Made by a program: the position numbers and the translations under genes. From positions 1,973,267 through 2,037,266 of the forward strand of contig RDEW01000005.1 in NCBI GenBank assembly GCA_011109175.1: a stretch of DNA of 64,000 nucleotides, written 5' to 3'. Positions 1-64,000 of this stretch are shown piece after piece. Every line of letters begins with the position of its first letter. Within the stretch, counting starts at the first letter, position 1. The notes under the pieces were generated by a model. That model was given only the letters and a program-made list of their open reading frames with translations. It did no database searches and was not told where the DNA came from. The DNA is from Dicyema japonicum (lineage: Eukaryota > Animalia > Dicyemida).

Positions 1-192
1 TACATTTTCGCACCTGTCGCGATTGAAACTTCGGGGAACTTTGGCCCTAAAACGCTGAAGTTCCTGAACCATTTGGGAAAACTACTAACTGACAAAACTG
101 GTGATCTTCGTGAGACGAGATGGCTCAAGGAGAGGCTCTCGTTGGCTGTTGTCCGTGGGAATAGCTTGTGCATCTCCCAACAGCTGAATTAA
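1..192 (+). mobile_element. 3' end of CRE-like non-LTR retrotransposon (RLE domain C-terminus)
   Basis: Frame 1 reads YIFAPVAIETSGNFGPKTLKFLNHLGKLLTDKTGDLRETRWLKERLSLAVVRGNS...*, the typical CRE-clade RLE tail, followed by an AT-rich tail. Confidence 0.8.
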
Positions 193-1413
193 AATTAACT
201 ATTCTTTTTCCTTTTTCCTTATAATAATAAAAATTCAATTGAAAGTAGAAATTCCAGGGACTGAGCCCTGTCAGTCAGGACAGAAAATAATCCATGACTG
301 GATATCCACTAAAGCTATCAGAAGCCTTGGTATCAATAAGCTTCTGGGACGTATTCCACCTATTGTCGTCGGAAGTGAAGCTTACCTTTTACGGGAAGTT
401 CGCGTCCACTTGGCGCGCCTACATATGGTCATCACTTAAATTTACATTAATATCTGTCAGGATTGGACAATCGTTTTCTCCACTATGCCTATCGTGCTTT
501 TAGAAGACTCTTCACCTATTTTCTTGTCTGGGTACAGCAACTAGTTCGTTACAGAACCAAATGTACCTGTCGGATCTCTGGGAGTGTCCGCTCTTGGTTG
601 CAACGTTTTTGTTAGCCATCGGTTTCTTTCACTTGAAGAAACCGGGGGTAAATAAATAAAGCAGAAATTGATTATAGACTAGTAATCAATAGAAAACTGA
701 ATTATATTAATAAATACAAAAAATTAATTAAGTCTTAAGTTTTAATGAGCATTTTTCAATCCCGAAACTAAAAAAACTAAATTATTTCCCACTCATGCCG
801 ATCCAATTGGTCATCGAGTATTCCATTGGAACATTTGTCCCTTATTAATTTCTCATTGATTCGATCATATTGCTTCATATAATAGTTTAAGATTATTCAG
901 AATGGGGATTAAATACTGAAATAAGACAAAAATTGAACGAATCCCGAAAGTCACTTCATGCCAAGAGAAAGATACCCGGGATACAAATCATTAAATTCTC
1001 TTAAAAATGAGCGATGGAGTGGTTTCTGCAAACTAAATACTTTTGAAGTACAAAAGTCTCTGATTCTAATGAAAGATCCCTTATTTAGCAAATTAAACCT
1101 TCCACCAAATTATCCTAAACATCCAGTTCTTTAAGTCAAGGAGCTTTGATAGATCACAACATAACATTTTTTTATTAAAAACCAAAACATAAAAATAGTT
1201 ATGGGGGATTACGTTAGCAATAATCCTTCCATGAGGCCTGAGTTCTTTCGCAGTTTTACTCCTCTTTAGCTTCACAGTATCTTCTGAATGAACGTGTCAT
1301 CCACTCTGGTCCTGAGAAAACCCTCAATCTCAAGATACCTGATGGAAAAAAGAAAGACATCGTTCGAAAAGGTACCCAAGCTAACATTAAGGATACTTTA
1401 AGTTAAAATAAGG

Positions 1414-2451
1414 TTAATTTTTAAGAATAGAATTGATTTTAAAGTTAGCTTCAAGCAGAAATTCTTCGTCTCCACGATCCTCTGCTAATTTCTTAGCCTT
1501 ACTAAGCCACTTGCGGGCCTCGGTGCTTTTGCCAGTTTTAGACAGCAAAACAGCCCAATTATAGTAGAGACGATGCACATAAATGTAATCAACTTCTTCG
1601 GCAGCTTTCATAGCCTCCGTGAGGAGTTTTTCAGCATGATCATACTGCCCTGTTAGAACAGAGATTGTACTCAAATCACTCAGTAAGGTACAAACCTAAC
1701 AATTCAGTCACCAAACCCAACCTGAGGATGATTACTCTCAAAAAGTTCACGTGCTACAACATAGGCACGGTCGTAAAATTCGTAGGCCTTCGAGAGGTTT
1801 CCGTGATTCACATAAAACTGAGCATAGTCATATAAAGTCATCCCCAGAAGAGCGAGACTGTCTTCGTCATTTTGGCCATCCTCCACTTTATTATTTTGGG
1901 TGGTTAGACAAAACTCCAACCCTTTCTCGCAAAGACCGAACCTTAATTTCAAATTATACTACTTATTGTGATCGTAATATACACGTGCAAGCAACAGAGA
2001 CAGCTCGACAATCGCGTTGTCAGTGGTCCCCAGTCCCACCAAAAGGCACAGCCGGATGCAGTCCAGTATGAGTCGCTCAGCTTCTGGGAGACGTTTATTG
2101 ATCAGATAGAGTTGTGCTAGAGAGTAGTAAACATGTCTAAGGATTATTTGTGAAATACATCAAGGCAATGTTTTGAGTCCTAATCTCTTGATCTTGAAGT
2201 TCATTCTGCGGTTTTATGAAATTAAAAGCATAGTGGTAGGCGGATTCTGCCTCATCGAACATAGAATTGATTGTATAATAATGGCCAAGCTGAACGGCCG
2301 TTGTTATGTCGGGGATTTCGATTTTCGGCTTAAAAAAACCAAACAATCCGAGAGAAATCAAAAGATGAGACTTGGAAACGCTCACTTGTTTAACAGAATA
2401 ATTCCATAGCGGAAATTTAAAACTTGAAAAGAGACGATGAAATAATTTCAT
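1414..2451 (-). CDS. TTC19: Tetratricopeptide repeat protein 19 homolog (mitochondrial complex III assembly factor)
   Basis: ATG at 2451. GT-AG introns 2137-2158 (22 nt), 1942-1962 (21 nt) and 1696-1721 (26 nt) join one ORF. Motifs DNAIVELSLLLARVY, LALLGMTLYDYAQF and HPQVCTLLSDLST match TTC19. N-terminus resembles a mitochondrial targeting peptide. Confidence 0.8.
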
Positions 2452-4099
2452 TAAATAATATAAGGACAGGTTAATACATCACATTGATATTATGAAATAA
2501 TTTAAACATTAATCCAATATTTCATAAATTTTAAATATTAAATAATAGGTTGACCGATCTATAGGATAGTCCCGTATTTGCCGCGTTAATAGTCACTGGC
2601 TTCATACAAGTTAGTGGGGCTGAAGTAACATAACTGAGTTCGTCCTTTTCTCAGAGATCCTTCTCGCTTTATAAAGAGAGTTACCGATGATACACTTACC
2701 ATTTTCCCTCATAATTCAGAGTAATCGATATGACTTTATTAAACTATTTAGATAAGACCTCCTGATATCAACACTGAAAAAATCAATACCCCCAAAGACC
2801 GTCCGATTGTAACTTGGCCTTCTACGATTTGGACATCACCCATTTAGTGGAAGACTAGTTTGAGATCTCTTTGTTTCATTTAGTCTACAAAGACTCAACA
2901 TAAACAAGGGCAATTTCTTTTAGCGTAAACATTTTGCGGGGTANACACTGAAAAAATCAATACCCCCAAAGACCGTCCGATTGTAACTTGGCCTTCTACG
3001 ATTTGGACATCACCCATCTAGTGGAAGACTAGTTTGAGATCTCTTTGTTTCATTTAGTCTACAAAGACTCAACATAAACAAGGGCAATTTCTTTTAGCGC
3101 AAACTTTTTGCGGGGTAACCTTAGTAGACAGTGATATAATGTACAAAATTTTGTTTTTTTTTATTTGTATAATAGATTGATTTTGATGAACACATTAATC
3201 GCCAATTCATCGAATACAACATGAGGAGCAAATATGTAAGATATTGGAAGTGACTAGATTTTCCAGATGTTGAGCTTAAGCGTGGAAAAACCTCCACTGT
3301 TATGCTTTGATGATGGATGTGTAGACTGGAATCACTATAGAATGTTAGTAGTTAATGATATATGCCGCCAAATAAACTAGCAAAAGCCAGGACTTTGATC
3401 AAAACTAAATGGATAGTGACCCGAATAACGAATTATCTTAGAACCGTTATTTAACGTTTATATTCAAGAGAGAACTCCATCGAGATCTCAAACCACATAA
3501 AACAAAAATCTCATAATGTCCATAACAACGGGACTTGTGAGTCTGGCAAATCTTCAGTCAAACTCTGATGGAGATTCCTATGTGGAAATTATCGTCGTCG
3601 ATGTGGCTCCCGACGCTTCCGATCGGGAGGGTATTGATGGACAATGATCCAAGCGTCACTCCATTCTCATCTTCCAGTGAACAGACAGCTGGTTTTATTG
3701 ATTCAGTAGCCTCTCATATTTATCTTCGCAAATGGATCTGTAAAGGTCTCTCCTTATATGCGTCAATTCTACTAGTATATTCTCATTTCATTTACTTTGA
3801 CTAGAAACATCATTATTAATTCACTTTCGCTTAACCTCGGATACACCGAGAAAGTTAGCAGTAAGCAACTAATTACGTGTATCCAGTTCCCACTGTTACA
3901 TAAACAGAGTCTTTCAAAGTCACATCGAAACTGACATAAAAAGTAAAAGATTTCCATTCCTTGCAGTTGTGAAAACCCCTCCAGAGGATGAATGCATTCC
4001 TTGTCTTCAAACCCATATTGCGTAAATTTTTTGTTTGTTGACAAATTTCTTTAGAACTTCCTTCGATTCAGATCGTAACACAAACTATCCTCACTTTAC

Positions 4100-4710
4100 T
4101 CTTCCTTAGCTAAGTAACGTCAGTCTCACTAACTTGTAGGAGACCAGCGGCTATTAAGCAGGACTGAACAGATGCCTCTACGTACTCCTTCCTTGAAATA
4201 TTTTTGCGTCTGAATCCTGATAAGCTCTTGTGATAGTTTCCAATTCTTGTTAACTCTCTTTTTTATTTTTCTAATATCCATAGGAACACAGGAGATGCAT
4301 AACTTTTTGTCTCTTCTGTGGAAAGAGGGAGAGCTTGTATGGAGTAGAAATTAACAAGTTCCAATTGACTTGAAAATTTAGATATTTTCTTCTCAATGGT
4401 TTCAGTCAAGTTACTCGGGGTCCTCCTTTTAAATGGTAAGGATACATATCCACATTAAGCTCCATAAACATGTCAGTTATCTCATCAATGCTTCCATGAG
4501 GATTTTTACAATATGGTATATTGCAGAATTCAAGTAACCTCTTCGGTATTTTAGGAGTGGGTTTCCGAGAATTCTCAGTCACAGCCTTTAATTTCATTTT
4601 TTCAGAGTTGATCGCGGTCGAACAATTTGAACAAATAAGTTCCTCGTCTAACTTGACTACAAAATCTGAATATTTCGGGGCAACGGTGTGCTTATTACAA
4701 GAGACGAAAT
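4100..4710 (-). mobile_element. Degraded 3' remnant of a LINE-like element
   Basis: Ends in the ~50-bp motif ctcactaacttgtaggagaccagcggctattaag also found at the LINE 3' end at ~26165-26225 and at ~12060-12110; Cys-containing broken ORF upstream. Confidence 0.35.
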
Positions 4711-4715
4711 GAAGA

Positions 4716-6030
4716 ACACTCGACCCTCGCAAATTGGCCATTTTTGGTTCCTTAGAATTTTGTGGCCAGTTTGAGAAATGACCAATTTGAAAAAAGTAAA
4801 TCAATAATTTTGAAAAACAATGAGCAAATAATTGCCTTAAATGAACAAAAAAAACTGTATTTAAGTTTTATTAAAATAAAATGTAATTCCTAATTGTTTT
4901 TTCTTTCCTTCAATAATACTTGTTTTGTACTTTCTTATTAAAGAAATTAGAAAAACTTGATCTCGACATTGACTAAGAGTTCTCTCTATTGCAGTTAATC
5001 TAACTGCAAAATCCATTTTGTCTGATGCCTTGCTTTTTCAGATTCTTGTTCACTATTTTCTGAATCTTCTTGATTTTCAATAAATGTTTCATTTTCCGTG
5101 TATTCAACATTTAAAAAATCCTCAACTTTGAGGAGATCGAAGTTGTCTGTTCTTCTGATTATTGTATCATTAATATCAATTTCGAGAATTTCGTTATTGG
5201 AGTTATTAAAAACTTTGAAACAATTCCTGATCGTCTCTTCGGATACGTCTTTCCCAACCATTTTTGTAAAAAACACCATATACCTTAAATTCAATTTCTT
5301 GTAAGAATTATAGACCAAATATCAAAATTAATCAACCAATCCATAAATATGGATCCAGTCATCCAATCTTTTTGTGAACTATAGTAGGAGACCGAGCATC
5401 TATAGTCATAATTTCGAGAACATCGAGGCATTTTTGGTCTTGAAATCATCACTGGTTTCAACTTGTGCGTTCCGCTCTTTAAAATTTTTGTAACTTTGAA
5501 ATCGGTTTCTGCAGATGCTTTTCTATGGAATGAGCATATAGTAAAACCCAGTTTCATCCATATTATAGATTTGGTTGGGTTTATATGCTTTTTGAAATTT
5601 CTTTAAATTCTTTAAGAAAGGATTCACTGTCGACAGATTCATCAGTTTGCATTTCCCCGTGTAACTTGCGCATTCCAAATCCGTGTCTCTTTTTGAATTT
5701 ATTCAAGAATCAATTAGAATTTTTGAAATTACTGAGTTGTAACTCAGTCAGGTGAATAATTTTTTGAATCTTTCAAAATAATGTCCTTTTTCGGTAAAAG
5801 ATTGTTTATTGTTTTTTAGATAATATCTTTGGGAACATGCTTAAAATCTATCAGCTCATCGCTGACACGAAATAACATCATTTTCTTTATAATTAACAAT
5901 TTGAGTTTTTTCATTAAAAGTAAGCCGAGTATAGCGTCCACGAGAGGAATTGGAAGACATGTGTTAATTAAATTTTTTAAAAATTGGGGCTAAATAGAAA
6001 ATTGGTCAATTTGCGAAGGTCGAGTGTACC
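4716..6030 (-). mobile_element. pogo/Tigger-like DNA transposon, degraded
   Basis: TIRs acactcgaccctcgcaaattggcca (4716-4740) and ttggtcaatttgcgaaggtcgagtgt (6002-6027). CENP-B HTH motif FKKRHGFGMRKLHGE and DDE_1 motif SGTHKLKPVMI...WMTGSIFMDWLINFD, with stops and frameshifts. Confidence 0.85.
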
Positions 6031-6212
6031 TATAGAAGCTGTAATCTACAATTACAATCATCTGACTCTAGATAATATGGGGTAAGCTTTGCGGTACAAA
6101 AAGATCCTCAACTAGGTCGATGGAGCGTCGAAGGACTTGTATCGTCTACCATCAGGGAGCAACATTATTAATACCTGAATGAGTGAATAATAAACACAAA
6201 TAATTTAAATAA

Positions 6213-7006
6213 TCAAATAACACCAGGGTCTTCCTCTATCATCCTCCTCTTCCAATCCTCAAAATCTTCTAACTTCTTGTCTTCTTCACGTTCAATTAAG
6301 ACATCATTATCTTCGTCAATTCTTCTTACAGAGTTGGTCTGAATCTCTGTAAGTCAAACATGAGTATTTAACCAGCTGAAAGAGCATCATTCAATTCTTG
6401 AAAGACAGACTTGAAGAATGAAAGCTTGCAGTTGGCGAGGGACGAGAAACGATCTCTTTGAACCTTCAACCTTGACTTCCTGCAGGCCAAATAAATCGAC
6501 CCAACCAAATAGGCTTTGTGATCAGCGATGAAATTCTTTGAGCTATTTTTCAGATTAATGAATCATAGAATAATAACCACGTGTACTTTGAGTATATTTT
6601 AGTAGCCAAAGGGATAACGTTTGTGCAGTCGAGAATTATGCAGAGTTCCTCGATGCTCTGCTCCTTTGGGGACGAGTAGAGACGAGTCTGAGTAATGGAA
6701 ACGAGGGAGTTGAGTTTGCTAACTTTCAGACCACAGGATGAGGCGAGGGAAACCAAAACTAAAATTTTGAATTACTGAGTTTGTTGTGATTTGAAGATCA
6801 CGTGCTGCGATCAGGAGAGCGCAAGCAATGCGGACGTTCGTTGCATTTCGACCATTTATGTGAGGGTTCCCCTTGATTTGCATGATTGAGAGAATTTCTT
6901 GGGTTTTTCTGCTTAAAATAAGAATGAACAACTTGAGGATTTTTGGTGCACTTAATACCCCCGCCTTTTGACATAGAGGTATTATCTCCGAGTATTCATC
7001 CCACAT
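6213..7006 (-). CDS. ORC6: Origin recognition complex subunit 6
   Basis: Motifs ACALLIAA, SSCGLK, GSIYLACRKSRLKV and the C-terminal DFEDWKRRMIEE (ORC6 DYEEWKRKIL). Introns 6912-6932 (21 nt), 6759-6775 (17 nt, needs +1 T to keep frame) and two more near 6545-6590 and 6340-6370. Confidence 0.75.
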
Positions 7007-7179
7007 TTAAAAGCCACACAAGAAATAAAACAGGCCGGGAAAAATCAAATATTAATATGATTAATTTTATTTTTATCAAACTAGATATTGTTCAATCTTG
7101 GTAATCTTAAATATTAACATTCCTGGACGAACAAACAAAAAATCAGCAACATTCAGCACTTTACAACCACTACTATTGG

Positions 7180-7440
7180 TAATCTCAACCCCAACAGTAC
7201 ACAGCCAGGACGTGTCTTATGAACTGCAACTCCCAACAGTACACTGCAAGGACGTGTCTTATGAGAAAGATATGCATCACCCCGCTCCTATTTCTATTCC
7301 CCAAATCATCCCGCCCACAGAGAAGTTGTATTGCATCTCAGAAGGCGCTTTAGGAAAGGATGAGAAATCTGATTGAGGCTGTCAAGATCACTAAATTAAT
7401 TTAAGTAATTAAATTAACTACTGGTGTTCTTGGGTTGATA
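7180..7440 (+). mobile_element. 3' terminal fragment of an I/Jockey-like LINE (family D)
   Basis: Near-identical to 15885-16160 (+) and to the reverse complement of 14340-14600; shared tail ending gtgttcttgggttaataataa-like. Confidence 0.7.
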
Positions 7441-8168
7441 AAAACTCTACTTCGGGACATGAAGGTGTTATCCATCTAACTCAAAAGACTTCCTGTGACT
7501 GTTCAGCATACAAAAATGATCCCTATCCTCCCTACTTCAGTAGAAAGATCTCCACAATGGGTGGTCGTGATGCTTGAAACGGATCTGTCTTATTCCGACC
7601 GGGAGAACTGGATAAAAATTGTTTCATGTATATCCTGAGTTATTAAAAAACTTAGGGGTACATAGGCTATGTAAAATCGGAAACCNTCAGTAGAAAGATC
7701 CCCACAATGGGTGGTCGTGATGTTTGAAACGGATCTGTTTCATTCCGACCGGGAGAACTGGATAAAGTTTGTTTTATGTATATCCTGAGTTATTAAAAAA
7801 CTTAGGGGTACATAGGCTATGTAAAATCGGAAACCACCCTGTCCTAAAAACTATAAACAAGCAATACATCAAGGCATGTACGCATATTTTTTTGTTGGTC
7901 CACCTATCTCATGGACAAATACCAGTAAGATTGAAGCTACCCAGAAAAGGGCGTTCAGTGTGAAGGAAGTATGAACTTCTGGAAAGAAATTTTCCTCAAA
8001 AACTTCTCTGGAATCCTTGATTAGTAAGAACTTAAAAATGTTCCTGTGTACCTACGATCATCTGGTACAACGTACAATAAATGCCTATATGGGTTCGAGG
8101 GAAATGAAATCACTACTGCAGTGTGTAGGTAAAGTGATTAGTTTGTTTTTATAGTGGTCGGCGGAATA

Positions 8169-9757
8169 CAGTGGGCAAAAAAGTCATGGCACCTTTGCAA
8201 ATTTTGACTAGATTTAATAATTCTCATCAAAAATATTATTAAATACTGTAGTTGAACAAAACTAGTGTTTAAAAAATGACTTATAAATATGGGATTTTTT
8301 AGATTAATTGTTGAGCATAGTGGTTAGGTGTTGGGCAAAGTGGCTTAGGTCACGGGTTTGATTCGCGCTGCTGTTCACCTGAGGGAAGGTTCACGCATCT
8401 ATGCTAAAAAGGGCTTGACGAGTGACGCCGTCATCAGTGGACATTCACTGCGGAACTGGATAGTCTAAAAAGACATACACCTAAGAAAAAGAAAACAAAG
8501 AAGTGAAGAGTATTCCTTGATCCTTCCTCGATTAGCTATTATAACTGTTCTTTGCTTAAAATAAAGTGTGTGTTCTGTAAGTGGGGAGAGCTAACTGATG
8601 TGCCTCCTCGGAAAGTGCGAATATTATTATTTTTTGTTGAAAAAATAAATATTAAATCGATTTATTTATAGTGCAATAAATAGCCATTTATTTTAGTCAA
8701 TTTATTGGAGGAAAAAAGTCATGGCACGAAATCCAATTAATATTTAGTTGCATTCCCTTTTGTTAGTGGGAGGCAAACTAAGCTTCTGCCATTCAGATGG
8801 AGTAATATTTTCCCATTCTTCATAGCAAATTATTTTCAATTCGTGAATATTTTTCGGTTTCCTAAACCAACTTTGACTTTTAAAATTTTCCATAAATGTT
8901 CGATTGGATTGAGGCCTGGCGATTGACTTGATCATTCCAAAACATTTATTTCGTTCAACCATTAATAGTCATTTTTTACTTGTGTTTTGGATCATTGTCA
9001 TGATGGAATGTCCAGTGATGTGTCAAATTTATTTAGTGACCGAAGGTAACAGACATTTCTCTATGATTTCGCAATATTTGAGCCAATTCATTATTCCATC
9101 AATTACAGATAGTTCACCGACTCCTGTAGATGAAAAACAGCCCCACAGCATGATACTACTTCCCACATTCTTTTTGGTAGGCATGTTGCATTTTGGTTAT
9201 ACGCCAGATTGGATTTACGCCAAATTGATGGCGTGTAGTTCAGTCCGAAAAGTTGTATTTTTGATTCGTCCGACCATAAAATATTATTTATAAATTCATT
9301 TTTTACTTAAAAAATATTTGGCAGAAATGTGTATTTTCTTTAGTAACGGAACACGACGGGGCCTTCGTTTATTGATACCTTCACTGCGTAGTGTAAAAGT
9401 AATTGTACGAAGGGACACTAATATTCCTGTAATATCCAAATCATCAGCAAATTCTTTTTGAGTAATTCTTGGTTTTTTACAAACTATTCTTTTCATTAAT
9501 GAGCAAGAACGTTGAGATATTTTACTCGGAGCACCTGATCTTGGTCGATTAGTAACAGTTCCGTGTTGTTTCAACCGGGTAATGATATTCCGGACACTAC
9601 TTTTTGGCAATGTCAACAATTTAGAAATCTTTCTATAACTTTTACCTTTTTGGTGGGCCGTTGTAACTCGTTTTTTTTGTCCAACAAAAAAGTTATCATT
9701 ATAAAACATGTAAAATTAAAAAAATGATAGGTGTGTCATGACTTACTTGCCACACTG
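8169..9757 (-). mobile_element. Tc1-family DNA transposon, degraded transposase, with nested SINE
   Basis: TIRs cagtgggcaaaaaagtcatggcac (8169, preceded by TA) and gtgtcatgacttacttgccacactg (ends 9757), plus an inner repeat at ~8712. Transposase has paired-like HTH (GKSYRKISKLL, RPRSGAP) and LWSDESK with frameshifts. Confidence 0.9.
8313..8578 (+). mobile_element. tRNA-derived SINE (family A), copy inside Tc1 end
   Basis: A-box-like gcatagtggttagg, B-box-like ggtttgattc, conserved core tgacgagtgacgccgtcatcagtg and tail taaagtgtgtg; five further copies in the window. Confidence 0.8.
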
Positions 9758-10008
9758 ATTCATTTTTTCAATTCTAATACATCACGCTTCGTTGTTATGA
9801 GACAACGCTACAAAGTATGGCACAAACAATTTTGTGGTAACTATCCACTGTCAGTTCACAACGACTTAATATAAAATTAAATGAAAAATTTAAAAGTTAG
9901 AATTTGTCTATTGATCACTTATATTCAATAATAATTATTATATTTAATTGATTTTTTTAATTAATATAATAATTTGTAATAAATAAATATATTAATTAAC
10001 GTGTTGAT

Positions 10009-10945
10009 ATGGTTGGCACTTTTATACTTAATATTCCTAAAGGGTGTTAAAGGAATAAAGAGACATTTGAAACGAGTCAATGCTCCGAAAAAGTGGATGC
10101 TCAGTAAATTGGGCGGAGTGTTTGCCCCAAAGCCAAGATCAGGTCCTCACAAACAGCGAGAGTGTATTCCCATGGCACTGGTACTTCGTGAATACTTCAA
10201 ATTTGCCCTCAACTACCAGGAGACAAAGAAAATAGCCAAAAGAAGGGTTGTAATGGTCGACAAGAAAATCAGAACAGATCATCGCTTTCCGATCGGACTT
10301 ATGGGTAAGCTTAGTTCTCTATGGCAGATGTCATCTCCCTGTCCAAGGTGAACAAGCACTACAGGATGCTCTACGATGCCAAGGGAAGATTCAAACCGAC
10401 TCCAATAGGAGAAGCTGAGGCTGAGGTATACAAAGATTCTTATCTCTCCAGGTGAAGCTCTGCAAGGTTAAGAAAACGATAATTGGACCTCAAAAGATCC
10501 CATATCTGTACACCTATGACGGTCGGACAATCCGTTTTCCAAATCCCGCAGTAAAGGCTAACGACACTATTATGTTTCATTTGGCCACTGGGGAAATTAG
10601 GGACCACATAAGCATGGACAAAGGTTGGAGTTATTCCTCATTTTTAGGGAATCTGTGCATCATAACCGGGGGACGTAACCTTGGTAGAGTTGGGGTGGTC
10701 AACAAGATTGAGAGACACCCTGGTGTGTATGACATTGTGTACGTGGAAGATCAGGCTCATAACAAATTTTGTACCCGGTTGGGTGCTTGAATGAGTTTAG
10801 GATGCAAAATATATTTATTATTGGACGAGGGAATACTCCGTGGATTTCGTTGGCCAATGATAAGGGCATTAAACTATCTACCATGGCTGACAGAGAGCTT
10901 AGGCTGAAGCAAAATGCCAAAGCTAAAGGAACTGTTATGGCTTAA
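10009..10945 (+). CDS. RPS4: 40S ribosomal protein S4 (eS4)
   Basis: ATG followed directly by an intron. Introns 10012-10041, 10305-10327, 10426-10451, 10624-10647 and 10778-10800 (23-30 nt) give a continuous ORF with KRHLKRVNAPKKWML, GPHKQREC, GGRNLGRVG and PWISL. Confidence 0.97.
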
Positions 10946-12149
10946 ATAGTATGACTTGTTTTCTCATCATTGATACGTCCTTTTTTGTTAATAGTGTGCT
11001 TTTAGAGGCCTGTTAGGTTGATTTATCAGTCATTAGTGTTATGACACGACCTCAACCATGTTTATATGGTTGTGTCTCGGCGCTTTGGCTGTAAATTTTC
11101 CAATTGTCGTCTTTACTTCCTCAGAATATTTAATTAAATTGACCGAATCCTTCTGCCTGTCGTCAGGAGTTAGGTTTAGTGGATTGACACATTCTGTATA
11201 TATTCTAAGTGCCGTTTGAAAACAAAGGGAATATCATCTTTCGTGTAGAAACCGTCATCCAGTTTGTTCAGAATTATTCTCTTGCATCTCTCCTAGGATA
11301 TACGAGCTTTTTATGTCTTCCAGAAAGATGGATTCTTAATGTCAATATTTAGGCTTATCCCTTCCATTTTCGTTCCAAATCACCTTCCATATCTTATCAA
11401 TACCTTTCTTAACCAAAAAATCTTTTCGGATATAGTCTCTATCTATTCTGCCGATACATCACCTATTCAAATTAGCTCTTAGGTGGTTCCTCAACGTATT
11501 GAATTCATAACTATTGGCGCTACATAATTATGAGCTCTTTATGAATATTCCCTTTCCATAAAGTCTTAGATACGTCTGCATGAGGTATTTTCCTGCTAGC
11601 AATATTTATTTTCTCCCGAATTGAAAAATCTTTGGTCCAACCACACAAACTCCCGGTAATAGTTCCAGTCAATACCAGATTTCGATATAATTTATACTTC
11701 ACTTCATCAAAGTGAATTTTCGACCTCTTCTAAGTCTGGGAACCAATCCAAAACCTTGATATAATCCCCGAAATGTATAAGTTCATTGATAATAGAATTT
11801 TATATTTTCAGGAATCACTCTCGCGTGCTTCAAAATCTCTGTCCAATGTCCAAAATATTTACATTTGTTGAAAAATTAATTTAGTTTGATGTCACTAAAC
11901 TGTTTCAAAGCCGGATTCAAAGATAAATTGTTGGTCGCGGACGGGTTAAAAAATTCATAAAACATTTATTATTTTATTTAAAAAAGCAAAAATTGATTTT
12001 TTTCAAATTATTAGTTTAGTAACCCCAGATTATTTGTTTGGTGTCTAATGGTTAAGTTGTCTAAGTCTCACTAACTTGAGACCAACGGCTAGTAAGTAAG
12101 ACACTAATGCTTGCTATGGACATCATACCATTTCATGTCGAAGAACCGC

Positions 12150-14326
12150 AGGAAGATGCCTGAGACATAAGGCGATAAATGGAATTGTACTTGAGGGTTT
12201 GCTTGATACACCTTCATACTGAAACCGGTCGGTCTGGACAAAAGACAAAAAACGATCGGAAGGTATTAGAATCTTTCCATTTGGGAAGGGGGAGCCATTG
12301 GTATGATATGCTTTTGTCCTTCCACCATCGTCGCAAATGCAGTGGACACTGTAAGTCGCAGAAAATACTGAGAAACCCAAGGAGAGAAATACGAAGGGCT
12401 TCTTTATCGGTTCACGTTCCGGGTGGTTGAGACAACTTGAATAAGCGAGTAATCGATTCACTTCTTCAAGAAGCTGGAACGAATTCAATTACTTCACTTA
12501 TGAACCGGATCCTGTCAGAGTACTTCCCGAAGTTATCCGCCATGTCCTATTCTTCGACAATTTGATAGTCTTAGATAAGAAGGGCGGAGGAGTACGACCG
12601 GTTGTGGTCGAGTTTGTCTTCAGAAGGCTGTCTGCTACGATTGCATTCCACTCGTCACATAATTCTTGAACTTAATTCAGGTAAGCGTTGGTGTTAGTCT
12701 GGGATGCAAGGCCGCTGTCCATTCAGTGAGAACAATCCTAAACCGCGTATAGAAGATTCCCGGGAGCATGTCCTGGTCAAACTGAACATCAAGAACGCCT
12801 ATAAGTCTAAGGAGAGGCAATATCCTGGAGGCGTGTATTGAAAGATGCTACTTGCAAGGCCGCTGTCCATTCAGTGAGAACAATCCTAAACCGCGTATAG
12901 AAGATTCCCGGGAGCATGTCCTGGTCAAACTGGACATCAAGAACGCCTATAAGTCTAAGGAGAGGCAATATCCTGGAGGCGTGTATTGAAAGATGATACT
13001 TTCGAGTTCGTAATCAGTCATACAGCTTACCTTCATCCATACTTTTTCTGAACTACCTAATCCCTTAGTATTCCGGAGTGCAACAGAGATTCCCTTGGAC
13101 CCCTATTGTTTTGTCTTGCAATATAGAAAATCACCAAACTTCCGTTCTCGCACATCAACCTATGGTATCTGGATGATCCAGTCCTCAGAGGACTCCCAGA
13201 TACTGCTTCCGGGATTTGGAGGTGATAATTTCAACACTGTCGGAAGCTGTACTTGAATTAAATTACACTAAATGCGAATTCTACAATTGTGGAAATTCAG
13301 AAGAGAAGTATTCAAAAGCTGTCATCTTTCGCGAATTTACTACCTGGAAGTATGTCCACGCCCTAGGATTCCAATTTCAATAAGTGCAATGGGGAAAGCT
13401 ATACGTGAAAAATGACTGTTACTCAGAGAGACTCTGGACCGCTTGTGTCTACTTGGCATGCATACGTAATTATTCCTCCTAAAAAACTGTCTCAACGTAC
13501 AGAGGCTTGCATATGTCCTAAGGACTGTTTTCTATTTCACCCTGTATGACCAACTCGCACATATTAATGGGATCTTCCGTACGACAGCGGAACGTATCTT
13601 CAACGTCCGGTTCGAGGATTACTCATGGAAGCAAGCCACGCTGCCAGTGAGACTCAGATGGCTTGGAATTCGCAACCATGTGGACCTTTCTCTCCCTTCA
13701 TACCTATCATTGCTAGTGGCCTGTAACTCCCATGTCAAAAGGATTCTACACTCTACCTGAATTCTCTATTGACAAGAAAACTGGTCATGCGCGTGAGGTC
13801 TGTAGTCGTACTAATCAGCTGTTCCTACCTTCCAAGTTCTTTCAGCGGGGCCTAGACAATGCTAAATGCCGGAATTATTTTGAAGATTTGCTATTGTCAT
13901 CTAGCCAACATGACCGTGTCTGTTTGTCATCGGGAGCGTCTTTCGAGAGCGATATTTGACTCATCGCCATTTCCAATGGAGTTTTGGGTAGCTTTCTGGA
14001 TGATGAATACGCCCGTATTGTGATCTCATTACGACTGAGATAAAAAGTCACTTCAGAGTGAGTCTGGAGCCTGTTCTACCGCTGAGAAGGCCTAGAGGTT
14101 GAAACTGGCAAAGTAAACTGTACTACCCAATATTTTTTTGTTCATTCCAATCGCCATTGAGACGTCTGGTTCCCTTGCGCTTGCGACGTTGGAATTCTTG
14201 AGCCGTCTAGGGAATCGGATTTCTGCACGATCAGTAGACCCTTGTAAGCGCTGCTGGTAATTTGAGCGAATCTCGCTCGCCATCCTGAGAGGGAATAGCG
14301 ACGCAGTCACTGCGGCCGCTATATGA
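12150..14326 (+). mobile_element. CRE-like non-LTR retrotransposon (RT+RLE), heavily degraded with internal deletion
   Basis: Fragments KKGGGVRP, VKLDIKNAY, SGVQQ, NLWYLDD, QATLPVRL and IPIAIETSGSL...ERISLAILRGN, with many stops and frameshifts. Confidence 0.8.
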
Positions 14327-14339
14327 CTATTTATTATTA

Positions 14340-14790
14340 TTATTATTAACCCAAGAACACGAATAATTAATTTAATTACTAAATTAATTAAATGATCTCG
14401 AAGGCCTCAACCAGAATTATCATTTTCTCCTCGTGCGCCTTCTGGGATCCAACACAACTTCTCTGTGGGTGGGGTAGTTTCGGGAATAGGAATTGGAGAG
14501 GGGTGATGTATACCCTTATCATTAGACAGGTCGTGGCTGTGTATTGTTGAGAGTTGCACTGCCTGCACAGGGTAGCAAATCCTTTTCCATTTTGTCGGAT
14601 AAGGTCTTCAAGTGATGAGGGTATTAGTTTTTCTAGTTTCCCAAGATTACTAATAGTAGTGGCTGTTAAGGCCTGAATGTCTCGGATTCTTTGTTTGTTC
14701 GTCAAGGACAGATTGATTCCCCATGACGTACAGGCATAGCTGACAGAAGGCTCAATGAATTGTTTGTACAACAATTTCAAAGCTGATATG
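14340..14790 (-). mobile_element. 3' part of I/Jockey-like LINE (family D)
   Basis: LYKQFIEPSVSYACTSW post-RT motif continuing into the tail shared with the 7180 and 15885 copies. Confidence 0.7.
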
Positions 14791-15349
14791 ACTATTTGCT
14801 CACTTTTTTCTTAATAAATGAATTTCTAAAAAAATAAATAAATTGATTTAAATTAAAAAAAAATGAAAATAGATATCAAAAAAAATGAAAATAGATAACA
14901 AGCGAGATTCGCTCAAATAACCAGCAGCGCTCACGAGGGTCTCCTTTTCGTGTAGCGATCCGATCTGTGAGGTACAATAAGTCGTAAATAGTTTTAAAGC
15001 AACGGCATATTTTCTCTCATAAGGTCGATCGTCTGATGTTTGTTACCATATTAAAACCACGTGGTTTACTTAAACAATAAATTCAAAATATAAAAGATTG
15101 AGATGACTGACACGCTTAATTGATTATATATCATAGGTGAGACAAGCAGAGCAGGACAAAACCAAATAATCACGTNAACGGCATATTTTCTCTTATAAGG
15201 TCAATCGTCTGATGTTTGTTACCATATTAAAACCACGTGGTTTACTTAAACAATAAATTCAAAATATAAAAGATTGAGATGACTGACACGCTTAATTGAT
15301 TATATATCATAGGTGAGACAAGCAGAGCAGGACAAAACCAAATAATCAC

Positions 15350-15660
15350 GTGATCCCGAAGCGTCAGTACCTCAGCTTGGTCCAATGTTCCTGACTCGAG
15401 CCCACACACGCGAGTATGTTCATGATGGATATTTTCCTTTTTGGTAATTCCAATGAATATCCAAGTGATTCAACAACATCGTCATCATCCCGAAATCTCC
15501 TTTACCTCGGGGAGATGTCTACGATTTTGAGTCCCTTTCTAAACAGCATGAACAGGGTACCACCCCGAATTTTTGTTTGGCCCATAAAGCATTGCGATCT
15601 TAATCATGTTTTGCCAGAAACTAGATCGAGACACCTTCTCACTGATCTCGTTAACATTTA
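15350..15660 (-). mobile_element. Possible Merlin/ISXO2-like transposase remnant
   Basis: Weak resemblance of CFMGQTKIRGGTLF...LGYS...QEHWTKLR to the Merlin DDE C-terminal region; contains stops. Confidence 0.3.
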
Positions 15661-15884
15661 ACTGTAGAACTAAGGTCGGCTTGTTTTTTTCATGTCGACA
15701 TGAGGACAAGGATAATTAATTTGAATGATTTATTGAAAAATAAAATTTAGTAATGAAGGGAACAAAGTCGTTTGTTTAATAGGTTCACGACACTTCAATG
15801 ATAATTATTCAAATTAATAGTCAAATAATTGTACTATCAAATCATTAAATGTTAATTATTTTTCAAATTTGTTATAAAAATCAT

Positions 15885-16160
15885 ATTTCAGAAATCTAAA
15901 ACAAAGACCTTATCAGACAAAATGGAAAGGGATTTGCCTCCCTGTGCAGGCAGTGCAACTTCAACAGTACACGTACGTGTCTTATGAGAAGGGAATACAT
16001 CACCCCTCTCCAATTTCTATTCCCCAAATCATCCCGCCCACAGAGAAGTTGCGTTGAATCCCAGAAGGCGCACAAGGAGAGGATTTGAAATCTGGTTGAG
16101 GTCTTCGAGATCACTTAATTAATTTAGTAATTAAATAACTATTGGTGTTTTTTGGTTACT
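15885..16160 (+). mobile_element. 3' terminal fragment of I/Jockey-like LINE (family D)
   Basis: Sequence similarity with 7180-7440 and 14340-14600. Confidence 0.7.
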
Positions 16161-16876
16161 AATAATAAAACGATAAAAAAATTTCGTTTTTATTTTCGAT
16201 TCGACAAGTTACCCAAATGGTTTTTTGGTCTCAGATTAGAGTGGTAACTTGCCTCTACTGCACCGAATGTTTGCTTAGCCTTATGATGGGCGGAAACCCT
16301 TGTCTTCTTTCACCTTGTAAGCATGAACGAGGTAACGGGTTGATGAGACATTTGAAACCCGAATTTCTTAACAAAAAAAGTGTTGGGTGCATGTAGGATC
16401 TGGGTTTCAATCCAGTCCAGTCTAAAATTAAATAACTCCAAGCTGTGGGGTGATAGATTCCATCCTGCTGATAATTCAAATTTGACAATGACTGACCGTC
16501 GATTAAGTGACCATCAAAAATGTCAATTTTAGACAATATACTTCATTGTTGATTAAATACAGTTTTATTAACAATAAAGTTAGTTGTTATGATAAACTCT
16601 CCATTATGGCCTGCAGCGCGTAGAGGTTATCAAATAATCCGGCGGCTTGCAGGACAGTGGAAGGATGAGCCTATAGTGACGGGATGACTTTTTCGAGACA
16701 TTGGGCTCGCGATCTGAGGGCTTATGTAAATAATGACAAATAATTATTATAAGCCATTAATTAAATAATTATCAAAACAGTATGAAATCTATTAATCAAT
16801 AAATCGCCAAATCGATTGCGGTTTATTCAGACTATTATTTTACAATTACGCATAACGCCATCAGTTTCTGTAATAA

Positions 16877-18865
16877 ATGTCCGAAACTCCGATGTCGTTA
16901 ATGTTGTTCTATCTTTGTGTGCTGACTTTTTCAGTGTCGTCTGATTTAACAAGTACTTGTCCTTCCAACTGATTTCGTAGATTGTGTTCCTCTGGCTTTT
17001 TACCCAATTGCCGTCTATGATATTTGGGCTGAAAAACGTATTTATGGAGACTATTCCGTGTCATGTAGTTTACGGGGAGACAATCCTATGTATCCTTGAT
17101 TGTTACGGCTAGATATGATTACCCTTTGACTCGAAACGGAGACACTATAAACACCAACCTTACAACCTTAGTATACTGCTCAGCTTCGAATGATTGCAGC
17201 AGAATAGTAGGGAACTACGTCAGTTTCGAAAAGAATAACTGTAATGGGTAACCTGATACCATAGTATTTCAAATTACAGCTAAATCTGAGTATCAGATTT
17301 CCGAAGGAACTTCAATGAGGTTTGAGTTGGCCACTGCTCCCTACCTTTCCTACTTTGAAATATTTTGTCATACCCCTGCTAATATCCACGTCTATACGAA
17401 AATCCAGAGAGGTAGTTATCGCTGATATTGTAGGACATATTTATGTTGTTAATGTTCTCTTCCCCCCTTCAGGAATTATAAAACTATCCTGTAGCATTGT
17501 AACTGAAACTGGGGATATCAAGCAAATTCCAGAAATTACTCTAAAGAGGGTCGAAAACAGTAAGAGTGTGTTAACACAGTTCATAGTCCCCAGTAATATT
17601 GACCAATATCCGCCAAAAGATGTACTATACAACAAAACTAATTTTGATTCTTGTTTCTTCAGATATGACAGGTTTACGTGTGACTAAAGTCAGTGATTGC
17701 GAAGAGGTTGCATATACTGAGCATAACGGGATAAAAACGTGCTCCTGTGGTAAGAGAAGTGCGAGGTATATCTTTCATCCGTTTGGTAGTCGTGGTTATG
17801 ATATATTTAGCATTTTCTCTGCCTGACAATACGATGAAGAACTGTCTACTTAACAGTGAGAGAACTTCGTGTGTTTTCCACTGTCAGATCTTGAAAAGTG
17901 CAAATGGTTTGCCTTTTACCGACAAATTTATATGGCGTGTTGACGGAGTAGTTCAAAGTTAACATGTTATTTAATCTCCAAGGTGAGAAGAGTGGGACCC
18001 TACTATTACAAGGCCGTACTACCTCTGGTTCTGTCACATGCAGCACTGACCTGGGCGATAGTCCAAATGTCATCACTTCAGCCAGAATTATTAAACAAAA
18101 TTCGGTCAAGTTCGCCGGAACCTTTTCATCCATGTCAATAATGAGGAATGCGAACAGCACCATGGAGTGTTCGGGATACATTAATGAAGCTATCAAAGAT
18201 AGCTGTGAATTCAGATTTTATCTTAACAGCGGGAATATTATAAACTCTTCTGTTTATATGATAACGCTTAAATCCTCTGTTTCTGGGTAAGTGAATATTG
18301 CTATGGCTGCGATATTGCCTTCTGTTGACTGCTTTAATTATCACTTTGGATTTGTTATCTCTTAGGGAACTCTTTATTAACACCAAGAATGCCCGCATTA
18401 ACCAAACCATAACGGGAAATTATCAATGTGCCATTTATTGCCCGGATTCCGATATTCTTTACACGTCTGAGAACTTTTACATTGTCTACACGCCTGAGCA
18501 AACTAGTTTAGTTTTATTCTCAGCTGTAGGTGCCGTGAGATCGTCCTCCATTAACTGGTCTTCTATAATAGCCGCCCTCGTTGTCTTGGCGGTTTCATTT
18601 ATTGTGATTGTGTTTTTTATTTATCGTCGCAAATGCCGTGGGTCCTCGTATAATGGTTGTTTGGTAATAACATGGTAGTCCATCGAATGGAGAAACTCAC
18701 ACATGGAAACATAGACCCCACTCTTATGAACTTTAAACCGTTGGATTCTCGAAAACAGTATTGGATTCTCTATAGCATAGACTTACGGGGAATCGTAAAC
18801 TGGAGTCGAGCATGGTGAGTGATCTTGACAGTCTTGGAGTTTATTCTGATCCCCCGACTTCTTAG
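16877..18865 (+). CDS. Orphan type I membrane protein with Ig-like extracellular domains (multi-exon)
   Basis: Signal peptide MSLMLFYLCVLTFSVSS; mini-intron-linked exons; C..W and GNYQC Ig-like motifs; TM SIIAALVVLAVSFIVIVFFIY followed by RRKCR; short tail ending GVYSDPPTS. Some junctions uncertain. Confidence 0.6.
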
Positions 18866-19149
18866 ATAGCTTTACTCGTTTGACTTTTAACAGATTTGGA
18901 AATTAGATTTATTTAATTATCCACTTTAATGTTGTTTAGCGATCACGTGCTCCTTATGGTTGTAGTTCCTATGGATTTGTCAGAATGTCGGGACTTTAGT
19001 GCTAAAATACTGAGGGTAACTTCAATTAAACAGCAATCAAGTTGGGGTCATTCTGATAGTGGTTTTCAGTGGTGCGCCAGTCGCGCGTGTCAAACATTGG
19101 GGAAATAAATTATTCAGACTACCTTTTCTTTCACGTGCCTTCGTTTCCT

Positions 19150-19750
19150 CTCATAGAAAAGATTTTGGCCGTCTTTTTAGTGTTTTTTTGCACTGTAGGT
19201 TGAACATGAGGGCTCACACGTCTTGAGGCACGCTTTCAATGGTTCTTATGATCACAGCTACTTGTATATCTGCGATCATTTCAACATCCTCAAGTATCTC
19301 CTATGGGATTTAGTATCGATATAGTCTCTTGTACATAGGAAACAAGTTGGGAGATGAGTTTACTTACATTTCTTCTTCACTCACACTCTGCAAGCGCTCC
19401 GGGTATCAAGTTGTGTCCACCGATAACTTATCATAAATCGCAATATTTGGCTGTACAGCAACTGAAGTGTAACACAAAAATTAAGCATTCTGACCACAGA
19501 CTGAATTTATGAGTCCACAATTTTTTGAATGTGATAGACCTTAGTTGTACAAAAGTGAATGGATAGAGTTTACAACTTCATTATGCCTCCACAGTAGATC
19601 AGACCCATTCTTTTTCCTTCACCAAGCAACTACCAAATAGTTAGCTTAGTAATGGAACGGAACGTCTCCAAGCTACTGTTCCCTGATTTTTTACTTTAAT
19701 CTGGGTTCAAGGGTATGCTGCCGTTCGTTAAGGATATCTATGGAATACTT
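19150..19750 (-). mobile_element. Degraded R4/NeSL-like RLE retroelement remnant
   Basis: Broken RHNEVVNSIHSLL...QPNIAIYDK resembles the RHN/PDI region preceding the RLE nuclease. Confidence 0.35.
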
Positions 19751-20014
19751 ACATAATTGGTCGAACTTAAGACGGATGAGTTGCATGCATAACCACTTGA
19801 TAATTCATAACATCATTGAAGTGTCATGCGTGACGTGCTTGATAATTCTTATCAACGTAAAATGCTTACCATGACAAATTTTTATTAACCAGAAAACATG
19901 AGAAAAAAAGTAAAACAAGGAATTTTATTCACTGGGTCTTTCACTCTCACTTTTTGGTGAGCCCAGCACAAACAGTCACAACTAATTAATCCAAGGAAGG
20001 AACTCAAGGAAGAT

Positions 20015-20210
20015 CGTCTGCTTGTGCCGACCAAACCCATTTTCCGATAGTCCATTACAGGCTTCCGCTTCAGAAGAGAGGTGGAGAAGTAGGATTGCCC
20101 TCTTCCATTTTCATCACACGTCTTACCGTCACGGACATTACTTCATTCTTCGGCGGAAGAGTTTTAGCAATGGTAATCTTCACCAGTGGATTTGGTCAGG
20201 GTTTTCTGCT
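20015..20210 (+). repeat. Interspersed repeat family C (unassigned)
   Basis: Clear similarity to 35715-35900 (gcttgtgccgaccaaa...gaggtggagaagtagg...gtaatcttcac...ggatttggtc). Confidence 0.75.
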
Positions 20211-20637
20211 TACAACAAGATCTGTTGAATTTATCAAAACTTTTATTCTAAATTTAATACGTTAATTTTCCTTGAAATTCTTTCGAAATGTGATATTGAT
20301 TGTTTTTTATTTCTTAATTATAATTCTTGTTTTTAGAATTACTTTATAATTCGGAGATTCTTTTGCTGTTTTTTGTTGAGACGTTGTGAGCGTTTGGCCC
20401 TAACATGGTTGAATCTGTCAAAACTATTGATTGTCTTGTGTCTGAACATATCCTCAGAATTAGTTTACGGTACATCCCGGAGATATAATACTTGGAGTGA
20501 TTAGAGATATCAAGGACGACCGAGATACACATTACCTGTTCAAAATGAAACTAACTAAAGCAGAGGACCTAGATGCTCTCCTAAGGAGTTCAAAAATGAA
20601 GTTAGATAAAGCAGAGAACATAGATGAGTTTCAAAAC

Positions 20638-20850
20638 CGCGTGGTGCCATGTGGTTACTTGATTAAAGATTTTTGTTTGTTTCTTCTCTTTTTCCTCTTC
20701 CATTTTCTAATAGAGTGACGTCATGTGATCCATTTGTCTCAAGTCGCCCAAGTGCTCTCCCCCACTCCACTGAAGGAGTCCTCAAAGTTTTGAAGAATTA
20801 ATGTCTTCTACCCTTAAAGCTGGTTCTGGATGGACTTGTGTGACATCCGG
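20638..20850 (+). repeat. Interspersed repeat family B (unassigned)
   Basis: gtggtgccatgtggttacttgatt...gtcatgtgatccatttgtctc...ctcccccactccactgaagg, shared with 37075-37310, 59435-59665 and partial copies at ~3900-3990, ~23455 and ~32840-32930. Confidence 0.75.
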
Positions 20851-21539
20851 AGTTAAAAAATAAGAAAGCATTGATGTCCCCGCAAAATTGGATCCTCGAA
20901 AGGAGAGCGGAGACGTCTTATTTAAAAAATTGTCCGTGGTTGATCTCAAATGTTAAAGTGTGAAACAACTCTGCTCATTTATGTCGGTGGGGATCAATAG
21001 TTGAAGTGAAATTATTCCAAAGATCAGGGGTAAAACCAATCCCGTGATCCTTGTTCAAGTAGTGCCTTTGTCCAAGTACAATGATCCAGAAGACATTGTC
21101 CGGGAAGCTGCAATCGAAGCCAGAACTCGTCTACATTGAGCGAAATAGTCTCCATGTGGAGTGAAAAGATAGCATTGGGCATCTCCTGAGTATGGTGGAT
21201 CAGATGACGGCACCGGCCTTCTGGATATAATTTAGGATTATATCTGGCGCCATCAAAAATGGTGAACCTGACAACTGCCTGAGAAATCCTTTGGAACAGT
21301 CATTCCATTTCCCGACGATCTCCAATGTCTCGATGACAAAATTAACTATTATTTTATAAAACTACCAACTCATCCTTATCCCCTCTTCCCACATTAGAAT
21401 AAAATACTTCTTTTCCAGCATCTAATGAGATATTTTCACAATTAACAAATTCCAGTTCCAGATTTTTTGCTGAACATAAAGGGCAAATAGGTTTTACCTT
21501 TACTTTTCATTGTAACTCTACGTCGTCGAACTCAAAATG

Positions 21540-22100
21540 TATATCGTCGGCGTAGAACGTTCATTTAGGTCAGTGGTCCCAACGAGAGCTAATGATTTCG
21601 TGACTTAATGGTGTACAGTGACACTTATTGTACAGTCCATTCCGCGAGATCTTGGATGGCCAGGACATTCCAGCTATGTTTCTTAGATGATTCTTGTGAA
21701 ACGAGTCTAGCCTCTTCAATTCCTCTTTTGAGGTGGCCCAGGTCCCAGAGTTGTATAGAAGGATTGGTTTGATAAAGGTGTCGTATAGCATTATCTTTTG
21801 TTTTATGTTATACTTTTCCGATTCAGCCGTAGGTTTTTCAGCCTGTGTAATGCCGCGTTTGCCGTGGTTTTTCTCCGTATGATATCTTCACTATCTCCTA
21901 ATAGGGAGCCAAGTTTCTTTGTGTGCTTCCATTTCTCTTCGAGTGAGTTATTCATTTGTCTTATTTCTGTCCGTTCTGTTTTTTCTCTGTTCACGGTGAG
22001 AAACCATTTCCCAAGTATATCTGGTGCTTTTTCTACTACATGCTCCAGTTCTTGGTCTTCAGAGATTAGGTCGACATCATCAGCATAAATCACTTCTTCT
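21540..22100 (-). mobile_element. RTE-clade LINE fragment (RT C-terminal part)
   Basis: IYADDVD, KKLGSLLGDSEDI, LYNSGTW and LDSFHKNHLRNIAG motifs, with frameshifts. Confidence 0.85.
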
Positions 22101-22148
22101 ATTTTGTGTTGTGACTGCTCAACATTTTAAAGAAAATTATTTAATGTG

Positions 22149-22315
22149 AAATTTTAAATGATATACAGTGAAGTCCCTCTAATTGGCCAACTCTGAAATT
22201 GGCCAATTCTCAAATTGTTCACGTCAGGGTTTCAAAAAAGCCAATTTTCATAAGAAATTGGCCAATTTCAGAGTTGGCCAATTAGAGGGACTTCACTGTA
22301 TATCATTTAAAATTT
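22149..22315. mobile_element. Tc1/pogo-type MITE / near-perfect ~60-bp-arm hairpin
   Basis: Core 22166-22298 (cagtgaagtccctctaattggcc...ggccaattagagggacttcactg) flanked by TA; the inverted symmetry extends 17 bp further out. Confidence 0.8.
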
Positions 22316-23649
22316 ATAATAAAATTTCATTATTAAAAAAAAAAATTCTCAAATTGGCCACACATTATTAAAAACATAAAAATTTATTTTTACTAATCTT
22401 TTTCAATTATTTTATTTTTTTTATTTTTTTTATACAAAATTTTTTTTAACAATTAAACAAATGTCAGTTGAGGAAGCCTGCTGCGTGGATTGCGAACGAG
22501 TTCCCTCGGAGTATGGCTATTCCTATCTTTTTTTTAAAAATCAAAATTTTAAACTAAAAATTTTACCACGTGTTCGAAAGCTTCTCGTCAAGGCTTAATT
22601 GTTTTCATAACTCGAAATTTTGAGTTATTAAGACTAGAATAATACTACACCGTGCCAAACAATCGCTCACAGATTTTCTATTTTATTTATTGTCGTATAG
22701 TATCACGTCCGGGCTGATAAGTCTAATTTATCATTCCAAAACAAATGGTTACCGGACTCTTTTTGGAGTAAAAACGAACTTTTTAATTTTGTCTAAAAAC
22801 ATGTTCGACGTAGTATGGGACAAAAATGGGAGACCTTATTTATACACTAATTCCGTCCAAGAGCATATGAAAAAAAACACGATTAGGTGGATATAAAAAT
22901 TTCAAAGATCGGGTTTCAATTATGTTATGTACAAATATAACTGGAACCCATAAATTAAAGCCAGTTATGATTTCAAAATCTGAAATACCCAGGTGATTCA
23001 AATTCCCAAATTGGCCACAAATAGTTAGGAACAATTTTTGGCCAATTTAAAAGACTTTACTTTCTTTATTATTAAGGCTTTTATTTTCATGTTATGTTGA
23101 TACGATGGTACAGGTAAGTTATAACTAAACAATCTACCCTCGTGCCCCAGTAAAATTATCTAAAGCTAACCGGTTCGTGGAAACAAAAAGGTTGGGGACT
23201 ACTGGTTAGGTAACTCAATTCTTTCTAAGCTTCCCGGCGAAAATGAGTCACCTTGAGGAGTAGAAATTCCGAATGACTTTTACACGTCTTTACCTTCATA
23301 CAAGTGCATAATTCATATGGAAGTCTTCGTAAATAATGTCATTGAGAGCAGTCAGTAGTATTTTGAATGTCTTCGAAGTCAACTTCCAGAATTTACATAC
23401 ATTTTTCTTTTGCCATATAGAAGTAAACCTCGATGGCTCTAAATCACTATTTCTCAAGAAACCCCTCCAGTGGAGTGGGGGTTTCAGCAACTACTTTTAA
23501 AGCGTATGAAGCTATTTTTCTTTATAATTTCAAACTATGGTGCCTAATGATACTCCAAAATTTAGTTAAAAATAACATTCGGCGTAGTATTTCAATGCTA
23601 AAAATTAAGAGTCCCCCAGAAAAAAAATTGGGAAAGGCTGCTCTAAAAA

Positions 23650-24600
23650 ATAGTAGTTGACCTCCCTCGTCTAAATCAACTTTAACTCCGCGATAAACAT
23701 CGGTCAACCCAACTTGATATCCGACTCAGAGTTGTGATAAGGTTTTTCTCAGACAAGTTGATAGAACTATGGGCCTCAGATTCTTGAGTGGGTCTACATT
23801 TTATCATGTTTTTGTAAAAACAGTAATATTCCTGTTAAAATGTCACCTGTAAAATGGATGTTGAATATTTCGCTGAACATAAAGAATAATTGTGTACTTG
23901 AGTGGGTCTACATTTTATCATGTTTTCGTAAAAACAGTAATATTCCTGTTAAAATGTCACCTGTAAAGTGGATGTTGAATATTTCGCTGAACATAAAGGA
24001 TAATTGTGTATTGAAGATTACTCCAAGGATTCTCTCCTATTTCTTAAATGGAATGTCTTGCCATCCGTTTCAATTGGTTCGTTTGACATTTTCTTGATCG
24101 AGGTGAATAGGGGGATGTAAAAAATATCCCAGGGCTAATTGTTAGTCGATTCTAGCTTAACCACAGAAGAAAACGGTTCAGGTGATATTGTATTCTCTGT
24201 GGCAGCCTAAACGCATTGATATGGTAAAAACCATGTCGTCTGCATATAAGTTTCAGCTGTCCCTCTCAATTGTCACTCATACCTTGTTTCGAGAAAAATT
24301 TTATATAGACATTCTTCTTGTCTTCCCCATAAGTNCCAGGGCTAAATGTTAGTCGATTCTAGCTTAACCACAGAAGAAAACGGTTCAGGTGATATTGTAT
24401 TCTCTGTGGCAGCCTAAACGCATTGATATGGTAAAAACCATGTCGTCTGCATATAAGTTTCAGCTGTCCCTCTCAATTGTCACTCATACCTTGTTTCGAA
24501 AAAAATTTTATATAGACATTCTTCTTTTCTTCCCCATAAGTGAAACAAACCGTTCTTTTATTCAAGGAGAGAGAACATCCTTCACAGCAGTGAATTAAGC
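23650..24600 (-). mobile_element. LINE RT debris (RTE-like and other)
   Basis: NLRPIVLSTCLRKTLS at ~23730-23785, RILGVIFN at ~24020 and YADDMVF at ~24230/24440 (duplicated across n 24335). Confidence 0.55.
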
Positions 24601-24879
24601 AACACAATTTTTCTAAAAGATAAAAAAAGTCGCATTTGTTTAAGTATATTTTTGAAGGCATAGAAGTACTTGGAATACTTTCTTTCTCCTTATCTCGATT
24701 TTCTCAAAAGAAAAAGGTTCAATATTGATACCTGAGGGACCCTTTTCCTCAGTATGACTTCTTAAGAAGAGTGTAGTCCATACCTTACAAAGACTTTTCT
24801 CCCGGTTAGAAGTCCTTTATCCATATACATATAAATACCAGCATTCAGGACAAATTAAATAGCTTTAGCAAGACTTCAT

Positions 24880-25680
24880 GTCATTATTATTGAGGCGCTT
24901 TCACGAAGGCCATAATGTTTATAGCCCCGCATGTGCAACACTCAAAGAACCAATATTTATAGTTAATCTTTTCCATCTTCCTCTGTCGTATACGAGTGTT
25001 CTCAATTCGTCCAGGTCGTCCCCCGTCTTTAGATTTTTTCTCACACGATTTAAGTCTTCGTTTAAGGCAGTCGGAAGTGTCGATCTAGGTCGTCCGCGGA
25101 AGGGTTTTTCGCAACTGTCAAAGTAATCTTCCACCGCTTTATTAGCGGGTGCGTCCGGGTTCATTCTTAGTATATGCCCAAATAGCCTCCACCGGGAATC
25201 TATAACATCCTTGCTGACGTAAGAACACATACACTTGTTGTAGATACCAGTGGTTGATATTCTACGTGCCACTTCATTCCAAGTAAGCTTCTTAGTTGCC
25301 TTCTATGGAACGAATCCAGTTTCAATAGTTCGCTGAAGGAACTTCCCCATGACCCAGCGTTGTAAAGTAGGATCGGTTTCACTAACGCGTTGTAAAGTCT
25401 GCATCTGATGTCAATTCCAAGTCCTTTAACCCTTAGCCATCCTTTCTTCAGTTTAGCCATTGACGCATTTGCCAGTGTTTTCCTCCTTAGTACATCTTCA
25501 GCGTCTCTTAGTAGAGAGCCGAGCTTATTAGTACGTCTCCATATTTCATGAGTAATATCGTCTTCTCTTTTGATTTCCGTAAGTTCAGCTTTGTTAACAT
25601 TTACGCTGAGAAACCATTTCTCAAGCTCCGCAGGTCTGACGGTGACAAAACTGTTAGACACATAAGTAATTCTCAACCGC
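24880..25680 (-). mobile_element. RTE-clade LINE, 5'-truncated 3' half
   Basis: NKLGSLL, LLYNAGSW, LDSFHRRQLR, LFGHILRM and RGRPRSTLP motifs, a frameshift, and an aataataat tail. Confidence 0.9.
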
Positions 25681-25789
25681 CCGTTTTAAAATTTATTTTT
25701 TATAATTTTATTAAATTAATAACTCATTCATTTTATTTATAAACAAATAATTTATTATATGTCAATGTATTAAAATGTTTATCTGGAAT

Positions 25790-26230
25790 ATGGAAGACAG
25801 GTAGGTACCCACCCGGTCTTGATGAATATTTACAAGCCATACATCGAACCATGCTTCTCGTACGCGTGTGCTTCGTGGGGACCTTAAATAAAATTATATG
25901 TGATCGTTGGAACTTAAGACTTTTCATCAAAGATTTAATATCCTGGCTCGTAGGAGACCTTCGATGTCTTGAACAAATTCCGAGATAAATTTGGCTTGTC
26001 CATGATGTTTTTACAGATGTACGTAAACTGGATGATGTAAATGATATACTCTGTTCCTTCTACAACCTCTTCGAGTTGACAGCAAATCACCTTTTTAAAT
26101 GTCCCGATTTAGTACACTACTCGTCCACATGCCAAGACATACCGGGAGCGACCGGCATTTGCTTAGTCCTACTTAATAGCCGCTGGTCTCCTACAAGTTA
26201 ATGAGGGTTACTTAATTAACTAATAAAGTT
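25790..26230 (+). mobile_element. 3' remnant of I/Jockey-like LINE
   Basis: YKPYIEPCFSYACASW motif followed by a 3' UTR motif also seen at ~4120 and ~12060. Confidence 0.55.
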
Positions 26231-26559
26231 TCAAAATCAGGCTTAATTTGACTTAAATAAAGTTGGTTGGAAAATACTTAATAGACCTCTTATTTACTTG
26301 AGGATCAATCCCAAGTGGTCCCTAACTTTAATCTAATACCAAAAATATTATTTTTATCTCACTTTAGGTAATTGCTTTATAGACCTCTAATTTACTTGAG
26401 GATTGATCCCAAGTGGTCTGCAACTTGAGTCCAATGCCAAGAATATAATTTTTATCTCTTTTAAGGAAAATGGAAAGAATAAAATGGACCCCCACAAATT
26501 TAGTATTTTATTATATCAAATCAGTTAAAATTTTCTAGCAAAATAAGCTAGAGCCATAT

Positions 26560-26990
26560 CGAAAAACGTCATAACAAAATGCGAAAAGAAAACCAATGTT
26601 TTGAAATGCCTCACAGGCTTCTGGAAGAACGGAAAGGATGATGTTTTGAGCACCATATATAAACAATACATTGAACCATGCATCTCTTGCGCATGTGGTA
26701 TATGGGGTCCATTCATCTCTCGGACGAATGTTTTGAAGATCGAGGCTAGCCGAAAAAGAGCCTTCAAAATCACGGAACGCTTGATTTTTGGAGAGTTCCA
26801 GCTACAAATGCCTCTTGAAGCCATGATACGAATCAACCATGGAACGCGCCGTCGTGACTGCGAAGACCCAATCACTCGAACGATACATGCTTTTGTGGGG
26901 TCGAGGGAGGAGCATCGGGTCAAGATGAGGTCCCTGCTAGAGCGTGCTGGGATTGCTTGATTAGTTAGTTTGTGTAACCATGGTCTCTGG
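26560..26990 (+). mobile_element. 3' remnant of I/Jockey-like LINE
   Basis: IYKQYIEPCISCACGIW...IEASRKRAFKI post-RT motif. Confidence 0.6.
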
Positions 26991-27621
26991 TGTTATTATA
27001 ATCTATTTGGTCACGAAAAGTAGCCAAATCAATAGGACAGTTCATGTATCTCCCAGTTTGGAAGCTCCTAGAAAGTAAGTTTTCATACATTCCTCAGGTG
27101 ATTTAAATTTTCCTCATTTAGGTAAGAAAAGTTAGAGGATTTTTTCTGCAACATTCTCACTTATAATCAAGCGGTTGAAGAAATATTTCGTGTGTTGTTG
27201 CCTCTCACGATGGCTGTCGAGATCAACAAGAGGAATCACCGGGTTCCAGGATTTCATCGTTTCTGACTTGCCAGTGGTCCCAAAGAAGGGTAAAGACTTC
27301 CTACTTAATTTTCTAGTTGCCTCGACAGCAATCACACAAACGTGAACTTGATATTTCTTCTTTTTAGCCTTTTCCACTTTTTTTGGCTGATAGCTTTTAA
27401 ACACAAAGAATGAGGAAAAGGGAATCAACACTTAAAAATAACTGAAAAGAGGTGATTCAGTCAAATAGGCTCAAAATTATCGATAAATAAAAAAATTAAA
27501 ATTATCCATTAATCACATCAATCAATATCGGTCATTACAGAAATTTTTCCAGTGTGGTAGAAAAGAGATAGATCCACTTTTGATACCGACCAGACATTTG
27601 GCGTCTTCTGAGAGAAACGGA

Positions 27622-28600
27622 TTAACTGATGCCTCTTAGGAGATGAAGAAGGCAAAGAGCAAAAATGAATTTTTCTCCCAAGTAAAAAGGGTTTGGATCC
27701 TGATAAGCAAGAACCTTCATTGATTTTATTAGTGTGTTTCCCATATCTGCAACGGTAACAGAAGTAAGCTCCTCGATATGGCACCTAATGCTGCTTTCTG
27801 AGAATGATGAAGTATCATCGGTGGTAGTTGTCGAACGTGGAATGCCCATCCTAATTTCAGTCTCACGTAGATATATTGGATTGACGGGTGTTTTTTGATA
27901 ATATGTTTGAGGATCTATCTTGTTGGTACTATAATCTTGAGGAGATTGTACGTCCGCGGGCCCTGATCTCCTTGTTCATTTTTGCACGTAGATCCCGCTT
28001 GTTGTTCTTATCACCGGATAATGTGAGTAAATAATCAACGATCGAAAGACTTCCAAGTGCAGTCGATACAAATTTTGATACATTTCCCTTGATTTTAGGA
28101 TACCTTCATCCAATTCAGTTGAATGTAAACCGAGCACTGAAGATTCTAGCAGAGAAGGCGGATTCAGGCAGATTGAGTGTCGTATTCGCCCTGGTCAGGT
28201 TTGAAAGACAGAGTGACTATTATCTACCATCATATACTCGACTTACAGCGGATTGATCCAGCTTGTGTGAAGCACGGGACCTCCAACAAAGTCCCTCATA
28301 TATAGTCTAAGTCAATAATAGTGTCAGTCATAAAAATATACTCGACTTACAGCGGATTGATCCAGCTTGTGTGAAGCACGGGACCTCCAACAAAGTCCCT
28401 CATATATAGTCTAAGTCAATAATAGTGTTAGTCATAAAAAATTGTCTACCATAACTCCAAGACACAAGTGATAAAAGTTCGAGTTCTGAAAATTCATTAG
28501 CGCGTAACAGATTTAACATAAACTGATAAATCAGGCAAAACACGAGGCACCCATGACGAGTCCTGATGGACAAACTGGAACTTTTATAAAAACTAGAAAA
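27622..28600 (-). CDS. Probable multi-exon orphan gene, product unknown, containing a tandemly duplicated exon
   Basis: Several open segments bounded by GT/AG; long frame ADVQSPQDY...MGIPRSTTTTDD...; 104-bp exon+intron duplication at 28232-28439. Confidence 0.3.
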
Positions 28601-28663
28601 CAACAAACAAAATAAGTCAGAAAGGCAATTAAATGAAAACTGAAATCAATAATTATATCAAAC

Positions 28664-29073
28664 TCAACCGAAGATGTCATCTAAAATAAATAAAAGTGAA
28701 GACCAAATTCGTCACTTTCCTCTGGCTCTGATGGAGGTGGGGCTGCATTCGCTGGGGCTTTGTTAGTCTCCTCATTTTGAATCTTGTCGGCGGAAGTAGT
28801 TTGCGAAGGTCCGGTAACAGTCATGGATGGAGCAGCCACAACCCCAGAGATGATGCTCTCGATGTTAACCCTGCTAAAATATTCAGCATATTTTTCTAGA
28901 AAAAGTCAGATTGGAGTAATACTGGAAAGAAAGGCTTTGCTACTAATTGACGATGCCCTCAGTACTCTAGTGAGATTATCAGCCTATAATATAACAAAAG
29001 TCTTTACAGTTACTGGAGTATTCAAATCATTAAGGAGTAAAGCAGCGCAAGTGTAAGACCTAAGCTCTTCCAT
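28664..29073 (-). CDS. RPLP1: 60S acidic ribosomal protein P1-like (divergent)
   Basis: MEELRSYTCAALLLND matches P1 ELACIYSALILHD; also RVNIESIISG, an Ala/Pro/Glu hinge and acidic end ESDEFDDIFG*. Three introns of 24, 27 and 23 nt restore the frame. Confidence 0.65.
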
Positions 29074-31559
29074 TAAACACGTGAATTTAAATTTATTTAA
29101 TTTATTATAATTTAAATAATTTAAAATAAAATATACTAATTCATAGACTTCCATAATTTGGAAATTAATGAAAATAAAAATTAATGTACAAACTAAATTC
29201 AATTAGACGGAGAACTATGTGTTTGCTTCCTAAATTATTACAACTCTCGTCTTTCAGAAGAGTCCACGAGGAGCCATGGCCGAGGTTTAATGTGCTTCTG
29301 CAAAGAATCAGAAAATCCATTGGGATTGCTCACGCAGAGGAAATATAACTGATTGTCTATGCTCTAATAAAATAGGTTGATTATAATTTTCTGGTTTTCG
29401 ATCTATTTTACTTGGGATTCTTAAATACACCTATTTTATCTAAGAAAGTCTTCTCCCTTTGCTTTAAATTCCAGAAACTTCACTACTCTGTTATGAGGGT
29501 TCAACAAAGGAAAGATTCTTTTTCAACTTCCCAAATTTTGCACAGTTGATCTGGAATGAGTCAAAAATGGTAATTATATGAACACCAAGTGGTGATCAAA
29601 TCTCTATATTTAATCTATTAACCCCGAAATCACGAAAAGGGGGATGAGAGTTATCGATATTTAAGTGATTTTGGTGTCCATATCAGTCCTTTTCCTGCTG
29701 TAAGTTTTGGAGTCCTGGATCCATAACGGGAAGGTTTTTTTTCTCATCTAGAGCAGACGTCCAGATATAGTGTGATGTCTGGCCCGAGGGGATGGTCAGA
29801 GGACTTTACCACCTTGAGCAAGAGGAAGTCTTTGTGAAAGGGTCTTTTTAATGGGGATCGGGGAATCATACAATTTTATTTCTAGTGTTGCCCGTATTTC
29901 TTTTCGTGATGANCACCTTGAGCAAGAGGAAGTCCTTGTGAAAGGGTCTTTTTAATGGGGATCGGGGAATCATACAATTTTATTTCTAGTGTTGCCCGTA
30001 TTTCTTTTCGTGATGAGGTTAACTGTCTTTATATGTGACTTTCCTGGTGATATATTTAGGCGGTTCTTCAAGAACCAAAGACCCACCAGGTTTATATCGC
30101 ACGGACCATGTCGTCTCCTCGACTCTTCAATGTTTCCCTGCAATCACGAGATCATCTGAATAAGATAAAAGAATTGATTTTTTTGTGGTTGGAAATGGTA
30201 GGTCACTGAGGACGAAGACGTATAATATAAGAAAATGTCATGGATAATTGACATTTATAAATTACCAAGCTTATGTGCCAATAAAGAGTAATACGCATAA
30301 CATTTTGTNCATGTCGTCTCCTCGACTCTTAAATGTTTCCCTGCAATCACGAGATCATCCGAATAAGATAAAAGAATTGATTTTTTTGTGGTTGGAAATG
30401 GTAGGTCACTGAGGACGAAGACGTATAATATAAGAAAATGTCATGGATAATTGACATTTATAAATTACCAAGCTTATGTGCCAATAAAGAGTAATACGCA
30501 TAACATATTGTCTGAGGATTTTTGATGTGTTTTTAGTTTTAATTTTATGAACAACACACTGCCAATTAGGATATCCGATAACGAACTTCCTGGAATCAAC
30601 GTGCTGCATCCGAGACAATTGAGATTGGTGAGTGTGACATCAAATAATGTGGAAGAGGGTAATTAGAGAGATAAGAACTCTTTGGTGATGCTATTGGTTT
30701 TATATCGTGACCCAGATATTTGAGAGAGTTCCAAGAATGCCAAGCGCAATATTCTTTATTCCGAACACAGAATGCGTCTTTTTGTCTCTTTTTTGAGTCT
30801 TTTAGTGTAGAAGGTGAGCAGAGTTTGTTCTTTTTGAAGTCTCAGGCGTTTTAGGCAGACATGTGCCTAGAGGCTAGGCACCACCTCAACAACTAGCCTA
30901 AGAAAATCAACATGAAAGGTGTATATAATGTTTGCTTCACTGGTCCTTTGGATCTTGAAATTACTGATTGAAACTTGGCATTCCTTTCCTGTCTTGGTTC
31001 TGAGGGAGAAATTCTTGAAAATTTAGGCATTCTTAGTTTAATGTTAGACCCCCGATCTTCCCGAACTATTAAAGTAAAGAATCTATAGAACCGCGAGTTT
31101 TTTGCAGTCGACTCACTTTCCATAACAATTGAGAACGTTTTCTGTTTTAACTTTCTATCCGATTGGGAGAGGTTATTCAGTTTTGCTTTGGTAACTGTCG
31201 CTACGTTAATTTTCATGAAAAGAGGTTGTTCTCTCTTCTTTAACACAAAAACAACATCAGATCCCTTTTTGCAACTATCCAGTTTCCCTTAATCAAATAC
31301 GAGGGTCTTAAAATCGAGGATTGAACTAAGCTTTTTTTCAAGCTAAGATTTATTTCCTCAAAAAGGTGATTCGTACGAAATTATTACGGCCCATAGACAA
31401 AAAGTCATAAACAAAGTCGTTAGATGGGCTTTGGACAAANAACTATCCAGTTTCCCTTAATCAAATATGAGGGTCTTAAAATCGAGGATTGAACGAAGCT
31501 TTTTTTCAAGCTAAGATTTATTTCCTCAAAAAGGTGATTCGTACGAAATTATTACGGCC

Positions 31560-31950
31560 CATAGACAAAAAGTCATAAACAAAGCCGTTAGATGGGCTTT
31601 GGACAAACCTGGTTTCCCCTCTATGTGTAGACGAAATAGAAGACCTCTGATGGGATGACCATCTATCCATTTGTTGTTAAGAAGTCTCTGACACTTTCAG
31701 TTTGAACAACTTTCGGGGTGCTAAAAATGAGCTGCTGAAAAGGTCGAAATACCAAAAGTACGATGACTCCTCCTTCCCAGTGATGTAGCGTTTGTTCCTT
31801 TCGCTGATTAAAACTTATGGAATCTTCAGACATTCGTCCGAAGATTTCCTCAAAAGACTCGGAAATCTTGCCTCAGAGGACCTTCGTGAGTTCAAGTGGA
31901 GATTCAAGCGTACTTCCTTGACATTCCAGTGAAGGAATAGTCATGCAGGA
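31560..31950 (+). mobile_element. CRE-like retroelement 3' fragment
   Basis: VVRWAL...RPLMG...DTF...FVPF...LKRLG...REFKW motifs, with stops. Confidence 0.6.
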
Positions 31951-32054
31951 CTACTGCCCCATAACTCTGATTTTTTTACTGTAAATAAAAATTGTATAAT
32001 TGTTAGTAAAAAGGAAATAATGGACCAAAAAAGTAAATGTGCTAGTCAGAATCA

Positions 32055-32661
32055 TTAAATAGTTAAGTCAGGACGTTTGACCACACAACAGCCAATCATA
32101 ATAGCGATACAGAGACTCAATGCAAGTGAGGTGAGTCCTCCTTTAAAAAGAACCTTATTAGTGAATCCAAATCCAAAGTCCCATCCAAGATGTCTCATTC
32201 CATTCAAAGTGTGGTAAACAAGAGGAAAACAAATCGCGGTTTTCAGACAAAACAGAAAATATGGGGCGATCCAATATTCCCTGATCTTAAGAGAGTCCAC
32301 GTATTTGATGAGCGAATTAAAGTCCCCATAATATCCGATCAGACCAACAGAAGAGAGGAATACACCTTGAATACAATAACAAGGCTAACCAACATAAATG
32401 GCCAGTCCTGTGACCCTTTGAGTGATTGACGTCAAAGCAGTGATGTGAATTCTTGAAAATGGCACAATATAAGATACCCGTATGCTCCCAAATGAGGAGA
32501 CATCGGCCGTTTCAACTGCTCATTTTTTAGCCAATAATTGTGCATTTCCTGTTCCACTTGTTTTGAGAATAATCGGTTTGATGGGAAAATGGCTTTTAAA
32601 CTAACCTCTTTAACAGTGATCACCTGTTAATTTTCTTAATAATCACTGTTCTTGAAAACAT
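32055..32661 (-). CDS. SDHC: Succinate dehydrogenase cytochrome b560 subunit
   Basis: RPMSPHL, SITQRVTG and YHTLNGMRHLGWD motifs; introns 32624-32646, 32452-32477 and 32366-32389 (23-26 nt). Confidence 0.92.
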
Positions 32662-33079
32662 TAGGAGTTCCTACGATAATCTACCAAGACCAAATTATTA
32701 TTTAAATAATTATATTTATTTAAATTAATTATTATGGAAAATACGATAATTTAATATTATTAACCATTGGAAGTCCGACGAAGGCACATTATGAAGAATA
32801 ACATCGCCGCGTGGGGCCATGTAGTGCTGCGTGCTTAATTGGTTGAAGTTTTCTGTTTGTTTGTCTGTTTCTCCCATCTTTTCCTATTAGGGTGGCGTCA
32901 TGTGATCCATTTGTCTCAGGGTACGTCAAGTGCCTAGTCGAGATACTTTTTAATATAAGTTCACTCCCTCTCTTAGATTCTTCCCAATCTTTTGGAGGAA
33001 CCCATCCAGGACCTTCGGTATGGTAATCTTAGGTCGTCCACAGAAGCGAGATAACGTCGGAGGAAAAGGAGTTCTCCAA

Positions 33080-33404
33080 GGCCACTTTTTTGATTTCAAT
33101 CGAGATTGGCGAACATCTCTTCCTTTTGTTCAAGGTCCTGTTTGACAGTACATCGAATCGCATGTACATCCTGGGTCCCATTCATCTTTTGAACAAATTC
33201 ATTAAAAATCGAAGCTAGCCAATGAGCGATGGATGTCTGAAAAAGTATCCTCTCATATGCTTCTGAAATCTCTAATCCGTAAAACCGTGGAACGTGCCTG
33301 TGCAACGATGAGCATCCGGTTATACCGCCGATACGTGCTTGTGTGGGCGCGAAGGGTGAGCATCGGGACAATTTGAAGTCACTGTTGGAGTGTTTCAGGA
33401 TCAT
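33080..33404 (-). mobile_element. Possible CRE-like pre-RT region fragment
   Basis: LHRHVPR...ILFQ...WLASIFNEF resembles the region upstream of RT in CRE elements. Confidence 0.3.
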
Positions 33405-35249
33405 GTGAATAATTTTTTTGATGTTACCCTGGTATTTGTAATTTTTTCATTCATTCTTGAGCTTCCTCAGCTAAACAATGTTTATCTCAGTTGCGTGTGA
33501 TGGAAAGAGTGTAGTTTTTCTTAGTCTACCCCCGTGTAGGCCCAAGTACTCTGATTGTATAATAGCACAGACTTGACCAATATTTCTAGGCTTAGTTTTG
33601 TTTTCGTGTCAAGTCCTTTGTATATAAGCGAAGTTGTCTTCGTACTGGTGGAGCAGTGTAACGAGCGCCGGGTAAAAAAGCTGTTTTACGTTCCGGCTAA
33701 AAGTTCAACGCATCTAAGATGCTTTGGCATGACGAGTGAAGCCGTTATCAGTGAACAATAGGACTCACACCCAACAGAAGGAAAAAAGAAGTGAAGAGCC
33801 AAAGAGGCTCCATCTTGATTTGAAAATGTGATATGACAGCACGCCGGATTTGCATTTAGTATAAAGGTTTGCATTGCATTAGAGAGTCACATCTAAACGA
33901 CCTGGGGGCTTGGCTAACTTGGAATCGACTTTTTACGTCCACGGAAAAATCTTTATATACAAATTTTACCACCAACCGAAGACAAAAGGATGTGCTTTAT
34001 GGAGATATTATTCTCCCAGAGATATCCAAGTTTATGGAGATATTATTCCCCCAGAGACATCCAAGGATACTGGGATTAACCTTTGATCCCTTGGTCTTTT
34101 TTTCTCGACATATGAAGAAATTTCTGGAAAATGGCTTTCGAAAGTCGAAACTATAAATCAGCTATTGAATACAGCATTAATGTTTTTCTTTTCAGGGGTT
34201 AGATGGTTTCGCTATTCCCATAATAATTCGAGCTTATGAGTGTGGTCAGACGTCCCAGGTCCTTAAAAACAGACTTGTTATATGTCGCAGCTATCGGACG
34301 GAACGTTACCCGGTCGAGTAGCCCTTCTTTCGAGTTACTTAATTTGTCAATCTCGTATATACGTTCTAAGACTGAATCAGAAGGACCCAGCTGATGTAGC
34401 CATGAAGGACTTGTTCGCCTCTGACGCTCCCAGATTTTGTGGAAGACCAAGGACCACCTTACACCGAGAAAGATTTTAATAGTTAAAAATAATCAAATGT
34501 ATTTAGTTTCCACGTCACAGAGGCAGAATCCTTCCAATGGCACACAAGTCCATCTAGAACCACCGAAAGGGAAGAAAACGTCGAGTCCTTAAGTCGAGGG
34601 AATCCCTCTAGTTTAGAGTAAATCTTTCTTCGCACTATCCTGGCACTGGCCACCACCTGAGACAATTGGATCAGTAGAACTAAGAAAGAGTAGGACTACC
34701 TAGCCATCTAAATAGCGAATTATCTCACACTTTGACAAATTTTAACAAAATTAAAAAATTATTCATTTTCTTCCATTTTATTATAATGCAGCCCCAATTT
34801 AAGCACTGAAATAAAACAAATATCCACCAGAATTCAATAAATGGATTCTACCATGCCTATTGGAGAATTTTACATCAATTTTGTCCTTTTTTCTTTTTTG
34901 GGTCAAGTCGACTTTTTTCCTGGACGGCTTCAAATCCGAGACCAAAGCATCAGGAAGATTTTCCCGATTTTTAACAATGCTTTTTAATCTTGGACCCAAA
35001 TCGATGATATCCTCTTTAAGATCGGGACAAATTTGAGGGGTACAGTCAGTCTAAAGATTTTTAACTAAAACGTGCTTGACCATCGTCCATTCTCTGAAAT
35101 AAATTTAAATTCTTTTATATTTAAATTGATTATTTATTATTGTTAATTATTGATTGAATTTAAAAATTAAAAAATTGTGATCTCATCGATACATCTCATT
35201 GTTGTAAGCTTGACCTTCATAGTGACGTAAATTAGAATTTATTAAGGAA

Positions 35250-36530
35250 TCAAATTATAGTTTTCACTCGGAGAAACTTCTAGAAAACCTCCATATATTG
35301 CAATCCATTTGATCATTTCCAACCAGCTTTGTACTCAGATAAATCAAACTGAGTCGTTAGCTCCTTCCAAATGGTTAGATACAAGAGGATTTTCTCTTGT
35401 GAAGTCTTGACTCCATGTACTCAATAACATCAATGAAAGTCTACTTCTTATGTGATGATATGGGATTACAGAAATCTCTTGTCGCAGATTCATATTCTGC
35501 AAACTTTAAGAAATATCTCATCTTCCTCAAAAGACAGTGTAAAATCAATGCCTTTATGGGACCCAAGTAGGGGTTTACTAAGGCAATTGTATTTTCGGAA
35601 ATAATTTTATGTTCGACAATGGAATATTTTTGTGGCAAGGTAAGCTTTCTAAGATTAGAAGGATTTTTCTTAACAGTTGAATTTTTTGTACGTCGCGGAA
35701 ATCTGTATTTTCCTATCGCTTGTGCCGACCAAATCCATCCTCCAATAGTGCATCACAGGCTTCTGAAAAGAGGTGGAGAAGTAGGTTCGGCCTCTTTCAT
35801 TTTCATCACACTCCCTACCTTCGCAGACATCAATTCATTAATCGACGGAAGAGTTTTCATAATGTAATCTTCACAAGAGGATTTGGTCGGGGAGTAATCT
35901 TCACTAATGGTTTCAACGTTTCTCTCAGATCACTACGACTGAGAAGTGCGACTTGATCTTTACAATTTTTCCGAAGCAATCATCATTTGATACAGCAAAA
36001 GATTTTGAAGGTGTTTGTTTAATGAACAACGTAGATTCTCCACAGTTAAAACATTATGTAGACCAAAAGATTTAACATGATTGTCATATTCATCAAAACA
36101 TTTGGTATAAAGTCACATCTGAAGAGTTTATCGCCTCTGGTAGTCTTGAATAATACATCATGTCTTTTTTTGAATCCGTCAAGCCATCCTTTGAGGTTTT
36201 GAAAGTTTCTTTACTCGTATTGGCAGCAAACAAATATTCTTCTGTAACCCGTCAGATATTACTTCCTCGCTTTGGAAAACCTCGTGAACATGAATGTCTA
36301 AATTCTCATGGATATCTTTCATGTATTGAAACTTGATGTGTGCCACAATAATGGGTTTTTCATATTTCCATTTAAACTGCACCAAAATCAGGATGTGCTT
36401 CAATCTTGGGGTCTTTCCCAATCCAGTGTCGGAGTGCAATTTCAAAAAAGTTTGACTAATTCACGTTCATGGTTGTTTAGATTAAGACGATTGGAAAAAA
36501 ATAAGTTGGAAATCGCTTTATTTTTCTCAT
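35250..36530 (-). mobile_element. Second pogo/Tigger-like transposase remnant, interrupted by repeat C
   Basis: FKTSKGWLDGFKKRH (HTH_Tnp_Tc5), FNCGESTLF...PSKS, KPLV, RKILLIL...SNIKL and GPIKAL...MRYFL (DDE_1) motifs, with many disruptions. Confidence 0.75.
35715..35900 (+). repeat. Interspersed repeat family C (second copy)
   Basis: Similar to 20015-20210. Confidence 0.75.
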
Positions 36531-36639
36531 GAAGGTGGGACGTCTAATTTAATTAATTCATCAACCACCGATACACCTAGAAAGAAGTTGAATTAAACAG
36601 TTAGTATGTCCAGGTCCACTTCTGCATAAACACATAAGG

Positions 36640-37065
36640 AAAGGTATTTTACAAATTATATAAAAGGGGTGCATCAAGATCCTGTTACTGCTTCTATTTT
36701 GGCTACTAAGAGTTTTTACAGCAAGGTAAATACAATGAAACTTTTTTTAGGAATATTTAGTTATAAAGATTGTTCGAATTCGCAATATGACCATGCAATT
36801 TTGGTTGTAGGTTATATGATTTCAACAGGAAAAATGTANTACTAGGAGCTTTTACAGCAAGGTAAATACAATGAAACTTTTTTTAGGAATATTTAGTTAT
36901 AAAGATTGTTCGAATTCGCAATATGACCATGCAATTTTGGTTGTAGGTTATATGATTTCAACAGGAAAAATGTATTGGCTCATAAAAAATGGATGGCAAA
37001 AAAGCTGGGGAATGTCTGGCTACGTGAAATTGGAGTGCGGAATGAATAACTGCGGATTTCTGTGA
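36640..37065 (+). pseudogene. Papain-family (C1A, cathepsin L-like) protease C-terminal fragment
   Basis: YDHAILVVGY, YWLIKNGW, WGMSGYVKL and NNCG motifs. No catalytic-Cys half seen upstream (pogo remnant there). Partly duplicated across n 36839. Confidence 0.65.
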
Positions 37066-37074
37066 CAGAAACAG

Positions 37075-37310
37075 AGTCTTTCCAATGTCATACAAGTCCT
37101 TCAAGAACCAACATAAAAGTTAGAAGACGTCCATTCCTTGAAGTCGTGGAAACCCCTTCAGTGGAGTGGGGGAGAGCAAATGATCCTTTTTCCTACTACC
37201 ACTGGCAATCACATGATACCACTATATAAATAAGGAAAGAGGAGAAACATAAAAAAACAGAAATCTTCAATAAGTAACCACATGGTACAACGTTAATGTT
37301 GCCATCACAT
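37075..37310 (-). repeat. Interspersed repeat family B
   Basis: Reverse complement of 20638-20850; near-identical blocks with 59435-59665. Confidence 0.75.
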
Positions 37311-37470
37311 TTAGTTTTCCACACCTGGCCAATGTGTGTAATGTGTATGCAGTCTAGAGTATTTGATCGCATTTGTTTCATTCCTGTAAGGAAAGAAATG
37401 AGATAAATCATTGAAAATAAGATTAAATCCCACTTTATTTAACAAACAATAAAAAAGTTAATATATTTAA

Positions 37471-37955
37471 TCAACAACCTTCCTCGCCTGCCTGTTCGCC
37501 AGCCTCCTCAGACAGGTTCAATTCTGGTTGCTGAAACAACTCCGAGAGCGCCTTGTCCAATTGAACCCTCTGCCCATATGGAATCTCCGGGCTCTGCTTC
37601 CTATACTCCAGTGTCAGGCTCTCTAGGGTCCGCTTTAATACAGTGGACTGTAGATAGGCCTGGAGCTTCCTATCTACCCCCAACTGCTTCAGATAACCCT
37701 TGTGGTACTTTGTTGCAATTCCTTCCCACGTCATTACTATAGGAATAACGAGGACCTTGCAACCAAGCATCTGCCCCATCTCGTTTGCAAGAAAGTCATA
37801 CTTCCTTTTTTTCTCCACCTCAACAGTCTGCAAACGGTCTTGAGACGTGATGCCAACCTCTATGATAAGGACTTGGCCAGACTCATTATCGTGTACCACA
37901 ATGTCCGGTTTATTGGGCTTGACTAGCACCGAGGTACGGATAACATTGTCTACCT
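37471..37955 (-). mobile_element. 5'-truncated R4/NeSL-type non-LTR retroelement, RLE domain
   Basis: Open frame KPDIVVHD...IIEVGIT...EKKRKYDFLANE...IPIVMTWEG (PD-(D/E)xK nuclease) running to a stop and A-rich tail. Confidence 0.8.
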
Positions 37956-38054
37956 TAATTTGGACCTTGGTGAATCATTGAAAATAAGTAAATTTAATTA
38001 TTTTAAAATGATAATTATCAATAAATATTTAAAAATAATTTTCTTCAAATTCTC

Positions 38055-39212
38055 ATGGATAAGTGTGATTCTTCGAAAATGGAAATATCTCCTCAGAAAG
38101 CCAAAGAAATGTTCGAAAAAGATGGGATTGTTCTATTGCTTGATCCTCCTGTGGGGACGGAAATTGGAATTAACTGTAAGTCATGGCATACCACTGACAA
38201 ATTTATGGGATTCAAAATGATACCTCAAGGAATTCATTTTGTTTACTACAAGTTTGACTAATTATCCCATTTTCTAGCATTTCCAATAAATACCACGAAA
38301 ATTCTACCAGGAAAGGGTTTTTTGTCAACATTACAGGTCGTACAGTCATTATAAAAAGGTGGGACTCAACAGAAGAAAGTTTTGCTTTATTATTTTACTA
38401 TAAAGATTTTCTTGACTATTCTGACCATCAGTTCTTTCAGGATATGCAGAAATATGACTCTAGGCTTGCCTGCTATCCATTCGACCAGTTGAATTGAGTT
38501 TTTTACCGATAGACATCGAAAATGGGTTTCTCTCACAAATTATATCGGCTTGGATATTATAGATCGGATTCAGCCATCTGGAAAAACTATTTTTTCGTCC
38601 CCACAGCTTTTTTGCCCCTCGAGTAACACAGAAGATAGAAAAGATAACATTGTAACGTCGTCTGAATTAGATTCTACTCGAATGAGATACTCAAAAATAT
38701 CCCGAAAGGATTATATGGCTGGTCTTATAGCCAATAATAACTTTTCTTCCGTCACAAACTCCGCTCTCGATCGAACTAACGAATTCCTCTCTATTTGGCC
38801 ATCCGAAGAAGGCTTGAAAGGACAAGAGATTGTCGGCGAATTACAACTGTGTTTTGCTGTTTTCCTTTGTGGGCTCAATTACGCATCATTTGAGCATTGG
38901 AAAGATATGGTTGAACTTTTATGCGGCTGTGAAGATCTGATTGAACATTATGAGAGACTTTTTAGTCAGTTTCTTAGTGCGTTGTATTTTGAGGTGAAGG
39001 AAATTCTCGAGGATTTGTATGTTGACATAATACGGGAAGAAAATTTCATTTATATGAGTATCAGGAGACTGGTCGGTAATATCATGGGTTCAAATTATCC
39101 TGAACTTATCAAGAAAGTGACTGAACTGAAGGTTTTCTGTTCTCACACTTTTTCGTGGGATTTTGATGAGATTGACGATGAAGATTTGCCCATAATTGTT
39201 AATATTGATTGA
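38055..39212 (+). CDS. AAR2: AAR2 splicing factor homolog (U5 snRNP assembly)
   Basis: PVGTEIGIN, FMGFKMIPQGIHFVYY, GELQLCFAVFLCGLNYASFEHWK and FSWDF motifs; introns 38252-38276, 38379-38405 and 38488-38512. Confidence 0.92.
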
Positions 39213-39899
39213 ATTTTTTATATTTATGTTTATTATAAAACAACTTGCTGAGGCCATCTCCATTATTTTATGTCACGTGGCACCAAATGGTGCTATGTGA
39301 ATAATTGGCTGAAAACTTCTCTTCCTTCCATCTGATGACGTAATTGGATCCGTCTTACTAGGAGACGCCTTATTCCTGGCCGGCATTCAAAAAGATCTAG
39401 ACTTCATTCCACCGGTAAACTATTACGTTATTCTGAGTTCTGGAATCAACCTCAGCTTCCCGGACAACGTTCTCTGGATCATTTTTCTTGGTTAAAGATT
39501 CTGCTGAAACGCTTTACGGTGGGATAATGGAAATAATGACATCTCATTCTATTTTTTCAAAATTTTTAAAAACGAAACATTCCTTAATCTGATAAAAATC
39601 AAAGTCGCCAAGAGCATTGAGAGAGTAAATTTAAAAGCTATGGCATTAAATATATTGCTTTATACAAAGCTTTGGTGGCAAAAAATATTTTTGAAAATTG
39701 GATATCTCGTATTAACAAAGAAATGAGGGGAAAAGAAAAATAGCATTACTGATGGATAATACAACTTGTCTACTTGTATCCAATATTCGAACATAGACAC
39801 ATTATGTCGCGCGCACTGTGAATCTACTAAGAGGAACCAATCACGTGTCAATCCATGTCACGAAACGCCATTCGATAGTAGCGCAATAATTATCATATA

Positions 39900-40206
39900 A
39901 TAATATCTCCGCATAGGCAGGACACACACTTTTATTTAAGTAAAGAACAGTTAATTTTAACTAATCAAGAACCAAGGAATGATCTTTACTTCTTTTTTCT
40001 TTTTTTTGTGTGTGGGTCTTTTCTAGACAATCCAGTTCCGCAGTGAGTATCCACTGATGACGGCGTCACTCGTCAAACCCTTTTGGCATCGTAGATGCGT
40101 GGAACTTTCCACCAGGTGAACAGCAGCGAGAATCGAACCCGTAACATAAGTCACTTTAGCCCGACTACTAACCACTACGCCACCCTGCACCTAACCACTA
40201 TGCCCC
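39900..40206 (-). mobile_element. Full-length tRNA-derived SINE (family A) with target-site duplication
   Basis: A box tggcgtagtggttag, B box ggttcgattc, conserved core and tail; flanking direct repeat taattatcatata at 39887-39899 and ~40207-40219. Confidence 0.85.
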
Positions 40207-40851
40207 TAATTATCATATACGGAAAGAAATAAATGTTGATTTAATTTATTACATGGCCCACATCGTTTTTTCCGCGGCATACAGTGTGTCTACCGCGCTC
40301 CCGACAATGTTGGACGGGCAAAGTGGGTCGACACAAGTCATCAAGGGATAAGAGTTTACAAATCATTAATTGGATGATGAAATAATTATAATAAAAATCA
40401 TGCATCTCAAATAGATGAAACTATAAAAGTGATCACGACACACAATATCATTTTCAAAAAAGACCTGAGAGAAAATTAATTAATCAAAATACGGATTCAA
40501 ACCCACGACCTTCAGATCCAATTTCATCTGACGTATGGTGACCCAGAAGGACCATTAAGGCAGTTATTGTTAATTAACAACGAAAAAAACAAAATATCAT
40601 GAAAAGAAATTAATTAATCAAAATACGGATTCAAACCCACGACCTTCAGATCCAATTTCATCTGACGTATGGTGACCCAGAAGGCTCATTAAGGCAGTTA
40701 TTGTTAATTAACAACGAAAAAAACAAAATATTATGAAAATACATATTTATTTATCAAAATAGAAATCTAATAATTTATCTTCATTCCGAGTGTATTAACT
40801 AATCACATCACATAAAGGGAGGAAGGAACCAAGGAATGTCATTTAACTACN

Positions 40852-41100
40852 ATAGGCAGGACACACACTTTTATTTAAGTAAAGAACAATTAATTTTAAC
40901 TAATCAAGAACCAAGGAATGATCTTTACTTTTTTTTCTTTTTTTTGTGTGTGGGTCTTTTCTGGACAATCCAGTTCCTCAGTGAAGCATTAACTGATGAC
41001 GGCGTCACTCGTCATACCCAAAGTATCATAGATGGAACTTTCAGCCAGAATGTACAGTATTGAGATTCGAACCCGGAGACAGCAGTACTTTGCTTGGCAC
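40852..41100 (-). mobile_element. SINE family A copy
   Basis: Same tail, core and B box (ggttcgaatc) as the 39900 copy. Confidence 0.8.
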
Positions 41101-41599
41101 TTATGATACTGCTCCACATGATTTATAGCGGATTTTTTCTAATAATTTCAGCCATCCCTTTTCACGAATGTCTCTTTTCCTTGTGGCTATTAGGAATCCA
41201 TTTTCCTGTAAATTAGTTGTGATTTAACAGTCAGTTTTCGGCATAGTTATGAAAAGCTGATTGCTTATGATCCGTGATATTTTTTGGATTCAAAAATCCT
41301 AAAATATTAATTATCTGAATGTTAATAAAACTATTTGTACTTTCTAAAAGAAATCAAAGTTTAGATCAAAGCATCGTGAAATTTAGCCTTTGCTTTCAAT
41401 CACATTGAGTAACTGAAAACCTATTTAAGAAAAGATTCATCAGTTCATTTGGACGAGAAGAGAAGAGATACTGAACAGAATCGGATTTATAAGACGATTT
41501 GAAGAGAATTGGACTAATGACTTTGTCGCTATGTTCTTTCTGCCTTCAAGAATTTATTAGATGGGGAACTTGAATTAAGTAAGTCTGTTATTTCCAATG

Positions 41600-42525
41600 A
41601 TAGTTCGTTTTTGACAGTTTCTGAGTTTTCACTAAGGCGAGAGTAGTGCTATCGAGTCCAAACAGGAAGCACTGATCTTGAGTAATCAAGAAATTAATTT
41701 AGCAACATTTTGGGCGGTGGAATAGAAAGCATGTCAATCACTGAGTTTTTTGGCGAAATTAGATGCGGAAAAACCGAGCTCGCCCACACTTTATGTGGTA
41801 GCTGTCCAATCAGTAAATATTAGTGAGTTCCCAAATAAGTCAGTCAATTGGCCGACTAAATGGCTGGAAAGTTATGTACATTGACACAGAAACACATTTT
41901 TGTCAAAATAATCAATTTAAGTCGTCCTGCCATGCTGCACACAATAGCTGCCAGATTTAAGGTCAATTTAGACGAGCAGTTTTTCCCCTTTTTAACGATA
42001 GGCGAGCATCAGATGGAGATTATGAACCACATGGCTGCGAAATTCTACGAGGAGTCTGGAATTTTTAAACTTTTGGTAGAATTATTATCTATGTCATATT
42101 GTAAACTCGATTATGGCTTTATTCCGTGTGGACTACTCTGGGAGAGGAGAACTTGCTGATAGGCAACAGAAATAGGGCAATTCTTATCCCGTTTGCAAAA
42201 GATATCAGATGTTGTTGTGAGTTACATTAGAGTACGACGTTGCTGTGATGATAACAAATCAAATGACCTCAGATTCGGGGCAGGAATAAGGTTTTAATGA
42301 GTGAGATATAACACTAGTTTTTAAGCGGACCCTAAGAAACCAATTGGAGGGCACGTTTTAGCTCATGCAAGCACAACTCGCGTCTCTCTAAGGAAAGGGA
42401 TAGCTGAGAATAGAATAACAAAAATTTTTGATAGGTACGTAATGTGATCTACTATTAGTCTTGAATTTAGAGAAAACGAGGCCACGTTCTCTATTACAGA
42501 CGGTGAAATCTATGACGCTAAGGAC
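41600..42525 (+). pseudogene. DMC1: Meiotic recombinase DMC1 pseudogene (introns retained, 5' part not recognisable)
   Basis: [43 protein letters not shown] and [25 protein letters not shown] are DMC1-type rather than RAD51. In-frame TAG 41644 and TAA 42322, several 1-nt deletions, and an internal deletion. Confidence 0.9.
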
Positions 42526-42686
42526 TTTATTAAGTTTATTAGTTTATCTTTGAACCTGGTTATTAGTTGTTGAAAAGCAAATTCAAAGCCTTTTCTTTCA
42601 GTCCAATTATTTAATATGTCACCTGTCAATCAATCTGTCACCTGTCGTTCAATGAATATTAATTGATTTCTAATCAATTAAATTAT

Positions 42687-43671
42687 GCAAGCTTCCTACA
42701 CGCCTCGGAGGAACGGGTCTCAGGTCGGCGCTGGAGATCGCCTATCCAGCATATATGTCATCGCTCTCAAGTGGAAGCCTTTTGGTCCAAGAAATCCTAC
42801 GTATTACAACCGGACTCTTTTGGGAAAAAGTCTTCGACGAAGCTCGTTGCGAATGGTGTGAAACTGGTTTGGATATGCCGAACGATCCTTCGAGGCAACG
42901 TGACTGGGATGATATTTACTCCAAGAATATCTTCGACGTGCTAAAGTCTGAGGCCAACCAGCATCGTCTTGCATGCCTGGTGTCCGCCGCCAACCATGGG
43001 AGCGGAGCGTGGCTGGATGCACTCCCGTGTTCCTCCCTGGGGACCCTATTGGACGATGACTGTATTCGGATTGGAATCGCACAACGCCTGGGAGCTGATG
43101 TCTGCGTCGAACACCAATGTCGCTGTGGAGGGATCGTCGATGCCAAAGGGCTGCACCCGCTCTCGTGCAAAAGGAGCGCGGGCAGATCACCCCGCCATGC
43201 TGCTATGAACAACATTGTCTTGCGAGCTCTTGAAGCGGCAGGCTTCCCGGCAGTACTGGAACCTGTGGGATTGGACCGCGGAGATGGGAAAAGACCGGAT
43301 GGGCTAACTATCTTTCCGTTCACTGAGGGAAAATCGCTCGTATGGGACTGCACTGTTGTGGATTCTTTCTCGAACTCGATGATTCTCAGCTCGGCGTAGT
43401 CTGCTGGATCGGCAGCCGATCTGGCCGAGAAAATCAAGATTAAAAAATATGGCGAAATTGGAGACCGTTACCGTTTTGTACCGGTAGCAATCGAGACGTC
43501 TGGTGCGGCTGGAAGTATTACAGCTTCTTTCCTAAAGGAAATCGGGGGAAAATTGGCCCATCGCAAGAAAGACGTGCGGGAAGCGGTCTGGCTATGGAAA
43601 GAATTGGTATCGCAGTTGTTCGCGGAAACGCTTACTCCGTGATGTCAGCAGCCGCTCTTCCTCATAGTTAA
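42687..43671 (+). mobile_element. CRE-like non-LTR retrotransposon, 5'-truncated, lightly degraded
   Basis: GAWLDALP, RIGIAQRLG, C-x-C...HPLSC, RHAAMN, KRPDG, LVWDCTVVDS, FVPVAIETSG and VVRGN motifs; one stop at 43397 and a late frameshift. Confidence 0.92.
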
Positions 43672-43909
43672 TAAATAATATTTTATTGTTAATAAATTTA
43701 AAAAAAATAAAATAATTTATTTATTTTTTTTATTTTTTTAAACAATTTTTATTTTATTTTTTTAAACAATCGAATAATTTATTTTTTAAGTCTATCGTAT
43801 TTTGATTGATGAACGTTCTATTTTTGTTCATTCACGTAAAATAGGCTAAATTTAAATTTGGTAAAAAAATCAGATCAAAATGATCTGCATCAAAGTTTTC
43901 TAGCATAAT

Positions 43910-45600
43910 TTATACAATAATTACCTGAAACATCTGAAATATGTTCCACGTCAATAGGAAAAAGATCATCCGAACCCTAACTTTCTTTGAAATTAAAAAT
44001 AATAATAAATTTTTATACTCACGAATGACTGTGTTTATTCCAGAAACTCTTCTCAGTTTTATAAATGGAGTTTCATTTGTGGAGGAACGAAGCACTTTTA
44101 CGGATAACACCACGATTCTATTTCTATGGATAGACTTCGCCAAGGTTCGCATTGCAGACTCGTTATCCATGCAAACAACTAATCTGTGCTTTTCAAATTT
44201 TTCGTCTTTGATAAATGATTCGAATAAGATTTTCGATAGTTCCACCAACCTTCCACATTTTTTCTCCCAACCATAAGGGAATTGGCATATGAGGATTATC
44301 CCTTTAGCAAACTTTAGAGCAAAATTACGCGTTTTCTCAAATGTCTTGAGAATTGAGTCTCTTTTTTGAGTCGTACCATCCTTCTATACCGTATGACATT
44401 GCAGGAAATAGTTGAAGACATGAAGAAAGGTCTCCGACTCGAGCTTTAGTTTTCTGACACAAAACAGAACGTTCGTAGCTTTTTTCTTTCGTATTTTAGC
44501 ATGTTCCAGAAAATTAGCAACCTTGGAGCCAAGGTATTTCATAGTTTTCTTCCGAGGTATTTCTTGTAACGATTTCTTTAGGCTAGCCATCCTCCTGCTA
44601 CCATTTATCCTCACCAGACCAGACTTCTCATGTGCAACTGAAAGAAAGATTTCATTACACCACTCATCGATCTGGTTCATGTATATCTTCAACCGTTTCT
44701 CAGATACCAAAGGATTTGAAAAGACATCATAAATTATGACGTCATCAGCGTATATCAAGATTTTTGTAAGTTGGTTTTCTGGCAAGGCAATTCACACATT
44801 ACAATGTTGAATAATAGAGGACTGAGCACTGAACCCTGAAAGACACCTCTTCTGAGCCAGATTTCACGAGACTCATAATTACAAAAATAACAATTGACCG
44901 TCTATCCGAGAGCAAACTTCGTATCCAAAAATAAAGTTTTTTTTTCAACACCACATTTCGCAAGACAAATAAAAAGTCCAAGATGCCACACAGTGTCGAA
45001 AGCTTTGGATATATCAAGGCAGACTGCGGTCAAACATCCTTTAGTTTCCAAAGCCTTCACAATTGACGTTAACACTGTACAACCAATCTCCACATGAGCA
45101 ATTTTTTTGTAAACCCCACTGATGCTCTATTAATAGATCATTACGTTCTATGTGTTCAGAGACTCTGTTAAATATCATTCTTTCCACAATTCTTGAGATT
45201 GTTGTTATAAGGCTTATGGGTCTATAACTGGTTGTTAAGTACCCAGGTTTCTCAGATTTACGTATCAGCCTGACCTCCGTCAATTTCCAACGCGAAGGTA
45301 TACGACCCAACTCCATACTGCAAGTATAAAGACATCAAAGAAATTCATATAGNGTTAAATATCATTCTTTCCATAATTCTTGAGATTATTGTTATAAGGC
45401 TTATGGGTCTATAACTGGTTGTTAAGTACCAAGGTTTCTCAGATTTACGTATCAGCCTGACCTCCGTCAATTTCCAATGCGAAGGTATACGACCCAACTC
45501 CATACTGCAAGTATAAAGACATCAAAGAAATTCATATAGTGTCTGAGATGCTTCCTTGAATAAACGCATAACGATCTAGTCCTTTCCAGGAGTATTGTCT
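43910..45600 (-). mobile_element. I/Jockey-group LINE remnant with RT and probable RNase H
   Basis: YRPISL, LDISKAFDTVWH, QGSVLSPLLF, IYADD and KYLG motifs; downstream VCMDNESAM...IKLRRVSG resembles RNase H; many frameshifts. Confidence 0.8.
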
Positions 45601-45904
45601 TCAGTGCATTTTACCGCATTTTCAACTCCTGCATTTTCTGTGACGTAGTGGTAAAGAACTATGCTGTGTGAATCAAGTGTCTGCAGTATATATAAGCAGG
45701 AACTGCGTTCTCGAGCAATTTTTCAATAAAAATGAAAGATACAAATTCAAGCAAGAGAGAATATGTTATTCCTGTTAACTGAAAAGACTGGATGGACTTG
45801 TGCAACATTGAAGATCTCCGCGTTTGTGACCGTGAGAGTTGGCTACATTTATATATAACAGCCCTGCCGCCAAGGAGTAGTAATGTTTCCACTAATAAAC
45901 CCCA

Positions 45905-46060
45905 GCTTAGGCAGAACTCCGACCTTATTTAAAAAGTAAGAACAGTAATGCTAATTAATCCAAGGCATAGAAAATGTCATTGACTTTTCGTTTGCGTGTG
46001 AGTCCCAGAAGACAATCTAGTTCCGCAGGGATGAAACACGGGGTCACTCGTCAACCCGCA
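45905..46060 (-). mobile_element. SINE family A, partial and diverged copy
   Basis: Tail and core blocks (gacaatctagttccgcag...gtcactcgtca) match the other copies. Confidence 0.6.
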
Positions 46061-46194
46061 GTAGTTGTTAATTATTGACTAATTTCTGTATTCTGGGTTA
46101 ATAAATTAATCGATGTCCACTTATGAACTTGTTGGAACCACATATAAACCTGTAAGAAATGAATCTTATAGCTATTTATGAACATCATGGATAA

Positions 46195-46609
46195 ATGCAA
46201 ATCATACTGAAAGAGGTTTCCCCACTAGAGAAGGAAGTGATAAACTTAGTGATTGAAAGAAATAATAATGTTATATACAGAGAACAAAATCGAAATTCAG
46301 TACAATTACTGAATTAGTCTCAGAAAGCTCAAAGAAGGGATTATGTTGATCAGAAAGTCAATTATTAACAGTAACGTAAATGGGACATGTTGTGGCACGT
46401 GTGGTTGGACTTTTGATCCTAAATCAATGATGTACTGCTCCAAGTGTGATATTCTAATTTGCATAAAATGCTTTCATGGTATTTCCAAACCAGAAAAATC
46501 CAGAATATGCCGATGGTGCTACAATTTAATGTATCCGACTAATAGCCATATTCAGGGAGTTCAAGAAGGTCTACCAGTGGCACCACCAGTTCAAAAGTGT
46601 CTCTCTTAG
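46195..46609 (+). CDS. Slp/rabphilin/melanophilin-type Rab-binding domain with FYVE-like zinc finger (5' exons)
   Basis: LKEVSPLEKEVINLVIER helix, then CGTC...CSKC...CIKC...CRWC. An 18-nt intron near 46290 needs -1 A to keep frame. Downstream exons unresolved. Confidence 0.5.
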
Positions 46610-48559
46610 GCAGCTATACTTTGGTATCAATATCTTACTTCAGTCGACGATAACCTGGTCAGCATCAATGGAAACACGGAAAGGGACAAAATCACAGAGT
46701 CATCGTTAAATACATTTTAGGGAAGAGATTTTGGAAAAATTCGCTGACAAACATCTAAAGAATACTGAAAAGGAAAAGAAAGAGGAAAAGGTCGAAGTAA
46801 TAGAAGAGGACGACATTCAAATTCCAAATACGTCTAATCGAATCGATGGGGGATTTGGCTTAAGGCTGCTATATACTATTCAGAAAATCTGATCGGAGTT
46901 CAAAATATTTTCGAATCATTCGCGGATGATGGATATCTAGTTCGAACAGCTAAAGAAAGTCTCAAAAACCACGTGTTAGTTAGCAGTCTATGTGACCTTA
47001 TCCGAAGATATTTGAACATTCCAGGTTTCCGAATAATGTAGCTATTGCAGATATTACGAAATTTAAAAGTACACGTTTCACAGCTGAACAAGTATATGAT
47101 AGTTTAAAATCGTTGGAATTTGGAAAATCAAATTTATTAAAAAATACATAAATAAAAGGTTTCAAAAAAAATAATTTTTCAAACATAATGAAAATGAATA
47201 ATTCACATATATCTCTTGCCGACTATTAATTACTCCAGAATTGTCAGACTACTTCGTGCTCGATTGAATGATGTTTCTCGGAGATCAAGAATTTTCTAAA
47301 ATCCAACAGACATTTTCTACCATGAAATTTAGAAAATTATGTAATTTGTATGTGTAACAAAAAGTTTCAGTGTTTTTATTGTTTAGCTATAAAGTTAAAT
47401 TTTTGGGTTAATTTTTTTAGTTTTTAGGTTAATAAAGTTAATTTTTTCACAAAAACGCCAGATCAATCGATTTAAAACTAAATCTTGCAAATGTCGATAA
47501 TACAGACGATTAAACTAACTTTAAAACATATAAACCTAAAATGATCAACAGTTGGTGTGAGAAGAGGCTCTGTGGATTCATTCGTGTCCCTACCATTCCT
47601 TCTCCAAGATAAAGTGATGAAACTGTGAGTTTGTTCCAAAATTTCCTTCATTCCACTTTTTAACTCAGAATATTACAAGTTGACGTTAACAAGATCTTTT
47701 ATTATAACTTGGACGTATTTCTGTATCTCTGAAAGCAACGAAACCACAAGTTTCAGCAAATCTTTTTGTTTTGGANCGGAGATCAAGAATTTTCTAAAAT
47801 CCGACAGACATTTTCTACCATGAAATTTAGAAAATTATGTAATTTGTATGTGTAACAAAAAGTTTCAGTGTTTTTATTGTTTAGCTATAAAGTTAAATTT
47901 TTGGGTTAATTTTTTTAGTTTTTAGGTTAATAAAGTTAATTTTTTCACAAAAACGCCAGATCAATCGATTTAAAACTAAATCTTGCAAATGTCGATAATA
48001 CAGACGATTAAACTAACTTTAAAACATATAAACCTAAAATGATCAACAGTTGGTGTGAGAAGAGGCTCTGTGGATTCATTCGTGTCCCTACCATTCCTTC
48101 TCCAAGATAAAGTGATGAAACTGTGAGTTTGTTCCAAAATTTCCTTCATTCCGCTTTTTAACTCAGAATATTACAAGTTGACGTTAACAAGATCCTTTAT
48201 TATAACTTGGACGTATTTCTGTATTTCTGAAAGCAACGAAACCACAAGTTTCAGCAAAACTCTTTGCTTTGGAAGAGAAGAGCCATCAAAGTAATCGTTG
48301 ACTTGTGCATCTTCTTCCGAAGCACAATTTTTGTTATAAACTGAAAAATTGACGAAAAATGATTTATTTTCTGTTCGATTTAATCCCAGCGTTTGATTTT
48401 TTTGAAGTGATGATTATAGGAAGCCACATCTCTGAATTGTGCGACTCCCATGTCCTCTAGTTCAGCTGTACAGTAAAAATTGCTTCTTGTTGAATGTAAA
48501 ATCTACAGAGTCATTTCTTTACTCCTGAGATACTCATTAGACAACTTAGTGACTTTTTT

Positions 48560-49700
48560 TAAATTAATCGGCGGAATTTTTTCTTGCATTTGGCAACGTT
48601 TTCCACCACCTTTCTGGAAAGATTGCGGACATTGCAATTACAGCTGGGCGTGAGAGTCAGAGGCGGATGCGAAGTGGGGGTCTATGTTATTAGGGAGTTC
48701 TTCAGGATATTATCTGAAGGTGAGGATAAAAAATTAGATCTGTGCAACGCTTTCAACTCGGTCAGAAGAGATATCATCTTTGACGTTTGCTTGAAAAGAA
48801 CGCCGAAAATATATCATTTTGTCTTCCTATCATATTCGAGTCCTTCCCTCTCTTTTTTGGAAATGAAATCATTTCTTCTGAGATGGGAGTACAGCAGGGT
48901 GACTCACTTGGTGCCTTTTTTTTCATTGGCGATCGATCATATTGTGCAAGATATTTGTAGTCTCCTCAATTTATGGTACCTCGACGATCGCATCCTCGAA
49001 AAAAACCTGAAAACTTTCTTTAAAATTAACCTCGATTTCCGAGAATTGTCGCAGAATTGGTATTGAGGTTGACACAAAACAATATTAAGTGGTTAACTTG
49101 AACATGAATGGGGAATCATTTGCCTTCTTCAGATATTGGAAGATATTGTCTCAGATGTTCGAACTACGGATTTCACCTCTCTTGATTTCCTTGGATTTTG
49201 AATAGAGGAAAATCTAATAAGGGAGTCGTTAGGTGCATAAAAACCCTTTTTTTCAACATATTGATCTTTCTGGTTAAAAATGTTGAACTTTTTATTCACA
49301 AAATCCTCCCAAAATACTTTTCAACTTCCGAAGTTACTTTTCAACTTTCAACTTCCCATCACAGCGGTGCTTAGCTGAATGCTTTTCCATCATCGTCAAT
49401 TGGTTCCCTTCTGGAACAGGACGCCATCTGGAATGGGATATTAATCCGTCTCGAGATCGACCTGTGCCATCCTAATCAATGCTGTTGTGGATCTGTTGTA
49501 AACTGCACACGCTCTCTTGTTCAGCAGAGGCCGGTTCCCGAGGCATGCAGTCATCAACGGGGTTGTGAAGCGCTCTCTTGAGGTGGCTGAATTCCCGTTT
49601 TCTCTGAAACCGGTGGGCCTGGATCGTGGAGATGGAAAGGCCCATACAGGATAATTGTCTTTTTTTTCTCTCGGGGAAATGCTTGATTTTGGATGGTCCT
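48560..49700 (+). mobile_element. CRE-like retroelement, degraded, with deletions
   Basis: QLGVRVRGGCE, KLDLCNAFNSV, GVQQG, NLWYLDD, RHAVING and PVGLDRGDGK motifs. Confidence 0.8.
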
Positions 49701-50482
49701 TTGCCTATTCAAAACTTGCTGGTTCCGCGTTGAAAACTAGGGAGGCTTCTCTGACTTTCGAGAATTTCAAGATAAAAATACGACATCCTCTCCATAAGAT
49801 TCCATGTACAGCCCACAACCCATTTTCTTCGGGCCCAAGACCGTCTCTTTCCTAAGATCGCTTTAATCTATGATTTCGATAGTTAGCAATGAGCGTAGGG
49901 AAACCGATTGATTTAATAAGATTAATCTTGGATTCCAAGACCAACCGACGGAAGAAGCATGTTATGGACATCAGGAACAGTTGATTTAGGCGATAACTCT
50001 TATCTTTTAGTGGTTCTGGGTTCATTAAACTAAAGTCATCTCTTTTACGGATTATTTTAAGAATTAAAAAGTGCGCAGTAAATCATATTAACTATCATCC
50101 TATACATAAACTTCTGACAGGTGATCTTTAATCATGACAGGGCGAGATTCAAACCCGGATCTACATGGATCTGACACTTCCTCTGTTCAGAACTTAAGGT
50201 TTTTAATGACTCCAGAGTTCTTCATCTCAGCCATGCTCACGAGAAAGTAATTCAAAGACTACCATCCATCAATTGGTACAATAGAAGTCACCAGGAAAAA
50301 CTTCCTATCACTAAGAGGATTCCTTATAAAAACTTTGTCGATTGTCAAATTTAGAATTAATTGAGATTTTCAAATTTAGAATTAAATTATCCGTTAACCG
50401 ATTGTTTCCATTTTAAATGAATTAAAGTTGCCAAATGTACAAATTAAATAAAAACTGAAAATTCCGAAATTAAGTGCAAATC

Positions 50483-51412
50483 ATGAAGTCAACGGTTGCT
50501 GCAAATAAGAAAAAAGTTCGGAAAAAACAAGATGATTTAATCTTGGAGAGGAAAAAAAAAATTTTGGAGAAAAATGAAAAATCAGATTTAGATAAAAATG
50601 TCTTAAATCACCGCAAAACTCTGGTTAAGCAAGCTCTTCAAGAAGCCCAAAAGAAAGAGGATCCTGTGAACTTCGATAGAGAAGAAAAACTGAAAGAATT
50701 ACAGAAAGAAAGAATTGAAAGAAAAAAAATGTTACCTAAGACTACGAGTACTACTACACATAGAATAGTGTTTAACATCCATCCTCCGCACTCGAAGCCA
50801 CATCCCCCTAGGTATGATTCAAGACTAATTCTAATAGGCATTCAGTGAAAGTACTTCCTCATTTGGATGTTCCATATATTGATATTTTCGAACCAAAAAA
50901 TCCACTCGTTCGTGTGAACTATATAAGTCGTCCTTTAACTACCCTGCAGACTAGAATGATTAGTAAGCAATCAGAAACGACACAGGAAACAACAAAACCA
51001 ACTCTGACGACTACAACATCAACCATAACTGTACGAACAACTCGCCACCCAATCACCACAAAAAACAATTTTTTTGAATCCTTAGATGCTACTGAATCGA
51101 TTAGGTTCCATTAAATTTATAAATTTAGAAATAAATTCTACAGGAATGAATTTTCAACACCAAGACCATTTAAACAGTACAAACCAAGAGATTCACAAAT
51201 CATTAGAAATGAAAATGTGTATTCTTTCAAAAAACCAAAAAATCAGAAATATTCCGCGAAACTGAACCCCGGCTTATCTTTCGCTTTCGTTATCATAAGT
51301 AAAATTCTATAACAATCTCATTTAAGGTTTGATCGGAATCTTTTTAATATCAATGACTACTTACCAAAAAGTCAACCAACCATCGACATCCAACAAATCC
51401 AGTTTGCTTTAA
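50483..51412 (+). CDS. Orphan Lys-rich/Thr-rich protein with C-terminal TM helix
   Basis: Three mini-introns (26, 24 and 28 nt) join the ORFs; TM LSFAFVIIS|LIGIFLISM near the C-terminus; start codon uncertain. Confidence 0.55.
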
Positions 51413-52059
51413 GTTTTCAAACAATGAGGAATGGAATTAATTAGTCGTTAATTAATTTAAATTTTAAAATAAATTAATTAATAATTAAATGAATAAGACA
51501 ATCTGTATAATTTCAGAAAGGGAGGGAGCTTAGATGCACTACGAGAGCTTGCTCGCGACAGGCACAAGTGGAAGAGGATGACGTTTTAATTAGATTCTCA
51601 AGTTGCACATCTTTTGCGGACTCAGGGAGCAACACGGATACGAGCTGTGGGGTCTGGTAGTACGTGTCTTGTTCTGGTCTTTACTTGTGGCTTTTGGAAT
51701 AAATAATGGGCTACACTCTCTCACGTTTCAAATGTCGTTTGAGTCCTGATAGAACGAATATAAAACTAGAAACAAAAGATAAGTTATCGGCGGTAGTAAT
51801 GAAATTGGAAAATCTGAAGGTTAAGCAATTTAATCTCTTCTACACATGAAACTACTAGGGACCTTGAACGTAAAAGACGCCGAGATGATTGAAATTATTG
51901 ATTGGCTTTAGCGTAATTTATTGGGGGTAGCTTAATAAGCAGTGATATACTCTTCTAAGCTTTTTATCTTTTTGTTCAAATAGAATGATTTTTTTGGGTA
52001 CTAGAACATTTGGCCGACAGACGTTTAGTATACATGTTACATTATGTAAGCATGTAGAA

Positions 52060-52700
52060 AAAGCCACAATTGAATCCACTATCATTTACCATAGATTATG
52101 AGCGAGCAGTGATCAATGCTATCAACAGAATTTTTCCAAATGCAAATGTGTATGGCTGCTACTTTCACTTTAAGCAGTGTTTATGGCGAAAAATACAAAA
52201 TCTAGGACTGCAGGCATGGTATAATGACCCATTAAATGAAAACTTAATTAAAAGTATTCAAGCACTGTCAATTGTTCCTGTACCTTAAGTCATTGAGAGT
52301 TTCCGAGCGCTCCTTGAAACTATAGATGACGAGACTTTACCATAAACTCCCTGTTATTCAGTCGAAATATCTCTTTGAGTCCAGTGGGCTATCCTCACGG
52401 CATGCCAGTTCTACAAGTTGGGAGGTAGCAGAAGCGTACTCTTCATCGTATACATTCATCCCATGCTTATGTTCAATGAGCATACTTTCGACCGTTCTCT
52501 TCAGCACAACGATTGGATGTAAGTCCTCGTTGATTTTTCAATAGATAATTTACCCATATGATTCTTGAAGCATCTTGAGACAACTTCATCCCATGTCAAA
52601 ACCACTGCAATAATCTTCACTTGGCATTTATAGAGCAGCGAAAGTTCATTTGCAAGCAAAATATAATGTCCAAAAGTGGTAGTTAGATTTCTTTATTACA
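52060..52700 (+). mobile_element. MULE (Mutator-like) transposase remnant
   Basis: IDYERAVINAINRIFPNANVYGCYFHFKQCLWRKIQNLGL is the MULE DDE signature; broken downstream. Confidence 0.85.
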
Positions 52701-54006
52701 TCGACTTGAAACTTTTATTAATCATGAGAATTCTGTGGTTATCTACATCGATGTCTCTGATCACCAATCAAACAAGAAATATGGTTCCCTAACCTGCCAG
52801 CATTATAATTACCGTAAATGAACTCAACCAGGCATGCCAAACTCAAAAAAATCCAGGAACTACATAAGATAATTTTAATATAAAAGCGGGCTGCACTAAC
52901 AAATCTGAAAAATGATTAGCAGTTCCGACCTTGATATGAGATGGCAAGTATTCATCAGTCAGCCTTATTCTCTGAGAGGATTTGTTGATTTCACCAAGTA
53001 AAACAACTATTCACACATAAGTCGCCATTATCCTAGCTAAAAATTTTCTGAAGTTTTAAACTTTTCAGGAAGGTATGATCCGCCCCAATGTCGTCGACTA
53101 TATTACAATCCTTTATGTGGGCTACACGCCTGGTTGCAAATGGCCACAAGTTTTACCTGCCAATTGTATTGGGGTTTCTTGATCAAACCGCTTTTTAGAA
53201 CCGAAGACGGATAATTTAATTTGTTACTCCAATCTAGATTAAAAAAACCTTCGAGGTCCAACCGCAATTGTCGAATACTCCCACAATCCCTCAAAGACAG
53301 TCGAGGACCCGGATCTCAGAAAATCTATTCAAGAAGTGAATAGATTTTGGTTAGTGTGGATGAATCATATGTCAAAATTAGTTTATACTAAAAATATCCA
53401 AAGAATCTGGAAGAGAAATTATGGAAATGATTCCAATATTTAATTTAGAATCACATTAGGCATCATCCTAGTATAGCTTCTGACAGATGATCCCACAAGT
53501 TATCTTTCAATTTTGGCCGGACGGGATTTAAACTTGTATTTTCATGGATCTGAACTTCAGTTTCCAATGTCTCCGAAGTTTGCCACCTCAAGAACATAAA
53601 AAGAAAGACACGGGCTTTTATTTACTGTGAAGATATAGACAATTCGCGTAATAGTCCACCTCAACCATCGGTTAACTTAGGAATACATCGAAACACTAAT
53701 GGACTCAAATCCAAGACTGCTTCGAACAAGGAGTTATTAAATAAATAAATGAATGATAGAATAGTTGTACTCGAAAGATTCCTTTTATGGAAATATCACA
53801 AAAATTTACTAAAAGAACCATTTTGGACAAACAGGATGACATGAATAATAAATAATAAAGCACGTGGGTATCTGATATGGCTGGATGAATTGAAGGAAAT
53901 AATTGATATTTTTGGTTAAATTTGGAAATAGTTTTTGCGTCCTCGAATTGTCAATAATGTAACTTGGCTAAAATAATAATCTAAATTGACGATAAATCAG
54001 AAAATC

Positions 54007-55314
54007 ATGTTTTCGAAGCTGTCACTCAAAAGGAAAAACCCCTCGGATGAGCAGGATCAAACTCTCTCTGGTTCCTTGCCTTTGAAAACCCTAAAACCCG
54101 TGGATTTCATGAAAAAGCCAAGTAAAAAAGATTTGCAGAATTTGTTTAAACACGTTCAAATTGCTGGAAACAATGCCAACGATGTTGTTGATTACCCAAA
54201 AGTCGATAACCTGAGGAAAATGTGGGTAATTGGTTTGAAAGAATACATAAAGAGGGAATCAGACGGGAGACACGATGATTTGAGGTCAGTGGAAGAAAAA
54301 TCAGCTGATGTTATTTTTGATTTACTACCAATGTTGGAGAATTTCGGTCAAAATCCAAATTTTAACACATTCATTGTCAGTCGAATGCCAGGAAAAGTTG
54401 GATTCGGCAGTTATGACCCTGCAAAAAGATTCGGGACCGATAGTTATGGGAATATTTTACCAGAAACTCCAATTGATGTTTTGAAACTCACCTTGGAACC
54501 CGAATTTAATCAATCATCAGACGATATTAGAAACTTCAAAAAAAAGTTGTCAAACATAAAAAGAACGAATTCTGAAAACAAGATCGGCCGAACTCCTCCA
54601 ATTCCAACTAAAAAAGTATCATCCAAGACTCAGCTACAAACAAGACAGTCAATGACCACCGTAGCACCAGATTTTACGACCGTTAGAAATATTACGACTT
54701 TAGTCATTACGAATAAAAAACCAGAAATAAAAAAGAATCTGATTCAACCAAAGTTGTCGCCAATAGGCAACAAATTGAGCCGATGCGGGATTAGAAGTAC
54801 TATTTTGTCGATATCTCTAATAATTGGTAAAATGTACAAACCAGAAATAAAAAAGAATCTGATTCAACCAAAGTTGTCGCCAATAGGCAACAAATTGAGC
54901 CGATGCGGGATTAGAAGTACTATTTTGTCGATATCTCTAATAATTGGTAAAATGTACATTTTTATATATTTAGGACTCATTGGGATTGCCTTGGTCTCAT
55001 TTTATGGGAAACAGGACCGAAAGATTATATGTAATTCTATGAAGATCCAATCTCATAGTCTCGACTTGATCGACGTCATCGACATGAAGAACCCGAATGT
55101 AAAAGGGTGGATCTCTTACAGTTCAAGAAATAATCCGTCAATCACTTATTTTGTTGGAAAGAATCAAAAGGAGTTGGGAATAATGGGAGAGGGAAGATAT
55201 TTGCTTATCAAAAAATACGATGGGAATACAATCAATGTTGAAATTCACGAATACAAGCAAAATTATAATAAAGTTTATGGAGATTACGAAGGAATCCTTA
55301 CCTGCGTTAAATAA
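54007..55314 (+). CDS. Orphan membrane protein (long N-terminal region, TM, ~100-aa C-terminal domain)
   Basis: 1.3-kb open frame; probable in-frame 27-nt intron inside the TM (II G|LIGIALVSF); internal 120-bp exact duplication. Confidence 0.6.
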   Translation: MFSKLSLKRKNPSDEQDQTLSGSLPLKTLKPVDFMKKPSKKDLQNLFKHVQIAGNNANDVVDYPKVDNLRKMWVIGLKEYIKRESDGRHDDLRSVEEKSADVIFDLLPMLENFGQNPNFNTFIVSRMPGKVGFGSYDPAKRFGTDSYGNILPETPIDVLKLTLEPEFNQSSDDIRNFKKKLSNIKRTNSENKIGRTPPIPTKKVSSKTQLQTRQSMTTVAPDFTTVRNITTLVITNKKPEIKKNLIQPKLSPIGNKLSRCGIRSTILSISLIIGKMYKPEIKKNLIQPKLSPIGNKLSRCGIRSTILSISLIIGKMYIFIYLGLIGIALVSFYGKQDRKIICNSMKIQSHSLDLIDVIDMKNPNVKGWISYSSRNNPSITYFVGKNQKELGIMGEGRYLLIKKYDGNTINVEIHEYKQNYNKVYGDYEGILTCVK

Positions 55315-55454
55315 TTAGTTTAATTTTTCGATTTTTATAGTTTTTTGGATATTTCTAATTTTAAAAGTAGTTCACTTGGTTGGTTAAGTCGGTGTCACCT
55401 CTCTAATGATGCATATGTCCTTATCGTATTCTCAGTCTATCTATCCTATTCCGC

Positions 55455-55620
55455 TTACAGTTGCAATATTCAACGTCAGAGGACTTGCTTCGAAGACTAA
55501 ATAAGAGACCTTTTGGATTCCTCGGTGAACTGAGACATGCGAGGAAAAAGGTTACATTGAGAAAACCGCTAGAATGGATAGTGAAGAGCACGACACAAGC
55601 GGAACCCTAAGTATTCATAT
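55455..55620 (+). mobile_element. LINE APE-endonuclease N-terminal fragment
   Basis: FNVRGL...ET motif; homologous copy at 61905-62070 (FNLRGL...QET). Confidence 0.5.
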
Positions 55621-56829
55621 GGTTATGGGTAACACTGGAGTGCATTTCCTAACATATTAGCTCACTAATTTCTCTGTATGTCTCCATTATAATTTCTATA
55701 TTAAGTGATGACTGAGATATTTCCCAATATGGCCGCCATGACTTAAGGTTCCTCATTTAAATAATTGTAATAGGGGACAATATGTTTTTTGATCATCGGT
55801 NATAGTGAAGAGCTCGACACATGCGGAACCCTAAGTATTCATATGGTTATGGGTAACACTGGAGTGCATTTCCTAACATATTAGCTCACTAATTTCTCTG
55901 TATGTCTCCATTATAATTTCTATATTAAGTGATGACTGAGATATTTCCCAATATGGCCGCCATGACTTAAGGTTCCTCATTTAAATAATTGTAATAGGGG
56001 ACAATATGTTTTTTGATCATCGGTAAGGCACAGATAATGGAGATACCTAATTTCTTTAATTGGAAGTGTAGCAATCCCAAAAAAGAATATACAGTAGGAC
56101 CTCTCGAATTTAAATGCTAAATAATTTATTCTAGTTAATACTTAAAATTCTAAATTTTTGATTAAAACAAGCGGATTCTAGAAATCGGCAGATTCGAGAA
56201 GTTTGACTATATTTTGCGAATTGTAAAGAAATTGACTCTACTCCTACTGCATCATCAATTTGTGTTGAAATTGATAAGTTATTAAGATGGAGATTCAACG
56301 AGATAATTTTCTTTTTCTGATTACTGATTCGACACAATACACTTGCGGTATATGACAATATAATTTTTAGCCGGAAATTCGCTAAAATTATTCTATCCAA
56401 ATCATTCTCTGTTTGAAAGTCTGGGCACTATCGCAGAGAATTATTTGGAGATGATGAAATTGATTATAAAGACTGAACGTGAAGATTATCATATAGTAAG
56501 CATTTTCGGATCTGAACAGATTAAGTTCAAACAAGGTCCTTGTAACGTGAAAAAATATGTATCCAAATCTTCGATATGCTGGGATTTTAGAAATGATAAC
56601 TATTCAAATAGAAGAACTCCACCTTTAGTATATGCGAGTCTTAGAAGATGTACTGCCAGTTCAAAAATTCTCTCCAAGGATCGCAACTCTAAACCCGATA
56701 ATTACAATCAATATTTGATTCCATTCGATAATAAAAGATTTTATAGGCATATTTAATTATGTTTAAATTTTATAGGTAAAAATTTGCTATTTTTCGGTTT
56801 CCCTACAAATTATTAAAAGGAAGAATTAA

Positions 56830-56990
56830 GGGATGCTCTTACTTTTTTCTTTATTTTTGTTACGTGAGTCCTTTATAGACGATCCGGTTCCGCAGTGAAG
56901 TATTGAGGCATCATTTGTCAATCCAAAACATGTAGATCCGTGGAACCTTCAGCCAGAATGTACAACAGCGAGATCCGAACCAAAGTCCCT
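56830..56990 (-). mobile_element. SINE family A, diverged copy
   Basis: gatccggttccgcagtgaag...gtagatccgtggaaccttcagccagaatgtacaacagcgagatccgaacc matches the family. Confidence 0.65.
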
Positions 56991-57109
56991 TTGACTATCC
57001 ATTAGGATTTGTTGTATGAATATACGCTTATATTATTATTACCCGGAACACAGAGAAAGAAGTTGACAATTTAAAAAAAATATATTTTGTTTTAATTAAA
57101 AAAAATTTA

Positions 57110-57960
57110 AATAACAGTCATTTGACGAAGCTTGTCGGAAATGGAACGAGTCCAGACTCAAAATCTCTGAAAACACAACGAAGCAAAGTAATTGGGATAA
57201 TATTGTCTGCTCCAAAAATTTGGAAGACCTTAAAAAAGAAGCAAANACGAGTCCGGACTCAAAATCTCTGAAAACACAACGAAGCAAAGTAATTGGAATA
57301 ATATTGTCTGCTCCAAAAATTTGGAAGACCTTAAAAAAGAAGCAAATCAACATCGTTCGGTTTGTTTGGTTTCAGCTTCAAGTGGAGGAAGTGGAGAATG
57401 GCTTGGTGCAATACCTTGCCTAAACCTAGGTACTTTTTTGGACGACGATTCTTTGAGGATTGGAATCGGACAAAGGATAGGACTAGATGTTTGCCAGGAG
57501 CACCGATGCCGATGCGAGAAAACAATCGATGCGAAGGATTGCACCCGCTGTCCTGCAGAAGAAGCGCCGGAAGAGGACCACGTCATGCTGCTCTGAACGA
57601 TGTAATCGTCAGAGCTCTGAATGCTAAGGCTTCCTATCACAGCTTGAACCAGTGGGTCTCGATCGAGGAGATGGAAAGAGACCTGATGGAATGACCCTTT
57701 TCCCTTTCATCAGGAAGATCTTTGGTCTGAGACGAAACTTGTGATGACAAATTTTCAAGCACGAATTTTTTCAAATTGGTTCAGACACCTAGAGCAGCTG
57801 CTTCGACCGCGGAAAACCTAAAAATCAAGCGAACTCGAAGGAATGCTTGCCAGAAAAAAAGGGGATCAACAAGAAAGGTTATGGCTGAGACAAAAGATTG
57901 AAATGGCCATACTCCGAGGGAACTTGTTCGCGATCCACGCAGCCGGCTTCTTCAACTAAC
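57110..57960 (+). mobile_element. CRE-like retroelement 3' part, degraded
   Basis: LKKEANQHR...SGEWLGAIP...LRIGIGQRIG...HAALND; homologous to 42687-43671. Confidence 0.85.
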
Positions 57961-58229
57961 ATTTGTTTCTTTGTGTAATAATTGTCTTTAATAAAAAAAA
58001 TTAAATAGCATATTTTAAAAATAACAATTAATTATTTATTGCGGAAAGATTTAACTCCCTCAAAAGTTTTGAAACATGAAATTTTTCTTGCATCCCCTAC
58101 GTTCTCAAGGAGCTCCTTCTTATAAAACATGTCTTGAAAACGCTTTCTGATTATCGTCGCCATCTGGAACATTAAGATCGACAGGTCCACAGCTACCCAT
58201 AATGACATAGATACATGTAGTCTGGAATA

Positions 58230-59270
58230 ATGTTTAAGACCATATCCATCAAATTCTTCGAAGAGTTTTAAGAGGACCAACACACACTTCATGCAGAGTT
58301 GCCTGAACCCATCCATAACCATCAAAATTTATATTTAAAATCGCTTCAAGGGTTGACTTAATTTCATCATCAAGGAGAGATAGGAGATCTTCATCATAAA
58401 AAGATAACTTTGGTAGTTGAGAAGCAGAGGACAGTTTTTGAGCATAAAAGTTCAACATGGCTCTACAGAAAAGTAAATCTGTTGACGAACTTGTCAAGAA
58501 GTGTCCTTTGTCACTTGTTGACCTCCTTATTTGATCTTTATTCCACGTCAAAGAAAATCAAGAGAGCAGAAGTCCGCAATTTGAATATCTGGGACAATAT
58601 CTTCTATTCGTTTTCTGAAGAATGCAATATGGACTAAGTTCAAATTAACCACTCCACATTTCTTTGTGTTAACTTAACGTCCAATTCTTTGAAATTTCTC
58701 GGTAATAGTTGTTACTTTAAAATAGCATTTAAAGGACTTCCTTCATGGATGCAATAGTCGAGGTACCATAAATTTCTTGCACCATATGGTCAATCGCCAA
58801 TGAAAAAAAAGGGGACCCTGTGTCATCCTGCTTTACTCCCGTCTCAAAAGGAGTGATTTCATTTATTAAAATGAGGGTAGAAGGACTCGAATATGATAAG
58901 TGAATAATGAAATATATTTTCTGCTTTTCTTTTACGAAAATATATAGAATGATACCTATTCTGACCGAGTTGAAAACGTTGCGTAGATCTTCGAAGAGGA
59001 GGCAATCCTCAGCTTCAGATGATAGCCTGACGAACTTCCTAACCGTATGGACCCTCAATTCGCATTCGCCACTGACTCACACGCTCAGTTTTAATGGACA
59101 CACGTCGGCCAAAATATTCGCAGTGACCGATCGAACAAGCAATCATTTCAGAAAAGCAGCGGAAAACGTTGCTAACTGTAATAGGACAGATAAGAAGAGC
59201 TGTTTAGGATTCTCGATCCCGCCGGACTCGTCCTCTCCTTTGTCGGTCTGGGGTCACTTAGTTAGATGAG
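58230..59270 (-). mobile_element. CRE-like RT fragment
   Basis: VFNSVR, LSYSSPS, TGVKQ and WVQATL motifs; homologous to the 48560 copy. Confidence 0.7.
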
Positions 59271-59434
59271 AACTTTTATCTCTTTATCTTTGACCCAGTG
59301 ATCCTGAGGGTAATAATGATAATAATCCATCCAAAGTGGTCCCCGCCGGTATTACCGACGTTGCGTTGCCTCTCACGGTTGCAACATAGATCAACTGGAG
59401 AAGTCACCGGATCTCAGTTAACAAAGCAGAATCA

Positions 59435-59665
59435 TATAACGTCATACAAGTTTATCAAGAACAGCATAAAAGGTAAAAGACGTCCATTCCTTGTAGTTGT
59501 GGAAACCCCTCGAGTGGAGTGGGGGAGAGAAAATGATCCTTTTTCGCCCAGTGAATCACATGAAGAAACTATATTATAAAAGGGATGAGGAGGAACAGAC
59601 AAAATAATCAGAAATCTTCAATCAAGTAACCACATGACACCACGATAGCGTTGGCGTCACGTGGA
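59435..59665 (-). repeat. Interspersed repeat family B
   Basis: Similar to 37075-37310. Confidence 0.75.
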
Positions 59666-60719
59666 TTATAAATCTTTAACAACAATGGAACATAGGTACC
59701 AGGAAAAAATTTCCGCTAGAACATCGAGAGGTTTAACACACCGGTAGTTAATTAAGTCAGTAAACGAATCAGCTTGGGGATACTTTATTGAGTAATGGAC
59801 AGAGTGGTCCAGGTAATGTGTGAAAGAACACAGAACGAATTACATATTTTATGTAATGATAATGGATTAGTCATAAAATTAGCTACAATTTATTATGGGA
59901 GGCAAAGGGAGAGGGCGTATTCACCCCTAGATAATTTTGATTTCGAAAGAGATAACATTTAAATTTAAGAATTTCAGAGCTAATTTAAAGGCAGACGATT
60001 ACTGTCTTAGTTTTTAGAGCTATAGCCAGATGGGATTCAAATCTATAACGTTTCTTGTAAGTTTGTCTCTACGACGTTTCTTTGGATCAAAAATTATATG
60101 TGATGTCTCCAAGTACTTTATTTTTCCTTGTATACTGAAAGAACGGGTACGAAGGATTACATTTTCAAAGACATGCAACCCGTCTCAAGATAGTGGTTAA
60201 TGAGGATGACTCAGCTTTCGTGACTAAGCTTTCGTTAATCCTGTCATTATTTAGTAAAAGATTAACCCCAAGCTTGTATTCTCCAAAAAGGTCATTCNTT
60301 CAGAGACATGTAACCCGTCTCAAGATAGTGGTTAATGAGGATGACTCAGCTTTCGTGACTAAGCTTTCGTTAATCCTGTCATTATTTAGTAAAAGATTAA
60401 CCCCAAGCTTGTATTCTCCAAAAAGGTCATTCTGGATGGCAATCTGGAACACGTGTTATAGATTTAGTGAACTTATTTTGTTGAATAAAATTTGACGTCT
60501 TCATTTACAAATCTTAAATCTATCAACATACAATTGGGAATATGGCAAAATGGGGGATCGGTTCGCATTCCAGCCGAACTCNTGTATTCTCCAAAAAGGT
60601 CATTCTGGATGGCAATCTGGAACACGTGTTATAGATTTAGTGAACTTATTTTGTTGAATAAAATTTGACGTCTTCATTTACAAATCTTAAATCTGTCAAC
60701 ATACAATTGGGAATATGGC

Positions 60720-60930
60720 AAAATGGGGGATCGGTTCGCATTCCAGCCGAACTCCGTTGAGATGGCCGGCGTGCCTGGCCCGAGCGCGTTTGAGTTTATC
60801 AGGTTTATCTTGCGGCCTGTAGGACTTCAGAAAAAAGAGTCTAGAATGACACGATGGCTCTTTCGGAACATAGGGATCGCGATCATGAGGGTTAACCCCC
60901 ATTGCTTGCTCAGTGACTGCAGGCCATAAT
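60720..60930 (+). mobile_element. CRE-like 3' terminal fragment
   Basis: RFAFQPNSVEMAGVPGPSA...RWLFRNIGIAIMRVN. Confidence 0.65.
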
Positions 60931-61299
60931 GTACACCTTGGCACAATAATTGATTTGTCGATTTTGCTTAATATTAATTTTAGGCAAAATTTAGATAGAA
61001 CATTCTAAACGATTTTATATAAAGGACCAGAGTTCTCGAAACTATCAACACGTGTTTTAAACAAACGCATTCAAGGAAACCAACCTTGCTCATACATTAC
61101 CTTAACTTCCTCCTCTAAAGAAAAAAACTCTTCTAGTAAGTTTCATTTTTTTATGAAGGCTTCTCGAACATCCAGAATACTATAAAATGTTAAAACCTTG
61201 GGATATCCACGTGGAGAGCTACAAGAAAGTGCTTTAATGTATTTTTATAATTTGTTCTGAAAATTTCTAAATCATTCCTATCTCTTGAATGCGACATTT

Positions 61300-61650
61300 T
61301 CCAATGTCATGGATTAATCTCCACAACGGGGAAGGCTTCTTCTCTTATCTCGGGCAAACGTCCAGATATAGTTTGATGTCCGGCCCGAAAGTATGATCAG
61401 GGAACTTTGTCATCTTGAGGAAGTCCGGGTTCCGTAAGGTATTCCATGATTGGTGGGACGTTTATTTTTCTCTCTACTAACGAAGGGGACGTCTTTTTCG
61501 ACGACCTCAATAATATTCTGAGACATCCGTCTTGTAACACTTCCAGCTTGCTCTGTGCCGATACTGATGGCGGTGCAATCCATGCAACACAGGAGTACTC
61601 GGTGAAACAAATTGTTTGTATCAACATTTCAAAAAATTGATTAAACATTT
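61300..61650 (-). mobile_element. I/Jockey-like LINE post-RT fragment
   Basis: EYSCVAW...KLEVLQDGCLRILL; a related segment lies at ~29700-29830. Confidence 0.6.
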
Positions 61651-62102
61651 GAAAACTGATTAAATCGATAATATTGATTTAAGGTTAGTTTTCAAACGAA
61701 CAGATAAAATAGTGGTAATTAAATTTTAAAGGCCGACAAGTTAATATAAATTGTTTCTAAAAAACCTCAACGCAGTCTTCAAGTCGACGAAATTAGGACT
61801 CAAATATTTTAGCTTTGTTTCCAAGCACCATATGTTGGTTGAGTGGTTGATATTTCTCTAATAATGTCAATATCTTTAGCGTACTCTCAGTCTGTATATT
61901 CTACCCCATTATAACTTTCAACTTAAGAGGACTCGCTTCGAACGCTAAACAGGAGACCTTATGGATTACTCGATAAACTAAAACGTGTGAGGAGGAAAGC
62001 TACATTGAGAAACTAGTAGAACGGATAGTGAAAATCACGACACAAGCGGACCTCTAAGTATTCATAATAACAGCCTTTTTATTTGATCCATAATATTTAT
62101 AG

Positions 62103-62320
62103 CTCCGCATAGGCAGTACACACACTTTATTTGAGTAAAGAACAGTTAGATTAACTAATCTATGAAAGGGAAGAACTTATTTTTTTCTTTTTCTTGCGCG
62201 AGTCCTATTCAGACAATCCGGTTCCGCAGTGAAACATTTACTGATGACGGCGTTACTCGTCATAACCAGAGCAACATAGATGAGTGGAACTTTCAGGCGG
62301 AATGCACAGAATCGAGATTT
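62103..62320 (-). mobile_element. SINE family A copy
   Basis: ctccgcataggcag tail and ctgatgacggcgttactcgtca core. Confidence 0.8.
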
Positions 62321-62329
62321 GTCATTACA

Positions 62330-62660
62330 AGGTTTTGAAACTTCCCTTTTGAAATCGGGAAAGCTCTTGTCTGGGACGTCACCTTCACCGACACATTTGC
62401 ACCTTGCAATATAAAGGACCTACATCAGAGTGCCTCTGGAGCCTGCTTTGCCGCTGAAAAAGTCAAGAGATCAAAACGGGCAAAATACACTGTCTAAATG
62501 AGGAATTTTGTTTGTTCCGCTCGCGGTTGAAACGTCTGGTTCCCTTGCGCCTGCGAAGTTAGAACTTTTGAGTCGTCTAGGGAGTCGGATTTATACACGG
62601 CCAGGAGATCCCCGTGAACCCTGGTGGCTATTGGAGCGGATCTCTCTAGCCATCTTCGGA
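62330..62660 (+). mobile_element. CRE-like 3' fragment
   Basis: LVWDVTFTDTF, FVPLAVETSG and WLLERISLAI motifs. Confidence 0.75.
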
Positions 62661-63067
62661 ATATATATTTCTTTTTTTATCAAACTTAAACGGTAATAAA
62701 AAATAAAGCAGTATGTGTGCACACAAAGATAAAAAATTCAGAAAATGCAAAATGTATTTTATTGATTGGATTGGTATCAATTTTAAAGAACTTTCTTCCA
62801 TAATGTTGAAAAAGAGTAGTATCGACCAAGAAAAACATCAGTTATTAAAGGAATGACATAGTCTTAACTATTTTCATTTCTTATTCAATAAATGACGCAT
62901 TGGCTGATAATCATTAACTAATTTTCCATTGAGCTGCTAAAATCACCTATGTAAAAATTATAAGGTCATTGACATTTTAGCACTCGAAATGTTCCTTCCT
63001 TAAACTATAAAACTCTTAAAGATAGCTAAATTTGGACTAACAAAGATAAAAATCAATAATATAAAAG

Positions 63068-64000
63068 TCAAATATCGCTCTCAGCTGTACATTTAACGAT
63101 AAATGAGACAAACTCAGAGTTGTCCCAATAAGAAAAGTGAGACGTGAGTAGACGAAAAATATACAGAGAATTCTCGGTCAAAGCGTAATCAATCCGATAT
63201 CCCAAACCTTCTAATAAAGATAAAAACACCTGGAAGAGTTGGGACATTCTCATTAGAATCATTCGAATCTCCAAACACGGAACTAATCACCTCAAACGAG
63301 GATAAAAGATTCCACCGCCTGTACCACGGAGTTTCCTCCTCATCAATGTTCTCAAACACGGTAATATCCTGAGAATCTACGCTACCAAACAATTTGTTCA
63401 TTCTAATCGGGGCCACGTGTCTAAATTCCTTCCAAAACATGGGTTCAATCCGATAGGCCTACTGTAACTCCCAAAAATACCATGAAATCGCTGGGAAAGA
63501 AGACATTGAAAAGACGAAGTCCATTGTAGTTGGGAAGGATGTCCTTTATGGTAGAGGACTCCTGAACGTTGAATCCACGAAGCATCAGAAAAACCGCCAG
63601 GGGAGACCCAATCATGAACAAATTTGTTATTTCCAGGTCAAAAGAGACAAGGGGGTCGTCTTTATAATCTACACACGTGCGCTGGCCAGTAATCAAATCA
63701 TAGAAAATAACAGATCCTACAATATTGAGATCACCAAACCAAGAGAGTGAGCCACAACAGATATTTTGGGTTTCTTGTCCTGGTGGTACCTCAGAAACAG
63801 AGAATATAACCTCCTGAGCTCATCAGCCAGTTTAGAAATTATCTACTACTCCTTAATCACTACTTTGTTCCGAAAGTGAGGACTCGAGTAGTAGAGGACG
63901 TCGAGAAGGGAGTTATGGAGAAAGTCCCGGATCCGCGTATTCGCCTGGGGCATGATGGCCTCCAAAGTCCCTAAAATTTTCAACTAGTACTTACTTTCCC
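63068..64000 (-). CDS. DDHD-domain phospholipase A1 family protein (DDHD1/DDHD2/SEC23IP-like), 5' part outside window
   Basis: LDVLYYSSP, VVAHSLG lipase motif, LFMIGSPLAVFLMLRG, FNVFFPSD, RIDYAL and SHFSYW motifs; mini-introns; one apparent +1 C near 63910. Confidence 0.85.

Follow-up and report, generated by a model that had tools for sequence, protein, structure and literature searches.

Metazoan DMC1 is represented among solved structures by the human protein (PDB 1V5W, 2ZJB, 7C98 and 4HYY), and its GGGIES, Walker A and Walker B strand motifs recur in the DMC1 copies of Dicyema japonicum, a parasite of octopuses, in which the intron position between KLL and IVDS is conserved as well. Drosophila, Caenorhabditis and Neurospora are lineages without DMC1; they have lost HOP2 and MND1 too and are not known to keep a constrained DMC1. 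Dicyema resembles them in being a sexual organism with a broken-looking DMC1 sequence, but differs from them in that it keeps HOP2, MND1 and SPO11 together with one DMC1 copy under purifying selection. The broken-looking sequence itself, at positions 41244-42681 of the window, is an ordinary unprocessed (intron-retaining) DMC1 pseudogene. With other unprocessed, segmental-duplication pseudogenes it shares its retained introns and flanks, a parent elsewhere in the genome, a 5' truncation, lesions in common with a daughter copy and an omega of about 1, and it is peculiar among them only in its introns of 20-27 nt and in a second round of duplication.

The window, by which we mean the whole stretch of 64,000 nt that was analysed, corresponds to C323:1973267-2037266 of an assembly of 67,542,437 bases in 377 pieces with a GC content of about 37%. 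Three-frame translation of positions 41400-42700 revealed DMC1 exons 3-11 with GT...AG introns of 21-27 nt at 41599-42528, and the RAD51/DMC1 peptides obtained include KVMYIDT.NTF, EHQMEIMNHMAAKFYEESGIFKLL, YDVAVMITNQMTSD and ENEATFSITDGEIYDAKD. In a six-frame search of the whole genome the locus scored 142.7 bits (E 2.6e-40) against the DMC1 model TIGR02238 as compared to 54 and 53 bits against the RAD51 model TIGR02239, the DMC1 model was superior for every exon tested when the exons were scored one by one, and human DMC1 sequences were the best solved relatives of the exons in a PDB search. As a sequence match the assignment to DMC1 is far above chance, and these scores bear out the DMC1-diagnostic peptides with mini-introns of which a preliminary description of this DNA had spoken. 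The genome-wide search for DMC1 and RAD51 that it had proposed was run and gave three DMC1 loci and one intact RAD51. Besides the window copy, DMC1-type loci are located at C367:788,012-789,305 (minus strand; the parent copy) and at C224:118,094-119,400; no more were found in the assembly by HMM or DNA search, and a DNA search with the C367 locus gave no match beyond these three. The RAD51 gene at C90:996,995-998,200 (292 bits with the RAD51 and 217 bits with the DMC1 model) is intact when read by hand, with an ATG, six GT-AG introns of 21-26 nt, a stop and no frameshift, and two distant RAD51-family paralogues are located on C367 (62.9 kb and 494.5 kb). The parts of the window copy and of its surroundings are as follows.

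41244-41333, forward strand: 5' flank, homologous to parent C367:789,754-789,843 (blastn, 88% identity)
41556-41598, forward strand: deletion junction 41584/41587, then the last 12 nt of intron 2 (alignment to parent)
41599-41681, forward strand: exon 3 remnant, TAG at 41644-46
41703-41797, forward strand: exon 4, GGGIES... and Walker A GEIRCGKT (DMC1 50.0 vs RAD51 40.9 bits)
41824-41898, forward strand: exon 5, 1-nt deletion in TENTF (41890/41891)
41922-41978, forward strand: exon 6 remnant, 36-nt deletion after 41976
42002-42075, forward strand: exon 7 (EHQMEIMNHMAAKFYEESGIFKLL)
42076-42097, forward strand: 22-nt GT...cAT segment at the KLL/IVDS intron position
42098-42208, forward strand: exon 8, Walker B IVNS
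42231-42290, forward strand: exon 9 (ITNQMTSD)
42318-42434, forward strand: exon 10, TAA at 42322-24
42459-42528, forward strand: exon 11, stop lost
42529-42681, forward strand: 3' flank, parent homology to 42616 and C224 homology to 42681
42682-43767, forward strand: repeat insertion of about 1.09 kb
43768-46838, no strand assigned: remaining block duplicated between window and C224, 94-96% identity

Compared to human DMC1 the window copy has no HhH domain and no start or stop codon. Its frame is shifted three times and interrupted by two or three in-frame stops, 12 codons are deleted and the Asp of Walker B is changed to Asn. The TAG at 41644-46 is CAG in the parent and is common to the C224 copy; the TAA at 42322-24 takes the place of the CAA that encodes the Gln of FQADP in the parent and is restricted to the window copy, where exon 10 also shows R>I and A>T changes. 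Single nucleotides are deleted from TENTF, between 41890 and 41891 (common to C224), from QQKL in exon 8, where the shift gives a TAG at 42173-75 and the length change is common to C224, and from DPG at about 42277, where the window copy alone has G4 versus G5 in the parent. This last deletion could be an assembly error, as it lies in a G run and is found in the window only. The 36 nt missing after 41976 (VLDNVLYTRVYT; 12 codons) are also absent from C224, and a 3-nt deletion near 42206 is common to both copies. The window copy keeps Walker A (GEIRCGKT), but the Asp of Walker B is replaced by Asn (IVNS, AAC at 42104-06), C367 and C224 having IVDS. Relative to C367 the copy lacks about 457 bp, which in the parent hold exons 1-2 with the HhH domain as well as the start region, and upstream of exon 3 of the window copy neither an HhH-like frame nor a start codon was found. 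At the other end the stop codon TAG has become TTT (42526-28; common to C224). Finally, splice signals are altered in the intron-5 donor (GT to TT at 41899; common to C224) and, in the window copy, in the intron-8 donor, which reads AT at 42209, and in the intron-2 acceptor (AG to AT at 41597-98). An uninterrupted DMC1 reading frame with start and stop is absent, and the window copy is presumably without function. The TAG and TAA, the three 1-nt deletions, the loss of about 12 codons, the Walker B change and the missing N-terminal HhH exons had all been listed in the preliminary description, and each of them was confirmed at the positions given here, the last as a deletion relative to C367.

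The three DMC1 copies can be aligned through exons, introns and flanks and are therefore duplicates that arose at the DNA level and not retrocopies; the retained introns and flanks rule out a retrocopy origin of the window copy. Window and C367 copies share 87% identity across 1,078 nt, eight introns and the 3' flank among them. Window and C224 copies are 91-96% identical, and their homology continues to window position 46838, interrupted by the 1.09-kb insertion at 42682-43767, which is absent from C224 at that place. The two have in common the TAG, the TENTF and QQKL deletions, the 36-nt and 3-nt deletions, the TT donor and the TTT in place of the stop, and the 5' deletion junction (window 41584/41587) too. 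These common lesions indicate that a single copy was dead and 5'-truncated before it was duplicated once more. The window alone has the TAA, the Walker B change, the DPG deletion and several substitutions, and C224 alone has further stops and an internal duplicate of 131 bp. The latter repeats the exon 9-10 region of the C224 copy within its exon 6 and ends at a single N; the C224 copy itself begins immediately behind an N gap of 5.2 kb, and the 131-bp duplicate may be a gap-closing artefact. With its introns kept, its 5' end truncated, its neutral evolution (see below) and most of its lesions common to C224, the window copy is the decayed duplicate that the preliminary description had considered as one of two readings.

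Taken together, we consider it quite probable that the window holds a dead unprocessed duplicate of DMC1, that the C367 copy is the working gene and that the indels in the assembled C367 sequence are consensus errors. The comparison of the copies shows that a segment of DNA with the DMC1 locus now at C367:788,0-789,8 kb was copied into a repeat-rich region, and that the copied segment lost about 457 bp in which both HhH exons and the start region lay. The copy gained the TAG, two frameshifts, the 36-nt deletion and the broken donor and lost its stop codon, before a second duplication of a block of at least 4.4 kb of repeat-rich DNA gave rise to the window and C224 copies. Both have drifted neutrally since, the window copy adding the TAA, the Walker B change and other changes. 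The product of the C367 gene, like DMC1 elsewhere, would carry out ATP-dependent strand exchange at SPO11 breaks together with HOP2-MND1.

The insertion at 42682-43767 has related copies at C224:110.1 kb and 112.6 kb and contains an ORF of 214 amino acids (42755-43399) with a Cys/His-rich C-terminal part. The ORF has no Pfam match; it resembles the 3' end of a LINE. Reverse-transcriptase fragments are located at 44384-45316 on the minus strand, within the block duplicated between window and C224.

Could the window and C224 copies be one locus seen twice, either as uncollapsed haplotypes or through a second dicyemid lineage in the pool of animals? The D. japonicum draft genome (67.5 Mb in 377 scaffolds, GC 36.7%, with very short introns) was obtained by merging Platanus (Illumina) and Falcon (PacBio RS II) assemblies, followed by long-read scaffolding, gap closing and HaploMerger (PMC6736024). 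The DNA came from pooled animals and heterozygosity was reported as 1.24% (PMC6736024). Such a history, together with 94-96% homology over at least 4.4 kb (window 41461-46838), the start of the C224 block at the 5.2-kb N gap and the end of the 131-bp duplicate at a single N, is what one locus assembled twice might leave behind. However, the copies diverge by 4-9% and so exceed the reported heterozygosity several-fold, the homology stops at window 46838 and C224:122,466 inside sequence that is contiguous on both sides, and the 1.09-kb insertion in the window is absent from C224. We therefore regard a single locus as unlikely and retain the second duplication as the preferred explanation.

The selection acting on the three copies was examined by codon counts over 231 aligned codons of exons 3-11. 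Database searches were run exon by exon, and a joined version of C367, in which X stands for each missing base, served for the codon counts and for alignment to DMC1 fragments of other animals. The tip branches of window and C224 carry 6 synonymous and 22 non-synonymous changes (omega 1.01), and both copies evolve neutrally. In contrast, C367 differs from the state common to window and C224 by 19 synonymous and 12 non-synonymous changes, which gives an omega of 0.17 for the C367 branch plus the stem (Fisher p 0.003). Nine of these 12 differences can be polarised with DMC1 fragments P0001-P0016 as outgroups (A/V, Q/stop, Q/E, G/W, D/N, V/M, N/D, A/T and G/E), and at all nine C367 has the ancestral residue and the window/C224 lineage the derived state (p 5e-5). 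From the divergence of non-coding positions, about two thirds of the path from C367 to the common state of window and C224 lie on the C367 branch, for which about 32 non-synonymous changes would be expected under neutrality and 0 to 3 are seen. Taken together, purifying selection has acted on the C367 copy during practically the whole period since the duplication. The copies also provide a yardstick of the neutral rate in this genome, with about 6% and about 13% divergence for the two duplication steps.

The C367 copy consists of 11 exons and has nine GT-AG introns of 20-26 nt, a stop, the CAG, FQADP and IVDS and the twelve codons missing from the window, and its HhH, Walker A and Walker B motifs are conserved; one of its introns ends in AT and not in AG. 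When X is put in for each missing base, the copy encodes a DMC1 of 324 residues that aligns end to end with the fragments of other animals and with human DMC1. Exon 1 (..ESSVNNEEI) is in frame with exon 2 over a 25-nt GT-AG intron, and the only ATG nearby is one base out of the exon-1 frame. As assembled, the frame cannot be translated, as it contains five 1-nt indels, all of them in short homopolymers: A7 (+A) in exon 2, T2 for T3, T3 for T2, G5 for G4 and C2 for C3. Three of these sites can be compared with the other copies, which there have the state that keeps the frame. Introns were considered as the cause of the frame switches and rejected, since no GT-AG interval fits without loss of conserved residues and stop codons occur where the frame is shifted. 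When the 157-aa open frame of C367 exons 6-8 was used as query, a word search found no Dicyema protein and recovered only DMC1 fragments of other animals, which covered about 30% of the query and did not exceed 76% identity; a PDB search with a very short piece of DMC1 (f1) gave no match.

Why then would a gene under purifying selection be untranslatable in the assembly? We believe that the five indels are best read as consensus errors of the merged Platanus and Falcon assembly, because breaks of this kind interrupt NAT10, UPF1 and MND1 as well. NAT10, which lies 8.5 kb from the C367 DMC1 gene (C367:777,400-780,400, minus strand), has three 1-nt breaks within about 300 bp (KD/TQPVG, GRGK/SAALG and FIGL/EEIGY) and none in its other approximately 2 kb, and in an alignment to Kre33 the frames abut. 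Such clustering points to patches of uncorrected long-read consensus. UPF1 has T2 for T3 between YRMHPA and LSxFPSN (C223:924,380-924,400), and the two frames that result align with residues 369-418 and 416-437 of 2xzo_A, abutting at 416-418. MND1 has a 1-nt break in an A6 run at VESEKI/GTSIYFW (C113:128,330-128,345). MND1, RAD51 and NAT10 were traced by eye beside human sequences, and PDB alignments served as a check for UPF1, NAT10 and DMC1. At five indels per kb the C367 DMC1 gene has about six times the mean of the four control genes, a density to be set beside the three per 300 bp that NAT10 reaches locally. A second copy of NAT10 that would excuse its frameshifts was looked for and rejected: the only other PF05127 match, on C223, is UPF1, and NAT10 is single-copy. 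Likewise, the frame change at the end of the NAT10 TmcA_N domain is no frameshift, being a normal 23-nt GT-AG intron. A PDB search with the 23-aa piece of NAT10 gave no match. The presence of 1-nt frameshifts in essential genes as well makes them unusable for calling gene loss in the Dicyema assembly.

Single Ns are found in the window at 2944, 7686, 15176, 24335, 29913, 30309, 31440, 36839, 40851, 45353, 47776, 55801, 57246, 60298 and 60582, that is about one per 4 kb, and the 30 kb around the C367 DMC1 gene contain no N. The spacing of Ns may mark a different assembly provenance, from an Illumina scaffold for the window and from a long-read contig for C367.

The alternative to assembly errors in C367 is that all three DMC1 copies are broken, that the loss is very recent and that meiosis proceeds on RAD51 alone. 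It would make Dicyema a case of DMC1 loss caught in the act, in a parasite that fertilises itself and whose body plan is extremely reduced, with a loss too recent to have left amino-acid changes and with RAD51, HOP2, MND1 and SPO11 still kept. No other DMC1 locus is present in the assembly, and C367 as assembled carries five frameshifts, runs into stops where the frame is shifted and lacks an ATG in frame; moreover, MND1, a cofactor of DMC1, is frameshifted too, as co-loss would also predict. Against this stand the lack of a derived amino-acid change in C367 at any of the nine polarisable sites, when about 32 neutral changes would be expected, and the occurrence of the same 1-nt breaks in the essential NAT10 and UPF1. 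In addition, the 4-5 indels of C367, with no amino-acid change beside them, do not fit neutral decay as seen in the window lineage, where 22 amino-acid changes accompany 5 indels (Fisher p 0.004). The retention of HOP2, MND1 and SPO11 likewise speaks against a loss, which we thus hold to be improbable, even more so than the single locus discussed above. The recent unitary loss that the preliminary description had offered as its second reading is not supported, given that C367 keeps its exons and ancestral residues under purifying selection and that the cofactors are present. D. japonicum has most likely not lost DMC1. The apparent loss dissolves once the parent copy and the signature of selection are examined, and the value of the case is mostly cautionary.

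HOP2 was found at C310:307.3 kb (PF07106, 63.3 bits), MND1 at C113:128.3 kb (PF03962, 47.7 bits) and SPO11 with 35 bits, all above the Pfam cut-offs. A co-loss of HOP2 and MND1, suggested earlier as a check, was looked for and is contradicted by these matches. The core kit of meiotic recombination (SPO11, DMC1, RAD51, HOP2 and MND1) is thus present in a dicyemid. A literature search found no paper that combines dicyemids and DMC1, and meiosis is not mentioned in the genome paper (PMC6736024). Weaker matches to the HOP2/TBPIP winged helix at C268:649,729-649,907 (32+24 bits) and C57:842,998-843,150 (24 bits) may be paralogues or relics.

That the lesions of the window copy are sequencing errors in an intact gene can be dismissed with near certainty. 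It is true that this assembly demonstrably contains many 1-nt indel errors and that the window-private DPG deletion lies in a G run. However, homopolymer errors do not account for the substitutions (TAG, TAA, D>N and the loss of the stop), for the deletions of 36 nt and 457 bp or for two of the 1-nt deletions, as had been argued earlier for the nonsense substitutions and the deletion. Most of these lesions recur in C224, which was assembled independently, and the omega of about 1 likewise speaks against an intact gene.

One feature that had been counted among the lesions has to be taken off the list. The 'cat' in place of a cag acceptor is indeed seen at window 42095-97, but the AT end is found in all three DMC1 copies including the constrained parent, and it is therefore not a lesion of the window copy. 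The corresponding segment of C367 has 24 nt, keeps the frame without a stop and encodes VRIIKLCH (positions 1573-1596 of the reverse complement of C367:786,521-790,042), whereas its counterpart of 22 nt in the window breaks the frame. If it stays unspliced, the parent protein would differ from human DMC1 by these eight extra residues. The KLL/IVDS intron position is conserved, and a DMC1 fragment from another animal (P0007) has an unspliced intron exactly there. NAT10, on the minus strand, provides a second such case, a 24-nt in-frame GT...AT segment between CVLQ and DFEA (VLFLYYFY) at a place where its homologues are contiguous. The GT...AT segments of DMC1 and NAT10 represent either introns with a non-AG 3' splice site or introns turned into coding sequence; the DMC1 locus would add another micro-intron without an AG 3' end, inside a constrained gene.

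Two further observations concern neighbouring and related genes. A homologue of the spliceosome assembly factor AAR2 is located at 38055-39212 of the window, the ORF at 38550-39212 matching PF05282 with an E of 1.7e-32. The RAD51 gene on C90 contains a GT-AG intron of 21 nt that is in frame and free of stops (1908-1928 of the reverse complement of the extracted locus); if retained, it would insert seven residues (LGLWLTR) just before the Walker B strand.
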